Virus record (IMG/VR): IMGVR_UViG_2850796239_000003 | Coordinates: 1 to 14,699 of that record | Direction: 5' to 3' (one strand) | Source of the DNA: a virus | Lineage: Duplodnaviria; Heunggongvirae; Uroviricota; Caudoviricetes | Length of the DNA stretch: 14,699 bases | In this document: positions 1 to 14,699 of the stretch, one piece after another | Position numbering within the stretch: position 1 is the first letter of the stretch | How the letters are laid out: every line of letters begins with the position of its first letter | Made by a program: the position numbers and the translations under genes | The notes under the pieces: model-generated | What the model was told of the DNA's origin: nothing | Databases searched by the model: none | The model's input: only the letters and a program-made list of their open reading frames with translations

Positions 1-201
1 TTACCCATTGGCGCGGCTTAAGAGCTTATTTTTGAATTCACAATGGTCACGATATAACCATCTTGCTCGCCCGTGGATAACTTTGGCTTTTGGCAGGTCG
101 CCGGACTTAATCCGGTCATAGATGAAGGTTTTACCAAAGCCAGTATCAGCCATGATGAATTTCAAATCAACCAGTGAATCAGGTTGTAGTTCGTGTTGCA
201 T
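1..201 (-). CDS. AlpA/TorI-family winged-helix prophage regulator, excisionase-like (66 aa)
   Basis: Complete ORF, ATG at 201-199 and stop at 3-1. GGAG lies 9 nt upstream of the ATG. The translation has the AlpA/Xis-type pattern (TGFGKTFIYDRIKSGDLP...GRARWL) and the 66-aa size typical of TorI-like recombination directionality factors. Family call is from memory, not a search. Confidence 0.7.
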   Translation of the reverse strand: MQHELQPDSLVDLKFIMADTGFGKTFIYDRIKSGDLPKAKVIHGRARWLYRDHCEFKNKLLSRANG

Positions 202-246
202 GAGTGCTATCTCCGAATATGGAATCGAACCTGCAAATCAGGTAAT

Positions 247-267
247 AAAAAAACCGCATTGATGCGG
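247..267 (-). terminator. Putative rho-independent terminator after the 346-561 ORF
   Basis: On the minus strand: stem CCGCA / TGCGG with loop TCAA, followed by TTTTTTTATT. Confidence 0.45.
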
Positions 268-345
268 CGATGGTAGGTCTGGATATCTTGATAAATGAAA
301 ATACCTCATCGAGTGTGAGGCGGTGTGATTTCTTTATTTACACTC

Positions 346-561
346 TTAATGTTTGTCAGTGAATGGTTTCCCCATCTCCAGTAATGCCTTACTCATCTCA
401 TTTCGTAACTCTATAGCCATCCTGACGGCTTCAACCTGTGCAGGATGTCGGTTAATTGCTGGAGAATATCGTCGGGAGCGAAGGATTGAGAAAACAAAGA
501 TAATGCAAGCAACTATCTGAATTGCATTGCATGTTATTGATACAATGTGAATTGCAGCCAT
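346..561 (-). CDS. Hypothetical small single-pass membrane protein (71 aa)
   Basis: ORF with a hydrophobic N-terminal ~28 residues (IHIVSITCNAIQIVACIIFVFSIL) followed by a basic RSRR and a charged C-terminal tail. Weak GGGG RBS. The start sits immediately after the upstream terminator U-tract, so expression is uncertain. Confidence 0.3.
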   Translation of the reverse strand: MAAIHIVSITCNAIQIVACIIFVFSILRSRRYSPAINRHPAQVEAVRMAIELRNEMSKALLEMGKPFTDKH

Positions 562-572
562 CTACTACCCCA

Positions 573-598
573 AATAAAAAAACCGCCATCAGGCGGCT
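573..598 (-). terminator. Putative rho-independent terminator after the zinc-ribbon gene
   Basis: On the minus strand: GCCGCC TGAT GGCGG(T) hairpin followed by TTTTTTTATTT. Confidence 0.55.
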
Positions 599-662
599 TG
601 GTGTTCTTTCAGTTCTTCAATTCGAATATTGGTTACATTGTTTTCATATATGAATAAATAAA

Positions 663-842
663 TTAGCTTTTTTCGTTGCCTTCGCGTTCTTTATTAATTT
701 TGACAAACTCGTTTTTACCAAGCTCTCCAAATGCGTCTTTAGAGTCGTTGTATCCGCAATCGCAGCACACATAATCACCAGACCATTCACGCATTGTTTT
801 TTCTTTTGCAATATTTCCAGAACCGCATTTTGGACAAGACAT
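663..842 (-). CDS. Standalone zinc-ribbon protein, YgiT/MqsA-N-terminal-like (59 aa)
   Basis: Start taken at the ATG at 842-840, which has GGAGG 7 nt upstream; the ORF-track start at 875 is a TTG with no RBS. Two Cys pairs, CPKCG and CCDCG, about 20 residues apart, then an acidic/lysine-rich tail. The resemblance to the MqsA zinc-binding domain (MKCPVC...YCVHC...ESDAF) is from memory. Confidence 0.55.
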   Translation of the reverse strand: MSCPKCGSGNIAKEKTMREWSGDYVCCDCGYNDSKDAFGELGKNEFVKINKEREGNEKS

Positions 843-979
843 ATCACTACCTCCAAAGCATGAGTGAGATGACAACGTAACATTGATTGGAGATTAACAA
901 TAGATTGCTGATGTAAAAGATATGTATAAGCTTCGCTTTCAAAGTGGAGGATCTGATAGCGGCATCTAGGCTGTGTCCC

Positions 980-1495
980 TTAATTACGTAAGCGTTGATA
1001 AAAGAGTCGGATGCAGCCCAGTTTCACCATCGCCAGGTAATTTCTCGCCGTTTTGTCGTAACGCGTGGCGATGCGGCGATATTCTTTCAGCCGCCCAAAG
1101 CACCGTTCAACGACATTACGATTGCGGTACGCATCACGATCAAGCTGTGCACGTCCATCCGATGCCATTTTCTCATTTGACTTTCGGGGGATTACTGCCT
1201 TTATACCGTTATTTTTCAGCTCGTTGCGCAATGCGCGCCCTGAATACGCTTTATCAGCCAGTACCGCATGTCCACGGCGTTTCATGCTGCCGTTCTGACG
1301 CTGAACGCCAATCCCGTCCAGAAGTCGTTGCGCGAACTGGCTTTCATGAGCTTGTCCGGGGCTTAGCACGATATTTAACGGGAGGCCACTTCCGTCTGTT
1401 GCCAGATGGATTTTGGTGCCAAAACCGCCGCGAGAGCGACCCAGCCCATTATCTCCGTCGATATCGGGATGTTTTTTTGAGCACCGGCGGCACAT
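980..1495 (-). CDS. IS5-family transposase orfB (DDE catalytic part, -1 frame relative to orfA)
   Basis: Contains GLGRSRGGFGTKIHLATDG, LADKAYSG and the Y-x2-R-x3-E-x6-K signature (DAYRNRNVVERCFGRLK). Overlaps orfA by about 120 nt across an A-run. Confidence 0.85.
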   Translation of the reverse strand: MCRRCSKKHPDIDGDNGLGRSRGGFGTKIHLATDGSGLPLNIVLSPGQAHESQFAQRLLDGIGVQRQNGSMKRRGHAVLADKAYSGRALRNELKNNGIKAVIPRKSNEKMASDGRAQLDRDAYRNRNVVERCFGRLKEYRRIATRYDKTARNYLAMVKLGCIRLFYQRLRN

Positions 1496-1824
1496 TTCAG
1501 CGCCCGGATATTACTGCCATCCAGCGCGGTGGCAGACCAGTCAATAAAGCCGTTTGCATCAAGTAGCGAAAGCAACCTGTTGAAAATAATATTAATCACG
1601 CCTGACTTTGACCATCGGTTAAAGCGGTTATAAACAGTTTTCCATGACCCATATCGTTCGGGTAAATCGCGCCATGGTGCACCGGAACATAACACCCAGA
1701 ACATGCCATTGATGATTTTACGGTGCTCAGCCCATGGGCGTCCGGCCCGTGGTGTGGCGGGTTCAGGAGGTAACAGGGGCTTGATGATGGTCCATGCCTC
1801 ATCGGGAAGGTCGTAGCGAGCCAT
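1375..1824 (-). CDS. IS5-family transposase orfA (149 aa, N-terminal DNA-binding part)
   Basis: MARYDLPDEAWTIIKPLLP...GRPWAEHRKIINGMFWVLCSGAPWRDLPERYGSWKTVYNRFNRW, the conserved N-terminal module of IS5/IS427-type transposases. Confidence 0.85.
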   Translation of the reverse strand: MARYDLPDEAWTIIKPLLPPEPATPRAGRPWAEHRKIINGMFWVLCSGAPWRDLPERYGSWKTVYNRFNRWSKSGVINIIFNRLLSLLDANGFIDWSATALDGSNIRALKCAAGAQKNIPISTEIMGWVALAAVLAPKSIWQQTEVASR

Positions 1825-1884
1825 AGTTCAATATGTTGTGTAAACAGACAGTTACTATAGCTCAGATGATTAAGGGACACAGCC

Positions 1885-2901
1885 TACATCACTGTTGTTG
1901 TTGAATATCAGCAACTGGAGGAAGCGATCAAGCTTAACCAACTGGAAGAAATTCTCGCGCCGGTTCGCCAGCGAATCGTTACCGACCTTGAAACAGAGCT
2001 TGCTCACTTCATGATGAATAACGGTGCGTTGTCACTTGGTAGCCCCAATACTCCAATCACCAAATGGTCTGATGTTGCGCAGACGGCATCTTTCCTGAAA
2101 GACCTCGGCGTTAATGAAGGTGAAAACTATGCTGTAATGGATCCATGGTCTGCACAGCGACTTGCTGATGCGCAGACTGGTTTGCACGCTTCAGATCAAT
2201 TGGTTCGTACTGCATGGGAGAATGCACAGATCCCAACCAATTTTGGCGGCATTCGCGCACTGATGTCTAATGGGCTTGCCTCTCGTACGCAGGGGGCATT
2301 TGGCGGAACACTGACAGTCAAAACACAGCCAACTGTTACCTATAACGCAGTTAAAGACTCATACCAGTTCACTGTAACATTGACCGGAGCGACAGCCAGC
2401 GTTACAGGTTTTCTGAAAGCTGGTGATCAGGTTAAATTCACCAATACCTACTGGCTGCAACAGCAGACCAAACAGGCGTTGTATAACGGAGCCACACCAA
2501 TTAGCTTCACTGCAACGGTTACTGCTGATGCTAATTCAGACAGCAGTGGCAATGTGACGGTTACGCTTTCTGGTGTTCCGATTTATGACACTACAAACCC
2601 GCAGTACAACTCTGTAAGTCGTCAGGTAGCGGCAAACGATGCCGTATCTGTAGTAGGCACTGCTAGCCAGACAATGAAGCCAAACCTGTTCTATAACAAG
2701 TTCTTCTGTGGACTTGGCTCTATCCCACTGCCGAAACTGCACAGTATTGATTCTGCTGTTGCAACATATGAAGGTTTCTCCATCCGCGTACATAAATACG
2801 CAGATGGCGATGCCAACGTGCAAAAAATGCGCTTTGACTTACTGCCTGCATATGTGTGCTTTAACCCTCACATGGGCGGTCAGTTCTTCGGTAATCCGTA
2901 A
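1885..2901 (+). pseudogene. Major capsid (coat) protein of a P22-like phage, 5'-truncated at the IS boundary (about 338 C-terminal codons)
   Basis: The reading frame is open from the first base after IS copy 1 to TAA at 2899-2901, with no plausible start or RBS at the 5' end. It lies immediately upstream of clear gp4 and gp10 homologs, the coat position in P22-like late operons, and shows loose local similarity to P22 coat. No N-terminal coat sequence exists left of the IS. Confidence 0.65.
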
Positions 2902-2905
2902 TAAC

Positions 2906-2930
2906 AAGGGGCTTACGCCCCTTTTATGTT
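2906..2930 (+). terminator. Rho-independent terminator/attenuator just downstream of the coat gene
   Basis: AAGGGGC TTAC GCCCCTT hairpin followed by TTATGTTTT on the plus strand, 5 nt after the coat stop. Confidence 0.55.
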
Positions 2931-2943
2931 TTAAGGAAACAAT

Positions 2944-3129
2944 ATGGATCGCATGAGTGTATTCCTTGCCGCAGATAACGAATCCGGGCATGTACAGGCC
3001 GTTATCGCAGAAAAAGACTTCCAGTTTTTCGAAAAGTTGGGCTTTGTTGCCTCAGTTGATGAATTGAAACCGACCAGTAAGCGAGGTCGTAAGGCGGCAG
3101 ACAATGGCAACAGTACTGACAAAGGGTGA
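2944..3129 (+). CDS. Hypothetical small protein between coat and gp4 (61 aa)
   Basis: ATG preceded by AAGGAAA. Position matches the small ORF found between coat and the gp4 homolog in Sf6-like genomes. Overlaps the gp4-like start by 26 nt. Confidence 0.45.
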   Translation: MDRMSVFLAADNESGHVQAVIAEKDFQFFEKLGFVASVDELKPTSKRGRKAADNGNSTDKG

Positions 3130-3586
3130 GATCGTCCTTTTTGCGCTTCGTAAGTTTGCTATTGCTTCTAATGCATCGCTGACTGATGTTGAGCCGCAAT
3201 CAATTGAAGATGGTGTAAATGATCTGGAAGATATGATGTCCGAGTGGATGATTAACCCCGGCGACATTGGTTACGCTTTCGCAACTGGAGATGAGCAGCC
3301 ATTACCAGATGATGAGTCAGGTCTTCCAAGAAAATACAAACACGCAGTAGGCTATCAGTTATTGCTGAGAATGCTATCTGATTACAGCCTTGAGCCAACT
3401 CCGCAAGTTCTCAGTAACGCCCAACGCTCATATGATGCCTTGATGACCGACACTCTGGTTGTTCCTTCAATGCGACGACGTGGAGATTTTCCTGTAGGAC
3501 AGGGTAATAAATATGACGTGTTCACATCTGACCGATATTATCCAGGCGATCTCCCTCTGATTGATGGCGATATCCCAAATTCATAG
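3104..3586 (+). CDS. Head-to-tail adaptor / packaged-DNA stabilisation protein, P22 gp4-like (160 aa)
   Basis: Translation aligns along its N-terminal half with recalled P22 gp4 (window ...[34 protein letters not shown] versus P22 ...[34 protein letters not shown]). Correct size and position. Confidence 0.88.
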   Translation: [160 protein letters not shown]

Positions 3587-3594
3587 GTGAATAA

Positions 3595-5013
3595 ATGCCT
3601 ATTCAGCAACTTCCGCTTATGAAAGGTGTCGGCAAAGACTTTCGAAACGCCGACTATATCGACTATCTGCCAGTGAATATGCTGGCTACACCCAAAGAAA
3701 TCCTGAACAGCAGCGGATATCTTCGCTCATTCCCTGGCATTGCCAAACGCTCTGATGTGAACGGTGTATCTCGCGGCGTCGAGTACAACATGGCGCAGAA
3801 TGCTGTTTATCGTGTGTGTGGTGGCAAGCTGTACAAAGGAGAAAGTGAAGTCGGTGACGTCGCCGGAAGTGGTCGCGTATCAATGGCGCATGGTCGTACA
3901 TCTCAGGCGATAGGTGTTAATGGTCAACTGGTCGAGTATCGCTATGATGGCACGATTAAAACCGTCTCAAACTGGCCTACAGATAGCGGATTCACTCAGT
4001 ATGAGCTAGGTTCGGTTCGTGACATTACGCGCTTACGTGGGCGTTATGCGTGGTCAAAAGACGGTACTGATTCATGGTTTATCACTGACCTTGAAGACGA
4101 ATCACATCCTGACCGATACAGCGCACAATATCGCGCAGAATCTCAGCCTGATGGCATCATCGGCATAGGGACATGGCGAGACTTCATCGTCTGCTTTGGT
4201 TCATCGACGATTGAATATTTCTCCCTGACTGGTGCAACCACCGTTGGTGCTGCTTTGTATGTCGCCCAGCCATCATTGATGGTGCAAAAAGGCATCGCCG
4301 GGACTTACTGCAAAACGCCGTTTGCTGATTCCTATGCTTTCATCAGCAACCCGGCAACGGGTGCGCCGTCTGTGTACATCATCGGTTCCGGTCAGGTATC
4401 ACCAATCGCCAGCGCGAGCATTGAGAAAATACTTCGCTCCTACACTGCTGATGAACTGGCTGATGGTGTGATGGAGTCTCTGCGATTTGATGCGCATGAG
4501 TTGCTGATTATCCATCTTCCGCGTCACGTCCTTGTGTACGATGCATCTTCAAGCGCCAATGGTCCGCAATGGTGTGTGCTGAAAACAGGCCTGTATGACG
4601 ATGTGTACCGCGCTATCGACTTCATTTACGAAGGCAATCAGATAACGTGCGGCGATAAGCTGGAATCCGTGACCGGGAAACTGCAGTTCGATATCAGCAG
4701 CCAGTACGACAAGCAGCAGGAACACCTGCTGTTTACTCCGTTGTTCAAAGCGGATAACGCCAGATGCTTCGATCTGGAGGTGGAATCATCCACTGGCGTA
4801 GCTCAGTACGCCGACCGCCTGTTCCTCTCTGCAACCACTGACGGCATCAATTACGGACGTGAGCAGATGATTGAGCAGAATGAACCGTTCGTTTACGACA
4901 AACGCGTTTTGTGGAAGCGAGTAGGGCGCATCAGGAAAAATGTCGGCTTCAAATTGCGCATTATCACGAAGTCACCTGTCACTCTGTCTGGCACTCAGAT
5001 AAGGATTGAGTAA
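3595..5013 (+). CDS. Packaged-DNA stabilisation / tail hub protein, P22 gp10-like (472 aa)
   Basis: N-terminus [49 protein letters not shown] matches recalled P22 gp10. Same length as P22 gp10. AGGTG RBS. Stop overlaps the next start (TAATG). Confidence 0.88.
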
Positions 5014-5861
5014 TGGCGGATTCGAATCTCAATACACCTGTTATTGTTCAGGCGACGCGGCTCGATACATCAATCCTTCCACGCAATATCTTCTCGCAGT
5101 CGTATCTGCTTTACGTTATCGCACAGGGTACTGATGTTGGTAACGTGGTGAATAAGGCCAACGAGTCCGGACAGGGCGCTTATGACGCGCAGGTAAGGAA
5201 CGATGAGCAGGATGTGATTCTGGTTGATCACGAAATTCGACTGGCATCAGCTGAAGCGAAGATACAGGACCACGAAACAAGGATCACTAACGCAGAAGCA
5301 GCGATAGTCGGCCTTGATTCGCGATTAACGACAGCAGAAAACGATATTGATTATCTGACTGATGAAGTTGTCGCCATTCAAAACACGCTTTCAGACCATG
5401 AAACGCGCATCGATGCTCTGGAGTATGCCACTACTCGCAAGAAGTCAGAGGTTGTTTACTCTGGCGTATCTGTAACCATCCCGACAGCGCCGACTAACCT
5501 TGTTAGCCTGCTGAAAACGCTCACGCCGTCATCCGGCTCGTTGGCACCATTCTTCGACACCGTTAACAACAAGATGGTTGTGTTCAACGAGAACAAAACC
5601 TTGTTCTTCAAGTTGTCGATTGTCGGGACGTGGCCCAGTGGAACCGCAAACAGGTCAATGCAGCTAACCTTTTCCGGCTCTGTTCCTGACACGTTGGTCA
5701 GCAGTCGTAATGCGGCGACAACAACCGATAACATCTTGTTAGCTACGTTCTTCAGCGTGGATAAAGACGGCTTTCTTGTCACAAATGGCAGCACGTTAAC
5801 CATTCAGTCAAATGGTGCGGCGTTTACTGCCACAACCATCAAGATAATCGCGGAGCAGTGA
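5013..5861 (+). CDS. Tail needle, P22 gp26-like N-terminus with C-terminal knob domain (282 aa)
   Basis: N-terminal ~60 residues ([43 protein letters not shown]...[16 protein letters not shown]) match recalled P22 gp26. A heptad-rich coiled-coil stretch is followed by a C-terminal domain of ~140 residues that P22 gp26 lacks, as in Sf6-type needles. Confidence 0.88.
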
Positions 5862-6316
5862 TGATTCAGTTCAAACCAACGCGAAACATCGACCTGATCG
5901 AAGCAGTAGGAAATCACCCTGACATTATCGCCGGGAGCAACAACGGCGATGGATACGACTACAAGCCTGAATGCCGTTACTTTGAGGTTAACGTGCATGG
6001 GCAGTTCGGCGGCATTGTTTACTATCAGGAGATTCAGCCGCTGACATTCGATTGCCACGCCATGTACCTGCCAGAGATTCGCGGCTTCAGCAAGGAAATC
6101 GGGCTGGCGTTCTGGCGATACATTCTGACTAACACCACCGTTCAGTGTGTCACATCGTTCGCTGCACGCAAATTCCGCCACGGGCAGATGTACTGCGCAA
6201 TGATTGGCCTTAAGCGTGTCGGAACCATCAAGAAATACTTTAAAGGCGTGGATGACGTGACGTTTTACAGCGCCACACGCGAAGAACTAATCGACTTCCT
6301 GAATCACGGGAGATAG
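5861..6316 (+). CDS. P22 gp14-like virion assembly protein (151 aa), by synteny
   Basis: ATG at 5861 overlaps the needle stop (TGATG) with GGAG 5 nt upstream; the ORF-track GTG at 5858 is less likely. Size and position match gene 14 between the needle and ejection-protein genes. Confidence 0.65.
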   Translation: MIQFKPTRNIDLIEAVGNHPDIIAGSNNGDGYDYKPECRYFEVNVHGQFGGIVYYQEIQPLTFDCHAMYLPEIRGFSKEIGLAFWRYILTNTTVQCVTSFAARKFRHGQMYCAMIGLKRVGTIKKYFKGVDDVTFYSATREELIDFLNHGR

Positions 6317-6318
6317 CT

Positions 6319-6856
6319 ATGTTATATGCATTTAAGCTGGGCAGAAAACTGCGCGGCGAGGAACCTTATTGCCCTGAAAAAGGCGGGAAAGGTGGCTCCG
6401 ATAAAAGCGCAAAGTATGCAGCAGAAGCTCAGAAGTATGCCGCAGACCTGCAAAATCAGCAGTGGCAGACGATCATGAAAAACCTTGCTCCGTTCACGCC
6501 TCTTGCGGAGCAGTATGTTAACCAGCTTCAGAACCTTTCCAGTTTAGAAGGTCAGGGGCAGGCACTTAATCAGTATTACAACTCTCAGCAGTATAAAGAC
6601 CTTGCAGGTCAGGCTCGTTACCAGAGTCTTGCTGCTGCGGAGGCGACGGGTGGACTTGGTTCGACAGCCACAAGCAATCAACTGGCTACGATCGCGCCTA
6701 CTCTCGGTCAGTCTTGGTTATCAAACCAGATGAGCAATTACAACAATCTGGCAAACGTTGGGCTTGGTGCACTTCAAGGTCAGGCAAACGCCGGGCAGAC
6801 GTACGCCAACAACATGAGCAGCATTGCACAGCAAAGCGCAGCTCTTGCCGCTGCTA
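6319..6856 (+). pseudogene. Ejection protein, P22 gp7-like, 5' fragment interrupted by IS copy 2
   Basis: ORF starts at ATG 6319 and runs into the IS, where the frame terminates artificially (...ARLCPLII*). Q/N/A-rich ejection-protein-like composition. Position matches gene 7. Confidence 0.7.
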
Positions 6857-6872
6857 GGCTGTGTCCCTTAAT
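6857..6872. repeat. Left terminal inverted repeat of IS copy 2
   Basis: GGCTGTGTCCCTTAAT, a perfect reverse complement of 7757-7772. Confidence 0.85.
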
Positions 6873-6916
6873 CATCTGAGCTATAGTAACTGTCTGTTTA
6901 CACAACATATTGAACT

Positions 6917-7366
6917 ATGGCTCGCTACGACCTTCCCGATGAGGCATGGACCATCATCAAGCCCCTGTTACCTCCTGAACCCGCCACACCACGGGCCGGA
7001 CGCCCATGGGCTGAGCACCGTAAAATCATCAATGGCATGTTCTGGGTGTTATGTTCCGGTGCACCATGGCGCGATTTACCCGAACGATATGGGTCATGGA
7101 AAACTGTTTATAACCGCTTTAACCGATGGTCAAAGTCAGGCGTGATTAATATTATTTTCAACAGGTTGCTTTCGCTACTTGATGCAAACGGCTTTATTGA
7201 CTGGTCTGCCACCGCGCTGGATGGCAGTAATATCCGGGCGCTGAAATGTGCCGCCGGTGCTCAAAAAAACATCCCGATATCGACGGAGATAATGGGCTGG
7301 GTCGCTCTCGCGGCGGTTTTGGCACCAAAATCCATCTGGCAACAGACGGAAGTGGCCTCCCGTTAA
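6917..7366 (+). CDS. IS5-family transposase orfA (149 aa)
   Basis: Identical translation to copy 1 orfA. Confidence 0.85.
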   Translation: MARYDLPDEAWTIIKPLLPPEPATPRAGRPWAEHRKIINGMFWVLCSGAPWRDLPERYGSWKTVYNRFNRWSKSGVINIIFNRLLSLLDANGFIDWSATALDGSNIRALKCAAGAQKNIPISTEIMGWVALAAVLAPKSIWQQTEVASR

Positions 7367-7761
7367 ATATCGTGCTAAGCCCCGGACAAGCTCATGAAAG
7401 CCAGTTCGCGCAACGACTTCTGGACGGGATTGGCGTTCAGCGTCAGAACGGCAGCATGAAACGCCGTGGACATGCGGTACTGGCTGATAAAGCGTATTCA
7501 GGGTGCGCATTGCGCAACGAGCTGAAAAATAACGGTATAAAGGCAGTAATCCCCCGAAAGTCAAATGAGAAAATGGCATCGGATGGACGTGCACAGCTTG
7601 ATCGTGATGCGTACTGCAATCGTAATGTCGTTGAACGGTGCTTTGGGCGGCTGAAAGAATATCGCCGCATCGCCACGCGTTACGACAAAACGGCGAGAAA
7701 TTACCTGGCGATGGTGAAACTGGGCTGCATCCGACTCTTTTATCAACGCTTACGTAATTAA
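7246..7761 (+). CDS. IS5-family transposase orfB (DDE domain, -1 frame)
   Basis: As copy 1 orfB, with two Arg to Cys differences (TGC at 7504-7506 and 7615-7617 where copy 1 has CGC). Confidence 0.85.
   Translation: MCRRCSKKHPDIDGDNGLGRSRGGFGTKIHLATDGSGLPLNIVLSPGQAHESQFAQRLLDGIGVQRQNGSMKRRGHAVLADKAYSGCALRNELKNNGIKAVIPRKSNEKMASDGRAQLDRDAYCNRNVVERCFGRLKEYRRIATRYDKTARNYLAMVKLGCIRLFYQRLRN
7264..7270 (+). other. Candidate -1 programmed frameshift heptamer A AAA AAC joining orfA to orfB
   Basis: In the orfA frame the codons are caA AAA AAc. A -1 slip enters the orfB frame (..SKKHPDID..). The same motif occurs in copy 1 at 1471-1477 as a reverse complement. Confidence 0.5.
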
Positions 7762-7772
7762 GGGACACAGCC
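7757..7772. repeat. Right terminal inverted repeat of IS copy 2
   Basis: ATTAAGGGACACAGCC, a perfect reverse complement of 6857-6872. Confidence 0.85.
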
Positions 7773-7774
7773 TA

Positions 7775-7926
7775 ATGCCAATAAACCATCAAGTCTTCAG
7801 ACTGCAATTAGTGGCGGAACGTCTGGTGCGATTGCCGGTGCAGGTCTTGCCAGCCTTTTGGGAACATCAACACCTTGGGGCGCTGGCATTGGTGCTGGTA
7901 TCGGATTGCTTGGTTCGTTGTTTTAA
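7775..7926 (+). pseudogene. Ejection protein, P22 gp7-like, 3' fragment (about 50 codons)
   Basis: Removing the IS and one TA copy restores one continuous frame: ...AAN ANKPSSLQTAISGGTSGAIAGAGLASLLGTSTPWGAGIGAGIGLLGSLF, stop at 7924-7926. The rebuilt ORF is about 229 codons, the size I recall for P22 gp7. Confidence 0.65.
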
Positions 7927-7935
7927 GGGGTAATC

Positions 7936-9402
7936 ATGGCTACTTGGCAAGGATCAAATGGCGGATTGTTGGCTGGTATCGGCGGCGTCAACTCAAACGC
8001 TCCGAGCGTAAATGACATCGGCAATACGCTTCAGCTTATCAGGCAGAACAATGATATTGAGCGTTCAGGCGCTAACAATGTTGGGCTGACTGCTTTGCAA
8101 GGCCTTTCAGGTATTGCGGGGGTGTTTCAGCAGGAAAAGCAGGCTCAGCGGCAGAAAGAATTTCAGCAGGCATACGCTAATGCTTATGCGTCTGGTGATC
8201 GCGGTGCTTTGCGTCAGTTGGCTACTCAATATCCAGACCAGATTGAATCCGTTCGTAAAGGCATGGGATTCATTGATGAAGATCAGCGTAATTCTATCGG
8301 CACCTTAGCGGCTGGCGCACGCCTTGCGTCATCGTCTCCAGAAGCAATGCAATCATGGCTGCAAAACAACGCCAAGGAACTGACTCGCGTCGGTGTTGAC
8401 CCTAACAGCGTTGCTCAGATGTATCAGCAGAACCCTTCAGGATTTGGTGAGTTTGTTGATCACCTTGGAATGGCTGCTCTTGGTCCGATTGATTACTTCA
8501 ATGTTCAGGACAAGATGGCTGGTCGTGAGATTGACCGAGGCAGACTGGCAGAGACAATCCGCAGCAATCAGGCTGGAGAAGCACTTCAGGCGAGAGGGCA
8601 GGATATTAGCCGAGCAAATGCGTTAACGTCAGCATATGCACCAACAGCCGCAATGCAGAATTACAATCAGTACGCGCAAATGTTAAAGGCGGATCCAGAT
8701 GGTGCAGCGGCATTTGCGGCAGCGGCGGGAATTAATCCCAATGCTAAGAAATTACTTAAGGTTGAAACCAATCCTGATGGCTCGGTAACTAAGTATTACA
8801 CCGATGGCAGCGAGGAAGCCGGAAAACTAAACCAACCTATATCTGGTGATGGCATTAAACCAATTAGCTTGCCACAAGCGCAAAGCATCATAGATAAGGC
8901 TAATGAGGGTTCCAAGAAGGCGGCAGGATTTGCTTTGCGATTAAAAGATTCAATGGACTCAATGAATCAGCTTAGTAAAAGCATTGACCCTAAGCGAGTT
9001 GCATTAATAAATCGCTCTCTTGGTGATGGGACTATTGCAAATTTAAGCCTATCACCAGCGGAGCAGCAATATATGGTAAATGCGAGAGACGCCTTGTATG
9101 CAATTTTGCGCCCAGAAACAGGTGCAGCAATTACTCTGCCAGAGATGCAGGAGTATTCCAAAATGTACCTGCCTCAGCCCGGTGATTCCAAGGCTGCTAC
9201 TGAAACAAAAATGCGAAAAATGCAGGGCCAATATAACTCATTACGTGGTCAGTCTGGTCGCGTTTATGATGCTTTGGTGGTTTCAAGTGCTGCAAATAGT
9301 CAACAACAGAGCAATAGCCAACAACCGGCAAATACCCAACAGCAGCAGAGTCAATCCGGATCATATACCTCAAAATCAGGCATTCAATTTACGGTGGAAT
9401 GA
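7936..9402 (+). CDS. Ejection (internal virion) protein, P22 gp20-like (488 aa), by synteny and size
   Basis: ATG at 7936 preceded by AAGGGG. Gly/Ala/Gln-rich. Q/S-rich low-complexity C-terminal tail. Stop overlaps the next start (ATGA). Confidence 0.7.
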
Positions 9403-11246
9403 TGAAAGTAACTGCAAACGGTAAGACATTTACCTTCCCTGATGGTACGAGCATGGAAGATATTGGCACCGCCATTGATGAGTATTTTGCTGGTCAGGCT
9501 GTTCAGCAACAAACAGTTAATCAGGCCAATAATGAACCAGCACGTGAAGAACCATCATTGATGCAACAAGCTGGCGATTGGCTCACAGGCGGGCAAAGTG
9601 CAGGGCAAATTGCAGAGCAGGCTGGTCGTGGTCTGGTAAACATACCATTTGACGTATTGCAGGGCGGCGCAAGTCTGATTAATGCAATCAGTCAGGGGCT
9701 TGGTGGACCCAAGGTTTTGGATGATGTTTATCGTCCAGTAGACAGACCGACAGACACCTACGCGCAAGCCGGTGAAACAATTGGTGGGTATTTAGTTCCA
9801 GGAGTTGGAACGGCAGGAAGCATGGCTATTGGATCACTGGCAGAGGCCGCAAATCAGAAAGGCGATTTCGCACAAAATGCAGCTAAAAATGCCGGAGTTA
9901 ACCTTGCCGCTCAGGGTGTTCTTTCCGCAGCAGCAAAGGGAATAGGGCGTGGAATAACGGCTATAAAAGGTGATATTGCGCCAGAAGTGGCGAAGAAAAT
10001 TGCCACATCAGAATCGATGGGCGTGACACCAATGACATCTGATGTTATCCCGCCGAAAAATGCTTTCACTCGCGGCCTTACTCAGGATGCCGAGGGGGCT
10101 TTGCTCGGGACAGGCTCAAAGCGAGCGGAGCAATATGCAACGCGTAGTAAGCTGGTAAGTAATTATTTTGACCGTTTTGGTGAGTACAACCCTGATGATG
10201 TGGTGAAATCTCTGACCACCACGTTAAGGGGGCGGAAGGATGCCGCTGGCGCTGTTATCAATGACGTCACCAATAAAATGGGTAATGCCGCAGTTGATAC
10301 CACAAATACCATGAATGCTCTGAATACAGCGATCGCAAGACAGGAACGGCTTGGGACGTCTGCCAATCAAAGCCTGCTTACATCCTTGCGTAACCTACGT
10401 GAAGAATTAGCAAACCCTGCAACTGATTTGGATGTTACGTTTGATCTCTTGCGTCAGCACAGAACAGCATTTAGATCTAATGTTCAGGGAGATGCTATGG
10501 TCTTCCCCAACCAGGCAAAAGCAGCTACCAATATGGTAGAGAATGCAATGTCAAAAGACCTTCGTAACGCAGTTGCTAAAAACCTCGGTGCATCAGACGC
10601 AGCAAAATACCTTAAAGCAAATTCCGATTATGCAAACGTTTATAATAAGGTGCTTAATAAAAACATTGCTAACAAGCTCAACAAGGCAAGCAGTGAAGCC
10701 AGTCCTGAACTTATAAATACCGTTGTATTAAGCAGAAAACCATCTGACGTGAAACGAATCTGGAGCGCACTGGATGATAAGGGGAAAGATGCTATGCGTG
10801 CAGCTTACGTCAGCAAAATAGCGGAAAAGGCCGGGGACTCTCCAGCCAAGTTCATCACTGAAGTTAATAAGCTGAAATCTCAGTCAGGCGGTGAAATTTA
10901 CAACACTATTTTTTCTGGAAAGCACATGAAAGAGCTTGATGCTCTTCATGAAGTTCTACAGCAAACAGCAAGGTCAGACACCGCAAATGTAGTAACTCAG
11001 ACGGGGCAATCGCAAGCCAACAGGATAAGGACGATTGGCGCAACTGCGACCCTTGGCGTATCAATGGGGCTTGAGGCTGGTTTTGGTGCAATGATGCGCT
11101 TGTATGAGTCCAAAGCAGCAAGGAATGCTCTCTTACGTCTGGCAAACACTAAAACTGGAACGCCAGCTTATGAAAGAGCGCTAAATAATGCTGCAAATGC
11201 GATACGCCCTATACTTTCAAGCCAAATTACAGCAGAACAGCAATAA
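9399..11246 (+). CDS. Ejection (internal virion) protein, P22 gp16-like (615 aa), by synteny and size
   Basis: Last gene of the plus-strand late block. The length is close to the ~609 aa I recall for P22 gp16. N-terminus [16 protein letters not shown]. Confidence 0.7.
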
Positions 11247-11260
11247 AAGATAAGATATAA

Positions 11261-11554
11261 CTACCTGATATTACTGCTACTGTTGCATGTTACCGTGTTT
11301 CCAAATCCTGAATTGCAGTTTGTATATGTGTCAACGCGTGTTGGGTAAGGTTGAGTTATAACAGGCTGGCGCGCTTTTTGCTCGATCGCTTGCATTGTGT
11401 TTACAGCCTGGTAATTCAATAAAGCCTGCTGGAATGCTTGGCTTTGTGCTATTTGTTGGGCTTGTTCTTGGCTTTGTAATTGAACATAAAGATTCTGAAG
11501 CTCAAGTCTTGCCTTCATCGACACCTTGCCCGAGCATCTTTGCAGCAAGGACAT
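11261..11554 (-). CDS. Hypothetical Q-rich protein (97 aa; possibly the frameshifted 3' part of the lipoprotein gene)
   Basis: ORF in a different frame, overlapping the lipoprotein ORF by 53 nt. No good RBS at the first ATG; an internal ATG at 11518 has AAGGTG only 3 nt upstream. Gln-rich helical segment and Cys/Asn-rich C-terminus. Confidence 0.3.
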   Translation of the reverse strand: MSLLQRCSGKVSMKARLELQNLYVQLQSQEQAQQIAQSQAFQQALLNYQAVNTMQAIEQKARQPVITQPYPTRVDTYTNCNSGFGNTVTCNSSSNIR

Positions 11555-11726
11555 ACAGCTTAGGTGTTGGTGCTGATGCCATGCGTGAGTCGTTCTTCAC
11601 ACTGGCATCAAGGCAATTAGCCATATCGCTAAGCTTTTGATAGCGTTGTTCGCAACTTGCTTGATAGTCACTTACTTTTGCGCATCCAACCAGCAGAAGC
11701 GGGATAATTAACAGTGATTTTTTCAT
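11502..11726 (-). CDS. Small lipoprotein (74 aa) at the sieA-equivalent position
   Basis: Signal peptide with lipobox MKKSLLIIPLLLVGC and Cys at +1. AGGAG upstream of the ATG at 11726. Lies between gp16-like and mnt, where P22 carries sieA. Confidence 0.55.
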   Translation of the reverse strand: MKKSLLIIPLLLVGCAKVSDYQASCEQRYQKLSDMANCLDASVKNDSRMASAPTPKLYVLAAKMLGQGVDEGKT

Positions 11727-11796
11727 ATGGTTAACTCTCCTTAGTTTTTCACAGGATATCATGAAGGCAATGCCATTTTAGCCGGAAACTAGATTT

Positions 11797-12063
11797 CTAT
11801 GTTTCCTTTTTATTATTGCTATACATGGTCTTAAGCGTTTCAAAAACCATTTTCTTAACCATATCAGATTGTTGTTCTGCCATACGCTCTGCATCGTCAA
11901 TGTAAACTGATGCAGAGCTTTGTTTATCCAATGATTCCTCAATCGCTGCAATTATCTCTGAGTTCAGCGATCTGTTATTCATCTTCGCACGCTGTTTAAT
12001 TTTCGCGTGGAGTTCATGCGGAAGTATCAAGTGAAACTGCGCCTCGTCGTATTTGCTGTACAT
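11797..12063 (-). CDS. mnt: Mnt-like ribbon-helix-helix repressor (immI region), 88 aa
   Basis: Translation aligns with recalled P22 Mnt (window NNRSLNSEII...DDAERMAEQQSDMVKKMVFETLKTMY versus P22 NGRSMNSELL...NDAERLADEQSELVKKMVFDTLKDLY). Start at ATG 12063 is preferred; the alternative ATG at 12096 would give 99 aa. Confidence 0.8.
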   Translation of the reverse strand: MYSKYDEAQFHLILPHELHAKIKQRAKMNNRSLNSEIIAAIEESLDKQSSASVYIDDAERMAEQQSDMVKKMVFETLKTMYSNNKKET

Positions 12064-12134
12064 CCTTGATGCCTCACCAGTTGGGTGGAATGGCATCGTA
12101 ACCTACTGGATAAATACTCAATAGTACCATTTCG

Positions 12135-12139
12135 GTATG
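12135..12139. repeat. IS2 target-site duplication (GTATG), left copy
   Basis: The same 5-mer occurs at 13471-13475, directly abutting both IS2 termini. Confidence 0.85.
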
Positions 12140-12150
12140 TGGATTTGCCC

Positions 12151-13056
12151 CTATATTTCCAGACATCTGTTATCACTTAACCCATTACAAGCCCGCTGCC
12201 GCAGATATTCCCGTGGCGAGCGATAACCCAGCGCACTATGCGGATGCCATTCGTTATAATGCTCGAACGCCTCTGCAAGGTTCTTTGCTGCCGTTAACCC
12301 GTCTGGTTTGGGCATGATACTGATGTAGTCACGCTTTATCGTTTTCACGAAGCTCTCTGCTATTCCGTTACTCTCCGGACTCCGCACCGCCGTGTTCTTC
12401 GGTTCAAGTCCCAACATCCGGGCGAACTGGCGTGTTTCATTAGCCCGGTAGCATGAACCATTATCCGTCAGCCACTCCACTGGAGACGACGGAAGATCGT
12501 TGCCGAAGCGGCGTTCCACCGCTCCCAGCATGACGTCCTGTACTGTTTCACTGTTGAAGCCGCCGGTAGTCACCGCCCAGTGCAGTGCCTCACGATCACA
12601 GCAGTCCAGCGCGAACGTGACACGCAGTCTCTCTCCGTTATCACAGCAGAACTCGAACCCGTCAGAGCACCATCGCTGATTGCTTTCTTTCACGGCCACT
12701 CTGCCTGTATGTGCCCGTTTCGATGGCGGTACAGCAGGTTTTCGCTCAAGCAACAGCGCATTCTGGCGCATGATCCGGTAAACACGTTTGGCATTGATCG
12801 CAGGCATACCATCAAGTTCTGCCTGTCTGCGAAGCAGCGCCCATACCCGACGATAACCATACGTGGGCAGCTCTCCGATAACATGGTGTATACGGAGAAG
12901 CACATCCGTATCATCAGTGTGACGACTGCGGCGGCCATCCATCCAGTCATCGGTTCGTCTGAGAATGACGTGCAACTGCGCACGCGACACCCGGAGACAA
13001 CGGCTGACTAAGCTTACTCCCCATCCCCGGGCAATAAGGGCGCGTGCGCTATCCAC
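12151..13056 (-). CDS. insD: IS2 transposase OrfB (InsD), 301 aa
   Basis: Translation [28 protein letters not shown]... with an IS3-family DDE integrase core. Overlaps insC in the -1 frame. Confidence 0.9.
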
Positions 13057-13379
13057 TTTTTTGCCCGTCCATATTCAACGGCTTCTTTGAGGAGTTCATT
13101 TTCCATCGTTTTCTTGCCGAGCAGGCGCTGGAGTTCTTTAATCTGCTTCATGGCGGCAGCAAGTTCAGAGGCAGGAACAACCTGTTCTCCGGCGGCCACA
13201 GCAGTAAGACTTCCTTCCTGGTATTGCTTACGCCAGAGAAATAACTGGCTGGCTGCTACACCATGTTGCCGGGCAACGAGGGAGACCGTCATCCCCGGTT
13301 CAAAGCTCTGCTGAACAATTGCGATCTTTTCCTGTGTGGTACGCCGTCTGCGTTTCTCCGGCCCTAAGACATCAATCAT
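13014..13379 (-). CDS. insC: IS2 transposase OrfA (InsC), 121 aa
   Basis: [41 protein letters not shown]..., a helix-turn-helix protein. Start taken at the internal ATG at 13379 rather than the 136-aa ORF-track start. Confidence 0.9.
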
Positions 13380-13470
13380 CTGTACTCCAATGACTAGTCT
13401 AAAAACTAGTATTAAGACTATCACTTATTTAAGTGATACTGGTTGTCTGGAGATTCAGGGGGCCAGTCTA

Positions 13471-13475
13471 GTATG
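13471..13475. repeat. IS2 target-site duplication (GTATG), right copy
   Basis: Identical to 12135-12139. Confidence 0.85.
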
Positions 13476-13520
13476 CAATCACATCATGGTTGCATCATAT
13501 CATTCGTCTGGAGCAATGAA

Positions 13521-14676
13521 ATGTCAGATATCACCGCAAATGTTGTGGTAAGCATGCCTTCGCAACTCTTCACTATGGCTCGTTCTTTTAAAGCGGTTGC
13601 CAATGGCAAAATTTATATCGGTAAAATTGACACGGATCCGGTAAATCCTGAAAACCAGATTCAGGTTTATTTAGAGAACGAAGACGGCTCTTACGTTCCT
13701 GTTTCACAACCAATCATCATTAACGCTGCTGGTTACCCTGTATATAACGGACAGATTGCCAAATTCGTTACCGTGCAAGGCCATTCTATGGCTGTTTATG
13801 ATGCGTACGGTGCGCAGCAGTTTTATTTTCCGAATGTGCTGAAGTACGACCCGGATCAGCTTGAGAAAAGATTGTCGTTAAACACGGGAGCTTCCCTGAT
13901 TGGTACATATTCAGGAGCATCGATTCAGTCGGAGATTGACTGTATTAATGAAAGCATTGAAATTATCAATAATGACGAACTTCCAAATCTATCGCTAGGG
14001 GTGGCATCATCTATAAAAACATCGGTCCAAATAATTGATGAAATTAAAGATCCATCTATTTCTTATGATGCATTTGGTAACTCCGTGTTCTACAATGGCC
14101 GCAATTTATTTTGCTTCAGGAGATCACCTGAGCATGTTGATACTTATACAGGCATGCACAGTGTGTGCATAGCAGAAATACTCAACAATGGAGCTTGTAA
14201 AATAATATGGGAATATACTGATAATACTGGCAATGCACCTAAAGATCCTACATTATCAGTCAGTAACCCAGGTAATACACTAATTATTTCTTTTCAGATT
14301 CATAATGTTTCATCTGATACATATACTTCTGGTATTATTGGATATCCTGATTTGTCAAATACTGGTAAGTTTTTATCAAGTTCTGAACTTACCACGGATC
14401 ATAACGTTTTTTTATGGGGTAATGTACTGCAAACTCCATCTGGAAATTTTATAACATCCAGATATAAAATTGATGGCACTGGTGTAGAGATAATTTCTTC
14501 ATCTGATACAAATTTAAACGAAAATACAACATGGTCTATAGTTAGTACACTTTCTGTTGGTTCGTTCCAGACAAGAACATCAGTTAATGAATGCAGTCTT
14601 TCATATTATAGAAATCAACTAGTTGCAATAGTCAGAACTCAGTCAGGCTCTTCTTTGGGTGGTTTTGGATATGCTA
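13521..14676 (+). pseudogene. Tailspike: P22 gp9-type head-binding N-terminal domain fused to a divergent AT-rich receptor-binding domain, 3'-truncated by IS copy 3
   Basis: ATG at 13521 with GGAG 7 nt upstream. The first ~110 residues ([50 protein letters not shown]...[12 protein letters not shown]...NVLKYDPDQ) match the recalled P22 tailspike head-binding domain; the rest is unrelated and visibly AT-rich. The frame runs into the IS at 14677, leaving about 385 codons. Confidence 0.85.
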
Positions 14677-14699
14677 GGCTGTGTCCCTTAATCATCTGA
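14677..14699 (+). mobile_element. IS5-family IS (same element), copy 3, left end only (cut by the window edge)
   Basis: GGCTGTGTCCCTTAATCATCTGA is identical to the first 23 nt of copy 2 and is preceded by TA at 14675-14676. Confidence 0.8.

Follow-up and report, generated by a model that had tools for sequence, protein, structure and literature searches.

An ISSfl7 copy at the joint of a probable internal deletion in a decayed Sf6/HK620-type prophage at argW

The window analysed here (the whole stretch of 14,699 nucleotides) opens with a puzzling arrangement. A phage coat gene without a 5′ end directly adjoins an insertion sequence (IS), and on the other side of the IS lie small genes on the opposite strand. 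Did the IS simply interrupt the coat gene, or does it mark a rearrangement, and if so of which kind? We compared both flanks of the IS with related phages and prophages.

The two flanks and the ends of the prophage

To the right of the IS, the following features were identified.

1885 to 2901, plus strand: coat (gp5) fragment, codons 86-423 and the stop (2899-2901)
2906 to 2923, plus strand: coat terminator hairpin; its homologue in Sf6 carries the annotation 't coat'

The coat frame is open from the first base after the IS, in agreement with the first-pass annotation, and its first in-frame start is an ATG at 2011; the loss, estimated there as about 90 codons, is exactly 85 N-terminal codons. 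The fragment was identical to residues 86-423 of Sf6 gp5 at 333 of 338 positions and covered positions 83-423 of the 423 in the Pfam profile P22_CoatProtein. A coat family naturally starting near 1885 was rejected, as the alignments begin at position 86 of Sf6 gp5 and 83 of the profile. From position 1884 onward, the window corresponds to HK620 from 24805 onward and to Sf6 from 5125 onward.

The left flank (1-966) carries six features.

1 to 201, minus strand: TorI-type excisionase (recombination directionality factor), 66 of 66 amino acids identical to Sf6 gp18 TorI
253 to 268, minus strand: terminator-like hairpin (reading 268-253), then a T run
346 to 561, minus strand: 71-aa ORF of unassigned function, no match in Pfam or NCBIfam
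580 to 599, minus strand: terminator-like hairpin downstream of Eag (reading 599-580)
663 to 842, minus strand: Eag gene, 59 aa as called, with the ORF extendable to 883
939 to 966, minus strand: remnant of a DUF551/Ea22-type early-left gene, last 8 codons (MPLSDPPL) and stop

No coat, scaffold, portal or terminase sequence, and no coat start, was found in this flank. The first-pass annotation had made the same observation and had rightly described minus-strand small genes with terminators and an excisionase-like gene, but its description of the region as unrelated did not hold. The DNA of the TorI region corresponds to HK620 1457-1723, and window positions 577-966 correspond to HK620 1703-2092. 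The Eag gene, annotated under this name, shows 98.5% identity to the hkaD region of HK620, and 939-966 aligns with the 3′ ends of HK620 hkaE (2065-2092) and of the ead/Ea22-like gene of Sf101. A segment of about 308 bp (269-576), which holds the 71-aa ORF, has no HK620 counterpart and is bounded by repeated terminator sequence: direct repeats of 25 nt with 84% identity lie at 244-268 and 573-597, the first containing the hairpin at 253-268. In accordance with the phage maps, the left-flank genes are read from the minus strand and the late genes from the plus strand.

The identical window sequence is present in CP026875.1, a finished 5.16-Mb chromosome of the S. boydii lineage, where the integration site is argW, between dsdC and yfdC. 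The order is dsdC, att core, TorI and the window, IS copy 3, the 3′ part of the tailspike gene, an acyltransferase gene, IntS, att core in tRNA-Arg(CCT), and yfdC. The att core beside IntS, ATGGTGTCCCCTGCAG, sits within tRNA-Arg(CCT), while the dsdC-side core, which adjoins TorI 74-88 bp left of the window, is shorter by one C. Both phage arms of the prophage match the Sf6 attP. According to the Sf6 and HK620 annotations, attP lies between int and TorI, and a recombination module with attP between int and excisionase has been described for KplE1, HK620 and Sf6 (PMC2951348). Because of this position of attP, the left flank is the native xis end, whereas int lies at the argW end, at a distance of about 19 kb. 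The small-gene flank is therefore the other end of the same prophage and not foreign DNA. The earlier suggestion of an int/xis end from which the whole early region had gone was thus correct in substance (TorI, with an att core near dsdC), except that int is not there.

Taken as a whole, the window reads as the left two-thirds of a decayed Sf6/HK620-type (P22-like, Lederbergvirus) prophage at argW. The late operon runs coat, gp4, gp10, gp26, gp14, gp7, gp20, gp16 and tailspike. Coat through gp20 showed 96-99% identity to Sf6, and the genes beyond are backed by Pfam assignments and by similarity to related prophages.

The ISSfl7 copies and the deletion at copy 1

Four IS insertions are found in the 14.7 kb of the window. 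They include two complete copies of one element, 100% identical to each other, and the first 25 nt of a third.

967 to 1886, minus strand: IS copy 1, ISSfl7-like element of the IS5 family, 920 bp including TA flanks
1375 to 1824 (orfA) and 980 to 1495 (orfB), minus strand: IS copy 1 transposase in two frames, IS5 family
6855 to 7774, plus strand: IS copy 2 in gp7, inverted relative to copy 1 and 100% identical to 967-1886
13521 to 14676, plus strand: N-terminal part of the tailspike gene, 385 codons, Pfam Head_binding, broken by IS copy 3
14675 to 14699, plus strand: start of IS copy 3, at a second deletion joint

Copy 1 proper measures 916 bp (969-1884) and is flanked by TA at 967-968 and 1885-1886; both of its ends read GGCTGTGTCCCTTAAT (terminal inverted repeats). 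An A7 run lies inside the overlap of orfA and orfB at about 1473-1479 (minus-strand reading). The NF033580 scores were 132.7 bits for orfA and 178.1 bits for orfB (cut-off 110), and the called transposase gene carries Pfam DDE_Tnp_1 and DDE_Tnp_4. The element showed 99.5-100% identity to copies that RefSeq assigns to the ISSfl7 family, on which its naming rests (99.5-99.9% to those labelled 'IS5-like element ISSfl7 family transposase'), and RefSeq tags near-identical copies (at least 99%) with 'programmed frameshift'. Copy 1 is an ordinary ISSfl7 copy, no difference from the named element having been detected. ISSfl7 has been reported to interrupt fimD of an S. boydii strain (PMC4374849). In S. 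boydii ATCC 9905, ten further copies were found with 99.8-100% identity.

Copy 2 offers an internal control for an unrearranged insertion. The Sf6 sequence is contiguous across the site, reading GCTGC-TA-ATGCC in Sf6 and GCTGC-TA-[IS]-TA-ATGCC in the window, a simple insertion with TA duplication; the contrast with gp7 drawn by the first-pass annotation is therefore valid. At copy 3, tailspike homologues have about 152 extra residues exactly where the IS lies, the reading frame is discontinuous, and the homolog alignment stops at residue 632 of the ZQ1 protein. Copy 3 marks a separate deletion of about 0.46 kb in the tailspike gene.

At copy 1, the phage sequence left of the IS ends at the equivalent of HK620 position 2092 and resumes to its right at that of 24805. 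These flanks are collinear with HK620/Sf6 but distant there, as expected of the rearrangement junction that had been proposed. The proposal had left deletion and inversion open; since both flanks keep HK620/Sf6 order and strand, a deletion is the better reading and an inversion does not fit. In particular, an inversion between copies 1 and 2 was rejected, as every gene from one copy to the other, gp7 included, is collinear with Sf6. We therefore consider it very probable that copy 1 sits where the decayed argW prophage has lost an internal segment by deletion, about 22.7 kb when measured on HK620 and about 25 kb when measured on Sf6. The missing span starts just 5′ of the final 8 codons of the DUF551/Ea22-type gene and ends with coat codon 85. 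Gone with it are the remainder of the early-left operon, the immunity region, the genes for replication, nin/Q and lysis, both terminase subunits, portal and scaffold, and the beginning of the coat gene. Of the 19.2 kb that remain, IS sequence makes up about 4.1 kb; the phage DNA amounts to about 15.1 kb, compared with 38.3 kb in HK620, and this shortfall agrees with losses of 22.7 kb and 0.46 kb. The joint was identical in the ATCC 9905 draft (AERN01000049), an independent assembly.

The IS lies exactly at the joint, the flanks are collinear on their native strands, and both att ends are placed; we infer that the IS caused the deletion. It could have done so by transposase-mediated adjacent deletion through intramolecular transposition, of which IS1 and IS903 provide classic cases. 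Alternatively, each of the two broken genes may have carried a copy, both in the same orientation, and RecA may have recombined them, after which the excised segment was lost. Target duplications do not separate the two routes, because ISSfl7 is always flanked by TA on both sides. We slightly favour the adjacent-deletion route, as copy 3 is also accompanied by an adjacent deletion of about 0.46 kb. Insertion sequences of Shigella are known to facilitate rearrangements and deletions between homologous copies (PMC7373316).

Alternative explanations and the atypical TA

Recombination with another ISSfl7 copy might have displaced the early and morphogenesis block elsewhere in the chromosome, by relocation or inversion. 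The lineage has many ISSfl7 copies, with ten further places in ATCC 9905, where in addition copy 3 is bordered on its left not by the tailspike gene but by a segment of Rac/Qin-like prophage; IS-bounded rearrangements thus appear to occur in this lineage. However, inversion between copies within the prophage would put reversed coat 5′ sequence beside copy 1, whereas the flanks are collinear, and each att end still has its native host surroundings. None of the ten other ATCC 9905 copies borders Sf6-like DNA other than int. The Rac/Qin-like DNA beside copy 3 was rejected as the missing early region, being a hok-rem-Q module without similarity to Sf6. Relocation with a collinear joint would amount to a deletion plus a separate re-insertion and is less parsimonious. 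For CP026875.1, loss and relocation were judged on the approximately 40 kb that was read. On these grounds we regard relocation as quite unlikely.

Neither the structure nor the joint was found in E. coli complete genomes. A precursor with a single IS in coat or DUF551 was absent from E. coli complete genomes, IMG/VR and JGI metagenomes, and reciprocal joints were absent from IMG/VR and JGI metagenomes. These are weak negatives that say little, because the true copy 1 joint of the window is itself absent from the E. coli complete genomes and IMG/VR. A 26-nt extension past the IS in FDAARGOS_943 proved to be an unrelated ynaI-ynaJ insertion. Insertion of ISSfl7 at the coat site would produce an 85-aa N-terminal product, as TA followed by G makes a TAG stop. 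The exact 85-aa sequence was found only in 'partial' proteins on E. coli draft contigs of at most 990 bp. The closest truncated product examined (P0002) has another origin: it comes from an E. coli draft in which an IS3-family element lies 7 bp further upstream and the genes for terminase, portal and scaffold are all intact. Partial coat products of 82-85 aa probably reflect contig breaks at the IS3-family insertion. Every recorded coat product truncated to its N-terminus comes from another lineage.

The left border of copy 1 is atypical. The native site reads GGCATC-CAGTG in all 109 homologous sequences (104 from IMG/VR and 5 from phages), whereas the window reads GGCATC-TA-IS. The exact DUF551 allele of the window was not found in IMG/VR, and the best E. 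coli match was 98.8% identical. The non-native TA argues against simple insertion into an intact gene, without pointing to a particular deletion route. In addition, the 12 other copies examined all have flanks of the form Y-TA...TA-R, and the coat site of copy 1, CTAC, departs from YTAR.

The non-native TA would be explained without any mutation if the deletion had come first, independently of the IS, by illegitimate recombination of GGCATC to TACATC, and ISSfl7 had later hit the TA of the joint by chance. The IS-free joint would then read GGCATCTACATC, and the window minus the IS and one TA (GGCATC-TA-CATCAC) would be the target of a normal, TA-duplicating simple insertion. Such a history nevertheless requires insertion exactly at an existing joint, at one TA among roughly hundreds in 15 kb, and into a CTAC site that lacks the purine seen after TA at the 12 other copies. 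Moreover, at copy 3 a deletion again coincides exactly with an IS end, suggesting that ISSfl7 and the deletions beside it are causally linked. We therefore find a prior, IS-independent deletion improbable.

For an IS-mediated deletion, the TA must be accounted for otherwise. The joint creates a Dcm site, CCAGG, in which a C-to-T change may have produced the TA; another possible source is a TGG-to-TAG allele predating the insertion. That it is a footprint of IS chemistry is a long-shot speculation from this one joint. Elements of the ISSfl7 type (IS427 group, Harbinger-related) may take the flanking TA along when they move, perhaps in the form of 5′ overhangs like the TTAA of piggyBac; such ends could be joined to sites that only approximate the target, CCAG for instance, after which replication would establish a TA that the target lacked. 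In ATCC 9905 a further hybrid joint was compared in the same way, and its native alleles vary at the TA position. The atypical TA could inform how IS427-group elements choose or carry TA, and is the sole point of wider bearing in this locus.

An assembly artefact, in which unrelated IS-flanking contigs were misjoined through the 0.9-kb repeat, is hardly credible: short-read contigs do break at every copy (a Logan contig, L005, spans only copy 1 to copy 2) and the two assemblies differ at the left flank of copy 3, but the finished chromosome and the independent draft share an identical dsdC-TorI-IS-coat joint within long contigs, and what they describe is a coherent prophage complete with its two att ends.

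Significance and comparison with known prophages

What remains at this locus is a dead prophage. With its truncated coat gene it is unable to form heads, and genes for terminase, portal, scaffold, lysis, replication and immunity are missing as well. Still present are the IntS/TorI/att recombination module and an acyltransferase gene whose product may modify O-antigen. The bearing of the finding is mainly on annotation, and the locus clearly illustrates the IS-driven decay of Shigella prophages, with parallel decay of the same phage type in E. coli 90-1.

The joint represents IS-driven Shigella prophage decay of an already known, ordinary kind. With other IS-mediated deletions it shares an IS exactly at the novel joint, collinear flanks and an IS-rich genome. 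It differs in the non-native left TA and the non-canonical coat half-site, for which the standard routes need an extra assumption.

KplE1 (CPS-53) of E. coli K-12 and the module of HK620, Sf6 and CUS-3 share with this prophage the argW site beside dsdC. They also share the IntS/TorI module with attP between, so that int and excisionase come to lie at opposite ends of the prophage. KplE1 is likewise a remnant without an immunity (CI) module (PMC2951348). The remnant described here keeps most of the late operon, from the 3′ part of coat to the tailspike, and a putative O-antigen acyltransferase gene. The retained late operon, the acyltransferase and the IS-occupied joint probably set it apart from KplE1.

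A parallel case is a prophage of the same phage type in E. coli 90-1 (NZ_CP050047.1), which runs from torI through DUF551 to ISKpn26 and then to a portal gene without its N-terminus. There too, an IS5-family element joins early-left genes to a 5′-truncated morphogenesis gene and the interval between them is missing. The element (ISKpn26), the right endpoint (portal, not coat) and the host lineage all differ, and the deletion in E. coli 90-1 is therefore an independent event.

Flanks of the copy 1 joint

Three copies of one insertion sequence (IS) lie wholly or partly in the window, copy 2 (6855-7774) being within gp7 and copy 3 within the tailspike gene.

Features around IS copy 1, and IS copy 3 (window positions)
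1-201, minus strand: TorI-type excisionase, 66/66 residues identical to Sf6 gp18
268-253, minus strand: terminator-like hairpin
346-561, minus strand: 71-aa ORF without a family match, within 269-576
599-580, minus strand: terminator-like hairpin
939-966, minus strand: remnant of a DUF551 gene (hkaE-type), final 8 codons and stop, the rest gone
967-1886: IS copy 1, inverted relative to copy 2, 920 nt, 100% identical to 6855-7774
From 14675 (14675-14699 within the window): IS copy 3, same element

The transposase of the element belongs to the IS5 family and is spread over two overlapping frames (NF033580, 132.7 and 178.1 bits; cut-off 110 bits), with an A7 run where they overlap in copy 1. Near-identical copies (at least 99%) are annotated in RefSeq as ISSfl7 family with a programmed frameshift, and ISSfl7 is a previously known Shigella element (PMC4374849). 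At copy 2, the native Sf6 sequence GCTGC-TA-ATGCC has become GCTGC-TA-(916 bp)-TA-ATGCC, a TA duplication typical of normal insertion, so that the first-pass annotation was correct in reading this copy as a simple insertion. A pyrimidine precedes the left TA and a purine follows the right TA in 12 of 12 copies (ten in the Shigella boydii ATCC 9905 draft, and copies 2 and 3), so that the target preference is YTAR.

At copy 1, the match to HK620 jumps from 2092 to 24805 exactly at the IS, as expected of the rearrangement junction proposed in the first-pass annotation. To the right, the coat frame is open from 1885 to a stop at 2899-2901, with its earliest in-frame start codon, an ATG, at 2011. 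This fragment is identical to Sf6 gp5 residues 86-423 at 333 of 338 positions and matches Pfam P22_CoatProtein at profile positions 83-423 of 423. Because these alignments begin at 86 and 83, the 85 N-terminal coat codons are missing, in agreement with the earlier remark that the coat gene lacks its 5′ end, and a coat family starting naturally at about 1885 is ruled out.

To the left, window positions 1-268 and 577-966 match HK620 1457-1723 and 1703-2092, a stretch where TorI and Eag lie together with the 3′ end of hkaE, the DUF551 gene. Between TorI and Eag, HK620 has nothing that corresponds to window 269-576 (about 308 bp). Two 25-nt terminator repeats (84% identical; window 244-597) enclose this segment, which, with its 71-aa ORF, looks like a small moron-type insertion. 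The int/attP/TorI module has been described for KplE1, HK620 and Sf6 (PMC2951348), and attP lies between int and TorI in the Sf6 and HK620 annotations. It follows that the left flank and the coat fragment belong to one prophage, of which the left flank is the native xis end, with int at the far end. The flank had been called an unrelated region, which TorI, the attP arm and the HK620 match contradict, and, conditionally, an int/xis end, of which only the xis part holds, int being located beside the tRNA-Arg(CCT) core.

Probable deletion within the prophage and its chromosomal setting

In the orientation of the window, an intact prophage of this type begins at att, with TorI and the early-left genes encoded on the minus strand, and continues into the immunity region. 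Replication, nin, Q, lysis, terminase, portal, scaffold, coat and the late operon through tailspike then follow on the plus strand, and an acyltransferase gene, int and att complete the order. Apart from the jump at copy 1, order and strands in the window are the same. The joint is thus best read as an internal deletion that keeps collinearity and spans about 22.7 kb in HK620 coordinates (about 25 kb in Sf6 coordinates, IS911 counted in). The size of the remnant agrees with a deletion: of its 19.2 kb, IS DNA accounts for about 4.1 kb, so that about 15.1 kb is phage DNA, compared with 38.3 kb in HK620. The first-pass annotation had left deletion and inversion side by side. Had the segment between two copies within the prophage been inverted, a reversed coat 5′ end would stand beside copy 1, and none is there. 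Given this and the collinear order and strands, we regard copy 1 as what an IS-associated deletion left behind; deletions of this sort are well documented in Shigella (PMC7373316). No Sf6-like DNA other than int was found beside the ten other IS copies of ATCC 9905, and no product of the reciprocal joint (called as a truncated coat N-terminal protein) was identified. We infer that the missing block is absent from the chromosome. As prophage decay driven by an IS in a Shigella genome, the case is an ordinary one.

Exact-sequence look-up of the truncated coat product led to CP026875.1 (GCA_002950355.1, 5.16 Mb), which is identical to the window, and to AERN01000049.1 (GCA_000193915.2), an assembly of S. 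boydii ATCC 9905 (PMC6397287). Alignment of the two over 20.9 kb gives 99.98% identity (3 mismatches, 2 gaps), and the joint is the same base for base.

Surroundings of the window
Left of the window: evgA, emrKY, dsdA, dsdX, dsdC, att core, then the Sf6 attP arm running into TorI
L003 (a piece of CP026875.1) 7903-7917, 74-88 bp left of window position 1: dsdC-side att core, ATGGTGTCCCTGCAG, one C shorter than the argW/Sf6 core
Right of the window: copy 3, tailspike 3′ part, acyltransferase gene, IntS, other attP arm, core, yfdC

The intact att core sits inside tRNA-Arg(CCT), between the IntS-side attP arm and yfdC. The lack of one C in the dsdC-side core might impair excision of the remnant. 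Among the upstream host genes, the calls for emrY and dsdA are both split in two in CP026875.1, whereas the ATCC 9905 draft has each gene whole; either true frameshifts or sequencing errors in homopolymers may lie behind the split calls.

Route of deletion and the TA at copy 1

Such deletions have two standard routes, namely RecA recombination between directly oriented copies and transposase-mediated adjacent deletion. Target duplications do not separate them, because every copy has TA on both sides. Copy 3 continues beyond the window in CP026875.1 (11155-12074 of the piece L007), and the tailspike is out of frame once copy 3 and one TA are removed. Relative to the protein of phage vB_EcoM-ZQ1, the N part stops at residue 632 and the C part restarts at 785; about 147-152 extra residues lie between these parts in vB_EcoM-ZQ1 (633-784) and in Pectobacterium/Dickeya phage homologs. 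Therefore, copy 3 also borders a deletion, of about 152 aa or 0.46 kb. An adjacent deletion seems likelier here than two independent insertions in the same orientation 0.46 kb apart. As this pattern suits adjacent deletion, the transposase-mediated route is slightly favoured for the joints at copies 1 and 3.

The left TA of copy 1 is unusual. The DUF551/Ea22-type gene has a conserved C-terminal motif, HWMPLPEPPL, and the break point reads GGCATC-CAGTG in 104 of 104 IMG/VR matches and 5 of 5 phage sequences; the window reads GGCATC-TA-IS. Since all 109 have CAGTG, this TA is native in none of the homologs examined. On the coat side the target reads AAC-TA-C, so that the purine of YTAR is missing there, and CATC lies directly outside both TAs (963-966 and 1887-1890). 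The left TA may derive from a pre-existing TGG-to-TAG allele, which would have provided a canonical CTAG target. Two further nearby positions of the window's DUF551 allele differ from homologs, and the allele itself was not found elsewhere in IMG/VR or E. coli genomes. Alternatively, a near-cognate CCAG site may have been captured and the resulting CCAGG Dcm site may then have undergone C-to-T change; the left joint reads CTAGG (window 964-970), one such change from CCAGG. An IS-independent deletion could also have joined GGCATC to TACATC, with chance IS insertion at that TA later. Finally, the TA could have been carried along with the element.

Other IS events and comparison with related prophages

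A further, different element separates the arc/mnt-like gene from the tailspike.
12140-13470: IS3-family element, 1331 bp, ORFs of 121/136 and 301 aa
We take this element to be IS2; compared with E. coli 90-1, it has inserted simply, duplicating 5 bp. The two assemblies disagree on what lies left of copy 3: it is the tailspike N part in CP026875.1, whereas in the ATCC 9905 draft (AERN01000081.1 23413-31928) a Rac/Qin-like hok-rem-DUF1367-ybcO-Q segment lies left of the copy beside acyltransferase/intS. Either the draft is misassembled here or the IS has mediated another rearrangement, one that sets very close strains apart.

In the E. coli draft BEML01000002.1, the coat gene is broken after GGGCGTGTAG by an element of the IS3 family, 7 bp upstream of the ISSfl7 site; the terminase, portal and scaffold genes before it remain whole. 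This insertion may explain the many "partial head proteins" of 82-85 aa that occur in E. coli drafts. The prophage of E. coli 90-1 (NZ_CP050047.1 4473631-4489966), which also has IS911 between gp10 and gp26, is of the same type as that in the window. It carries a deletion bounded by ISKpn26, from the DUF551 genes to a 5′-truncated portal gene, and is an independent parallel case.

Follow-up and report, generated by a model that had tools for sequence, protein, structure and literature searches.

Background

The prophages KplE1 (CPS-53), HK620, Sf6 and Kapi1 share a site-specific recombination module that is targeted to the tRNA gene argW. The attachment (att) core of the KplE1/HK620/Sf6 family is a block of 16 nt of that gene, CTGCAGGGGACACCAT (PMC2951348), which is also given in the paper on Kapi1. 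Excision is switched by expression of the recombination directionality factor (RDF), the control of which was left open; the five mapped sites of this factor, TorI (I1-I5), lie on attL and not in the torI leader, and the integrase, IntS, which is present constitutively, already has a repressor role at attL (PMC2951348). In vitro, a 135-bp attR that starts in the last 20 nt of torI, and contains none of the leader discussed below, is able to recombine (PMC3509656). [quoted passage not shown]

Here we describe a tRNA-derived motif in the torI leader of a Caudoviricetes sequence of 14,699 nt (IMG/VR virus record IMGVR_UViG_2850796239_000003, positions 1 to 14,699), the whole of which is referred to as the window. 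An earlier note on this DNA had proposed the motif as a possible att core or RDF-binding region. Comparative analysis leads us to a different reading, to which we assign a probability of roughly 45%, namely that the motif may be a tRNA-derived, selected cis-element in the torI leader that controls excisionase synthesis by a mechanism that we infer.

Results and discussion

An exact copy of the argW T-arm in the torI leader

The torI product is TorI/HkaC, the excisionase of KplE1 (CPS-53), HK620 and Sf6, and window position 1 is the exact start of the torI stop codon. Positions 202-270 constitute the entire torI leader, with the following features.

Positions 1 to 201, minus strand: torI, encoding a 66-aa RDF that is 100% identical to K-12 and HK620 TorI
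Positions 201-199, minus strand: torI ATG
Positions 211 to 214, minus strand: torI Shine-Dalgarno (SD) sequence GGAG; the leader reads GATTCC, then 7 nt, then GAG
Positions 221 to 236, minus strand: 16-mer TTGCAGGTTCGATTCC, identical to the argW T-arm
Positions 221 to 230, minus strand: conserved core of the 16-mer, GTTCGATTCC (argW G53 to C62), present with at most one mismatch in 27 of 60 leader clusters
Positions 246 to 268, minus strand: intrinsic terminator of the upstream cassette (stem-loop 268-253, T-run 252-246)

On the minus strand the order is terminator, TTAC CTGAT, 16-mer (236-221), ATATTC, GGAG (214-211) and ATG (201-199), the 16-mer being situated in untranslated leader between the terminator (268-246) and the SD (214-211). 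Read directly from the window, it is identical at 16/16 positions to the argW tRNA-Arg(CCU) gene of Escherichia coli K-12 (locus L002, 355-370). In argW it corresponds to positions ~47-62 and runs from two variable-loop bases through the 5' strand of the T-stem and the T-loop into the T-stem 3' strand, of which it includes two bases; the K-12 sequence around it is ...GGGCTAATTGCAGGTTCGATTCCTGCAGGGGACACCA. The identity ends after 16 nt, where the window goes on ATATTCGGAG and argW goes on TGCAGGGGAC. For a chance 16-mer match between a 75-nt tRNA and the ~1 kb round the recombination module, a rough estimate of the expectation is ~1e-5. The 16-mer is a true, exact copy of the argW T-arm. The robust homologous block measures 10-13 nt, and the extra TTG that raises the E. 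coli argW match from 13 to 16 could have arisen by chance.

Much of the earlier note is borne out by these results. It had seen a T-stem and T-loop motif at 236-221 of the minus strand, upstream of an excisionase-like gene (torI), and had matched it to the 3' part of a tRNA-Arg gene used by KplE1/Sf6-type integrases; that gene is argW, a host tRNA gene which contains the 16-mer and in which the copy abuts attL. It had also held that the motif is not a tRNA gene, and we rejected this candidate too: there is no complete cloverleaf, the identity to argW ends at 16 nt, ARAGORN finds 0 genes in the window and Rfam returns no match at 202-270, even at E=10. Likewise discarded was a regulator site with further copies, TTGCAGGTTCGATTCC being single-copy in the window with up to three mismatches allowed (shuffles give 0.17) and present once in the whole HK620 genome with up to two mismatches allowed.

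The same 16-mer stands ahead of torI in K-12 (L002 10276-10291) and in HK620 (1692-1677). P22-type phages, which have a different int/xis module, show homology to the window only from ~272 on, marking a mosaic junction, and E. coli prophages with three different upstream terminators have everything from the T-run to torI in common. The 16-mer therefore belongs to the argW-specific recombination module (leader, torI, attP, intS) and lies at its upstream edge. A torI leader of the window type is carried by 1,405 of 5,426 complete E. coli genomes, approximately a quarter.

Two side observations concern the surroundings of this edge. An HK620-type terminator (599-580, within 346-600), which adjoins the torI leader in HK620, is separated from the leader in the window by an insert consisting of an extra 71-aa ORF (346-561, minus strand), with no Pfam match, and its own terminator (268-253); the insert looks like a moron-like cassette placed at the T-run junction. 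On the other side, the leader up to the ATG is essentially identical (at most one base different over ~50 nt) between loci L285/L361 and loci L129 and L131, after which TorI follows in some phages and a 40%-identical second-family RDF in others. With a mosaic junction exactly at the start codon, the leader thus behaves as a shared linker between the backbone and the RDF module.

The attachment core is downstream of torI

In K-12, CTGCAGGGGACACCAT is duplicated, with one copy at L002 370-385 (attL) and the other at 10585-10600 (attR, annotated pawZ), and in HK620 it is found at 1368-1383. The core lies ~75 bp downstream of the torI stop in HK620, K-12 and all relatives, which places it to the left of window position 1, off the window. 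In all 24 species-level loci, as well as the viral contigs reaching past torI, two arm-type repeats overlap the stop codon and are followed by the core. The window retains the following piece of attR.

Positions 1 to 24, minus strand: only in-window part of attR, containing the site (24-5) of attR-IHF2, the inner primer of the in vitro attR (PMC3509656 section 3.6), and the first bases of an arm-type site, GGGTAA (6-1)

A lysogen has two direct copies of the 16-mer near the prophage ends, the first in argW, where it touches attL, and the second in the leader of torI, and it is this arrangement that speaks for the proposal that the 16-mer is an att core or part of attR. Both copies, however, are offset from the true cores. 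What is duplicated is the neighbouring CTGCAGGGGACACCAT, the leader copy being elsewhere (L002 10276-10291), and the published 135-bp attR is active in vitro although it lacks both the leader and the 16-mer (PMC3509656). Prophage junctions of relatives, moreover, retain phage-type bases to the left of TGCAGGG, from which the crossover is placed 3' of the T-loop. The att-core conclusion fails, in spite of the argW copy of the 16-mer, because the crossover occurs in the neighbouring 16 nt; it is refuted for the KplE1/HK620/Sf6 family, and the probability that we would still attach to it is close to nil.

The locus nonetheless has the same module, the same torI and the same target tRNA as KplE1 (CPS-53), HK620, Sf6 and Kapi1, and in attB and attL the 16-mer touches the core. 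It is the leader copy that differs from the att sites of these prophages: it is situated ~290 bp upstream of the real core, with torI between them, and is without overlap bases. Partial copies of tRNA 3' ends at prophage boundaries, such as pawZ at KplE1 attR, are likewise tRNA-derived fragments inside a prophage, but these are made by integration and run from the crossover to the tRNA 3' end, whereas the leader copy is an internal T-arm piece ending where the core begins. No description of a leader copy of the argW T-arm was found in PMC2951348, PMC3509656 or PMC8787464.

Many predicted prophage contigs (L030, L031, L034 and many other IMG/VR loci) end, like the window, 3 nt past the torI stop, which means that gene-based calls of prophage boundaries remove attR and the core. 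At many loci (L033, L052, L058, L113, L156, L157 and L160), a second tyrosine integrase, 27-47% identical to IntS, directly follows the attR core, so that argW carries elements stacked in tandem. A conserved stretch to the right of the core is common to several of these loci, ...CTCCTGACGTC.ACCGAAT.CAATAAAACCCCC....

Ten bases kept or lost as a unit

Leaders of TorI homologues were compared from Enterobacter, Citrobacter-type, Serratia, Pantoea, Edwardsiella and metagenomic phages. In 16 diverse TorI-family leaders with different flanks (alignment A2), GTTCGATT is invariant; it is followed in TorI-family leaders by (C/T/A)C and is preceded in most by CAGG. When the best match to GTTCGATTCC was recorded for 60 leader clusters, 20 were perfect, seven differed by a C-to-T change only, two were degenerate and 31 were at background. 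Shuffles predict 0.1 clusters with at most one mismatch to GTTCGATTCC, compared with 27 of 60 observed, although the leader clusters are related to one another and the counts thus represent non-independent events. In the 27, which span two TorI-like RDF sub-families, all argW-targeting, GTTCGATT(C/T)C is letter-perfect, and 20 of them have a 7-nt spacing between GATTYC and the SD GAG.

The second of these RDF families was found through a scan of viral contigs for a T-arm box followed by an SD and an ATG. Among the matches listed, most are true tRNA genes, and the only recurrent non-tRNA matches are those to TorI, together with a single match, in L285, to the second family (RDF-2). Its members start MRELRDDSLIDMKF and are ~40% identical to TorI; they have arm-type sites GGGCATAA instead of GGGTAAAA, an integrase ~61% identical to IntS and the same argW core. 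Most lineages of this family have the same motif in the same place, behind other 5' flanks (TCTCAG, CCCTG, CCAAG and CTTGG).

About half of the related leaders are without the motif and retain the same core and arm sites. The motif-less leaders look like clean deletions, for example with ...TTATTGCCTG abutting GAGATAATGATATG, and in two lineages (L109-111 and L113) the motif unit is tandemly duplicated. Across the two RDF sub-families, therefore, the 10-nt core of the motif is retained or lost whole. Such a pattern fits a selected but dispensable cis-element and not a scar.

The alternative is a neutral scar, left when an ancient recombination brought part of argW, or a former att site, to a position ahead of the RDF gene, and now functionless. 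A decayed att site is suggested by the layout GATTCC, 7 nt, GAG(A/G)(T/C)(A/C), which may point to a former att junction beside the RDF gene: the leader has GATTCC, 7 nt, GAGATA where the att site has GATTCC, TGCAGGG, GACACC, and L426 has GAGACC. The absence of the motif from about half of the lineages also suits a fossil, as does the fact that extra argW bases differ by lineage, with TTG on the 5' side in E. coli and TG on the 3' side in L009 and L012. IntS-type recombination cannot have produced the leader copy, given that the crossover is 3' of the T-loop. A fossil, however, would not be expected to remain letter-perfect over ten bases between unalignable flanks in two RDF families, nor to be distributed bimodally, kept or deleted and almost never decaying. 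Within E. coli itself, 66 haplotypes show recurrent polymorphism at the flanks and only singleton changes inside the 16-mer. We consider it improbable that the motif is a neutral remnant.

Promoter and operator explanations

The GenBank/RefSeq record of HK620 annotates the equivalent region as a 'phage integration' promoter (1664-1702) with a cII site (1689-1701). The corresponding site in the window is as follows.

Positions 233 to 245, minus strand: equivalent of the HK620 'cII protein' site (annotated there as TTGC-N5-TTGC), reading TTAC-CTGAT-TTGC

A cII-dependent integration promoter of the P_I type at these coordinates relative to hkaC/torI would have cII on TTGC-N5-TTGC, overlapping the first 4 nt of the 16-mer, and transcription starting after the torI SD, such that Int would be made without TorI. 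The same idea, Int without Xis, underlies lambda pI, and the second TTGC and a weak -10 (CTATTC) are as far apart as at HK620 pRE. The HK620 promoter is, however, a sequence-based prediction with a non-canonical spacing: HK620's own pRE and paQ have N6 where this site has N5, a pattern that occurs six times in the HK620 genome against 3.3 expected by chance, and the arrangement of lambda pRE, pI and paQ (TTGC-N6-TTG(C/T) around a poor -35, with a -10 ~12 nt downstream) is absent from the leader site. TTAC stands at the first half-site in the window, in K-12 and in 12 of the 66 distinct E. coli haplotypes. Outside Escherichia, conservation extends neither to the TTGC halves nor to the -10; what is invariant across genera is the supposed spacer, GTTCGATTCC. 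A simple scan, finally, gave no promoter-like site in window 1-1000. We regard a cII-dependent promoter as a very unlikely explanation of the motif.

The second protein to be considered is TorI itself, which already represses PintS. The GTTCG in the motif, together with a second (G/A)T(T/C)CG located 12 nt downstream and abutting the SD, might serve as autoregulatory TorI sites, a notion that overlaps with the RDF-binding region proposed in the earlier note. The mapped TorI sites have the cores GTTCG, GATCG or GTCCG (PMC2951348), and the motif contains CAGGTTCG, with GTTCGGAG or GTCCGGAG at the second position in several lineages. A TorI site was taken here as the 8-bp NNG(T/A)(T/C)CG(C/T), in phased arrays with 10- or 20-bp offsets. 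In 19 of 20 RDF sites from four attP/attL regions (E. coli L041, L155, L172 and L210; the 20th was unread), the pentamer is followed by C or T, but the motif always has A after GTTCG. Nor does the 12-bp offset agree with the attL phasing of 10 or 20 bp, and at 8 bp a TorI site is shorter than the conserved block.

An operator, attractive at first, is undercut by L377, L386 and L392. There, CATTACC or CGTTACC occupies all five of the I1-I5 positions, and the RDF helix is DAGFTxKYF rather than D(T/S)G(F/M)GKTF; the motif is unchanged in these loci. That the motif does not follow the RDF-site specificity (GTTCG versus CATTACC) argues against a TorI operator. Thus, for all that the leader motif has the GTTCG pentamer and the module in common with I1-I5, the RDF-binding proposal is not supported, the mapped sites being on attL, the base after GTTCG being different and the motif persisting where RDF sites are CATTACC. 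The likelihood of a TorI operator appears to us very low indeed.

Within the second RDF family, the five repeated sites at I1-I5, ~20-110 nt past the core, switch among CATTACC, GTTC(G/T) and inverted GAAC when L377, L386, L392 and L396 are compared with L420, L438 and L439 and with L430 and L435. The RDF helix changes along with them (DAGFTxKYF, D(S)GMGKTF and DAGFTDRYF), which amounts to a natural specificity series for TorI-like excisionases.

A possible structure in the leader RNA

A more serious alternative places the function of the motif in the torI mRNA, in which the pyrimidine-rich UUCGAUUCC might pair with the SD (CGGAG) or, with flanking CCUG, form a small hairpin or T-arm mimic. 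Through such an element, translation of TorI would be restricted or the mRNA would be flagged to a host factor that binds T-loops or RNA, and the identity with argW would be historical only. Its candidate hairpin in the window is the following.

Positions 230 to 242, minus strand: inverted repeat CCTG (242-239), ATTTG, CAGG (233-230); across lineages the CCTG partner lies up- or downstream

Folding of this inverted repeat could give a small hairpin in which the 5' part of the 16-mer is included. A CCTG that matches CAGG perfectly occurs close by in 13 of 23 clusters (1.6 expected), the clusters being non-independent, and CCTG-N5-CAGG in E. coli compared with CCTGG-N3-CCAGG in the Citrobacter-type leaders represents compensatory differences. 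True T-arm-like hairpins occur in L007, L009 and L015-17. Single-sequence folds pair UUCGA/UCGGA or AUUYCC/GGAGNU in most lineages, and 74%-89% of cells can pair. The fixed distance to the SD also speaks for an RNA element, and the motif, being downstream of the terminator, is transcribed only as leader RNA, which counts in the same direction.

RNAalifold, on the other hand, yields no consensus structure, fold z-scores range from +0.3 to -1.8, Rfam is without a match, and there is no covariation: a partner slid by one column pairs as well or better, in several registers. The hairpin partner lies on different sides in different lineages. Since any anti-SD sequence would serve, moreover, an RNA element leaves the exact T-loop identity unexplained. 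We view an RNA-level element as possible, though doubtful. A longer-range interaction, in which the motif would pair with CGAAC in codons 4-5 or with the core beyond torI (a 'split tRNA'), was considered separately and rejected; by eye, it is possible in E. coli and is not conserved elsewhere.

A candidate integrase half-site

The mechanism that we prefer, tentatively, is binding of an IntS-family integrase to the motif as a stand-alone copy of the attB 'B' core-type half-site on leader or ribosome-binding-site DNA. The lysogen makes the integrase continuously, and from this position the protein would dampen any torI expression that arises by read-through; the motif would in this way tune the synthesis of the excisionase, the excision switch. 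Action of the same bases in the mRNA, by SD pairing or as a T-loop-like hairpin, would come as a close second to integrase binding. Taken together, the proposition that the motif functions as a working attB half-site that lets the integrase, or a host T-loop-recognising factor on the mRNA, gate excisionase synthesis is one that we put forward as possible and still doubtful.

Integrase binding is suggested by the geometry of the att core. GTTCGATTCC is the attB half-site directly to the left of the inferred 7-bp overlap TGCAGGG, and the motif is oriented toward the core in the same way. In the att core, a 7-bp spacer is flanked by what reads as the two arms of an inverted repeat (GATGTC, TGCAGGG, GACACC). 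In Edwardsiella-type loci (L015 and L017), ~75 nt past the torI stop, both arms change in step (GGCGTA, TGCAGGG, AACGCC), which suggests that TGCAGGG is a 7-bp overlap and that the phage C arm follows the acceptor end of the host's argW. From this inverted-repeat geometry, with its co-varying arms, the GATTCC of argW is placed as the B half-site. Specificity points in the same direction: the motif-bearing elements have one attB in common while their RDF-site and arm-site specificities differ, which leaves core recognition by the integrase as the one specificity of phage origin that they all share.

Several considerations weigh on the other side. A lone core-type half-site is normally a weak target for an integrase, and roughly half of the related leaders do without the motif although their core and arm sites are unchanged. 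Natural attP C sites (GTAGATGTC and TTAGGTGTC) differ considerably from B, so that the integrase evidently tolerates variation, and a letter-perfect 10-mer is correspondingly harder to explain by integrase binding alone. The scan found no sigma-70 promoter in window 1-1000 on either strand; at the leader, a DNA-bound protein could thus act only as a roadblock. Among 200 TorI homologues and the most distant contexts examined, none is a TorI-like RDF at another tRNA and all flank an argW-type core, which makes the link between motif and argW inseparable from common descent or a host factor. With regard to the core-type half-sites (B, B', C, C') of heterobivalent tyrosine integrases such as lambda Int, and to pseudo-att sites, the resemblance is that GTTCGATTCC equals the B arm of attB; the leader motif differs in being a lone candidate half-site on a ribosome-binding region, with no matching overlap and no convincing second arm.

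The remainder of the window

The remainder of the window is a defective P22-like prophage rearranged by insertion sequence (IS) elements, which are listed here.

Positions 967-1886 and 6855-7774: IS4/5-family element in two inverted 920-bp copies, 100% identical, with DUF4096 and DDE_Tnp_1 ORFs
Positions 12151-13056: IS3-family transposase

The IS4/5-family pair brackets 4,968 bp that contain a 5'-truncated P22-type coat gene (2011-2901) and gp10-type/head-completion genes. The early-left genes that are usual beside torI are missing, which identifies the prophage as defective and IS-rearranged. Between an Eag-like cassette and the IS is a 79-aa ORF (644-883, minus strand) with paired Cys motifs (zinc-ribbon-like) and no Pfam match.

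Conclusions

This study corrects two annotations: the leader 16-mer is not an att core, and the 'cII promoter' label of HK620 does not account for what is conserved. Should the motif be only a fossil, the finding would be an ordinary one. If the half-site proposition is true, the leader would provide direct feedback between integrase occupancy and RDF production in the large class of prophages whose int and xis are uncoupled by attP, a type of control for which no description was found, in the literature searched, for any tyrosine-integrase module. A leader element that is letter-perfectly the T-loop of the target tRNA, in two RDF sub-families, offers a concrete and mutable candidate for the control of the RDF, with CAAGCTAA as a designed, altered form of GTTCGATT.

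Follow-up and report, generated by a model that had tools for sequence, protein, structure and literature searches.

Probable independent cassettes, eaG and an overlooked small membrane-protein gene, at the distal end of a P22-like leftward early operon

The gene eaG is part of the early left operon of the P22-like phages. It lies just upstream of the t'I terminator and the excision genes in P22, in HK620, in Sf101 and in E. coli prophages, and the function of P22 EaG is entered as 'Unknown' (PMC4837284). The t'I block is common to lambda, P22 and HK620. In lambda the block shares sequence with the 3' end of orf55, placing the orf55 stop codon in the hairpin loop, and xis comes next. In P22 the same hairpin has been annotated in two ways, as t'I in L06296 and, in NC_002371, as the site where the antisense aI RNA terminates. 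Another small protein of a lambdoid early-left operon, the zinc-ribbon protein Lar of the Rac prophage, alleviates type I restriction. Under the name RalR it has been reported as a DNase toxin whose partner in a type I toxin-antitoxin system is the sRNA RalA (PMC4041452).

Here we analyse a stretch of 14,699 nucleotides (the window) from the Caudoviricetes record IMGVR_UViG_2850796239_000003, in which the original prediction had described positions 346-968 as a module of an MqsA-like zinc-ribbon gene and a small membrane-protein ORF (ORF71). All the features lie where they had been placed, on the minus strand, and both genes are indeed small genes in a prophage accessory region. Our best explanation, to which we give a probability of about 0.8, is that the region comes from a P22-like prophage remnant (Lederbergvirus, of the HK620/Sf6/Sf101 type), in which it forms the promoter-distal end of the leftward early (PL) operon and carries eaG and ORF71 as independent cassettes. 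Read along the minus strand, the order is the insertion sequence (IS), a stub of an ead- or DUF551-type gene, eaG, t'I, ORF71, a dead stub of a P22-type xis, a second terminator and torI (Table 1). The torI product is equal in sequence to the protein annotated as 'response regulator inhibitor TorI' (WP_001163428.1) in E. coli relatives and matches the excisionase family phrog_66. In the intact relative ETEC1739, every gene from the N-like antiterminator (phrog_271) through torI lies on one strand.

Table 1 Features of the distal part of the leftward operon and of the adjoining insertion sequence, with positions in the window.
Feature	Position	Strand	Description
torI	1..201	-	66 aa; excisionase of the KplE1/HK620 type and inhibitor of TorR; ends the leftward operon
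Second intrinsic-terminator hairpin	253..268	-	GCCGCATCAATGCGG followed by a T-run; closes the ORF71 cassette
P22-type xis 5' remnant	272..330	-	codons 2-21; 53/59 nt identity
ORF71	346..561	-	71 aa, small membrane protein gene; phrog_15342
t'I block, 60 bp	577..636	-	identical to lambda 29106-29165; hairpin 580-599
eaG (P22 EaG, HK620 HkaD)	663..842	-	59 aa, four-Cys zinc ribbon with a short C-terminal helix
Upstream early-gene 3' end, ~28 nt	939..966 (approximate)	-	cut by the IS
ISSfl7-like IS5-family IS, 920 bp	967..1886	.	terminal inverted repeats; identical inverted copy at 6855-7774

On its sequence, the zinc-ribbon gene is P22 eaG, or hkaD in HK620, a known gene of this operon. Searches with tblastn against P22, HK620 and Sf101 give 91.5% identity to P22 EaG and 94.9% to HK620 HkaD, and protein identity to the known gene spans 91.5-96.6%. 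The product matches phrog_2945 (E = 1.8e-30, residues 1-58) and carries the RefSeq name 'Eag protein', under which it is annotated in hundreds of genomes. Like its P22 counterpart, the gene encodes 59 aa and has a GGAGG Shine-Dalgarno sequence (850-854, with the ATG at 840-842); nothing material distinguishes the two, except that the operon upstream of the window copy has been deleted by the IS. The four cysteines are arranged as C3-x2-C6 and C26/C27-x-C29, and an AlphaFold2 model shows two short strands and a helix at residues 42-54 (mean pLDDT 64.5). Most of the apparently divergent matches in the EaG profile are frameshifted translations of the same gene; the model is therefore shallow and fold searches yield generic ribbons only, with none at E <= 0.001 among the 50 Foldseek PDB matches listed. 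Against PADLOC-DB the protein gives nothing beyond weak matches of its zinc ribbon to Cas12 models (E = 0.008 and 0.039). EaG would be a soluble zinc-ribbon protein that binds protein or nucleic acid, possibly a distant relative of Lar/RalR.

We compared EaG with the MqsA/YgiT ribbon, to which it had been assigned. The likeness extends to the first CPxC knuckle and the general idea of a Cys4 ribbon. The two cysteine pairs are 19 residues apart in EaG and about 30 in MqsA. No match to TIGR03831 or to the MqsA Pfam family was found up to E = 10, a listing that is incomplete above about 0.1, where HMMER filters drop most matches; the similarity found is to generic zinc ribbons and below threshold. 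MqsA chains were absent both from the PDB sequence matches (listed to E = 10) and from the 50 listed Foldseek PDB matches, and the Smith-Waterman score against an approximate sequence of the MqsA N-domain was not significant, being reached by 135 of 2,000 shuffles. The original prediction had named the lack of a YgiT profile match together with the lack of a conserved neighbour as grounds for its refutation, and this combination is what we find. The MqsA/YgiT assignment is rejected by the Pfam, NCBIfam, PDB sequence and Foldseek PDB searches and by the shuffle test. Two other parts of the original prediction agree with our results. The zinc-ribbon protein has no helix-turn-helix domain, since it comprises only 59 aa and its short helix follows the ribbon and matches no HTH family. 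An MqsR-like partner is likewise missing: in intact relatives the neighbours are ead/Ea22-like genes, DUF551 genes or eaA upstream, and t'I with xis, eaC or ORF71 downstream.

A second assignment fares better. EaG may be a divergent member of the Lar/RalR family (PF14354, TIGR03655), in which case it would be an early protein that counters restriction or targets DNA; judged on sequence comparison, this is a tentative reading that we consider somewhat improbable. Both proteins are Cys4 ribbons of about 60 aa that have a helix at the C-terminus; in each case the gene stands two genes upstream of the excisionase gene in a lambdoid early-left operon, and the gene orders run in parallel (xisR, rcbA with the antisense RalA, and ralR in Rac; xis, eaC with the antisense aI RNA, and eaG in P22). 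Many EaG clusters bear a precomputed PF14354 tag. The Pfam profile Lar_restr_allev scores EaG at 22.7 bits (E = 1.2e-4), which falls below its gathering score of 28.6, and the TIGR03655 score of 13.6 lies far under the cut-off of 39.6. BLASTP against K-12 RalR gives E = 0.001 with 30% identity over 54 residues that include the C-terminal helix, and a Smith-Waterman score of 55 was reached by 2 of 2,000 shuffles with the cysteines fixed; in the pairwise alignment, however, the second cysteine pair is out of register and the W of the WNKR motif of RalR faces an I in EaG. RalR weakly matches the PHROG of EaG (E = 0.2), but EaG itself matches no Lar-like PHROG at E <= 1, and HVO_2753-type ribbons score it equally well or better. 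Together with the generic ribbons of the fold search, these results describe a similarity that is weak, beyond chance and below both curated family thresholds. An IMG/VR scan with RalR returned only copies 98-100% identical, a set too narrow for a profile-profile comparison with the Lar family.

The terminator that follows eaG is a real intrinsic hairpin followed by a T-run (fold of -14.2 kcal/mol, z = -2.3), as had been proposed, although it does not belong to the zinc-ribbon gene as its own element: it is the t'I of lambda and P22. The block is identical to lambda at 60 of 60 nucleotides and forms part of a 106-nt exact match to P22, and we aligned it for lambda, P22, Sf101 and the window. 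Unlike in lambda, the window block has eaG before it and ORF71 after it. A terminator scan of positions 1-1100 called five terminator-like sites, compared with 0.8 +/- 0.8 in shuffled sequence. Among them, the hairpin at 303-321 lies inside the xis remnant. The second terminator (fold of -8.3 kcal/mol, z = -2.5) belongs to the direct-repeat family D4; over 25 nt, positions 244-268 show 84% identity to the t'I hairpin region (573-597), and the sequence 3' of this terminator matches the sequence that follows t'I in HK620. An RNA gene in the t'I/ORF71 region was considered and rejected, as the Rfam matches (isrK, 18 against 50 bits; FtrA; Phe leader) are all sub-threshold and driven by the terminator hairpin.

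The interval between t'I and the excisionase gene appears to be a slot that is filled differently from phage to phage. As part of the same overall explanation, we consider it probable that ORF71 is one of several unrelated alternative genes in this slot. It is occupied by ORF71 in the window, by eaC in P22 and by a 114-aa gene in many E. coli prophages, and it is empty in HK620, where t'I is joined straight to the torI leader. Both eaC and the 114-aa gene begin right after the same t'I T-run. In its site, in a ribosome-binding site immediately behind the T-run and in a gene end just before xis, ORF71 resembles P22 eaC, and it has the same boundaries as the 114-aa gene; it differs from eaC in having no equivalent of PaI/aI RNA. 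No similarity was found between ORF71 and either EaC or the 114-aa protein, and ORF71 is the sole membrane-anchored occupant among those seen. The inserts in the window and in E. coli strain H3 differ from each other and have the 3' xis stub and the second terminator in common. In the window the xis remnant agrees at 53 of 59 nt with the beginning of the P22-type xis found immediately after the gene of P0004, a homologue of ORF71 described below, and is non-coding because the start codon has been lost and an in-frame TAA is present. The 60-bp t'I block and the 5' end of xis probably serve as shared recombination boundaries for cargo swaps. ORF71 is moron-like in the sense of Juhala and Hendrix, being an extra gene between two genes relative to HK620 with a terminator closing the cassette, yet it is not a classical autonomously expressed moron because a promoter of its own was not found.

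The ORF71 family is tiny. Among 5.8 billion proteins, a word-indexed search with the single sequence and a profile returned four clusters only; an exhaustive phmmer search of 1.84 billion representatives returned two, and none was found in 185,579 GTDB species-representative genomes. An IMG/VR scan yielded 29 near-identical full copies, one shortened copy and one spurious high-GC match. The gene is present in 79 of 5,426 complete E. coli genomes, where RefSeq annotation misses it in 79 of 79, and it is carried by the phages Sf101 and IME10, whose GenBank records both miss it.

The ORF could in principle be no gene at all, and instead a frame left open by chance in non-coding sequence, either a spacer or a leader, between t'I and the excisionase gene. 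The minute family, the missing annotation in the NCBI pipeline and in both phage records, and the scan for consensus sigma-70 sites, which detected no promoter for it, would all fit such a frame. The pattern of sequence change argues against it and marks ORF71 as a genuine gene. The frame is open in 22 of 22 haplotypes, the sole indel being 6 nt long and in frame, and of the six frames it holds the most synonymous changes. P0004, which is encoded 2 nt upstream of a P22-type xis, is syntenic, 45% identical and of the same length and architecture; at 54% nucleotide identity it keeps the transmembrane segment and the motif HPAQ..AV..A..LR.EM..KP, and its gene has an AGGAG Shine-Dalgarno sequence. 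Between the two, pN is 0.36 and pS 0.81, synonymous sites are saturated, and the differences fall 29/23/41 over the three codon positions. Because the family is so small, this inference of conservation rests on essentially one divergent homologue. Within the close clade, 12 synonymous and 23 non-synonymous variants give a ratio of about 0.54, which is indecisive in that it is not clearly apart from neutral. ORF71 also has a PHROG family to which it aligns over its entire length (phrog_15342, E = 4.1e-50, residues 1-71 on profile positions 1-71 of 71), and a Shine-Dalgarno GGGG (568-571) stands 6 nt ahead of its ATG. We therefore consider a chance frame very unlikely.

The single hydrophobic helix and basic tail that had been ascribed to the 71-aa protein are confirmed, with a hydrophobic maximum at residues 6-24 and a net charge of +4 over residues 28-71. 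The predicted architecture is a transmembrane helix at about residues 2-27, an RSRR sequence, a linker and a cytoplasmic helix at 40-62, and the AlphaFold2 model has helices at 2-31 and 40-62 (mean pLDDT 79). The protein would span the inner membrane once, as a bitopic protein whose N-terminus lies outside and whose C-terminus lies inside. Along the transmembrane helix runs a conserved polar stripe (H5, S8, N12, Q15, C19), which suggests that the protein associates with itself or docks onto a membrane protein of the host. In length (about 70 aa) and in its single transmembrane helix, ORF71 would resemble the small membrane proteins of phages and prophages, such as type I toxins and YdfD of the Qin prophage. 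It shows no relation in sequence to any known toxin or defence family: Pfam and NCBIfam gave no match at E <= 10 and PADLOC gave none at E <= 1. Neither P0004 nor the 114-aa alternative matches PADLOC-DB. A wider proposal, which we regard as speculative and improbable as a whole, is that ORF71 and P0004 form an unannotated family of phage bitopic inner-membrane proteins, carried as exchangeable cargo in a t'I-excisionase hotspot of P22-like phages, made only after antitermination, with the host envelope or a membrane-bound host system as their target. Under that proposal, they might depolarise the membrane in the manner of a viroporin, inhibit a membrane defence effector or a sensor kinase, or serve as exclusion factors.

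We next consider how eaG and ORF71 would be expressed. A scan for consensus sigma-70 sites found no promoter-like site on either strand of positions 1-1100, and the ORF71 ATG lies 14 nt after the t'I T-run. It follows that in an intact phage both genes would be made only in lytic growth or on induction. From the gene layout we infer that their expression needs N-type antitermination from PL; an N-like antiterminator would carry PL transcription past t'I, and the excisionase gene would be expressed along with the two genes. Candidate activator sites of the cII/C1 type (TTGC-N6-TTGC) were rejected, since they are not enriched in the window and the one in ORF71 is misplaced relative to a -10-like motif.

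This motif belongs to another reading, in which ORF71 is a type I toxin under a short antisense RNA that starts at the extended -10-like TGATACAAT (plus strand, 538-546) and ends at the reverse face of the t'I hairpin. The TG-n-TACAAT motif is present, the hairpin is the one annotated as the antisense aI RNA terminator in P22, the arrangement echoes both aI RNA and the RalA of Rac, and ORF71 has the build of a small hydrophobic protein. The promoter scan, however, makes no call at the motif, which lies in codons 6-8 of ORF71, varies among haplotypes (V7I, V7A and one synonymous change) and is missing from the P0004 gene. The T-run on the plus-strand side of t'I is poor, the sole TTGC-N6-TTGC-like site (527-540) directly abuts the motif, and no Rfam family reaches threshold. 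We regard such an antisense arrangement as highly improbable.

The co-occurrence data speak against a pairing of the two genes and largely refute the module that had been proposed. Across the 5,426 complete E. coli genomes, eaG is found in 329 and ORF71 in 79, and they are adjacent in three. At 38 ORF71 loci, several of which are duplicate records of one phage, the t'I block lies upstream in every case (38/38), while the gene upstream is lambda orf55-like in 23, eaG in 9 and another gene in 6, so that eaG is missing from 29. In HK620, eaG adjoins the excisionase gene without ORF71. As had been anticipated, the genes are not a canonical toxin-antitoxin pair: they are not inherited together, and t'I separates them. 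Nothing was found in favour of a co-transcribed pair or an antisense RNA linking them, given the terminator between them, the absence of a promoter-like site on either strand and the absence of an Rfam family at threshold. A module in which the two genes work together, such as a small membrane toxin controlled by an MqsA-like zinc ribbon with a further partner lost to the IS, can draw on the adjacent, co-oriented genes in the window, Sf101, ETEC1739, N9 and AST19 and on the general resemblance of ORF71 to small membrane toxins, but is scarcely credible against the rarity of the adjacency, the intervening terminator, an EaG that lacks both an MqsA or YgiT match and an HTH domain, and intact relatives without an MqsR-like neighbour. 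The adjacency is an accident of phage mosaic exchange, and neither protein would regulate the other.

Finally, we examined what the IS has removed. Its transposase has DUF4096 and DDE_Tnp_1 domains and is annotated in E. coli as 'IS5-like element ISSfl7 family transposase'. The right edge of the predicted region (968) is the IS junction, because the IS begins at 967. An exact 45-nt pattern spanning the junction on the eaG side had no match in the species-representative genomes, and the junction is covered by none of the complete E. coli genomes. The alignment of the eaG upstream region with intact relatives extends to the IS end, and the stub cut there corresponds to a gene annotated as ead/Ea22-like or DUF551 type in four relatives. 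On the far side, the coat gene abuts the IS and its product matches only positions 124-423 of the Pfam profile, positions 1-123 being missing. The IS connects the eaG upstream region with the coat gene at about codon 124. This arrangement implies that PL and the N-like gene have been deleted, along with the immunity, replication and lysis genes and the early head genes. Upstream sequence has therefore been removed, as had been suspected; the suggestion that a partner of the zinc-ribbon gene went with it does not hold, as intact relatives carry an ordinary ead/Ea22-like or DUF551 early gene at that place and never an MqsR-like toxin. With PL and the antiterminator gene apparently lost in this ISSfl7-associated deletion, eaG and ORF71 are probably silent relics in the window.

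The main value of these results is annotation hygiene, and they leave the current understanding of lambdoid phages unchallenged. What looked like a standalone MqsA-like zinc ribbon is P22 eaG, and its terminator is the classical t'I block. There is also an annotation gap, a 71-codon membrane-protein gene that has been missed in 79 complete E. coli genomes and in the GenBank records of Sf101 and IME10. If EaG were a Lar/RalR-type anti-restriction protein, which is a weaker addition to the wider proposal on ORF71 and P0004, the end of the operon would be an anti-defence corner. The t'I-xis interval acts as a small cargo slot with at least three unrelated genes, and if any of its cargo proves to be an anti-defence or host-takeover factor, the slot would be a convenient place to find more.

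By sequence, the zinc-ribbon gene of the window is the P22 gene eaG, and its product, which begins MSCPKCGSGNIAKEKTMREWSGDYVCCDCGYN (translation of 663–842, minus strand), is no MqsA relative. A tblastn search found eaG in 40 phage records, with 91.5% identity to the EaG proteins of P22, ST64T and phage L, 94.9% to HkaD of HK620 and 93–97% to the copies of Sf101, HK629 and HK633; phrog_2945 matches EaG with E = 1.8e-30, and a RefSeq 'Eag protein' is present in 329 of 5,426 complete E. coli genomes. The function of EaG is entered as unknown (PMC4837284). The original prediction had assigned the protein to the MqsA/YgiT type, an assignment that the profile searches do not bear out: no such model is among the Pfam and NCBIfam matches listed up to E = 10, and the sub-threshold matches are to generic ribbons (among them HVO_2753 at 23.9 bits, Lar_restr_allev at 22.7, and the TFIIB and IS1 ribbons). 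A PDB sequence search and Foldseek searches of the PDB and of the viral structure library BFVD, run with a modest structure model (pLDDT 64.5), gave nothing at E ≤ 0.001; the resemblances are to ribosomal, TFIIB, RNA-polymerase and HVO_2753 ribbons, and MqsA is absent from the 50 PDB fold matches listed by Foldseek. The apparent diversity of EaG in databases consists largely of frameshifted copies of one sequence; real variation in the family is very small, with identities mostly above 83%. Apparently divergent entries include P0020, P0021, P0027, P0031, P0033, P0037 and P0038; many such entries arise from frameshifts or read-through in the translation of one gene.

The strong hairpin downstream of eaG, previously taken for a terminator of its own, is the t'I block of lambda and P22. 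Scanning positions 1–1100 gave five terminator-like sites against 0.8 ± 0.8 in shuffles, and the RNA fold of this hairpin has −14.2 kcal/mol (z = −2.3). Window positions 577–636 are identical to lambda 29106–29165 (60/60), and positions 577–682 are identical to P22 (106/106). GenBank L06296 names the element t'I by identity with lambda, and in NC_002371 the hairpin, read on the opposite strand, is the terminator of the antisense aI RNA, annotated as C1-activated and starting inside eaC; both eaG and t'I have been on record since the P22 entries of the 1990s. In lambda, orf55 (55 codons) ends within the block, its stop codon lying in the hairpin loop. This gene is lambdap35, 'predicted by GeneMark' (lambda locus L043, 1419–1586, minus strand). 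Related genes lie at about 3739–3908 in loci L044–L046, with 93–99% DNA identity to lambda orf55, and it is an orf55-like gene that most often precedes ORF71, the 71-aa membrane-protein ORF, in E. coli prophages.

Coordinates of features in the window
Feature	Positions	Strand	Remarks
P22-type xis stub, dead	272–330	minus	53/59 identical to codons 2–21 of the xis following P0004 (ORF71 homologue); start codon lost
ORF71, 71 codons	346–561	minus	start 14 bases past t'I T-run; GGGG Shine-Dalgarno at 568–571
Hairpin + T-run (t'I), strong	580–599	minus	64 bases 3' of eaG stop codon
eaG, 59 codons	663–842	minus	ATG start; GGAGG at 850–854
ISSfl7-like IS, copy 1	967–1886		IS5 family, 920 bp; its end is the right edge of 346–968
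Tail needle gene	5013–5861	plus	Sf6-type knob domain PF16532
ISSfl7-like IS, copy 2	6855–7774		inverted, 100% identical to copy 1; interrupts gene 7
mnt	11797–12096
IS3-family element	12151–13424	minus	HTH_Tnp_1 orfA, rve orfB; between mnt and tailspike gene
Tailspike gene	13443–14699
ISSfl7-like IS, copy 3	14675–14699		starts inside tailspike gene, cutting it

The ORFs themselves were confirmed at 346–968, namely a 59-codon frame with its GGAGG and a 71-codon frame with a hydrophobic N-terminus and a basic C-terminal part. In the ORF71 protein the hydrophobic segment is followed by RSRR and a C-terminal part of net charge +4, and the AlphaFold2 model (mean pLDDT 79) consists of a helix (2–31), a linker of 8 residues and a second helix (40–62). 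No Pfam, NCBIfam or PADLOC family was found for it; phrog_15342 covers it end to end (E = 4e-50). Sf101 (L003 3001–3216) and IME10 (L007 5001–5216) carry the gene without annotation, as do 79 of the 5,426 E. coli genomes, where the annotation is always 'none' (e.g. L044 3501–3716). As a CDS, ORF71 is missing from every RefSeq and GenBank record examined, a systematic gap in the annotation of small genes: PHROGs lists the family, and genome annotation overlooks it.

The 38 copies represent 22 DNA haplotypes, all open, with a single indel of 6 nt. Within this shallow clade, 12 synonymous and 23 non-synonymous variants (ratio about 0.54) make the frame the best of six, which is not decisive. The decisive evidence is P0004, a divergent homologue of 74 aa and 45% identity detected by exhaustive phmmer among 1.84 billion representatives. 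It keeps M1, H5–I9, C11, N12, I14–I16, C19 and F22 of the transmembrane helix and HPAQ..AV..A..LR.EM......KP in the second helix; its gene belongs to an E. coli prophage, is preceded by AGGAG as Shine-Dalgarno and is followed after 2 nt by a P22-type xis. Between the two genes pS is 0.81 (saturated) and pN 0.36, with differences by codon position of 29/23/41. This comparison indicates that ORF71, narrowly distributed and rarely annotated, is a real gene. Further relatives were found neither among 5.8 billion proteins, nor by profile search, nor in 185,579 species-representative genomes. Antisense to codons 6–8 lies an extended −10-like motif, TGATACAAT (538–546, plus strand), directed at the t'I hairpin. 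Other haplotypes and the P0004 gene do not conserve this motif, and scanning for promoters gave no call there.

Contrary to the original prediction, eaG and ORF71 form no module. Set against the 329 genomes with eaG and the 79 with ORF71, a torI-ORF71-eaG query (torI being the excisionase gene) reached at least 80% coverage in only three. The t'I block stands immediately upstream in all 38 full-ORF71 loci, which include several duplicate records of one phage, and the gene before it is orf55-like in 23, eaG in 9 and another in 6. Downstream, 13 loci have a torI-type excisionase gene and 14 an AlpA-family gene of the Sf101 type; the remainder have other genes. HK620 has eaG without ORF71, in the order eaG – t'I – torI with nothing between. 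The invariant t'I, the varied upstream gene and the HK620 order therefore tie ORF71 to t'I and the excision module, not to eaG. In IME10 (L007 4613–4925) the upstream gene is a different Cys-rich ORF (CSLC...CLNC), apparently split by a frameshift; it may encode a further small early protein that binds zinc, or the sequence may contain an error.

A slot between t'I and xis emerges when the window is aligned with HK620, P22 and strain H3 of E. coli. In HK620 the T-run is joined directly to the sequence that follows the second hairpin (253–268) of the window. Strain H3 carries in the slot a 114-aa gene unrelated to the ORF71 insert, and both inserts share their edges, starting directly after the T-run and ending in the same stub and second terminator. 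In P22 the slot is occupied by eaC, whose ribosome-binding site directly follows the T-run; sequence comparison shows no relationship of ORF71 to EaC or to the 114-aa protein. The dead xis stub, which contains the weak 'terminator' call at 303–321, stands between ORF71 and the torI leader, and in other E. coli prophages it closes the cassette of the 114-aa gene too. Being common to unrelated cassettes, it indicates that the excision module was swapped by recombination inside xis. The hairpin repeats bracketing the ORF71 cassette (244–268 and 573–597) are direct and 84% identical over 25 nt, a likeness consistent with cassette exchange at short shared sequences; relative to HK620, the cassette may have been gained or lost by recombination between them. 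The region holds real features of ordinary lambdoid mosaic architecture, and neither the MqsA likeness nor the module is supported.

In ETEC1739, an intact relative, all genes lie on one strand, from an N-like antiterminator (phrog_271) through kil, erf, abc2, ead and eaG to torI, and no sigma-70-like promoter was detected on either strand of 1–1100. Both eaG and ORF71 would be delayed-early genes, read only with antiterminated PL transcripts passing t'I, together with the excisionase gene, and neither is likely to be a conversion gene expressed in the lysogen. By the positive-inside rule, ORF71 would have a periplasmic N-terminus of 1–2 residues and a cytoplasmic C-terminal helix. Its conserved H5-S8-N12-Q15-C19 stripe, with 3-4-3-4 spacing, could mediate helix–helix association, either as a pore-like self-oligomer or by docking onto a host membrane protein, a reading we consider rather unlikely.

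The locus is decayed. IS copy 1 connects a coat gene matching only Pfam profile positions 124–423 with 28 nt left over from the gene upstream of eaG; the PL promoter and the antiterminator, immunity, replication, lysis, terminase, portal and scaffold genes have therefore been lost. The deletion that it marks spans roughly 20 kb, from upstream of eaG to about coat codon 124. ISSfl7 is rare (46 of 5,426 complete E. coli genomes), and the eaG-side/IS junction occurs in none of the 5,426; both observations point to a source resembling Shigella. Both genes, eaG and ORF71, have most likely become silent relics in the genome of the window. The tail needle knob assigns the remnant to the Sf6/HK620 type of virion module, not the P22 type.

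Finally, EaG might be a divergent Lar-like protein. RalR (Lar), a 64-aa Cys4 protein of PF14354, is reported (PMC4041452) to be a DNase toxin whose type I partner is RalA, and earlier work described it as alleviating restriction (King and Murray 1995, as cited in PMC4041452). The E. coli K-12 Rac order xisR – rcbA (with antisense sRNA RalA) – ralR (L048 2238–2928) is paralleled in P22 by xis – eaC (antisense aI RNA) – eaG (L041 3501–4769), each comprising an excisionase gene, an antisense-RNA-bearing middle gene and a small Cys4 zinc-ribbon gene. BLASTP aligns EaG with RalR over 54 residues (E = 0.001). The similarity is weak and exceeds chance: of 2,000 shuffles with the cysteines fixed, only 2 reached the Smith-Waterman score. 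However, EaG falls under both curated Lar-family thresholds, the second Cys pairs fail to line up and the reciprocal PHROG match reaches only E = 0.2. Membership is not established, and we hold it as possible at odds clearly below even; the link between EaG and Lar/RalR is the single lead worth keeping.

Follow-up and report, generated by a model that had tools for sequence, protein, structure and literature searches.

Introduction

The insertion sequence IS5 is about 1.2 kb long, has a single transposase ORF and duplicates 4 bp of its target (CTAA/YTAR). Members of the IS427 group, such as IS1248 and ISPpa2, are around 0.8-0.9 kb long, have short inverted repeats at their ends and contain two overlapping ORFs together with a frameshift motif, and their direct repeats measure 2 bp (PMC3281130). 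ISSfl7, designated 'ISSfl1' in the annotation of plasmid pCP301 of Shigella flexneri 301, belongs to the IS5 family and resembles the IS427 group in these features. It shares with IS5 the YTAR target class and the DDE/YREK-type transposase family, but differs from it in that only the central TA is duplicated and in that two ORFs are present in 916 bp. In Shigella, genome decay shows itself in abundant IS and pseudogenes and in deletions and rearrangements mediated by IS, and a survey attributes most of the IS load to IS1, IS2, IS4, IS600, and IS911 (PMC7373316).

With regard to the phages, the closest relatives of the locus described here are Sf6, which has a genome of 39 kb, and a P22-like prophage of Escherichia coli O104:H4. 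Both exhibit the gene order coat-gp4-gp10-gp26-gp14-gp7-gp20-gp16-(mnt)-tailspike-acyltransferase-int, and Sf6 carries a torI-side gene (gene 18, a TorI-type response regulator inhibitor) across its attachment site.

The window, which is the whole stretch of 14,699 nucleotides that we analysed, covers most of a 19.4-kb P22/Sf6-like prophage remnant dismantled by ISSfl7. Our overall reading, to which we attribute a probability of about 0.88, is that one of the three ISSfl7 copies is a plain insertion and that the other two mark IS-associated deletions.

Identity and architecture of the repeated element

A repeat search identified a 920-nt inverted repeat, the arms of which (967-1886 and 6855-7774) consist of a 916-bp element with TA on either side. 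The element is found at 969-1884 on the minus strand (copy 1) and at 6857-7772 on the plus strand (copy 2), and its first 23 nt, preceded by TA and identical to the left end of copy 2, occupy 14677-14699 on the plus strand (copy 3). The genome CP026875.1, which contains the window as an exact match (locus L005, offset 3682), holds the complete copy 3 at the window-equivalent positions 14677-15591 (915 bp). Copy 1 has the consensus sequence; in direct comparison, it differs from copy 2 at two positions of the element, 648 and 759. Two C>T changes, both Arg>Cys, are private to copy 2, the OrfB variant of which was found only in CP026875.1 and in Shigella boydii ATCC 9905. Copy 3 is one C short in a C5 run and otherwise identical to copy 1.

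As originally predicted, a single IS5-family element with perfect 16-bp terminal inverted repeats (GGCTGTGTCCCTTAAT) is thus present three times, and together with an IS2 it makes four IS in 14.7 kb, of which copy 3 contributes its first 23 nt only. The element can now be named. Along its entire 916 bp, it exhibits 99.1-99.8% identity to copies that carry the annotation 'IS5-like element ISSfl7' or 'ISSfl1 ORF1/ORF2', which are located in Shigella virulence plasmids and in some E. coli; the name is taken from those Shigella and E. coli records that PGAP labels ISSfl7. At this identity of at least 99%, the two ORFs, the ends and the host group are the same, and the differences amount to the two Arg>Cys changes of copy 2, the 1-bp deletion of copy 3 and essentially nothing else.

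The assignment to the IS5 family is supported by NCBIfam NF033580, for which both ORFs score above the cut-off of 110 bits (OrfA, 132.7 bits; OrfB, 173.5 bits). As OrfA matches positions 2-112 of the profile and OrfB positions 112-257, the two ORFs abut within one profile. The transposase also matches Pfam DDE_Tnp_1. In copy 2, orfA (6917-7366) and orfB (7246-7761) overlap, orfB lies in the -1 frame of orfA, and an A_AAA_AAC slippery heptamer is present at 7264-7270, within an A7 run at 7263-7269, inside the overlap. The predicted fusion is a stop-free protein of 281 aa that exhibits the motifs ADKAY and Y-x2-R-x3-E-x6-K, and PGAP labels a homologue 'programmed frameshift'. The transposase of ISSfl7 is therefore likely to be a 281-aa DDE enzyme produced by -1 frameshifting at A_AAA_AAC. 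With its length of 916 bp (compared with ~0.8-1.0 kb in the group), its overlapping ORFs with a -1 motif and its 2-bp duplication, ISSfl7 probably belongs to the IS427 group of the IS5 family.

The repeats might be suspected of being an assembly artefact, with one IS pasted at collapsed or mis-joined positions, all the more so as only the first 23 nt of a repeat fit before the end of the window, which at first sight resembles a contig break. However, the end of the window is the TGA closing the truncated tailspike ORF, and CP026875.1 continues through a full copy. The copies are distinguished by two SNPs and a 1-bp indel, and the same junctions are found in a complete genome, in a draft genome and in short-read contigs of other samples, the coat|IS and gp7|IS junctions recurring in four further assemblies (AERN01000049, QWSH01000203, and Logan contigs). 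Chance or repeat collapse was rejected on these grounds, and we consider an artefact to have a negligible probability.

Gene content of the prophage remnant

S. boydii ATCC 9905 carries the identical locus and the identical protein, which indicates that the host has a chromosome of the S. boydii ATCC 9905 type. The remnant is integrated at a tRNA-Arg (CCT), between dsdC and yfdC, and the interval from dsdC to the tRNA gene measures 19.4 kb, of which IS account for 4.08 kb. The left prophage end, beside dsdC, is a torI/xis-like gene (1-201, minus strand), which matches gene 18 of Sf6 and is annotated as torI in ETEC1739; the window begins exactly at its stop codon, and in CP026875.1 dsdA-dsdX-dsdC-like genes lie directly upstream. 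A small Eag-like early gene follows (663-842, minus strand; L005 4345-4524), corresponding to an Eag protein in the collinear ETEC1739 locus, and then the final ~28 nt of an ead/Ea22-like gene of the early-left region (939-968, minus strand), the terminal TA of which adjoins copy 1.

To the right of copy 1, the late genes conserve the order and the proteins of a P22-like (Lederbergvirus-type) prophage, with 95-98% identity to Sf6 and to the O104:H4 prophage. The 3' four-fifths of a P22-type coat gene (1885-2901, plus strand) were recognised by Pfam P22_CoatProtein and by alignment to these two relatives. The head-completion and tail genes at 2944-6316 (plus strand), comprising a gene-6-like ORF and the homologues of gp4, gp10, gp26 (needle), and gp14, are intact, exhibit 95% nucleotide identity to Sf6 and match Pfam P22_Tail-4, Phage_stabilise, Phage_tail_NK, and DUF2824. 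They are followed by the gp7-like ejection protein gene, which is split by copy 2, and by intact gp20-like and gp16-like ejection protein genes (7936-11246, plus strand; Pfam Inj_translocase and Phage_P22_gp16), with 98.3% identity to the O104:H4 prophage. A lipoprotein gene (11261-11762, minus strand) is frameshifted by a 20-bp deletion at 11507, seen as a single 20-nt gap relative to the O104:H4 CDS CEQ27_RS08400, and now consists of two ORFs. It is followed by an Arc/Mnt-family repressor gene (11797-12063, minus strand; L005 15479-15745; Pfam Arc and Repressor_Mnt).

The mnt-tailspike intergenic region contains the IS2, a simple insertion at 12140-13470 on the minus strand. Its length of 1331 bp, its HTH_Tnp_1 and rve ORFs (orfA/orfB) and the 5-bp duplication GTATG (12135-12139 and 13471-13475) are those of IS2 (IS3 family), and the matching E. 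coli records name it as such. Codons 1-385 of the tailspike gene (13521-14676, plus strand) encode the head-binding domain (Pfam Head_binding) and the first part of the receptor-binding domain, and their final TA adjoins copy 3. The receptor-binding part is a different module from that of Sf6 and the O104:H4 prophage and is shared with Ackermannviridae phage ZQ1 and Pectobacterium phage phiA41.

Between dsdC and the tRNA-Arg, neither terminase, portal, or scaffold genes nor a full coat or tailspike gene were found, and lysis, replication, and immunity genes are likewise missing from this locus. The original prediction that the prophage cannot form particles is therefore correct, as the locus does not hold a complete particle-forming gene set, but the three insertions to which it was ascribed are not the cause: the death of the prophage is mainly due to the absence from this locus of the genes for terminase, portal, and scaffold and of those for lysis, replication, and immunity. 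Just outside the window, the serotype-relevant acyltransferase and the integrase are still complete ORFs while the virion genes decay, which agrees with the usual retention of useful prophage cargo.

Junctions of the three copies

The three copies were originally described as interrupting the coat, gp7-like, and tailspike genes, respectively. This is the case for copy 2. The N-terminal part of the gp7-like gene (6319-6856, plus strand; Pfam P22_gp7) ends at the target TA (6855-6856), the C-terminal remainder (7773-7933, plus strand) is contiguous with it in the references right after a single TA, and the TA is duplicated at 6855-6856 and 7773-7774. Uninterrupted references read GCTGC-TA-ATGCC at this site. 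Judging from these alignments, copy 2 is the only simple insertion of the three.

Copy 1, in contrast, does not lie inside the coat gene. Collinearity with torI-eag-ea22 of ETEC1739 extends over positions 1-966 of the window and stops 28 nt into CDS QDW95_RS06820. On the other side, Sf6 and the O104:H4 prophage can be aligned only from coat nt 255 onward, and 254 nt (about 85 codons) are missing from the 5' end of the gene. Copy 1 thus joins the 3' end of the ead/Ea22-like gene to coat nt 255, two sequences that lie apart in every intact relative, and marks a deletion or rearrangement junction. Compared with Sf6 and the O104:H4 prophage, about 25 kb is missing here, including the terminase, portal, and scaffold genes, with the Ea22-like remnant as its left edge. 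As the nearest uninterrupted Ea22 reference exhibits CA instead of TA at the junction, the TA on this side is probably a synonymous polymorphism of the target. The coat-side site is CTAC (GTAG on the other strand), which fits YTAR on one side only. Together, the inverted copies 1 and 2 flank a 4970-bp segment of virion genes (1885-6856); this segment was found nowhere else and runs collinear with the phage genes beside it, with no sign that it moved as a composite-transposon unit.

A similar situation is observed for copy 3. The intact tailspike homologue, which is common in E. coli and E. albertii, comprises 664 aa. The left part of the tailspike gene is 98.7% identical at the nucleotide level to this homologue (L011) up to L011 4156, where the left flank ends, and the right flank begins at L011 4592. 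Both ends lie at a TA, in the contexts CTAA and CTAG. The flanks are 435 bp (145 codons) apart in the intact gene, and the tailspike halves are out of frame when the IS and one TA are removed, so copy 3 is not a simple insertion either.

Three independent simple insertions, each splitting the coat, gp7, or tailspike gene with both halves retained, would account for the TA on either side of all copies, and copy 2 is truly such an event. For copies 1 and 3, this explanation was rejected when intact relatives were aligned: on its left, copy 1 borders Ea22/eag/torI DNA rather than the 5' part of coat, and the flanks of copy 3 are separated and out of frame as described above. Taken for all three copies, it is very improbable.

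Target-site rule

All 21 fully flanked ISSfl7 copies exhibit TA on both sides, in agreement with the TA borders first noticed for the three copies of the window. Since every insertion is at a TA, such borders do not prove a single event. The 10 simple insertions all occurred at YTAR, against a background of 19% among TA sites (P about 7e-8). In the pooled unique flanks, a pyrimidine precedes TA in 27 of 29 left flanks and a purine follows it in 21 of 21 right flanks. CTAG is heavily used; it makes up 0.7% of sites and is the rarest of the TA contexts here. ISSfl7 inserts at YTAR and duplicates the central TA alone.

Copies 2 and 3 do share the junction ...GCTA|GGCTG, from which a preference beyond the TA dinucleotide had been suspected. 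The flank tabulation confirms that a preference exists, in the form Y-TA-R, but not the G at position -2, where A is the most common residue of the left flanks (15 of 29) and G is not favoured.

Possible routes of DNA loss

The junctions and the missing DNA are directly observed, and from them we infer a deletion mechanism and an order of events. Copies 1 and 3 are most likely the leftovers of IS-associated deletions of ~25 kb and 435 bp, respectively. These would have arisen either by transposition of a resident copy into a nearby YTAR site of the same molecule (adjacent deletion), or by recombination of two copies in the same orientation. Cointegrate formation is the chemistry that yields adjacent deletions. 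IS1248, of the IS427 group, is reported to form cointegrates (PMC3281130), which speaks for the first route.

The second route, homologous recombination between pairs of independently inserted copies in the same orientation (Ea22 and coat; tailspike sites A and B), is a serious alternative, although we find it somewhat less likely as a general explanation. Recombination between ISSfl7 copies evidently does happen, as the same left flank is found with differing right flanks across genomes (L023/L038 versus L042; L040 versus L048). In ATCC 9905 (L023), the right junction of site B is combined with a left flank from a lambdoid prophage, and each of the four end points fits YTAR either acceptably or by half. 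However, both parental insertions occur together in none of the genomes examined, and in the tailspike gene two insertions within 435 bp followed by recombination would be required. As one event is needed rather than three, we lean slightly towards intramolecular transposition for the 435-bp loss; the sequences themselves fit either route.

The ~25 kb at copy 1 could also have been relocated instead of deleted, if an inversion or translocation between ISSfl7 copies had split the prophage. A comparison of CP026875.1 with ATCC 9905 reveals rearrangements mediated by IS: L006 exhibits an RHS gene after the IS2 in place of the tailspike gene, and L023 joins the 3' end of the tailspike gene to another prophage. 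Nevertheless, relocation is quite unlikely, as the two sides of copy 1 are still oriented to each other as in the intact prophage, as a plain deletion predicts, and the reciprocal junction, with the 5' part of coat beside the IS, was seen in no sampled flank, the sampling covering 10 further copies in ATCC 9905. We retain the IS-associated deletions as the preferred explanation for copies 1 and 3.

Implications

The element and the process are both already known, since ISSfl7 is a catalogued IS and its effects are part of ordinary Shigella genome decay. The main value of this analysis is a corrected annotation, namely a 19-kb prophage remnant rather than a full prophage with three insertions. 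As this IS always inserts at TA, a flanking TA is no proof of a simple insertion; here, deletions lie behind two copies out of three. Insertion at YTAR with duplication of the TA is a statistically solid descriptor that is usable by IS-mapping tools.

With regard to its abundance, ISSfl7 occupies at least 12 distinct sites in S. boydii ATCC 9905, in agreement with the predicted IS-rich host lineage, and 32 places on the chromosome of 'E. coli' FDAARGOS_943, whereas most plasmid records contain 2-5 copies. Its copy number in the ATCC 9905 lineage is thus unusually high. It is conceivable, although unlikely, that this normally low-copy passenger of Shigella virulence plasmids underwent a separate, undescribed burst in the ATCC 9905 lineage and FDAARGOS_943, and that its strict YTAR rule and its heavy use of CTAG steer it into DNA gained by horizontal transfer, prophages among it. 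If so, ISSfl7 would contribute out of all proportion to the erosion of prophages through adjacent deletion. In contrast to what the published survey of Shigella IS would suggest (PMC7373316), the damage at this locus is mostly the work of a minor element, and its abundance in one S. boydii lineage is a small footnote to the picture of Shigella decay dominated by five common IS.

Three copies of one catalogued element

A repeat search of the window returned an inverted repeat of 920 nt with arms at 967-1886 and 6855-7774, each corresponding to a 916-bp element with TA on either side. The ends of the element form a perfect 16-bp inverted repeat, GGCTGTGTCCCTTAAT. Compared base by base, copy 1 (969-1884, minus strand) and copy 2 (6857-7772, plus strand) disagree at two positions of the element, 648 and 759, and copy 3 (14677 onward, plus strand) agrees with copy 1 at both. 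Of copy 3, the window contains 23 nt (14677-14699); these follow a TA and are the same as the left end of copy 2. The coordinates and description of the three copies in the original prediction were thereby confirmed, as was their being one element, and IS2 is present too. The two changes in copy 2 are both C>T, and each replaces Arg by Cys; they are private to it, since a protein look-up returned the corresponding OrfB variant from just two assemblies, CP026875.1 and ATCC 9905. In copy 3, OrfB is cut to 135 aa by the loss of one C from a C5 run.

Copies of the element in Shigella virulence plasmids and in a few E. coli, at 99.1-99.8% identity, are annotated as "IS5-like element ISSfl7 family transposase" and, in pCP301, as "ISSfl1 ORF1/ORF2". 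OrfA (6917-7366) and OrfB (7246-7761, -1 frame) match positions 2-112 and 112-257, respectively, of the IS5-family NCBIfam model NF033580, both above the cut-off. Their overlap reads CAA AAA AAC and contains the heptamer A_AAA_AAC, at which a predicted -1 slip would yield a stop-free 281-aa protein with ADKAY and Y-x2-R-x3-E-x6-K motifs. The homologue in strain FDAARGOS_943 is annotated by PGAP with a programmed frameshift. In these features, the element matches the IS427 group (IS5 family) as described in PMC3281130, with its pair of overlapping ORFs, frameshift motif and 2-bp duplication.

The locus in other assemblies

An exact-sequence look-up of the truncated gp7 product pointed to the 5.16-Mb chromosome CP026875.1 (GCA_002950355.1), to which the window is an exact match. 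The same locus is carried by AERN01000049 (GCA_000193915.2), an assembly listed as S. boydii ATCC 9905 (PMC6397287), and the protein bears the NCBI name "Phage DNA transfer protein [Shigella boydii ATCC 9905]". QWSH01000203 and Logan SRR4787083, short contigs of other samples, start and finish in IS ends and show the same coat and gp7 junctions. An assembly artefact is ruled out, as the junctions recur in contigs of other samples and the copies differ in sequence. The window runs from the stop codon of torI to a TGA within copy 3, the stop of the truncated tailspike ORF, so its limits were set at gene boundaries rather than at a contig end.

Copy 2 is a simple insertion, copies 1 and 3 are probable deletion scars

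The original prediction placed each copy inside a different virion gene, which holds for copy 2 but not for copies 1 and 3, whose flanks are not adjacent in intact relatives. In Sf6 and in the O104:H4 prophage, the copy-2 site is uninterrupted and reads GCTGC-TA-ATGCC, whereas in the window the IS lies between two TAs. By this comparison, copy 2 is a simple insertion with TA duplication in the gp7 homologue, and the reading frame of the truncated gp7 product runs on into the IS.

To the right of copy 1, the coat gene begins at nucleotide 255. Its 5' end is absent to the left, where torI, eag and the final 28 nt of an ead/Ea22-like gene are found, collinear with the early-left prophage end in ETEC1739 and with Sf6 gene 18. 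On the Sf6 map, the two flank points are about 25 kb apart, and the interval holds the early, immunity, replication, lysis, terminase, portal and scaffold genes. We consider it unlikely that this DNA was relocated rather than lost. A 28-nt extension of the match past copy 1 in FDAARGOS_943 (H66), considered as a second coat-side junction, was rejected: the locus is ynaI-ynaJ and the match is due to chance.

When copy 3 and one TA are removed, the tailspike frame reaches a stop 9 codons on, followed by a 132-codon open stretch in a different frame. Phage homologues align to both tailspike parts and have about 150 residues in between. An intact homologue of 664 aa (P0001) is 91% identical, and many relatives of 664 aa are found in E. 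coli and E. albertii. On the DNA encoding P0001 (L011), which is 98.7-99.2% identical to the copy-3 flanks, the left flank ends with the TA of a CTAA context (4155-4156) and the right flank begins with the TA of a CTAG context (4592-4593); therefore, 435 bp (145 codons) are missing at copy 3. A native tailspike of 392 aa ending 9 codons past the insertion was rejected, as the homologues have the 132-aa C-terminal part in frame and an intact length of 664 aa.

Copies 1 and 3 are deletion scars rather than insertions, and the prophage is a 19-kb remnant. In full, it measures 19.4 kb, including 4.08 kb of IS. The flanking loci carry dsdA-dsdX-dsdC on the left and the acyltransferase and integrase genes, tRNA-Arg(CCT), yfdC and mlaA on the right. 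Domains of the coat, gp7 and tailspike fragments were taken from precomputed Pfam matches; an NCBIfam search with these fragments gave no match.

Copies 1 and 2, which together span window 969-7772, have opposite orientations and enclose a 4970-bp block of virion genes, an arrangement that formally resembles a composite transposon. Exactly this block is found as a contig ending in IS ends in short-read assemblies of other isolates (L007 and L008). No sign of movement of the block was observed.

Target preference

The target of ISSfl7 is YTAR, with duplication of the TA. In ATCC 9905, each of ten further copies reads Y-TA|IS|TA-R, and every fully flanked copy in IMG/VR proviruses conforms. At the left junctions of the Brenneria relative, a pyrimidine precedes the TA in 11 of 12 cases. 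When the unique flanks were pooled, TA was always present, with a pyrimidine at -1 in 27/29 and a purine at +1 in 21/21. In the surrounding DNA, 19% of TA contexts are YTAR and only 0.7% are CTAG; simple insertions lie at YTAR in 10/10 cases (P ~7e-8) and at CTAG in 3/10. The window sites are CTAA in gp7, CTAA and CTAG in the tailspike gene, C-TA-(G) in Ea22 and, as a half match, CTAC in the coat gene. A search of the flanks for a wider palindromic target revealed just A at -2 and T at +2, both weak. Of the GCTA preference suggested earlier, the C belongs to YTAR, but the G is coincidental, A being the commonest base at -2.

Formation of the deletions

The element, the junctions, the absent DNA and the target rule are demonstrated, while for the way in which the deletions formed two routes are proposed. 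A resident copy could transpose intramolecularly into a nearby YTAR site, which would delete the intervening DNA and leave a single copy with TA on both sides. Cointegrates have been reported for an IS427-group element (PMC3281130), which supports this route. Alternatively, homologous recombination between two copies in the same orientation could have removed the DNA, and hybrid flank pairs across genomes show that such events also occur. Two loci (L023 and L038) combine a lambdoid-prophage left flank with the right end point of the tailspike deletion, a third (L042) has the same left flank with a different right flank, and two more (L040 and L048) have a left flank in common. For the 435-bp loss, intramolecular transposition in a single event is slightly favoured.

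In the ATCC 9905 draft, an ISSfl7 copy links the tailspike 3' end to a lambdoid prophage (DUF1367/Rem; L023), and IS2 is followed by an RHS gene and not by the tailspike (L006, 17150-17719). This arrangement reflects either further IS-mediated rearrangement in that strain or a draft mis-join.

Other features of the remnant

IS2 (12140-13470, 1331 bp) is flanked by a 5-bp duplication, GTATG. It lies in the 121 bp that separate the mnt-like gene from the tailspike gene and therefore interrupts no coding sequence. P22-like prophages of E. coli in several cases likewise have IS2, or an element of the IS3 family, just upstream of the tailspike, though at positions other than that in the window. A 20-bp deletion at 11507, as judged against the O104:H4 prophage, frameshifts the lipoprotein gene downstream of gp16 (11261-11762, minus strand), which is additional decay without IS involvement. 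Two near-identical AATAAAAAAACCGC...GCGG motifs occur at 244-268 and 573-597; on the minus strand, they can be read as stem-loop and T-run terminators behind small early-left genes.

Just right of the window (L036, 8503-11443), an Acyl_transf_3 gene (367 aa) and an integrase gene are predicted as complete ORFs adjoining tRNA-Arg(CCT), while the virion genes decay. The former is of the O-antigen acetylase type, like Sf6 oac. The receptor-binding part of the tailspike (window 13860-14676 and 19276-19677 of the CP026875.1 locus, L005) had no megablast-level match in 5,426 complete E. coli genomes. Protein comparison gave 47-52% identity with Ackermannviridae phage vB_EcoM-ZQ1 (a tail fibre) and 32-43% with Pectobacterium phage phiA41 (a virion protein), which points to a receptor-binding module common to different phage families.

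Distribution of ISSfl7

ISSfl7 is unusually abundant in the S. boydii lineage of the window and in FDAARGOS_943, which is labelled E. coli and has 32 chromosomal and 4 plasmid places with the element (NZ_CP065615.1). One 19-kb stretch of FDAARGOS_943 that was inspected contains ISEc60, other IS4-family copies and pseudogenes, and the strain resembles an IS-expanded Shigella- or EIEC-type lineage. Among GTDB species representatives, the left end of the IS matched Brenneria only, and no Shigella or E. coli genome. The Brenneria element has the same ends as ISSfl7, with its first 30 nt identical, and is 82.7% identical overall. It is found at many contig ends in Brenneria sp. L3-3Z and B. alni (L024-L035), so that plant-associated Pectobacteriaceae carry multiple copies of an ISSfl7 relative. 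ISSfl7 itself is an already known, catalogued IS in its usual host group, and it behaves in this prophage as IS do in Shigella genomes, for which there is precedent (PMC7373316).

Follow-up and report, generated by a model that had tools for sequence, protein, structure and literature searches.

The hairpin that follows the coat gene in the window (the whole 14,699-nt stretch of viral DNA analyzed here) is, judged by its sequence, the element annotated as "t coat" in phage Sf6 and "tGP5" in phage HK620, and it is therefore already known and annotated. It is very likely an RNA-level element forming and protecting 3' ends. The best reading, which we hold with considerable confidence, is a dual element in which leaky termination and a barrier to exonucleases would together form and protect the 3' ends of the coat mRNA. 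In the window itself the late promoter, the Q gene and the 5' end of the coat gene are gone, and the hairpin is an inherited relic in a broken prophage, probably with no late-operon job there.

Structure and identity of the post-coat hairpin

The hairpin lies on the plus strand and is formed by a 5' arm AAGGGGC (2906-2912) and a 3' arm GCCCCTT (2917-2923), both of which were recognized in the sequence, in the terminator scan and by folding. A TTAC tetraloop (2913-2916) connects the two arms, and the sequence continues into the T-rich tail, or U-tract, TTTTATGTTTT (2922-2932, plus strand). Tandem in-frame stops TAA TAA (2899-2904, plus strand) close the coat frame; the coat stop occupies 2899-2901 and the second TAA 2902-2904, followed by a single C and then the hairpin. 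The hairpin starts at the fifth nucleotide past the coat stop, with 4 nt between, and 21 nt separate it from the next ATG (2944), which is preceded on the same strand by a Shine-Dalgarno-like AAGGA (2933-2937). The preliminary description had put a hairpin with a T-run 5 nt past the coat stop, ahead of the next ORF, and its coordinates and placement were accurate. A weak second hairpin at ~2927-2941 may partly cover the start region of the next ORF.

A consensus terminator scan of the window described the element as a stem of 7 pairs, 5 of them G-C, with a loop of 4 nt and a T-run. The fold-energy calculation proposed in the preliminary description gave -11.6 kcal/mol for the hairpin alone (-9.1 kcal/mol for its G-C core alone), and segments of 45-56 nt around it had z scores of -2.9 to -3.3 against dinucleotide shuffles. 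The U-tract TTTTATGT contains six T in the 8 nt past the G-C core and obtained a TransTermHP-style tail score of -4.9, where 15 consecutive T would score -7.1. A G-C-rich stem within ~5-14 bp and a loop within 3-8 nt, a U-rich tract directly 3' of the stem on the transcribed strand, and a location downstream of a coding region in transcript orientation (plus strand) were all found, so that the hairpin has the predicted shape of an intrinsic terminator. Its reverse complement carries no T-run, which makes the element unidirectional on the plus strand, and a bidirectional terminator was rejected on this ground. An Rfam covariance-model scan of the whole window gave no matches at the gathering score, and Rfam has no family for the hairpin.

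Terminator-like sequences were not rare in the window under loose criteria. The loose consensus scan returned 24 sites against 14.5 ± 4.4 expected, showing that weak matches are common, and the post-coat hairpin ranked among the best sites. With strict thresholds (a stem of 7 or more pairs, 5 or more of them G-C, and a T-run, on both strands, with 100 shuffles as the reference), two sites were found, compared to a mean of 0.73 in the shuffles for both strands together, and any one 40-nt slot of one strand has a chance of ~1e-3 of containing such a site. The post-coat hairpin is one of the two strict sites. The other lies at 580-599 on the minus strand (AAGCCGCCTGATGGCGGTTT then TTTTATTTGG); its Sf6 counterpart, minus-strand 18437-18456 downstream of gene 19, carries no annotation in AF547987. 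A strict scan of the Sf6 plus strand over the structural cluster (1-15590) recovered "t coat" and one site at the end of the tailspike gene, with no others.

The 42-nt spacer between the coat gene and the next ORF was 100% identical to those of Sf6 and HK620, and the flanks were 99% identical. The Sf6 record (AF547987) annotates a terminator "t coat" at 6147-6173, labelled as a stem-loop and likely transcription terminator, and the HK620 record (AF335538) a terminator "tGP5" at 25827-25853, labelled as a consensus termination sequence after the major capsid transcript; both labels are predictions, not experiments. A predicted terminator stands at the equivalent place in the HF4s record. The P22 record (NC_002371) lists a putative "stem_loop" at 6102-6119 and likens its location to the stem-loops of HK97 and lambda. 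The comparison with Sf6 and P22 that had been suggested in the preliminary description thus yielded an identical hairpin in Sf6 (and HK620) and, in P22, the same GGGGC/GCCCC core with a different loop. The window hairpin matches in sequence and is orthologous in position, with the coat gene on one side and the gene 6/hkbT ORF on the other, whereas a functional Q-dependent late operon around it is absent. It has kept its sequence membership in the "t coat"/"tGP5" element and lost the functional context.

The remnant prophage around the hairpin

Two blocks of the window, 1884-6856 and 7772-8585, were 96-99% identical to Sf6 and its relatives HK620, HF4s, N7 and Gally. Positions 1-257 and 573-636 matched Sf6 18188-18493, the left end of the prophage beside attP, and the next match to Sf6 began at 5125. 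Approximately 25.7 kb of an Sf6-like genome is missing in between, comprising the early regions and operons, Q, the late promoter (PR') with the qut site, and the genes for lysis, terminase, portal, scaffold and the 5' end of the coat. An ISSfl7-like insertion sequence of the IS5 family (964-1887, minus strand) replaces the coat 5' end and everything upstream. It directly abuts the coat fragment (1887-2901, plus strand), the counterpart of Sf6 gene 5 between codon ~85 (of 423) and the stop, which aligns by blastn to Sf6 from 5125 onward; codons 1 to ~84 are deleted. Upstream, the frame of the fragment is closed by a stop at 1873-1875, within the IS end, and no start codon precedes the internal ATG at 2011. 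The mechanically called coat ORF (2011-2901, plus strand; 296 aa) starts at this ATG and shares 98.6-99% identity with the coat proteins of Sf6 and HK620. The preliminary description had spoken of a coat gene, and this holds for the frame that ends at 2901, although the gene is a 5'-truncated fragment. It had also placed the hairpin inside the late operon, which is true of the intact relatives, whereas the operon in the window lacks everything upstream.

For a promoter upstream of the coat fragment there was a single candidate, at 1988-2015, which matches 9 of 12 consensus positions. With 18 in the window against 22.5 expected from shuffles, promoter-like sites were not in excess and gave no evidence for a promoter before the coat fragment, and the candidate was dismissed. 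The preliminary description had read the hairpin as a sign that regulatory architecture survives in the remnant. The presence of the hairpin is uninformative on this point: with flanks ~99% identical to Sf6, recent ancestry by itself predicts that the 42-nt spacer has stayed the same, which says nothing about selection or function in the remnant, and everything from the promoter to about 85 coat codons has been deleted.

The first gene downstream of the hairpin is a small ORF of 61 codons (2944-3129, plus strand), a homologue of Sf6 gene 6 and HK620 hkbT, which had no Pfam or NCBIfam match. The same ORF (starting MERKSVF...) is conserved right after the hairpin in NM-3, MS2 LVA and APSE, and it overlaps the start of the following gene by 26 nt. 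The latter (3104-3586, plus strand) encodes a homologue of P22 gp4, a head-tail adaptor and minor virion protein equivalent to Sf6 gene 7 (Pfam P22_Tail-4, E = 3e-74).

Several other features of the remnant were observed. A second ISSfl7-like copy (6855-7774), 100% identical to the first and inverted, interrupts the gene 11 homologue. Both copies have a two-ORF, apparently frameshifted transposase. The 4,968 bp between them run from the 3' part of the coat gene to the gene 11 homologue, and the arrangement resembles a composite transposon or an invertible segment. The right copy carries a 3-bp duplication of Sf6 10098-10100, and the left copy abuts the large deletion. The ISSfl7-like element occurs mostly on Shigella plasmids, which suggests a Shigella host. 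The region of ejection-protein gene homologues (P22 gp20/gp16 region, 8586-11246) diverges from Sf6 past 8585; ORF 7936-9402 has an Inj_translocase domain, and ORF 9399-11246 had no Pfam match. Mosaic replacement of this kind has been described for the injection proteins of P22-like phages (PMC2629481). An ORF for an Arc/Mnt-type ribbon-helix-helix repressor (11797-12096, minus strand) sits at the "ant moron" position. It is adjoined by an IS2 copy (~12.1-13.4 kb) with two minus-strand ORFs, one for TnpB (12151-13056) and the other at 13014-13424. The tailspike ORF (13443-14699) encodes a P22 head-binding domain and runs past the window end. Its first ~350 nt alone resemble Sf6 (86.5% identity) and the remainder is different, which implies a receptor (O-antigen) specificity unlike that of Sf6.

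Conservation of the hairpin and the strand under selection

We compared the hairpin with those of close and distant relatives. The 79 close relatives from IMG/VR, which are 98-100% identical and therefore inform on micro-variation, not diversity, contained no base substitution in either stem arm. Apart from changes in the loop (TTAC, TTCC or TTCG), they differed by a single extra G in the 5' arm and a single loss of 2 nt from the tail. Where the coat type was shared and the DNA had diverged, each phage had its own G-C-rich hairpin at this position: AAGGGGC-TTCG-GCCCCTT in NM-3, GGGAGC-TTCG-GCTCCC in MS2 LVA, GGGCGC-TTTA-GTGCCC in APSE-1/2 and GGGGC-GTAA-GCCCC in phiSG1. G-C-rich hairpins of differing sequence were also found in the equivalent position in Shewanella ZP9, Vibrio 234P9, Pseudoalteromonas H6/1 and P22.

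The distant set consisted of 80 diverse IMG/VR loci (L097-L176), of which the 72 with non-identical downstream sequence were counted. Their coats are 59-76% identical to that of Pseudoalteromonas H6/1, which is itself ~35% identical to the Sf6 coat, and the alignment used for the rescan of this set was headed by a distant coat. The best single hairpin within 70 nt past the coat stop was taken for each locus, and intragenic segments of the same loci served as controls. The median best hairpin was -15.9 kcal/mol after the coat gene (n = 72) and -9.7 kcal/mol in the controls, which differ from intergenic DNA in base composition. Hairpins of -12 kcal/mol or below followed the coat gene in 67 of 72 loci, compared to 40 of 144 controls (28%), although the loci are mutually related and the first of these counts overstates the number of independent events. 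Core hairpins started no more than 27 nt past the coat stop in 63 of 64 cases, a range within which ribosomes reportedly suppress termination. The commonest loop was UUCG, present in 21 of 70 distant hairpins. The preliminary description had named a lack of conservation in related phages, together with weak predicted stability, as what would speak against its reading; instead, the position is kept down to ~35% coat identity, with differing sequences. Such retention of position and structure, and not of sequence, is in these alignments the signature expected of a functional RNA structure.

The mismatches in the stems indicated the strand and the molecule on which selection acts. A G·T mismatch is a legal G·U pair in the plus-strand (sense) RNA only, whereas on the other strand or in duplex DNA G·T and A·C mismatches are equivalent. 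In a strand-symmetric search in which either mismatch was allowed, 52 transition mismatches were G·T and one was A·C (binomial p ~1e-14); the relatedness of the loci again inflates this ratio as a count of independent events, and some of the G·T pairs sit at stem bases beside the T-run and may reflect composition. The asymmetry suggests that the structure was selected in the sense late mRNA and argues against a DNA palindrome or an antisense RNA. A covariation count on a loop-anchored alignment of 54 tetraloop hairpins was left aside, because its rows had been pre-selected for pairing and the count would be circular; the enrichment by position and the comparison of G·T with A·C were used instead.

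These data bear on two further explanations of the hairpin. It could be a DNA-level element, either a palindrome bound by a protein or a short, conserved "boundary" sequence at which recombination between mosaic modules is favored. The stems of P22 (AGGGGC-TGCG-GCCCCT) and Sf6 (AAGGGGC-TTAC-GCCCCTT) are indeed nearly alike while their coat genes have no detectable nucleotide similarity, and several "boundary sequences" are marked at other places in the Sf6 record. However, that record has no boundary feature at the post-coat hairpin, 14-18 nt is very short for homologous exchange, and the stem sequences of the relatives vary freely with pairing kept, which is inconsistent with sequence-specific recognition. 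Together with the 52:1 asymmetry, which points to selection on one strand as RNA, this makes a DNA-level role very improbable. A chance palindrome or a functionless leftover would agree with the abundance of weak matches in the loose scan and with the probable lack of a current role in the remnant. The strict scan, however, expects only 0.73 sites per window on both strands, and the hairpin falls exactly inside the 42-nt spacer; an equivalent hairpin recurs at the same position down to ~35% coat identity and also in HK97, lambda and T7. The chance explanation is already contradicted by the conservation data, and we give it almost no weight.

Termination, mRNA protection and known systems

The distant hairpins also carry information on termination. 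Six or more T in the 8 nt past the stem followed 39% of 64 distant hairpins, compared to 3.8% of random nearby positions, and this enrichment suggests that the terminator shape itself has been selected. On the other hand, 30% of the distant core hairpins had three T or fewer in the next 8 nt. A U-tract follows the hairpin in about half of the distant homologues and is absent in ~30%. These counts were made on core stems, since the lowest-energy fold of 45 nt can absorb the T-run into the stem. The T-run was present in every enteric relative examined, including the window (six of eight T). What is expected of a decay barrier, namely a stable hairpin 3' of an abundantly needed cistron that is conserved independently of the U-tract, was found as well. 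A literature search for 3'-end mapping, half-life or mutant data on the post-coat hairpin of Sf6, HK620 or P22 found nothing usable.

The setting of the hairpin in an intact phage is unfavorable for efficient termination. The late operons of lambdoid phages are transcribed by a Q-antiterminated polymerase (PMC2629481), and the Q, late promoter and qut site of Sf6 are annotated as phage-21-like in its GenBank record. Q21 forms a nozzle on the RNA-exit channel, giving a pausing-deficient and termination-deficient complex in which terminator hairpins are prevented (Yin, Kaelber, Ebright, bioRxiv 10.1101/651190). The in vivo efficiency of lambda tR2 fell from ~90% to <10% when the stop codon was moved from 28 to 5 bp upstream, owing to occlusion by the ribosome (PMC4824070). 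With Q21-type antitermination and a stem 4 nt past a heavily translated stop, a low native efficiency of termination is predicted. The Sf6 record shows no separate promoter for the essential genes downstream, and the element must therefore be leaky. Given Q21 antitermination, ribosome occlusion and the missing U-tracts, a contribution from shielding the 3' end of the coat mRNA is no less likely than one from termination.

The preliminary description had proposed that a partial terminator lowers the expression of the downstream minor proteins, an assumption shared by those who annotated Sf6, HK620 and HK97 in GenBank. This mechanism is plausible but probably incomplete. If it acted purely as a partial terminator, a fixed fraction of polymerases would release at the U-tract and RNA stability would be irrelevant. 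The canonical shape (5 G-C pairs, a tetraloop and six of eight T), the roughly 10-fold enrichment of the U-tract in distant relatives and the terminators annotated after the capsid gene in the Sf6, HK620, HF4s and HK97 records all agree with this, as does T7 Tphi, an annotated terminator in the same position, with inefficient terminators stated in general terms to balance T7 expression (PMC9163698). The arriving polymerase, however, would be Q21-type antiterminated and termination-deficient, the distance of the stem from the stop is of the kind that cut tR2 to <10% (PMC4824070), and 30% of the distant homologues combine a strong hairpin with three T or fewer in the next 8 nt. We consider termination as the whole explanation unlikely. 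The hairpin could conversely be a pure decay barrier or processing product, with practically no termination; it would then stall PNPase and RNase II after endonucleolytic cuts downstream and leave a longer-lived coat segment. The hairpin is better conserved than the U-tract (a strong hairpin in 67 of 72 loci, no U-tract in 30%), the extra-stable UUCG loop is frequent (21 of 70), the Q21 mechanism and ribosome occlusion both weigh in this direction, and strong terminators lifted the abundance of upstream transcripts ~2.2-fold in one study (PMC11696848). An exonuclease block needs no U-tract, yet the U-tract is strongly enriched (39% vs 3.8%) and occurs in every enteric relative examined, including the window. 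Protection as the whole explanation is therefore doubtful, though it has a real chance of being correct.

The two activities are not mutually exclusive, and the dual element accommodates the evidence for both. A decay barrier is likely a material contributor, and the chance that at least 10% of late transcripts are terminated at the hairpin we rate as about even. In an intact phage, the hairpin would be transcribed by polymerase that initiated at the late promoter, and the nascent RNA would fold into the 7-bp stem (5 G-C) with the UUAC loop. A minority of polymerases would release at the U-tract, which is leaky intrinsic termination, while longer transcripts would be cut downstream and trimmed back by 3'-5' exonucleases until these stall at the hairpin. 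Both routes would leave a coat-proximal RNA that ends in a protective hairpin. The mRNA of the coat gene (and the genes upstream of it) would thereby outlast or outnumber that of the low-copy head-completion, ejection and tailspike proteins, with sufficient read-through left to express the essential downstream genes.

A more far-reaching proposal is that, in P22-like phages and in lambdoid phages at large, the hairpin after the coat gene may be primarily a Q-proof post-transcriptional device, ignored by the antiterminated polymerase, that blocks 3' exonucleases and sets the stoichiometry of capsid and minor proteins. The U-tract would then be secondary and might, for example, catch polymerases that have lost Q. 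We regard this proposal as speculative; if it were true, the "terminator" labels in GenBank would misstate the mechanism of an entire class of late operons in phages. That a sense-strand hairpin is present in >90% of the distant P22-type coat homologues, while a U-tract accompanies only about half, sharpens the old question of termination versus RNA protection inside antiterminated late operons. The comparative data may be of modest general use, and they have little importance for the window locus itself.

The closest known systems are Sf6 "t coat" and HK620 "tGP5", which have an identical spacer and position; the prophage in the window differs in being degraded, with the coat 5' end and all upstream genes deleted beside the ISSfl7-like element. 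P22 is similar in that its hairpin lies 5 nt past the coat stop, has the GGGGC/GCCCC core, a tetraloop and a T-rich tail, and precedes a small ORF, after which comes gene 4. However, its loop is TGCG, its stem has 6 bp, and its record speaks of a "stem_loop", not of a terminator. The P22 coat also belongs to another sequence type and was not recovered by tblastn with the Sf6-type coat of the window.

HK97 has a putative terminator after its major head gene 5 (GGGGGCGGG-GAAA-CCCGCCC followed by TTTTAACG), with more such sites before and after its major tail gene. In lambda, ATGGCCC-TTCG-GGGCCAT followed by TGTTTCTC lies 2 nt past the stop of gene E, and its tail is a poor U-tract. Both phages resemble the window element in having a G-C-rich hairpin a few nucleotides past the major capsid stop, inside a Q-antiterminated late operon. 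Their capsid genes and sequences are unrelated to it, however, and the resemblance is positional or convergent. REP elements and the intercistronic C(UUCG)G hairpins of T4 likewise place a stable hairpin 3' of a highly expressed cistron in a polycistronic RNA, and they are thought to act as decay barriers of the kind considered above. The window hairpin differs by its UUAC loop and its good U-tract, while many hairpins of the distant coat homologues do have the UUCG loop. A terminator directly after the major capsid gene has also been described in LUZ100 (PMC10134795). In T7, where inefficient terminators are cited as a means of balancing expression (PMC9163698), Tphi stands directly after gene 10, which encodes the major capsid protein, and the essential genes downstream rely on read-through. 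Tphi acts, however, on the phage's own single-subunit RNA polymerase, has a longer hairpin in a region of about -28 kcal/mol, and operates without Q-type antitermination.

Follow-up and report, generated by a model that had tools for sequence, protein, structure and literature searches.

The gene for the P22-type DNA ejection protein gp7 in a Shigella prophage remnant is interrupted by one copy of the insertion sequence ISSfl7, and removal of this element together with one copy of its 2-bp target duplication restores the gene exactly. We consider it very probable that a single ISSfl7 transposition took place into gene 7 of a decaying Sf6/P22-like Shigella prophage, where it was a neutral hit among several, and nothing in the evidence contradicts the reading as a simple insertion. 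The window, that is the whole stretch of 14,699 bases that was analysed, corresponds with 0 mismatches in 14,699 bases to the 5.16-Mb Shigella chromosome CP026875.1 (GCA_002950355.1). A sister assembly, GCA_000193915.2 (S. boydii ATCC 9905 according to its protein record), differs by 2 SNPs up to position 13471.

The 5' part of gp7 is located at 6319..6856 on the plus strand and comprises codons 1-179 and the first base of codon 180; its frame opens with the ATG at 6319 and continues to GCC GCT GCT A at 6856, the last base of the left flank (GCCGCTGCTA). The second ISSfl7 copy of the window occupies 6857..7772, and the right flank (TAATGCCAAT) begins at 7773. The 3' part, also on the plus strand (7775..7926), opens with the remaining two bases of codon 180, runs through codons 181-229 to the TAA stop, and codes for the Gly/Ala-rich, hydrophobic C-terminal 50 residues (NANKPSS...GLLGSLF). 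The unstranded target dinucleotide TA is found twice, at 6855..6856, where the native site is CTAA within GCT GCT AAT GCC, and at 7773..7774, as established by reading the sequence and by computation. Joining 6319-6856 with 7775-7926 gives 690 nt, corresponding to 229 codons and TAA with no internal stop, and keeping both TA copies in the joined gene shifts the frame.

These results confirm the original prediction, made by inspection of the letters, that a gp7-like gene is cleanly split by a simple IS insertion. The 2-bp TA duplication is present, and the deletion of 6857-7772 plus one TA, which was expected to give about 229 codons, gives exactly 229 codons and the TAA. The expectation that nothing else in the gene is damaged was equally correct: the rebuilt gene carries no further lesion, neither frameshifts nor stops were found in it, and its two halves are contiguous in homologs. 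Also the size given there for P22 gp7 was right, since gene 7 of P22 (NC_002371) measures 690 nt; gene 11 of Sf6 measures 693 nt.

When the interrupted gene is read as it stands, the gp7 frame enters ISSfl7 and stops at 6879, producing 179 native residues followed by RLCPLII (186 aa). This chimeric ORF occurs in 5 contigs from at least 4 assemblies and carries the public annotation 'Phage DNA transfer protein [Shigella boydii ATCC 9905]'. Four assemblies agree and the inserted copy has private SNPs, and therefore it is unlikely that the IS is an assembly artefact. A 52-aa ORF at 7775-7933, called as a gene in the public record, was rejected as spurious; its frame differs from that of the gp7 C-terminus.

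The assignment to the gp7 family, already proposed in the original prediction, was borne out by a match of residues 1-229 of the rebuilt protein to positions 1-230 of the 230-position Pfam profile PF25688 (P22_gp7), with 439.9 bits (E 3e-132) against a curated cut-off of 28 bits. In a ten-sequence alignment the identity is 83% to P22 gp7 and 99% to Sf6 gp11. Several E. coli prophage proteins are identical to the rebuilt protein at 100%, apart from one Ser in a KGGKGG(S)S tract, and the same one-residue gap is present in P22 gp7. The IS junction falls in the block SAALAAANAN, which is invariant across the ten homologs, including P22 gp7 and Sf6 gp11. The intact gene of E. coli O104:H4 has the same junction as the rebuilt gene (GCTGCTAATGCC); the two genes show 11 codon differences, all synonymous, and one in-frame 3-nt indel at codon 27, and the shorter length, without these 3 nt, is common to P22 gp7 and to intact 690-nt E. 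coli alleles.

Concerning its position, gp7 lies between gene 14 (DUF2824) and gene 20 (Inj_translocase), which is followed by gene 16, and this is the place that it occupies in the gp14-gp7-gp20-gp16 block of the P22 and Sf6 records. P22 gp7 is likewise 229 aa long. It has been reported that a 20-residue propeptide of P22 gp7 is removed by host OpdA and that the mature protein begins KGGKG (PMC8402733); residues 21-25 of the rebuilt protein are likewise KGGKG, as in the sequenced mature P22 N-terminus, which makes the point after residue 20 a putative OpdA cleavage site here. The gene described here differs from P22 gp7 and Sf6 gp11 in being broken after codon 179, in a prophage incapable of forming particles, and in nothing else. 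A search by sequence found no solved gp7 structure. A suspected gp7-gp20 fusion, suggested by proteins of 706-722 aa that clustered with the rebuilt protein, was discarded, as these are unrelated gp16-like proteins drawn into the cluster by low-complexity sequence.

The uninterrupted state of the gene is present in related genomes. The exact 229-aa rebuilt protein is present on 112 public contigs under the name 'MULTISPECIES: DNA transfer protein [Enterobacteriaceae]'. Ten intact genes coding for it, located in apparently complete P22-like late operons, carry 12-17 substitutions each with respect to the rebuilt gene, all necessarily synonymous because the proteins are identical. The 24-nt junction matches that of the rebuilt gene in nine of the ten; in L040 the intact gene departs from it by a single synonymous change, located 9 nt downstream of the joint. 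Alignment of the rebuilt gene to its homologs and a search for the empty site in related genomes had both been suggested as checks. The first gave the full-length PF25688 match and a junction as in the intact genes, and the second, using an uninterrupted 119-nt probe, recovered the empty site in 370 of 5426 complete E. coli genomes. The filled gp7::ISSfl7 junction was found in 0 of these 5426 genomes.

The inserted element (ISSfl7 copy 2, IS5 family) is 916 bp long, lies on the plus strand and contains orfA (6917-7366) and orfB (7246-7761) between perfect 16-bp terminal inverted repeats (16/16; GGCTGTGTCCCTTAAT and ATTAAGGGACACAGCC). Over 916/916 bases it is 99.3-99.8% identical to Shigella and E. 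coli plasmid copies annotated as ISSfl7 or ISSfl1, among them copies on virulence plasmids of Shigella: PGAP names the matching plasmid elements 'IS5-like element ISSfl7 family transposase', and the original pCP301 record names the same elements ISSfl1 ORF1/ORF2. Both ORFs pass the equivalog cut-off (110 bits) of the NCBIfam model NF033580 (transpos_IS5_3), orfA with 132.7 bits on profile positions 2-112 and orfB with 173.5 bits on positions 112-257. In the overlap of the two ORFs a slippery heptamer, A AAA AAC, is found at about 7266-7272, orfB is in the -1 frame, and the PGAP CDS for ISSfl7 has 845 nt, which is not a multiple of 3; together these features suggest that the transposase may be made by a programmed -1 frameshift.

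The flanks of ISSfl7 copies 2 and 3 in our sequence and of ten copies in the sister genome all have the form YTA|IS|TAR. Accordingly, its target is YTAR and the TA is duplicated, a rule to which the gp7 site CTAA conforms. Copy 2 shares with ISSfl7 and with the ISSfl1 of pCP301 the length of 916 bp, the 16-bp inverted repeats, the TA duplication at YTAR and the IS5_3-type DDE transposase, and it differs from the annotated elements by two private C>T changes, at IS positions 648 and 759. Both substitute Arg with Cys in OrfB, and one of them is located within the block Y-x2-R-x3-E-x6-K, as read from the sequence. In the whole public collection two genomes have this OrfB variant, both at this locus and nowhere else, while the consensus OrfB was recovered from 24 contigs; the sister genome alone has it in at least 10 places.

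The prophage is a remnant of the Sf6/HK620-like (P22/Sf6-type) group. Upstream are genes of the PALP, GntP-permease and LysR families, probably dsdA, dsdX and dsdC judging from their order, and then a torI-type excisionase. From the left end, the window holds torI, two early-left ORFs, ISSfl7 copy 1 and the coat gene from codon 86; the middle is formed by gp4, gp10, the needle gp26, gp14, gp7 with ISSfl7 copy 2, gp20 and gp16, and the right end by an mnt-like gene, IS2 and the tailspike gene with the start of ISSfl7 copy 3. The order of the late genes assigned with Pfam (coat', gp4, gp10, gp26, gp14, gp7, gp20, gp16, tailspike) agrees with P22 and Sf6, and the remnant is about 97% identical to intact prophages of E. 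coli O104:H4 and other strains. Four IS lesions were counted, three due to ISSfl7 and one to IS2; the latter (1331 bp, minus strand, 12140..13470) sits between the mnt-like gene and the tailspike gene and is flanked by a 5-bp GTATG duplication. Neither stops nor frameshifts were found in coat 86-423, gp4, gp10, gp26, gp14, gp20 and gp16 (about 7.5 kb), and the remnant genes contain only a handful of residues not found in the compared homologs. The coat gene is incomplete and everything between it and the early-left region is gone, including the portal and scaffold genes, which stand before coat in intact relatives, and for this reason no virions are expected.

ISSfl7 copy 1 (969..1884, minus strand) sits at a deletion junction between the 3' end of an ead/Ea22-like early-left gene, to its left, and coat codon 86, to its right. 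The native coat gene reads AAC|TAC ATC at this point, and therefore all that stood between the two flanks is gone. By the gene order of Sf6 and P22, the lost material presumably included what remained of the early region, the immunity, replication, lysis and terminase genes, portal and scaffold, and the N-terminal part of coat. On the coat side the TA is native, and the Sf101 and HK620 homologs lack the TA of the other side. The junction may have arisen by IS-IS recombination, through intramolecular transposition or from a mosaic ancestor; it had been described as rearranged in the original prediction, as the union of an ead/Ea22-like gene with coat codon 86 verifies. Copy 1 has the consensus sequence of 13 copies and differs from copy 2 at 2/916 positions.

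A third copy had been anticipated as well, and its first 23 bases are indeed in the window, beginning at 14677 (14677..14699, plus strand), inside the tailspike gene. The full copy (L003, 18359-19273) is 915 bp long, and a 1-bp deletion breaks its orfB. Its flanks, CTA|IS|TAG, resemble those of a simple insertion; such an insertion was rejected for this copy, since excision with one TA leads to a stop after eight codons. In an alignment with the nearest homolog the flanks cover residues 153-423 and 576-708, and the loss of about 152 residues between them would correspond to a deletion of about 450 bp. No intact relative of this tailspike was found among E. coli genomes, and a protein search of phages gave homologs at 40-51% identity only. 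Contiguous flanks can thus be demonstrated for the gp7 copy alone among these ISSfl7 copies.

This difference was the core of a contrast drawn in the original prediction, where the gp7 insertion was held to be probably recent, unlike the rearranged junction of copy 1, and an internal timing contrast within one prophage was proposed. The structural side of the contrast is real, copy 1 being rearranged and copy 2 clean. Its timing side is not supported by the divergence of the IS copies, by the co-occurrence of the lesions or by the state of the other remnant genes, which are as clean as gp7, and these data fit either order of the gp7 insertion and the large deletion. A clean target duplication says that the copy has not been rearranged since it inserted and is no proof of youth. 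Once either lesion had killed the phage, the gp7 codons were neutral, and for this reason the undamaged gene dates the first inactivating event and not its own insertion. What is evident is that the gp7 insertion is older than the split of the two sequenced strains, which are 2 SNPs apart in 13.5 kb, and that it is fixed across this lineage.

Two orders of events were weighed. The first, which we regard as possible but rather doubtful, is that the gp7 insertion is the older lesion, perhaps the first inactivating hit, and that recombination or intramolecular transposition of other ISSfl7 copies afterwards produced the deletions at copies 1 and 3. The two private nonsynonymous changes of copy 2 are common to both sister genomes, and their density of 2.2 per kb, compared with 0.15 per kb between the sister genomes at this locus, would place the insertion long before the strain split if the changes arose in place. 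However, two substitutions are inside the range of 0-2 seen in ten other copies, which were chosen for an identical OrfB and are consequently biased towards the consensus, and the changes may have come from a donor copy since lost, or may have been erased in the other copies by gene conversion. Furthermore, a genome with the gp7 insertion alone was not found.

The second, slightly less probable and in our opinion unlikely, is the one closest to the original prediction: the gp7 insertion would be distinctly younger than the rearrangement at copy 1, with two separable epochs of IS activity. Copy 2 alone has contiguous flanks and a verifiable duplication, copies 1 and 3 stand at deletion junctions that each need at least one extra event, and the rebuilt gp7 has no amino-acid change with respect to the ten intact alleles, whereas the coat fragment has V90, a residue absent from ten homologs. 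The comparison of divergence among the three IS copies, which had been recommended as a check, gave nevertheless the opposite direction, with 0 changes in copy 1, 2 in copy 2 (the variant confined to this locus) and 1 in copy 3, namely the single 1-bp deletion. With counts as low as 0, 1 and 2, IS divergence cannot serve as a clock that orders the copies; for copies of equal age, both changes would fall on copy 2 one time in four. The intactness of gp7 cannot order the lesions either, given the neutrality of its codons since the first of them, and gp14, gp4, gp10 and gp16 are equally clean.

The distribution of the junctions also speaks against a younger gp7 insertion. Every informative assembly contains both the chimeric gp7 ORF and the truncated coat ORF, and two short-read contigs extend from where copy 1 ends to where copy 2 begins. 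A search for intermediates with the chimeric gp7, the truncated coat and an identical gp14 returned only genomes with both lesions or with neither. The dN/dS of the remnant genes with respect to O104:H4 and other prophages had no discriminating power, since candidate private residues were few and stops and frameshifts absent. A metagenome scaffold (L031) shows a coat gene broken in a different way and ends before gp7.

To return to the single transposition that we favour, the sequence of events may be outlined as follows. ISSfl7, a DDE transposon of the IS5 family whose target is YTAR and whose insertion duplicates the central TA, would have transposed once into CTAA at codons 179-180 of gene 7, in a prophage adjoining the putative dsdA-dsdX-dsdC genes of the Shigella chromosome. 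The insertion truncates gp7 after residue 179 and removes the conserved hydrophobic C-terminal 50 residues, probably leaving a null gene. The same prophage has lost everything from the early-left region to coat codon 86 and carries two further IS lesions, so that the gp7 insertion would represent one neutral hit in IS-driven prophage decay, left untouched by later recombination. This neutrality assumes that the prophage was already dead, or that killing it had no cost.

Concerning function, DNA delivery by P22 requires three ejection proteins, of which gp7 is one, and residues 21-154 of gp7 suffice only for incorporation into procapsids and particles (PMC8402733). The same source states that partial function of P22 N-terminal amber fragments is unknown (PMC8402733). 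The interrupted allele is probably null, judging from the loss of the conserved C-terminus, and its phenotype is in any case moot because the prophage cannot build a capsid. We also considered the retention and expression of the 186-aa product (gp7 1-179 and 7 IS-encoded residues) as a domesticated factor, which we judge highly improbable. If it were true, a procapsid-binding product might enter superinfecting P22/Sf6-like particles and poison ejection, and domestication would account for the intact flanking ejection genes in a dead prophage. Even less credible, and refuted by the exact rebuilding of gp7, is a composite transposon in which copies 1 and 2 enclose 4.97 kb of late genes and the gp7 insertion is one of its ends: its arms would be inverted, 920 nt long and 4968 nt apart, but gp7 codons 1-179 and 180-229 form one contiguous gene across copy 2 with a 2-bp duplication, and therefore copy 2 inserted alone, and the internal segment keeps its native order and orientation relative to both outer flanks.

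Pseudogenisation driven by IS elements and decay of prophages are established features of Shigella genomes. The locus shares with this pattern the many identical IS copies, the insertions into genes, the deletions adjacent to IS elements and the rearrangements, and nothing distinctive was found in it; the sister strain carries at least 10 ISSfl7 copies, and rearrangements vary between the sister strains. The gp7::ISSfl7 allele is thus ordinary genome decay of a kind already known in Shigella, and its significance beyond annotation is small. Regarding annotation, the public 186-aa 'DNA transfer protein' and the spurious 52-aa ORF would be better described as one interrupted pseudogene. More generally, the age of an insertion relative to the other lesions of a dead element cannot be read from the fact that its target-site duplication is intact and its host gene undamaged. 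The locus nevertheless offers a clean and fully verifiable single IS hit in a prophage gene, and gp7::ISSfl7 may serve to mark the lineage of this Shigella clade.

The ISSfl7 copy that splits gp7, the P22-type DNA ejection gene, carries two private substitutions, at window positions 7504 and 7615 (positions 648 and 759 of the element). Both change CGC to TGC (Arg to Cys) within the DDE domain, the second at the residue that directly follows the Tyr in the Y-x2-R-x3-E-x6-K block. The public annotation places a gene call of 52 amino acids at 7775-7933, in a different frame from the C-terminal part of gp7, which resumes at 7777; this ORF is an annotation artefact arising from the split gene.

The flanks of ISSfl7 copy 1, at the junction of the coat and early left genes (959-968 and 1885-1890), are unrelated to each other, yet TA is found at either end. 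On the coat side this TA is native (AAC TAC ATC). Its counterpart at the early-gene end is missing in the homologs from Sf101 and HK620, in which the sequence reads GCGGCATC|CAGTGTG. Copy 3 lies in the tailspike gene (starting at 14677-14699 in the window; within the region 17203-19690 of L003, the locus that extends past the window) and is also flanked by TA at either end, and the tailspike frame stays broken after precise removal of the element. In the alignment with the closest homolog, the tail fibre of vB_EcoM-ZQ1, the two flanks match separated blocks (residues 153-423 and 576-708), so that about 152 residues appear, from sequence comparison, to have been deleted at the junction. Loss of one base at position 695 of the element (C5 shortened to C4) also breaks the orfB of this copy.

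A complete IS2 of 1331 bp, whose TnpA and TnpB fit the NCBIfam IS2 models, occupies 12140-13470. It is accompanied by a 5-bp duplication, GTATG, and its site is intergenic, with an mnt-like gene on one side and the tailspike gene on the other. This is a second clean insertion in the prophage remnant.

ISSfl7 copies 1 and 2 (967-1886 and 6855-7774) form an inverted pair separated by 4968 nt, across which the late-gene block could be inverted. Copies 2 and 3 form a direct pair with a spacing of about 6.9 kb, across which gp7'-gp20-gp16-IS2-tailspike' could be deleted. The two long assemblies, L003 and S. boydii ATCC 9905 (L004, the sister genome), extend across copies 1 and 2, and neither rearrangement is visible in them; two short-read contigs concur on the block between these copies.

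As far as the right end of IS2, S. boydii ATCC 9905 differs from the window by 2 SNPs; from the equivalent of position 13472 it runs on into an RHS gene. At another locus of the same genome (L027), an ISSfl7 copy connects a lambdoid prophage with the DNA that bounds copy 3 on the right (acyltransferase, integrase). Therefore, either two nearly identical strains differ in IS-mediated rearrangements, or repeats have been connected in another way in the draft assembly.

Concerning other genomes, at least 32 chromosomal places in E. coli FDAARGOS_943 (NZ_CP065615.1) match the ISSfl7 end, an IS load that is Shigella-like, though the genome is labelled E. coli. E. coli GCA_027494275.1 carries a different P22-like prophage remnant at the same chromosomal site, dsdA-dsdX-dsdC-torI, with torI joined to the tail-needle gene. 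This remnant represents independent decay at a shared attachment site.

What the first reader, a model, noticed from the sequence alone, without database searches (positions are those of the whole stretch)
11261..11726. Lipoprotein locus at the superinfection-exclusion (sieA) position, possibly a frameshifted single gene
Between the last ejection gene and mnt, where P22 carries sieA, there is a small minus-strand lipoprotein followed by an overlapping Q-rich ORF in another frame. Together they could be one lipoprotein of about 165 aa broken by a frameshift near 11510-11555, or two overlapping moron genes. Prophage lipoproteins at such positions often block phage entry (Cor, Llp and similar). 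I do not recognise this one.
Basis: inference. Interest (0 to 1): 0.5.

Follow-up and report, generated by a model that had tools for sequence, protein, structure and literature searches.

The report
Broken prophage lipoprotein gene (20-bp deletion)
The two overlapping small reading frames are the halves of one conserved 161-residue prophage lipoprotein gene of unknown function, inactivated in this Shigella boydii prophage remnant by a 20-base deletion between two 8-base repeats, so here it is an ordinary pseudogene.

Summary
Intact relatives in E. coli, phage Gally, Proteus phage Brookers and 80 of 80 viral contigs carry one 161-codon ORF in the same slot: mnt, then the lipoprotein gene, facing gene 16. 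The window lacks 20 bp lying between two copies of AGGCAAGA, and one copy remains at 11507-11514. This cuts the lipoprotein after residue 73 and puts residues 79-161 out of frame. The deleted allele is real. It occurs in two S. boydii assemblies and three independent read sets, but in none of 5,426 complete E. coli genomes. The surrounding P22-like prophage is decayed, with IS2 and two other IS copies. The intact family (phrog_6067) has no Pfam, NCBIfam, PADLOC, PDB or BFVD relative. It is under purifying selection (pN/pS 0.12), has a lipobox with Ala at +2, and is transcribed from the Gally prophage. It was never found together with sieA. It sits after a repressor gene in two unrelated phage types. 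Its function is untested; envelope-level superinfection exclusion is the best guess, at about 0.35-0.4. The pseudogene itself is ordinary.

The parts
11502..11726 (-). 5' fragment of the lipoprotein gene. It encodes the signal peptide with lipobox LVGC (Cys15) and native residues 1-73, then Thr and a premature TGA at 11502-11504. The predicted product is a 74-aa prolipoprotein.
   Evidence: The identical 74-aa product is EFW55276.1 / WP_000749293.1, named 'putative lipoprotein [Shigella boydii ATCC 9905]'.
11261..11512 (-). 3' fragment of the same gene, now out of frame. It holds native codons 79-161 plus the stop: the rest of the long helix, the Q-rich stretch, and the conserved C-terminal TNCxxxFGNTVTC hairpin. 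The mechanical ORF 11261-11554 only extends this frame upstream to a chance ATG that has no Shine-Dalgarno sequence.
   Evidence: pN/pS for this half in intact alleles is 0.04.
11507..11514 (-). Deletion junction: the single retained copy of the 8-bp direct repeat AGGCAAGA. Intact alleles read GATGA-AGGCAAGA-TAAGTGACGCAC-AGGCAAGA-CTTGAG. The window has lost one repeat copy plus the 12-bp spacer, 20 bp in all (codons 72/73 to 78/79, GKISDAQ).
   Evidence: Alignment A1; allele survey.
11737..11742 (-). Shine-Dalgarno sequence AAGGAG, 10 nt upstream of the conserved ATG. SD and ATG are conserved in phage Gally although the sequence further upstream diverges.
11797..12096 (-). mnt-type (Arc/Mnt family) repressor gene. 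It lies upstream of the lipoprotein gene and points the same way.
   Evidence: Pfam PF03869 E 1.4e-12 and PF11423 E 3.9e-12. The same arrangement is seen in the relatives.
9399..11246 (+). Gene 16-type DNA ejection protein gene, convergent with the lipoprotein gene. It is the downstream boundary of the slot.
   Evidence: PF26808 Phage_P22_gp16 on the identical product in L004; annotated 'DNA transfer protein' in relatives.
12140..13470 (-). IS2 (1331 bp, 5-bp target duplication) inserted in the mnt-tailspike intergenic region. This is context showing prophage decay; it may also cut the mnt/lipoprotein unit off from upstream signals.

Best explanation
SHOWN. The locus is one gene, not two. It is a pseudogene of a conserved 161-residue lipoprotein gene of P22-like (Lederbergvirus) prophages (PHROG phrog_6067; RefSeq WP_000749290/291, 'hypothetical protein').

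In the Shigella boydii lineage of this window, a 20-bp deletion removed one copy of an 8-bp direct repeat (AGGCAAGA) and the 12 bp between the copies. This is the signature of replication slippage or microhomology-mediated deletion. Translation now stops after residue 73 plus one foreign residue, and codons 79-161 are out of frame. The lost and shifted part includes invariant residues D76, A79, R80, L83, Q84, Y87 and C154, and the helix that completes the confidently modelled N-terminal helical domain. The product is therefore very probably non-functional. The lesion is one of several in a decaying, IS-riddled prophage.

INFERRED (ancestral function).
- The intact protein is exported and lipidated at Cys15. 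Because it has Ala at +2 and no Asp, it should be sent to the outer membrane, facing the periplasm.
- It is transcribed from the prophage in lysogens, behind the mnt repressor gene.
- It occupies the slot that other P22-like prophages give to sieA.
- My best guess, at probability about 0.35-0.4, is that it acts at the envelope to exclude superinfecting phages. It could do so by masking a secondary outer-membrane receptor or by disturbing the periplasmic ejection-protein conduit.
For: - Single intact ORF in all relatives: E. coli LR-28 and O26:H11 11368, phage Gally; 94 homologues, nearly all 153-162 aa, across Enterobacterales; 80 of 80 IMG/VR contigs plus Tatumella and Providencia; Proteus phage Brookers.
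- 20-bp gap flanked by the AGGCAAGA repeat.
- The deleted allele is real: the identical 74-aa product occurs in CP026875.1 (100% identical to the window over 11,198 bp), in AERN01000049 and in three Logan read-set assemblies.
- The junction 36-mer is absent from 5,426 complete E. coli genomes and from GTDB species representatives.
- Purifying selection acts on both halves in the single frame: pN/pS 0.14 (N-terminal half), 0.04 (C-terminal half), 0.12 overall, with no internal stops.
- Invariant residues are lost.
- AF2 model: residues 18-95 form a helical bundle with pLDDT 80-88, and a helix starts at residue 76.
- Prophage decay: IS2 and two ~0.92-kb IS copies, which abut the 5'-truncated coat gene and cut the 3' end of gene 7.
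- For the inferred function:
  - lipobox present;
  - the Gally orthologue LF82_138 is transcribed in the lysogen at about 70 normalised counts against a prophage median of 15.6, and rises by log2FC 2.55 in macrophages (PMC9928086 S1/S4 tables);
  - sieA sits in the same slot in E. coli P13-6;
  - no SieA homologue or SieA motif occurs in any lipoprotein-bearing locus;
  - a distant member overlaps the stop of a CI-like repressor gene in an unrelated phage;
  - another distant member is cargo of a P4-like satellite;
  - there is precedent for exclusion lipoproteins inside structural gene clusters (PMC11893012).
Against: Against the pseudogene call: nothing substantial. A 59-residue mature lipopeptide could still be made, and a residual activity cannot be excluded.

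Against the exclusion function:
- No homology or fold similarity to any known exclusion protein.
- The lipoprotein stays 97-100% identical while the neighbouring gp16, gp20, gp7 and needle types vary widely. There is therefore no co-variation pointing to a phage partner.
- Distant relatives also occur in apparently ordinary chromosomal contexts, judged from recognisable N-terminal sequences: next to an RND efflux operon, gltX, or a thioredoxin-like gene.
- Macrophage induction of the Gally copy fits a host-fitness role equally well.
- The sieA exclusivity sample is phylogenetically non-independent.
Confidence: 0.85

Rival explanations
1. Two separate, overlapping functional moron genes: a 74-aa lipoprotein and a 97-aa Q-rich cytoplasmic protein.
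For: Both ORFs are open in the window.
Against: - No relative has this arrangement; all have one 153-162-codon ORF.
- The second ORF's ATG has no Shine-Dalgarno sequence, and its first 14 codons are out-of-frame lipoprotein sequence.
- The 97-aa product is not in a collection of 15 billion proteins.
- The split is explained exactly by a 20-bp deletion.
Confidence: 0.02
2. Sequencing or assembly artefact: the gene is really intact in the organism.
For: Short indels are common assembly errors.
Against: A 20-bp loss is not a homopolymer-type error. The identical allele appears in a complete genome, a draft genome and three independently assembled read sets.
Confidence: 0.02
3. The pseudogene call stands, but the ancestral protein is a host-fitness or virulence lipoprotein in the manner of Bor/Iss or TraT (envelope robustness, serum or macrophage survival) rather than a phage-exclusion factor.
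For: - The Gally orthologue is induced about 6-fold in macrophages and is expressed in the lysogen.
- The gene is common in pathogenic E. coli such as O26:H11.
- Distant relatives occur in non-phage chromosomal settings.
Against: - No similarity to Bor/Iss or TraT.
- The whole right end of Gally, including mnt and the tailspike gene, is induced together, so the induction is regional.
- The gene sits at a sie slot and behind repressor genes in two phage types.
- Deleting the whole Gally prophage did not change macrophage survival (PMC9928086).
Confidence: 0.25
4. The pseudogene call stands, but the ancestral protein serves the phage's own lytic cycle, for example an envelope or lysis accessory factor or a virion or ejection helper.
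For: It lies next to the ejection genes.
Against: - It is transcribed opposite to the late operon and is expressed in the lysogen when late genes are silent.
- It is absent from P22, Sf6, HK620 and CUS-3; only 5 of 50,697 phage records carry it. It is therefore dispensable for the P22-like life cycle.
Confidence: 0.05

Closest known systems
phrog_6067 / RefSeq WP_000749290 and WP_000749291 ('hypothetical protein'; 'putative lipoprotein' in Proteus phage Brookers gp14)
   Same: The reconstructed window protein matches this family end to end (E 1.6e-110, 161/161 positions). It has the same slot, orientation and lipobox.
   Different: The window copy is broken by a 20-bp deletion. The family itself has no assigned function.
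P22 SieA (superinfection exclusion protein A)
   Same: Same genomic slot (between gene 16 and mnt/gene 9), same orientation, and expression from the prophage. The two were never found together in the loci examined (PMC10883804).
   Different: SieA is a polytopic inner-membrane protein with the motif FxRYPxEAxxFNK. This protein is a lipoprotein with a cleavable signal peptide, no other hydrophobic segment and no such motif. There is no sequence similarity.
Cor (phi80/N15/HK022) and Llp (T5) receptor-blocking lipoproteins; Lpp021/Lpp010 of mEpimmI phages
   Same: These are small prophage- or phage-encoded lipoproteins, some placed among structural genes, that act at the outer membrane to exclude phages (PMC11893012).
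   Different: No homology. The only Cor hit (phrog_1119, E 0.035) covers residues 1-31, which is the signal peptide. This protein is twice as long, and no receptor is known for it.
Ltp of Streptococcus thermophilus phage TP-J34 (from my own knowledge, not tested here)
   Same: A helical lipoprotein encoded next to the prophage repressor that blocks DNA injection from outside the cytoplasmic membrane. This is the closest mechanistic analogue to the ejection-conduit version of the hypothesis.
   Different: It comes from a Gram-positive host, and no similarity was detected in the PDB sequence or fold searches.
Lambda Bor / Iss
   Same: A prophage-expressed outer-membrane lipoprotein moron.
   Different: No Pfam hit to the Bor family, and the size and architecture differ.

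Membership tests
phrog_6067 lipoprotein family of P22-like prophages | Full-length sequence match to the family profile | tested here: met
   The reconstructed 161-aa sequence scores E 1.6e-110 over 1-161/161. It is 99% identical to P0001, a cluster of 871 member sequences.
phrog_6067 lipoprotein family of P22-like prophages | One uninterrupted ORF of about 153-162 codons | tested here: not met
   The window has a 20-bp deletion, which gives a 74-aa product and leaves the 3' part out of frame. The window copy is therefore a pseudogene member.
phrog_6067 lipoprotein family of P22-like prophages | Position between the mnt-type repressor gene and the gene 16-type ejection gene, convergent with gene 16 | tested here: met
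Bacterial lipoprotein (Lgt/Lsp substrate) | Basic n-region, hydrophobic h-region, and lipobox [LVI][ASTVI][GAS]C | tested here: met
   MKK-SLLIIPLL-LVGC, lipobox at residues 12-15. Cys15 is invariant in 38 homologues. Actual lipidation and outer-membrane sorting (Ala at +2) cannot be tested here.
Direct-repeat (slippage / microhomology) deletion pseudogene | The intact allele has two copies of a short repeat bracketing the missing segment, and the mutant keeps exactly one copy | tested here: met
   AGGCAAGA occurs twice, 20 bp apart, in the intact alleles, and one copy is left in the window.
Programmed ribosomal frameshift gene | The two-frame arrangement and a slippery site are conserved in homologues | tested here: not met
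   All homologues are single-frame.
SieA | Polytopic inner-membrane protein with the motif FxRYPxEAxxFNK | tested here: not met
   The motif and tblastn searches were positive only in the control locus L098. The definition is taken from PMC10883804.
Cor / Llp exclusion lipoproteins | Sequence homology beyond the signal peptide | tested here: not met
   phrog_1119 E 0.035, residues 1-31 only. No Pfam hit.
Cor / Llp exclusion lipoproteins | Blocks infection by phages that use a given outer-membrane receptor | not testable with these tools
   This needs expression and plating assays.
Known anti-phage defence systems (PADLOC) | Match to a PADLOC model | tested here: not met
   No hit for P0001 or for three distant relatives.

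The most novel reading that the evidence does not exclude
The intact family (phrog_6067) may be a previously unrecognised class of superinfection-exclusion protein. On this reading it is an outer-membrane-anchored, periplasm-facing helical lipoprotein that P22-like prophages carry instead of the inner-membrane SieA, and that other temperate elements place directly behind their repressor gene. It would block entry from the outer-membrane side, either by masking a secondary receptor such as OmpA or OmpC or by disturbing assembly of the gp7/gp20/gp16 conduit. The S. boydii copy would then be a decayed example.
Probability: 0.3. Interest if true: 0.55.

Novelty: new member of a known kind. Interest (0 to 1): 0.3.

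Why it matters
For this window it matters little. The finding corrects the annotation from two 'genes' to one pseudogene and adds one more lesion to a decaying Shigella prophage.

The family behind it is more useful. It is a widespread lipoprotein under purifying selection, transcribed from the prophage in the one lysogen with data (Gally in LF82), with no known relatives. It occupies the sieA slot in about 190 of 5,426 complete E. coli genomes, including O26:H11 EHEC and AIEC LF82. It is a cheap, well-defined candidate for an exclusion assay, and S. boydii offers a natural null allele.

Tried and rejected
- **Pfam, NCBIfam, PADLOC:** scans of the intact protein and of distant relatives gave nothing above noise.
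- **Rfam and signal scans around the locus:** no RNA family, no terminator, and no convincing promoter.
- **Coiled coil:** heptad periodicity of residues 76-125 is no better than in shuffled sequences, so there is no support for a canonical coiled coil despite the long Q-rich helix.
- **Co-variation with gp16, gp20, gp7 or the needle knob:** none. The lipoprotein is nearly invariant across at least four gp16 types.
- **Literature search by accession, locus tag and PHROG id:** no paper found.
- **Related-locus scans with the distant-subfamily alignments:** The scans that did run gave a small, mixed set of contexts.
- **Readings rejected:** two functional overlapping genes, programmed frameshifting, and assembly error. 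See the rival explanations.

Full report
**1. What is in the sequence**

On the minus strand, ORF 11502-11762 contains a conserved ATG at 11726-11724. AAGGAG lies 10 nt upstream of it. The ORF encodes MKKSLLIIPLLLVGCAKVSD...GQGVDEGKT*. The lipobox L-V-G-C is at residues 12-15.

ORF 11261-11554 overlaps it by 53 nt in another frame. It encodes a Gln-rich sequence that ends ...TNCNSGFGNTVTCNSSSNIR*.

A gene 16-family ejection gene lies at 9399-11246 (+). An Mnt/Arc-family repressor gene lies at 11797-12096 (-).

**2. One gene or two**

A megablast of 11200-11800 found about 190 complete E. coli genomes and three phages in which the matching stretch is 621 bp rather than 601 bp. Three cases were examined: E. 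coli LR-28, E. coli O26:H11 11368 and phage Gally. In each the region is annotated as one CDS. It is 486 nt (161 aa; WP_000749291 and WP_000749290) in the two E. coli genomes. In Gally it is annotated as 516 nt, from an upstream ATG, and encodes the same 161 residues from MKK onward.

The alignment shows that the window lacks exactly 20 bp. Intact alleles read GATGA-AGGCAAGA-TAAGTGACGCAC-AGGCAAGA-CTTGAG. The window reads GATGA-AGGCAAGA-CTTGAG. One copy of an 8-bp direct repeat and the 12-bp spacer are gone, which is the classic footprint of slippage or microhomology-mediated deletion. The retained copy is at 11507-11514.

Apart from the deletion, the window differs from the LR-28 allele by a single synonymous base. 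The inactivation is therefore recent.

**3. Is the deletion real, and how common is it**

The exact 74-aa truncated product is on record from five sources:
- CP026875.1 (5.16 Mb);
- AERN01000049;
- three independently assembled read sets (SRR8186612, DRR015921, SRR1811688).

The window is 100% identical to CP026875.1 over 11,198 bp. The sources name the product 'putative lipoprotein [Shigella boydii ATCC 9905]' (EFW55276.1 / WP_000749293.1).

A 36-mer spanning the junction is absent from all 5,426 complete E. coli genomes and from the GTDB species representatives. This looks like a genuine allele confined to one S. boydii lineage, not an artefact and not a recurrent event.

**4. Is the single ORF ancestral and functional elsewhere**

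- A search of 5.8 billion proteins returned 94 homologues. They come from E. coli, Citrobacter, Serratia, Cronobacter, Klebsiella, Yersinia, Pectobacterium, Morganella, Providencia and Tatumella. Nearly all are 153-162 aa.
- Eighty of the 80 IMG/VR contigs returned (125 matched), and species representatives of Tatumella and Providencia, carry an uninterrupted ORF. So does Proteus phage Brookers, where gp14 is annotated 'putative lipoprotein'.
- In 38 diverse members the invariant residues include C15, C25, C38, K56, Y58, G72, D76, A79, R80, L83, Q84, Y87 and C154. The deletion falls in the most conserved block.
- Among distinct intact alleles pN/pS is 0.12 overall: 0.14 for codons 1-71 and 0.04 for codons 79-161. 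None has an internal stop.
- Both halves are therefore coding in one frame, and the window copy is a pseudogene.

**5. State of the surrounding prophage**

The window is the virion-assembly and ejection end of a P22-like prophage. It carries a coat gene, gp4, gp10, an Sf6-type needle, DUF2824, gp7, gp20, gp16, mnt and a tailspike gene. It is damaged in several places:
- Two copies of a ~0.92-kb IS lie at about 961-1889 and 6852-7774. The first abuts the 5'-truncated coat gene; the second cuts the 3' end of gene 7.
- IS2 (1331 bp, 5-bp target duplication) sits at 12140-13470, between mnt and the tailspike gene.
- In CP026875.1 the tailspike gene is also cut by an IS.

The lipoprotein frameshift is one lesion among many.

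**6. What the intact protein is**

No known family or fold matches it:
- It has no Pfam, NCBIfam or PADLOC match, and its only PHROG is phrog_6067, 'unknown function'.
- The weak Cor hit covers only the signal peptide.
- A profile search of 1.84 billion representatives found 247 relatives. Many are lipoproteins of 125-135 aa. They share the N-terminal domain and the C-terminal motif T-x-C-x(3)-G-x(3-4)-C-x(2-3)-[YR].

What can be said about its structure and sorting:
- AlphaFold2 with 38 sequences gives a confident helical bundle for residues 18-95 (pLDDT 80-88). A long helix runs from residue 76 to 125. The Gln-rich part and the C-terminal hairpin are modelled with low confidence.
- The heptad pattern of residues 76-125 is no better than chance.
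- From general knowledge of Lol sorting, Ala at +2 predicts outer-membrane anchoring. This was not tested.

**7. Clues to function**

(a) *Expression.* In the LF82 lysogen, the Gally orthologue (LF82_138 / GALLYPH_13) is transcribed at about 70 normalised counts. The prophage median is 15.6. It rises by log2FC 2.55 (q 4.7e-27) inside macrophages, together with the other right-end genes (PMC9928086, tables S1 and S4).

(b) *Position.* The slot and orientation are those of P22 sieA. E. coli P13-6 carries sieA there. No lipoprotein-bearing locus contains a SieA homologue or the SieA motif FxRYPxEAxxFNK.

(c) *Linkage to repressors.* In the P22-likes the gene follows mnt. In an unrelated viral contig (L105), a distant member (phrog_6067, E 2.8e-17) overlaps the stop codon of a CI-like repressor gene that is divergent from the replication genes. 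Another distant member is cargo of a P4-like satellite, which reads int, alpA, primase, AAA_25, lipoprotein, T5orf172.

(d) *Precedent.* Prophage lipoproteins inside structural clusters can exclude phages that use OmpA or LamB (PMC11893012).

Three points count against the exclusion reading:
- The lipoprotein is 97-100% identical next to at least four gp16 types and with both knobbed and knobless needles, so it does not co-vary with any phage partner.
- Some environmental relatives sit in contexts that look like ordinary chromosome.
- The macrophage induction fits a Bor-like fitness role equally well.

I put envelope-level superinfection exclusion at about 0.35-0.4, a host-fitness lipoprotein at about 0.25, and something else for the remainder.

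**8. Comparison with known systems, and verdict**

It works like, or may work like, Cor, Llp, the mEpimmI Lpp proteins, Ltp or SieA, but it is not a member of any of those families. Sequence, motif and architecture tests were all negative. It is a broken member of an already catalogued but uncharacterised family.

The functional suggestion is plausible but unproven. For the window itself this is an ordinary pseudogene in a decaying prophage. The family deserves a simple exclusion experiment.

Noticed in passing
window 11502-11520; L009:5001-5420; protein P0251: Three independent broken alleles of this gene all break at codons 69-73. The first is the S. boydii 20-bp deletion. The second is a ~5-kb deletion that fuses nt 213 of the gene to gene 7, with about 4 nt of overlap at the junction (products P0081/P0082, in remnant prophages L009-L012). 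The third is an E. albertii 73-aa product ending ...GQGV|VNDG* (WP_241216674.1). This may be chance or a fragile spot.
   Followed up: partly
window 12140-13470: A complete IS2 (1331 bp, 5-bp target duplication) is inserted in the ~120-bp intergenic region between mnt and the divergent tailspike gene. It lies about 70 bp upstream of the annotated mnt start and could uncouple mnt and the lipoprotein gene, or the tailspike gene, from their promoters.
   Followed up: partly
window 961-1889 and 6852-7774: Two ~0.92-kb copies of one IS (transposase with PF01609 DDE_Tnp_1) lie in inverted orientation. The first sits just upstream of the coat gene remnant (only P22 coat positions 124-423 remain). The second cuts the 3' end of gene 7 (profile positions 1-180 of 230 remain). 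The segment between them could have been inverted or could be mobilised as a composite element.
   Followed up: no
window 11797-12139 and 13471-14699; L001, L002: This prophage type has mnt but no arc or ant between mnt and the tailspike gene; mnt is directly divergent from the tailspike gene. It is unclear what Mnt represses here. In LF82, deleting the Gally mnt had no survival phenotype (PMC9928086).
   Followed up: no
L013-L092 (IMG/VR loci): The lipoprotein gene is a nearly invariant mosaic module (97-100% aa identity). It is joined to gp16 genes 32%, 34%, 42%, about 70% or 99% identical to the window's, to varied gp20 and gp7, to needles with or without the Sf6-type knob, and to Mnt genes of about 98%, about 56% or no detectable identity.
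   Followed up: partly
L105:5609-6354; L100:5497-6030: Distant family members lie outside P22-like phages. One is translationally coupled to a CI-like repressor gene (ATGA overlap) in an unrelated temperate phage contig. Another sits in the cargo region of a P4-like satellite, with a T5orf172/MUG113 gene a few hundred bp downstream.
   Followed up: partly
L098:4742-6035 (E. coli O141:H4 P13-6): In the same slot this prophage carries sieA plus a 193-aa hypothetical gene, and its gene 16 is cut by IS2. IS2 has therefore hit this prophage region independently in another strain.
   Followed up: no
L114/L117:4974-5360 and neighbours: Environmental relatives (about 40% identity to the distant subfamily) lie convergent with what look like an outer-membrane factor gene and an RND pump gene. 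They were recognised only from their N-terminal sequences and were not scanned against any library. This hints that the ancestral domain may be a general envelope lipoprotein.
   Followed up: no

Follow-up and report, generated by a model that had tools for sequence, protein, structure and literature searches.

Organisation of the mnt-tailspike region

The window, the stretch of 14,699 nucleotides analysed here, belongs to a defective P22-like prophage (Lederbergvirus, Sf101/IME10-type) in a chromosome labelled Shigella boydii / E. coli. The gene order is gp20, gp16, lipoprotein remnant, mnt and tailspike, and a copy of IS2 separates the last two. The region contains the following features.

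11261-11729, minus strand: remnant of a lipoprotein gene (phrog_6067 by PHROGs match), a 161-aa gene that adjoins mnt in intact relatives and is present here as split ORFs
11797-12063, minus strand: mnt, encoding a ribbon-helix-helix repressor of 88 aa that carries the C-terminal tetramerisation domain of Mnt
12072-12075, minus strand: GAGG, the Shine-Dalgarno sequence of mnt, 8 nt before the start codon at 12063
12135-12139: left copy of the target-site duplication, GTATG, present as a single copy in uninterrupted sites
12140-13470, minus strand: IS2, complete, 1331 bp
13471-13475: right copy of the target-site duplication, GTATG, an exact match to the left copy
13521-14676, plus strand: tailspike gene, comprising the head-binding domain and the start of the receptor-binding part; the gene continues beyond the window

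The first-pass annotation of this DNA had recognised an Mnt-like repressor from its sequence, and database comparison confirms the assignment. Pfam places an Arc domain (PF03869, 1e-12) over the N-terminal ribbon-helix-helix and a Repressor_Mnt domain (PF11423, 4e-12) over the C-terminal tetramerisation helix. Aligned with P22 Mnt over 76 residues, the protein shows 46% identity (tblastn, E 1e-22), and it aligns to the solved structure 1mnt over residues 3-75, with further matches to 1qey and to Arc structures. The start region GAGGCATCA(A/G)(G/A)(G/A)-ATG is conserved across the classes represented by the window, Sf101, VSe13, ST64T, ST160 and Gally. A longer frame of 99 aa, starting from an ATG at 12096, was rejected in view of the class-wide GAGG 8 nt before 12063 and the length of 88 aa given in RefSeq.

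The tailspike gene starts with the ATG at 13521 and encodes a Head_binding domain (Pfam, 5e-67). Its full-length relatives are 664 aa, and the copy in the window is broken at 14677 by an IS5-family element (IS inverted repeat; downstream sequence seen in L007).

Neither arc nor ant is present, as the first-pass annotation had noted. A tblastn search of the whole window with P22 Arc, Ant and SieA, Kapi1 Arc and Ant, VSe13 Ant and CUS-3 Ant returned nothing better than E = 0.16; the two Arc queries (P22 and Kapi1) gave E of at least 0.39 and the four Ant proteins E of at least 0.62. The 121-bp spacer between mnt and the tailspike gene is too short for a 53-codon gene, so there is no room in it for arc, and Rfam gives no match of any kind, sar RNA included, at E <= 1 within 11200-14699. 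While mnt is thus the sole immunity-I (immI) gene, the description of the region as reduced does not hold, since this is a standard layout and not a local loss. The same mnt-only arrangement is found in the isolated phages Sf101, IME10, Gally, VSe13, ST160, ST64T/L and Brookers, and 95 or more complete E. coli genomes contain it as one contiguous match. It has already been described as the "ant moron" variant (Villafane 2008, PMC2629481) and appears in the phage L genome paper (bioRxiv 10.1101/2020.10.05.325894). Phages of this type naturally carry mnt and a small lipoprotein gene where P22 has sieA, mnt, arc and ant.

Like immI of P22, the locus lies between gene 16 and the tailspike gene and includes a leftward mnt whose product has both Mnt domains; a -35 hexamer (TTGAG-) abuts a 4-N5-4 dyad in the register of Omnt. 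Unlike P22, the window lacks homologues of arc, ant, sar and sieA and any recognisable Pant overlapping Omnt. Its dyad boxes are TACC/GGTA rather than the GTCC/GGAC of P22, the beta-strand of its Mnt reads QFHLIL rather than HFNFRM, and mnt is 121 bp from the tailspike gene as against about 1.4 kb. Phages L, ST64T, ST104 and ST160, which have the "ant moron" layout, likewise carry mnt as the only immI gene between gene 16 and the tailspike gene, with a single cognate palindrome, the only one in the genome, directly upstream of mnt. They differ in having an Mnt of another specificity class (about 49-55% identical, GACC boxes), an accessory gene of the orf62 type in place of the lipoprotein gene, and, ahead of the tailspike gene, sequence of the P22 rather than the Sf101 type.

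Insertion of IS2

The element between mnt and the tailspike gene is IS2, of the IS3 family, by its length, inverted repeats, target duplication, orfA/orfB overlap and near-identity to known copies. Its right inverted repeat lies at the 12140 end, adjoining mnt, and its left inverted repeat at the 13470 end; the termini TAGACTGGCCCCCTGAATCTCCAGACA... and TGGATTTGCCCCTATATTTCCAGACA... pair over ~41 bp as imperfect terminal inverted repeats. orfA (13379-13014) encodes an HTH_Tnp_1 domain and orfB, which ends at 12151, an rve domain (both Pfam). The two reading frames overlap with a -1 shift, and the overlap holds an A6G slippery site at 13062 (AAAAAAG, IS position 409). The transposase gene is oriented toward mnt. 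Over its full length the element matches E. coli copies annotated "IS3-like element IS2 family transposase" at 99.4-99.9% identity.

IS2 entered the mnt-tailspike spacer by simple transposition, duplicating GTATG. This follows from the exact 1331-bp element, the exact 5-bp duplication and the agreement of the emptied spacer with uninterrupted relatives. The comparison with empty sites, which the first-pass annotation had proposed, shows that removal of IS2 and one GTATG leaves a spacer identical at 121 of 121 bp to those of three uninterrupted E. coli prophages (L001, L002 and L021) and phage Sf101, all with a single GTATG; a further spacer, that of L022, differs by one base. The simple insertion and the distances given earlier, 76 bp from IS2 to the mnt start on the left and 50 bp to the tailspike ATG on the right, are correct. 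The spacer length of about 126 bp is not, the duplicated GTATG having been counted twice. Sf101, IME10 and near-identical E. coli prophages (e.g. CP159700) share not only this spacer but also an Mnt that is 90-99% identical and the order gp16, (lipoprotein), mnt, tailspike head-binding domain. They differ from the window in having no IS2, intact genes, an Mnt with Arg13 and other tailspike receptor-binding domains.

IS2 insertions are classic polar or promoter-creating mutations, as in the gal operon and ampC. The present case resembles these in the element, the 5-bp duplication and the position directly upstream of a gene. It differs in that the downstream genes belong to a defective prophage and in that a consensus promoter scan detects no hybrid promoter, formed from an IS2 end and its flank, at either junction. 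A -35-like TGGAAA in the right inverted repeat was considered as part of such a promoter and rejected, as inspection by eye found no usable -10 in the flank.

Predicted operator and promoter of mnt

The spacer and the mnt leader contain the following predicted or candidate elements.

12125-12137: predicted Mnt operator, TACC-ATTTC-GGTA (plus strand), within ATACCGAAATGGTAC on the mnt strand
12095-12121, minus strand: predicted Pmnt, placed by positional homology only, with -35 TTGAGT (12121-12116) and -10 TACGAT (12100-12095) separated by 15 bp
12075-12087: a second dyad within the predicted mnt leader, CACC-AGTTG-GGTG, which may be another operator or a small hairpin
13473-13495: dyad or hairpin ATGCAATCA-N5-TGGTTGCAT, from a repeat search of the uninterrupted locus, which stays on the tailspike side of IS2
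13499-13527, minus strand: promoter-like match CTGACA-17-AATGAT (9/12); no other candidate mnt promoter would be cut off by IS2

A search of the spacer for dyad operator sites, also suggested by the first-pass annotation, yields the 4-N5-4 dyad TACC-N5-GGTA at 12125-12137 in the register of P22 Omnt. The annotated Omnt of P22 reads CTCAATAG-GTCC-ACGGT-GGAC and the window reads CTCAATAG-TACC-ATTTC-GGTA, the register being shared relative both to CTCAATAG and to the Pmnt -35. The same scan, applied to P22, recovers both Omnt and Oarc. Across four Mnt classes it detects a single co-varying dyad, at -68 to -77, the beta-strand of the repressor and the operator box changing together: HFNFRMP occurs with GTCC, QFNLRLP with GACC, QFHL(R/I)L(P/T) with TACC and QINIRIS with TATA. 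Within the class of the window the boxes are kept while the spacer bases vary. The motif occurs once in the window and once in the whole Sf101 genome, and the ST64T genome also has a single site. Chance alone is expected to produce ~0.4 perfect 4-N5-4 dyads per ~120 bp, so the case for the operator rests on position and on co-variation, the latter covering about ten sequences of which several are closely related.

In the predicted operator of the window class, symmetry is confined to the two 4-bp boxes, in contrast to the perfect 17-bp palindromes of the P22, ST64T and Klebsiella-phage sites. The second dyad, at -24, is shared by the window, VSe13 and L003, with its arms kept and its spacer different in L003.

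The predicted Pmnt lies in the same register as the annotated Pmnt of P22 (TTGAGA-17-TATCAT), and it fails the consensus promoter scan. Its spacer is 15 bp, compared with 17 bp in VSe13, L003, P22 and ST64T. Judged from these alignments, the operator and Pmnt probably both lie on the mnt side of the insertion, with IS2 starting 2 bp beyond the operator and leaving the mnt control unit intact.

The first-pass annotation had instead proposed that IS2 disrupts a divergent promoter and operator region, and this is not supported by the placement of both predicted elements on the mnt side and the failure to detect a rightward promoter. In its fullest form the proposal is that mnt and the tailspike gene share a promoter and operator region in the spacer, and that IS2 severs mnt, the tailspike gene or both from it, leaving them misregulated or driven only from IS2. 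We regard this as unlikely. It is true that the insertion splits the only non-coding DNA between the two genes and that the homology-placed Pmnt has a poor spacer length. Moreover, the sole spacer site to pass the consensus scan (13527-13499) points leftward from the tailspike side and, if it were the real mnt promoter, would now be 1.3 kb away. That site, however, scores only 9/12 and was judged a chance match, two such sites being found against 1.5-2.2 expected from shuffled sequence. Tailspike codons 1-2, read on the complementary strand, supply its -35, and its -10-like hexamer is missing in VSe13 and L003, which share the same Mnt and operator class. A rightward, Pant-like promoter is absent from the spacer in a scan that recovers P22 Pant (11/12) and Pmnt (10/12), and the homologue of the P22 operator and Pmnt -35 falls entirely on the mnt side.

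The hairpin at 13473-13495 was rejected as a regulatory RNA structure, as it folds no better than shuffled sequence (z-score -0.7). A CAGTAG remnant is located where P22 has the left half of Oarc.

Substitution of a conserved arginine in Mnt

Structure alignment places residue 13 of the window Mnt, an isoleucine, at the position of P22 Mnt Arg10 and Arc Arg13, so that the conserved beta-strand arginine is absent from this protein. The corresponding residue is arginine in nearly all of 120 homologue cluster representatives, with one isoleucine and one glycine. From the Arc-operator crystal structure and the Mnt mutagenesis of Sauer and colleagues, Arc Arg13 and Mnt Arg10 are reportedly base-contacting and required for binding. 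Mnt with Ile13 may therefore no longer bind the predicted operator, even though that operator is intact.

This raises the alternative that mnt was dead or weakened before, or independently of, the insertion, the exchange of arginine for isoleucine having abolished operator binding, so that the position of IS2 has no regulatory meaning. Besides the rarity of isoleucine at this position, it would fit the disruption of the neighbouring gene and of three virion genes. The Ile13 allele nevertheless persists in three protein variants, which differ at residue 46, and two other E. coli prophages carry it together with the same operator and a tailspike gene of full length. It may thus be tolerated, which weakens the case for Ile13 as a unique inactivating mutation. 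The reading frame is otherwise intact, and comparison with mnt of L001 gives two non-synonymous against seven synonymous differences (dN/dS 0.06). A prior loss of Mnt function is plausible but, on balance, doubtful.

Defects of the prophage and distribution of the insertion

The prophage is dead and can form no virions. Copies of an IS type other than IS2 break up its coat, gp7 and tailspike genes: 916-bp copies occupy 969-1884 in the coat gene and 6857-7772 in gp7, and another starts at 14677 in the tailspike gene. In the lipoprotein gene a deletion of 20 bp between TCTTGCCT repeats, located after 11506, shifts the reading frame, as seen from alignment to E. coli L001.

Five assemblies carry exactly the same Mnt protein, and all five show either the IS2 junction or a contig break at this place. 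The junction is found in none of 5,426 complete E. coli genomes, and an exact search with the left junction gave no match in a representative-genome collection (one genome per species, this lineage left out). In the small S. boydii lineage that carries it, the insertion is fixed. An earlier description of it as probably recent accordingly stands only in a relative sense, given the junction or contig break in all five assemblies with this Mnt.

It is conceivable that the insertion was selected for, either by silencing a costly tailspike (an O-antigen-degrading enzyme) or by raising Mnt expression. Its presence in all five assemblies of the lineage, if the contig breaks are counted with the junctions, would suit this idea. 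So would a separate IS2, with the duplication AATAG, between a related mnt and tailspike gene in E. coli FACU 2024 (L003), and the IS elements in or beside P22-like tailspike genes of several E. coli genomes. Silencing, however, adds nothing where the tailspike gene is already knocked out by another IS, and neither junction shows a hybrid promoter. IS2 is also abundant, with 3,317 of the 5,426 E. coli genomes matching its end, and a clonal, IS-rich lineage can fix a copy without selection. We consider selection for the insertion highly improbable.

Interpretation

We favour, with a probability of about 0.7, the reading that IS2 made a simple hit in a normal mnt-only spacer of a dead prophage, leaving the mnt unit intact and cutting off the tailspike gene. 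The mnt control unit would consist of the operator (12125-12137), the leftward promoter (12095-12121) whose -35 it abuts and, after these, the GAGG ribosome-binding site. Because IS2 begins 2 bp beyond the predicted operator, mnt could still be transcribed from its own promoter, and it may also be reached by read-through from the IS2 transposase gene. Late-operon transcription normally reaches the tailspike gene, which appears to have no recognisable promoter of its own, and the 1.3 kb of IS2 would now lie between the two. IS2 would then be a further neutral hit in a prophage that is decaying within an IS-rich genome.

The insertion is real but ordinary, and the layout has been known since phage L and ST64T were described. 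As a single case it matters little, being a further IS insertion in a multiply inactivated prophage of a genome type known for IS expansion. Its by-product is a testable predicted operator and promoter for the Sf101-type Mnt. The table of Mnt beta-strands and operator boxes could help to annotate the variable region of P22-like prophages and could address whether orphan mnt genes still function.

In mnt-only phages the operator is always found in one place, past the end of the late operon and before the tailspike gene. We tentatively suggest, as an idea with only a modest chance of being correct, that the orphan Mnt of such P22-like phages, instead of being a relic in decay, is part of a maintained repressor-operator pair, serving for example as a lysogeny-specific gate or roadblock to transcription that enters the tailspike gene, or in another role. 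The suggestion comes from the co-variation of at least four classes, the single operator per genome and the constant operator position. If it is true, IS2 has uncoupled the Mnt gate from the tailspike gene in the Shigella lineage.

Gene layout around mnt

In a dead prophage, a known gene layout has received an ordinary IS2 insertion. The observation made in the first-pass annotation is confirmed, and its interpretation is partly supported. On sequence evidence, only the predicted operator and promoter for Mnt proteins of the window's class, with their co-variation pattern, are mildly new.

The window encodes an Mnt-like repressor, as previously annotated:

11797-12063, minus strand: mnt, 88 aa, Pfam Arc and Repressor_Mnt

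The protein matches the solved Mnt structures 1mnt and 1qey and shares 46% identity with P22 Mnt over 76 aligned residues (tblastn, E 1e-22). The reported absence of arc and ant also stands: Arc, Ant and SieA proteins from P22, Kapi1, VSe13 and CUS-3, used as tblastn queries, gave no match anywhere in the window, and Rfam detected no sar RNA. The layout described as "reduced to mnt alone" is not peculiar to the window. The order gene 16 homologue, small gene, mnt and then directly the tailspike gene is found in the Lederbergvirus isolates Sf101, Gally, VSe13, ST160, ST64T and Brookers, and the unannotated record of IME10 gives a contiguous match over mnt, the spacer and the tailspike start. 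The mnt-only stretch is likewise one contiguous match (96-97% identity) in 95 complete E. coli genomes. Villafane et al. 2008 (PMC2629481) refer to the variable slot as the "ant moron" and describe only mnt and one unknown gene in it in ST64T, ST104 and Para1. Being widespread and published, the layout is not a reduction that arose in the window's genome. In E. coli EC1515 and EC974, ~600 extra bases carrying an annotated HNH endonuclease gene split the same lipoprotein-mnt-tailspike stretch.

Insertion of IS2

The spacer between the mnt start and the tailspike ATG is interrupted by a complete element:

12140-13470, minus strand (transposase genes): IS2, exactly 1331 bp
13379-13014, minus strand: IS2 orfA
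ending at 12151, minus strand: IS2 orfB
12135-12139 and 13471-13475: GTATG target-site duplication, directly outside both IS2 ends

The element has imperfect inverted repeats of ~41 bp at its ends and an AAAAAAG slippery site at 13062 within the orfA/orfB overlap, and shares 99.4-99.9% identity with annotated E. coli IS2 copies. The intact GTATG duplication and the distances of 76 bp to mnt and 50 bp to the tailspike ATG are as first described. The emptied spacer is 121 bp, not the ~126 bp originally estimated, because one GTATG copy must be removed together with IS2. All 121 bp are identical in prophages of E. coli Z142-1 and GPEC87-32-644, in phage Sf101 and in a further E. coli prophage (L021); another (L022) differs by one base. 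This identity to uninterrupted relatives establishes that IS2 arrived by simple transposition, as had been proposed.

Predicted operator and promoter of mnt

Twelve phages and prophages were scanned, over the 90-125 bp preceding mnt, for perfect dyads of a 4-bp box, a 5-bp spacer and a 4-bp box. The scan recovers the two known operators of P22 and epsilon34 (Omnt at -72, Oarc at -44), and most of the others have a dyad at -68 to -77. Kapi1 and phiv205-1 have nothing at -68 to -77, and Brookers is an exception in which the left half is imperfect. The dyad in the window is TACC-ATTTC-GGTA. On the tailspike-sense strand P22 reads CTCAATAG-GTCC-ACGGT-GGAC and the window CTCAATAG-TACC-ATTTC-GGTA (12117-12137), in exactly the same register. 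Annotated P22 Pmnt is TTGAGA-17-TATCAT, with Omnt directly next to its -35. Comparison with P22 and box co-variation point to the following:

12125-12137: predicted Mnt operator, in the register of P22 Omnt
12121-12095, minus strand: predicted Pmnt
12075-12072: predicted GAGG ribosome-binding site of mnt

Across four classes, the operator boxes co-vary with the Mnt beta-strand.

Mnt beta-strand and operator boxes by class
HFNFRMP: GTCC/GGAC (P22, epsilon34)
QFNLRLP: GACC/GGTC (ST64T, ST160, Gally)
QFHL(R/I)L(P/T): TACC/GGTA (window, Sf101, VSe13 and L003, an E. coli FACU 2024 prophage)
QINIRIS: TATA/TATA (a Klebsiella phage)

Within the window's class the boxes are invariant and the spacer bases vary (GAAAT, TAAAT, GAAAC); symmetry of the predicted window operator is confined to the boxes. 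The window and the whole Sf101 genome each contain a single copy of the motif, and ST64T one copy of its own version. The predicted window-class Pmnt has a 15-bp spacer and fails a consensus scan, as do the weaker equivalents in ST64T and VSe13.

Together with a dN/dS of 0.06 for mnt against the prophage L001 (7 synonymous and 2 non-synonymous differences), the co-variation suggests maintenance, not decay, of orphan mnt genes. Codon 13 of the window's mnt (12025-12027) is ATA (Ile) instead of AGA (Arg), aligning with DNA-contacting Arg10 of Mnt and Arg13 of Arc; Arg occupies this position in nearly all of 120 homologue cluster representatives, and the Ile allele is rare. Operator binding could possibly be lost through this substitution, a reading held at that strength because Ile13 is also present in L021 and L022, in which the tailspike genes are full-length and the operator is unchanged.

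The predicted mnt leader contains a second dyad, CACC-AGTTG-GGTG (12075-12087), which overlaps the ribosome-binding site. Its arms are kept in VSe13 and L003, the latter with a different spacer (CATTA, mnt strand). The dyad may serve as an additional operator or form a small hairpin.

Effect of IS2 on transcription

IS2 was initially thought to disrupt a divergent promoter and operator region. Against this, a consensus scan that recovers both P22 promoters detected no rightward promoter either at the IS2 junction or within the spacer, and IS2, starting 2 bp past the predicted operator, probably leaves this operator, Pmnt and the GAGG site all on its mnt side. The only candidate promoter that IS2 would sever from mnt is CTGACA-17-AATGAT (13527-13499) on the tailspike side. 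That this was the mnt promoter is unlikely: it scores 9/12, at chance frequency, its CTGACA -35 is complementary to tailspike codons 1-2, and the AATGAT hexamer is missing in VSe13 and L003 despite their same Mnt class. In P22-like phages, late-operon transcription from the left reaches the tailspike gene (PMC2629481). IS2 now inserts 1.3 kb of foreign sequence into this route. Its transposase genes are directed toward mnt, with no predicted terminator-like site on their strand, so read-through into mnt is possible.

Spread of the insertion

The window is part of the 5.16-Mb chromosome CP026875.1 (GCA_002950355.1). Its exact Mnt protein, labelled Shigella boydii or E. coli by database sources, is present on five assemblies. 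Two have the window's IS2-mnt junction, one has a contig stopping 54 bp inside IS2, and the remaining two have contigs broken at the duplicated bases; two of the five share a 100% identical IS2 copy. A junction or break at this point in all five indicates that the insertion is fixed in a small lineage, and the junction occurs in 0 of 5,426 complete E. coli genomes. An RHS-family gene, not the tailspike gene, borders the opposite end of the same IS2 copy in the S. boydii draft AERN01000049.1 (156-2053); either the assembly was joined across the repeat, or IS2 mediated a rearrangement. L003 (NZ_CP147009.1, ~3386-4716) carries an independent IS2, with duplication AATAG, between a related mnt and the tailspike gene of a different prophage. 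Further E. coli genomes have IS elements within or beside P22-like tailspike genes.

Decay of the prophage

A 916-bp IS5-family element (DUF4096 and DDE_Tnp_1; terminal repeat GGCTGTGTCCCTTAAT) is present in three copies, and the lipoprotein gene adjoining mnt (phrog_6067; 161 aa in intact relatives) is frameshifted:

969-1884: copy 1, inside the coat gene
6857-7772: copy 2, inside the gp7 ejection-protein gene
from 14677 (14677-14699 in the window; on to ~12072 in the source contig): copy 3, inside the tailspike gene
11506/11507: 20-bp deletion in the lipoprotein gene, between direct TCTTGCCT repeats

Beginning at 13521, the tailspike gene opens with the full head-binding domain (full-length relatives have 664 aa). 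Its apparent stop codon falls inside copy 3, of which only the first 23 bp are within the window, and the gene picks up again beyond that copy in the source contig.

Sequences upstream of P22-type and Sf101-type tailspike genes are unrelated. Each type has a short hairpin ~25-27 nt before the tailspike ATG (P22 5155-5180; window 13473-13495), and in P22 two copies of the motif AAAATTCACCGTAGCCA precede gene 9. Beyond the downstream end of the window, the prophage extends in the source contig (12503-16687) through an acyltransferase gene (Acyl_transf_3) resembling the Sf101 O-antigen acetylase and an integrase, followed by host genes with the Pfam domains Form_Nir_trans and MlaA.

Follow-up and report, generated by a model that had tools for sequence, protein, structure and literature searches.

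Our main finding is that the gene at the right end of the window (the whole 14,699-nucleotide stretch of DNA analyzed here) retains the 5' 58% of a modular tailspike gene, which belonged to a P22/Sf6-like prophage of Shigella boydii ATCC 9905 and in which a conserved head-binding domain is followed by a receptor module of a quite different origin. The explanation that fits best, and that we hold to be probable, is that this gene encoded a P22-type spike with a sialidase-like propeller, likely a depolymerase of O-antigens containing nonulosonic acid, and that the copy in the window is dead. The window copy has no biological function now; its value lies in pointing to intact alleles in Escherichia albertii and E. 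coli.

The tailspike ORF starts with an ATG at position 13521 and stops at a TGA (14697-14699) that lies inside insertion sequence (IS) DNA and forms the very end of the window. The exact protein is recorded from chromosome CP026875.1, the strain-specific fusion proteins of the window carry the source name Shigella boydii ATCC 9905, and the host flank of the prophage is 99.2% identical to E. coli. Upstream lies a P22-like late operon (gp4, gp10, gp26, gp14, gp7, gp20, gp16 and an Arc/Mnt-like gene), so that the tailspike follows the ejection-protein genes and an immI remnant, a gene order that is identical in an intact prophage (L006). Promoter and terminator scans of the tailspike gene gave nothing informative. 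An intact allele (P0044) was found by profile search. It is 664 amino acids long and 99% identical to the window protein (4 of 385 residues differ), carries the same head-binding domain, and occurs in E. albertii, E. coli and S. boydii; this 664-residue chimeric form is conserved in 19 sequences. The intact protein is predicted to consist, in order, of an N-terminal head-binding domain, which would dock the spike onto the virion tail, a short helical neck, a six-bladed beta-propeller and a C-terminal beta-sandwich.

The head-binding (virion attachment) domain is of the P22/Sf6 type and covers residues 1-113 (13521-13859, plus strand), as delimited by Pfam, PDB and megablast comparisons. These residues match the Pfam family Head_binding (PF09008) over model positions 1-113, which is the full model, with an E-value of 4.9e-67. 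Sf6 gp14 (PDB 7sg7) aligns over residues 1-117 with E = 8.5e-64 and a handful of differing residues, and the N-domains of Sf6 gp14 and P22 gp9 present in PDB are matched at E-values of 1e-44 to 1e-64. The PF09008 and Sf6 gp14 alignments confirm the preliminary description of this DNA, which had read residues 1 to about 110 as P22-tailspike-like. At the DNA level, megablast gave 88-96% identity to the 5' ends of P22-like tailspike genes of phages and E. coli genomes, and this similarity ends around nucleotides 339-356 of the gene (about 13852-13875 of the window). At the protein level, the resemblance to P22-like tailspikes stops at about residue 117, and from about residue 121 (TGASLIG) onward the sequence resembles that of other carriers of the receptor module, which confines the junction to about five residues. 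Junction (residues ~114-120) and neck or linker (residues ~121-175) together occupy 13860-14045 on the plus strand, as judged from these similarity limits, from a helix predicted at residues 135-150 in the AF2 model of the intact allele, and from a GC content that is already down to 0.37.

Base composition changes at the same place. The stretch 13521-13865 has a GC content of 0.438 and a GC3 of 0.44, against 0.349 and 0.23 for 13866-14675; the upstream part of the window (1-13520) stands at 0.482 (z about 7.6). Of 1389 sliding windows of 810 nucleotides, only 2 have a GC content as low, and both overlap the 13866-14675 region, which makes the receptor region the lowest 810-nucleotide stretch of the window. 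In parallel, the summed fraction of Asn, Ser, Thr and Ile rises from 24% in residues 1-115 to 43% in residues 116-385. A GC-poor stretch rich in these four residues beyond the N-terminus had been noticed before, and the sliding-window check suggested with it bears this out. The 'lower-GC donor' then proposed cannot be named; the receptor module is somewhat poorer in GC than its flanks in other phages too, and the acyltransferase gene adjacent to the spike gene has a GC content of 0.32.

Residues 116-385 gave no match in Pfam, PHROGs or the PDB sequences. Megablast and blastn searches of 5,426 complete E. coli genomes gave no match to the receptor module, and a contig scan with one genome per species revealed no relative of it. 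A word-indexed protein search with the C-terminal fragment also found nothing, which we ascribe to a failure of sensitivity because tblastn, exhaustive HMMER and a profile query all found relatives. A tblastn search of phage genomes detected the module in members of three families, namely E. coli phage vB_EcoM-ZQ1 (Ackermannviridae), Pectobacterium phage Rambam (Autographiviridae) and phages phiA38/phiA41 (Schitoviridae), with identities of 43-51%, and a viral contig of IMG/VR has a copy at 52%; in all of these the module sits behind Tail_spike_N adaptors. The exhaustive HMMER search of 1.84 billion proteins retrieved 41 representatives at E <= 0.001, four of them close. The profile search also yielded a 763-residue E. 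coli protein (P0047) with the module at 77% identity (71% by BLASTP), whose N-terminus, for which no Pfam domain is precomputed, is similar to the one of T7-tail-fibre type in another family member (P0006). The N-terminal partners of the module are thus Tail_spike_N alone, Tail_spike_N with a T7 tail-fibre N-terminal domain, and the unassigned E. coli N-terminus. Since the module is found on other virion adaptors in four further phage/prophage lineages, we conclude that it has been exchanged horizontally, and the earlier proposal of a chimera born from a swap of the receptor module is borne out by this recurrence on different N-termini. Its transfer between types of phage takes place by recombination, for which a conserved TGA.LIG junction serves. 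Its family is rare and uncharacterized, and has no Pfam or PHROG model.

That the low GC could instead reflect mutational or codon bias, the C-terminal part being the ancestral partner of the head-binding domain, is in our opinion very improbable. The conservation of the 664-residue chimeric form in 19 sequences would suit such an origin, but the module is shared by proteins whose N-terminal domains are different, and the head-binding domain in turn is found on many unrelated receptor domains; moreover, the 88-96% DNA identity stops abruptly at about codon 115, and it is there that GC3 drops from 0.44 to 0.23.

The truncation of the gene is due to an insertion sequence. The window contains three copies of a repeated element of 916 bp with 16-nucleotide terminal inverted repeats GGCTGTGTCCCTTAAT and TA at both flanks, which its transposase, inverted repeats and multiple identical copies identify as an IS5-family insertion sequence, ISSfl7-like. 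The IS5-family transposase model NF033580 matches two overlapping ORFs (E = 1.7e-38 and 6e-51), and the element is up to 99.8% identical to copies in E. coli genomes annotated as IS5 or ISSfl7 family. One full copy, recognized by the repeat, the inverted repeats and the transposase, lies in the gp7 ejection-protein gene (6855-7774, plus strand, 916 bp and the flanking TA). A second full copy, in inverted orientation (967-1886, minus strand, a 920-nucleotide arm with 100% complementarity), truncates the coat gene and abuts genes of the early region. The third is represented by its left end (14677-14699, plus strand), an exact repeat of the ends of the full copies. The last 25 nucleotides of the window (14675-14699) are the exact end of the repeat present in full at 967-1886 (minus) and 6855-7774 (plus), for a chance expectation of 0. 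Native tailspike sequence therefore ends at 14676, at the TA target after codon 385, and the IS end supplies the last 7 codons of the ORF and its stop.

The end of the window cuts this IS short; in the source chromosome, a full 920-nucleotide copy continues beyond it. Comparison with the intact prophage shows that 433 bp of tailspike sequence are absent past the complete IS, hence residues ~386-530 are deleted. What is left of the gene on the far side of the IS, its final ~135 codons, lies outside the window and includes a remnant of the C-terminal beta-sandwich. Insertion and 433-bp deletion together take out propeller blades 5-6, with the residues R435, Y464 and E482 discussed below. The preliminary description, in which the IS removed the C-terminal part, was thus right about the cut; the beta-sandwich remnant is nevertheless kept, and the deletion adds a loss of its own.

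Decay extends to the rest of the prophage. An IS2 (12140-13470, minus strand) lies 50 bp upstream of the tailspike start codon; its TnpA and TnpB were identified with NCBIfam (E = 1e-218 and 4e-83), and relative to the intact prophage it is a 1331-bp insertion with a 5-bp overlap or duplication. It stands between the tailspike and the Arc/Mnt-like immI remnant, and has probably cut the gene off from upstream transcription signals as well. The coat gene remnant (ORF 1887-2901) begins at profile position 126 of 385, and on the other side of the inverted IS, in 1-966, are small early-region ORFs, one of them excisionase-like. With the coat gene truncated and early-region ORFs facing it across the IS, terminase, portal, scaffold and most early genes must be missing, a loss that suggests a deletion or rearrangement mediated by the IS. 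We also considered an inversion between the two inverted IS copies and rejected it: the split of the gp7 gene (6319-7933, with its 3' 52 codons at 7775-7933) does not call for one, being a simple insertion between two TA flanks. The window tailspike is therefore a pseudogene in a dead prophage.

What remains of the receptor module in the window is a truncated sialidase-like beta-propeller (residues ~176-385; 14046-14676, plus strand), amounting to about the first 3.5-4 of 6 blades. The fold was examined on intact homologs, as had been suggested when the domain was left unplaced. The AF2 model of the Rambam homolog (P0003) shows a propeller at residues ~140-460 with pLDDT values of ~80-97, mostly above 90. 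That of the intact allele shows it at residues ~175-500 (pLDDT ~77-97), followed by a confident C-terminal beta-sandwich at ~520-625. Rather than the right-handed parallel beta-helix of many spikes of this kind, the prediction is thus a six-bladed propeller with a beta-sandwich, and the structural matches are propellers. In Foldseek searches, the Rambam model ranked a Pseudomonas aeruginosa pseudaminidase first (E = 1.5e-11). With the model of the intact allele, sialidases and GH93 enzymes had the best TM-scores (0.60-0.66), GH43, GH93 and sialidases ranked together by E-value, and the pseudaminidase was absent from the best 50 matches. From these models, the receptor module is firmly predicted to be a six-bladed beta-propeller of the sialidase superfamily, clan GH-E. 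As the rank of the pseudaminidase varies with the model, the fold gives the clan and not the substrate; a specific pseudaminidase identity, taken from the top match of the Rambam model, was dropped when the ranking was not reproduced with the intact allele.

Sequence links to known sialidases are faint. The family profile matches the K1F endosialidase with E = 0.0095 over 80 residues, hhalign of this profile with the CUS-3 endosialidase gave E = 3.8e-4 and a probability of 36%, and Pfam BNR_2 is matched by 1 of 21 family members (E = 1.9e-4). The window protein itself matched none of the Pfam sialidase/BNR models, PF09008 alone being found.

Conservation was then counted in an alignment of 46 homologs, many of them only 15-25% identical (the numbering of the intact allele is that of the window protein). 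Seven positions stand out: R200 (43 of 46 homologs), D242 (Asp in 39 and Glu in 6 of 46), E357 and R372 (each 46 of 46), R435 (44 of 45), Y464 (45 of 45) and E482 (acidic in 43 of 45). The spacings in the family are 15 residues from E to R, 63 from R to R, 29 from R to Y and 18 from Y to E. In Salmonella NanH, the catalytic residues E231, R246, R309, Y342 and E361 are spaced by 15, 63, 33 and 19, an order and spacing that those of the family mirror. In addition, the invariant E357 and R372 align with E581 and R596 of endoNF, in the K1F profile match and, for CUS-3, by hhalign. By this mapping, which rests on order, spacing and partial profile alignment and not on three-dimensional superposition, the propeller bears the putative catalytic set of a sialidase: an Arg triad (R200/R372/R435), a Tyr464-Glu357 pair, the acid/base D242, and E482. 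Of these seven residues, four (R200, D242, E357 and R372) are present in the window copy, as are H205 and Y315, whereas R435, Y464 and E482 are lost. Four further residues, Y182, F185, H205 and Y315, are invariant or nearly so in the 46 homologs and fall outside the classical sialidase catalytic set; H205 is placed five residues after the first Arg, where sialidases carry the RIP motif.

Two other readings of the propeller have to be weighed. It could be a non-catalytic, lectin-like receptor-binding domain that keeps the sialidase fold only, and six-bladed propeller lectins and inactive paramyxovirus attachment proteins do occur lower in the structure lists. We consider this quite unlikely, as podovirus tailspikes directed against O-antigen are typically enzymes, and as the retention of all seven catalytic-type positions across homologs at 15-25% identity is hard to explain without catalysis. 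Alternatively, the propeller could be a clan GH-E glycosidase for a neutral sugar, like the GH93 exo-arabinanases, acting through the carboxylates D/E242 and E357. This is unlikely in our view: the three near-invariant Arg, the Tyr at an invariant position and the acidic residue 18 further on fit the order and spacing of sialidases, whereas GH93 chemistry has no need of any of them. The profile alignment, which sets the E and R of the family on catalytic residues of endosialidases, and the receptor genetics of phiA38, which indicate pseudaminic acid (PMC8304393), also argue against a neutral sugar.

We therefore return to a sialidase-like depolymerase. The propeller would be the receptor-destroying enzyme of the intact spike. 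Sialidases use an Arg triad to grasp a nonulosonic acid by its carboxylate, and from this we infer both the activity, that of an O-antigen depolymerase, and a substrate containing such a sugar. Most likely, the propeller would bind the host O-antigen by the carboxylate of one of its sugars, a 2-keto-3-deoxy nonulosonic acid, and cleave the ketosidic bond of that sugar, with the pseudaminic, legionaminic and sialic acid types as candidates. Cleavage of the O-antigen would clear the virion's way down to the outer membrane; the endosialidase tailspikes work likewise on the K1 capsule.

Two phage carriers of the module, phiA38 and phiA41, give an indication of the sugar. The O-polysaccharide of P. 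parmentieri SCC3193, host of phiA38 and phiA41, has a backbone with beta-Pse4Ac5Ac7Ac (PMC8879369), and transposon mutants resistant to phiA38 were disrupted in pseH, pseB and a putative O-antigen acetylase gene (PMC8304393). Infection by phiA38/phiA41 needs the pseudaminic acid (Pse) O-antigen. The protein carrying the module in phiA41, gp17, is the only large receptor-binding candidate among the genes annotated around the match. The O-antigen of S. boydii type 7 likewise contains Pse (PMC8879369). In the literature searched, we found no statement of the serotype of S. boydii ATCC 9905 or of the O-types of the E. albertii carriers. If ATCC 9905 is a serotype 7 strain, as we presume, the prophage spike would match the O-antigen of its own host.

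It is tempting, if still speculative, to see in the module a family of endo-acting pseudaminidases of phages that use the sialidase fold or, in a wider sense, of depolymerases for O-antigens with nonulosonic acids. Were this true, the module would have been shuffled among five phage/prophage lineages and matched to Pse O-antigens such as those of P. parmentieri SCC3193 and S. boydii type 7, and we would have the first known case of a sialidase-fold enzyme that depolymerizes an O-antigen through a backbone Pse linkage. Tailspike receptor modules set which serotypes a phage infects and are sources of glycan-specific enzymes. To our knowledge, the characterized O-antigen tailspikes are nearly all beta-helices, the K1 endosialidases are the only well-studied propeller spikes, and enzymes cutting pseudaminic or legionaminic acid linkages are very scarce. 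Demand for such enzymes comes from glycoconjugate work, serotyping and anti-virulence applications, and the module family is a plausible source of nonulosonic-acid-specific endoglycosidases.

Among known systems, the closest in architecture is the tailspike of CUS-3, a Lederbergvirus prophage of E. coli K1, which belongs to GH58 and likewise joins a P22-type head-binding N-terminus (92% identical in DNA to the window gene) to a sialidase-fold propeller instead of a beta-helix. In both cases the spike gene ends the late operon and is followed by an O-acetyltransferase gene, neuO in CUS-3 and Acyl_transf_3 here. The differences from CUS-3 and K1F are as marked: sequence similarity is marginal, no S74 chaperone domain was detected by Pfam in the intact homologs, the C-terminus is a beta-sandwich, and the likely target is an O-antigen and not the polysialic acid capsule. 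Furthermore, the nucleophile position is occupied by a Tyr in the module family but not in endosialidases. Membership of GH58 was accordingly rejected on three counts, the weak sequence link, the absent chaperone domain and the Tyr.

Sf6 gp14, P22 gp9 and HK620 gp9 share the head-binding domain, the genomic position and the role of O-antigen-directed spike, but their receptor domains are right-handed parallel beta-helices with endorhamnosidase or endo-N-acetylglucosaminidase activity, in place of the six-bladed propeller found here. With GH33 exo-sialidases (Salmonella NanH, whose structure PDB 1dil was among the matches obtained here) and the P. aeruginosa pseudaminidase PA2794 (PDB 2w38/3h6j), the predicted fold and a putative catalytic signature are shared and significant sequence similarity is absent; unlike these enzymes, the module is embedded in a virion spike and has the extra invariant residues H205, Y315, Y182 and F185. 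The same propeller and beta-sandwich, at 43-77% identity, make up gp17 of phiA41/phiA38, the Rambam spike, the 'tail fibers protein' of vB_EcoM-ZQ1 and E. coli WP_410406829. In these four homologs, which are all intact, have different N-terminal adaptors and lack functional annotation, the module extends ~280 residues beyond the point of the IS cut. Besides WP_410406829, the accessions WP_252404333 and WP_241210862 represent carriers in E. albertii and E. coli genomes. The tailspike of Acinetobacter phage phiAB6 is a beta-helix spike with no propeller. It is a phage enzyme that fragments a Pse-containing surface polysaccharide, and thus shares the candidate function (PMC5314372). Any such likeness would be convergent.

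The intact prophage also shows what follows the spike gene, namely an Acyl_transf_3 gene and then the integrase. The Acyl_transf_3 gene stands directly downstream of the propeller spike, on the opposite strand, in prophages of E. albertii, E. coli and S. boydii (10023-11126 in L006, with the GC of 0.32 given above; 12503-13606 in a further locus, L007). At the same position in an unrelated IMG/VR contig (L004, 5668-6690) there is a 340-residue ORF that looks acyltransferase-like by sequence. This arrangement suggests that spike and O-acetylase form a linked cassette. In these prophages the module travels with a low-GC acyltransferase gene, probably for a superinfection-blocking O-acetylase.

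Several minor features of the window deserve mention. In the early region, two copies of a AATAAAAAAACCGC...GCGGC motif resembling a terminator hairpin (244-268 and 573-597) lie between small ORFs. On the minus strand at 11261-11762, overlapping ORFs of 97 and 86 residues match the two halves of phrog_6067 (161 residues) and look like a frameshifted pseudogene. Finally, the gp20-type DNA ejection protein encoded at 7936-9402 is named 'acyltransferase' in several NCBI records, probably a propagated misannotation.
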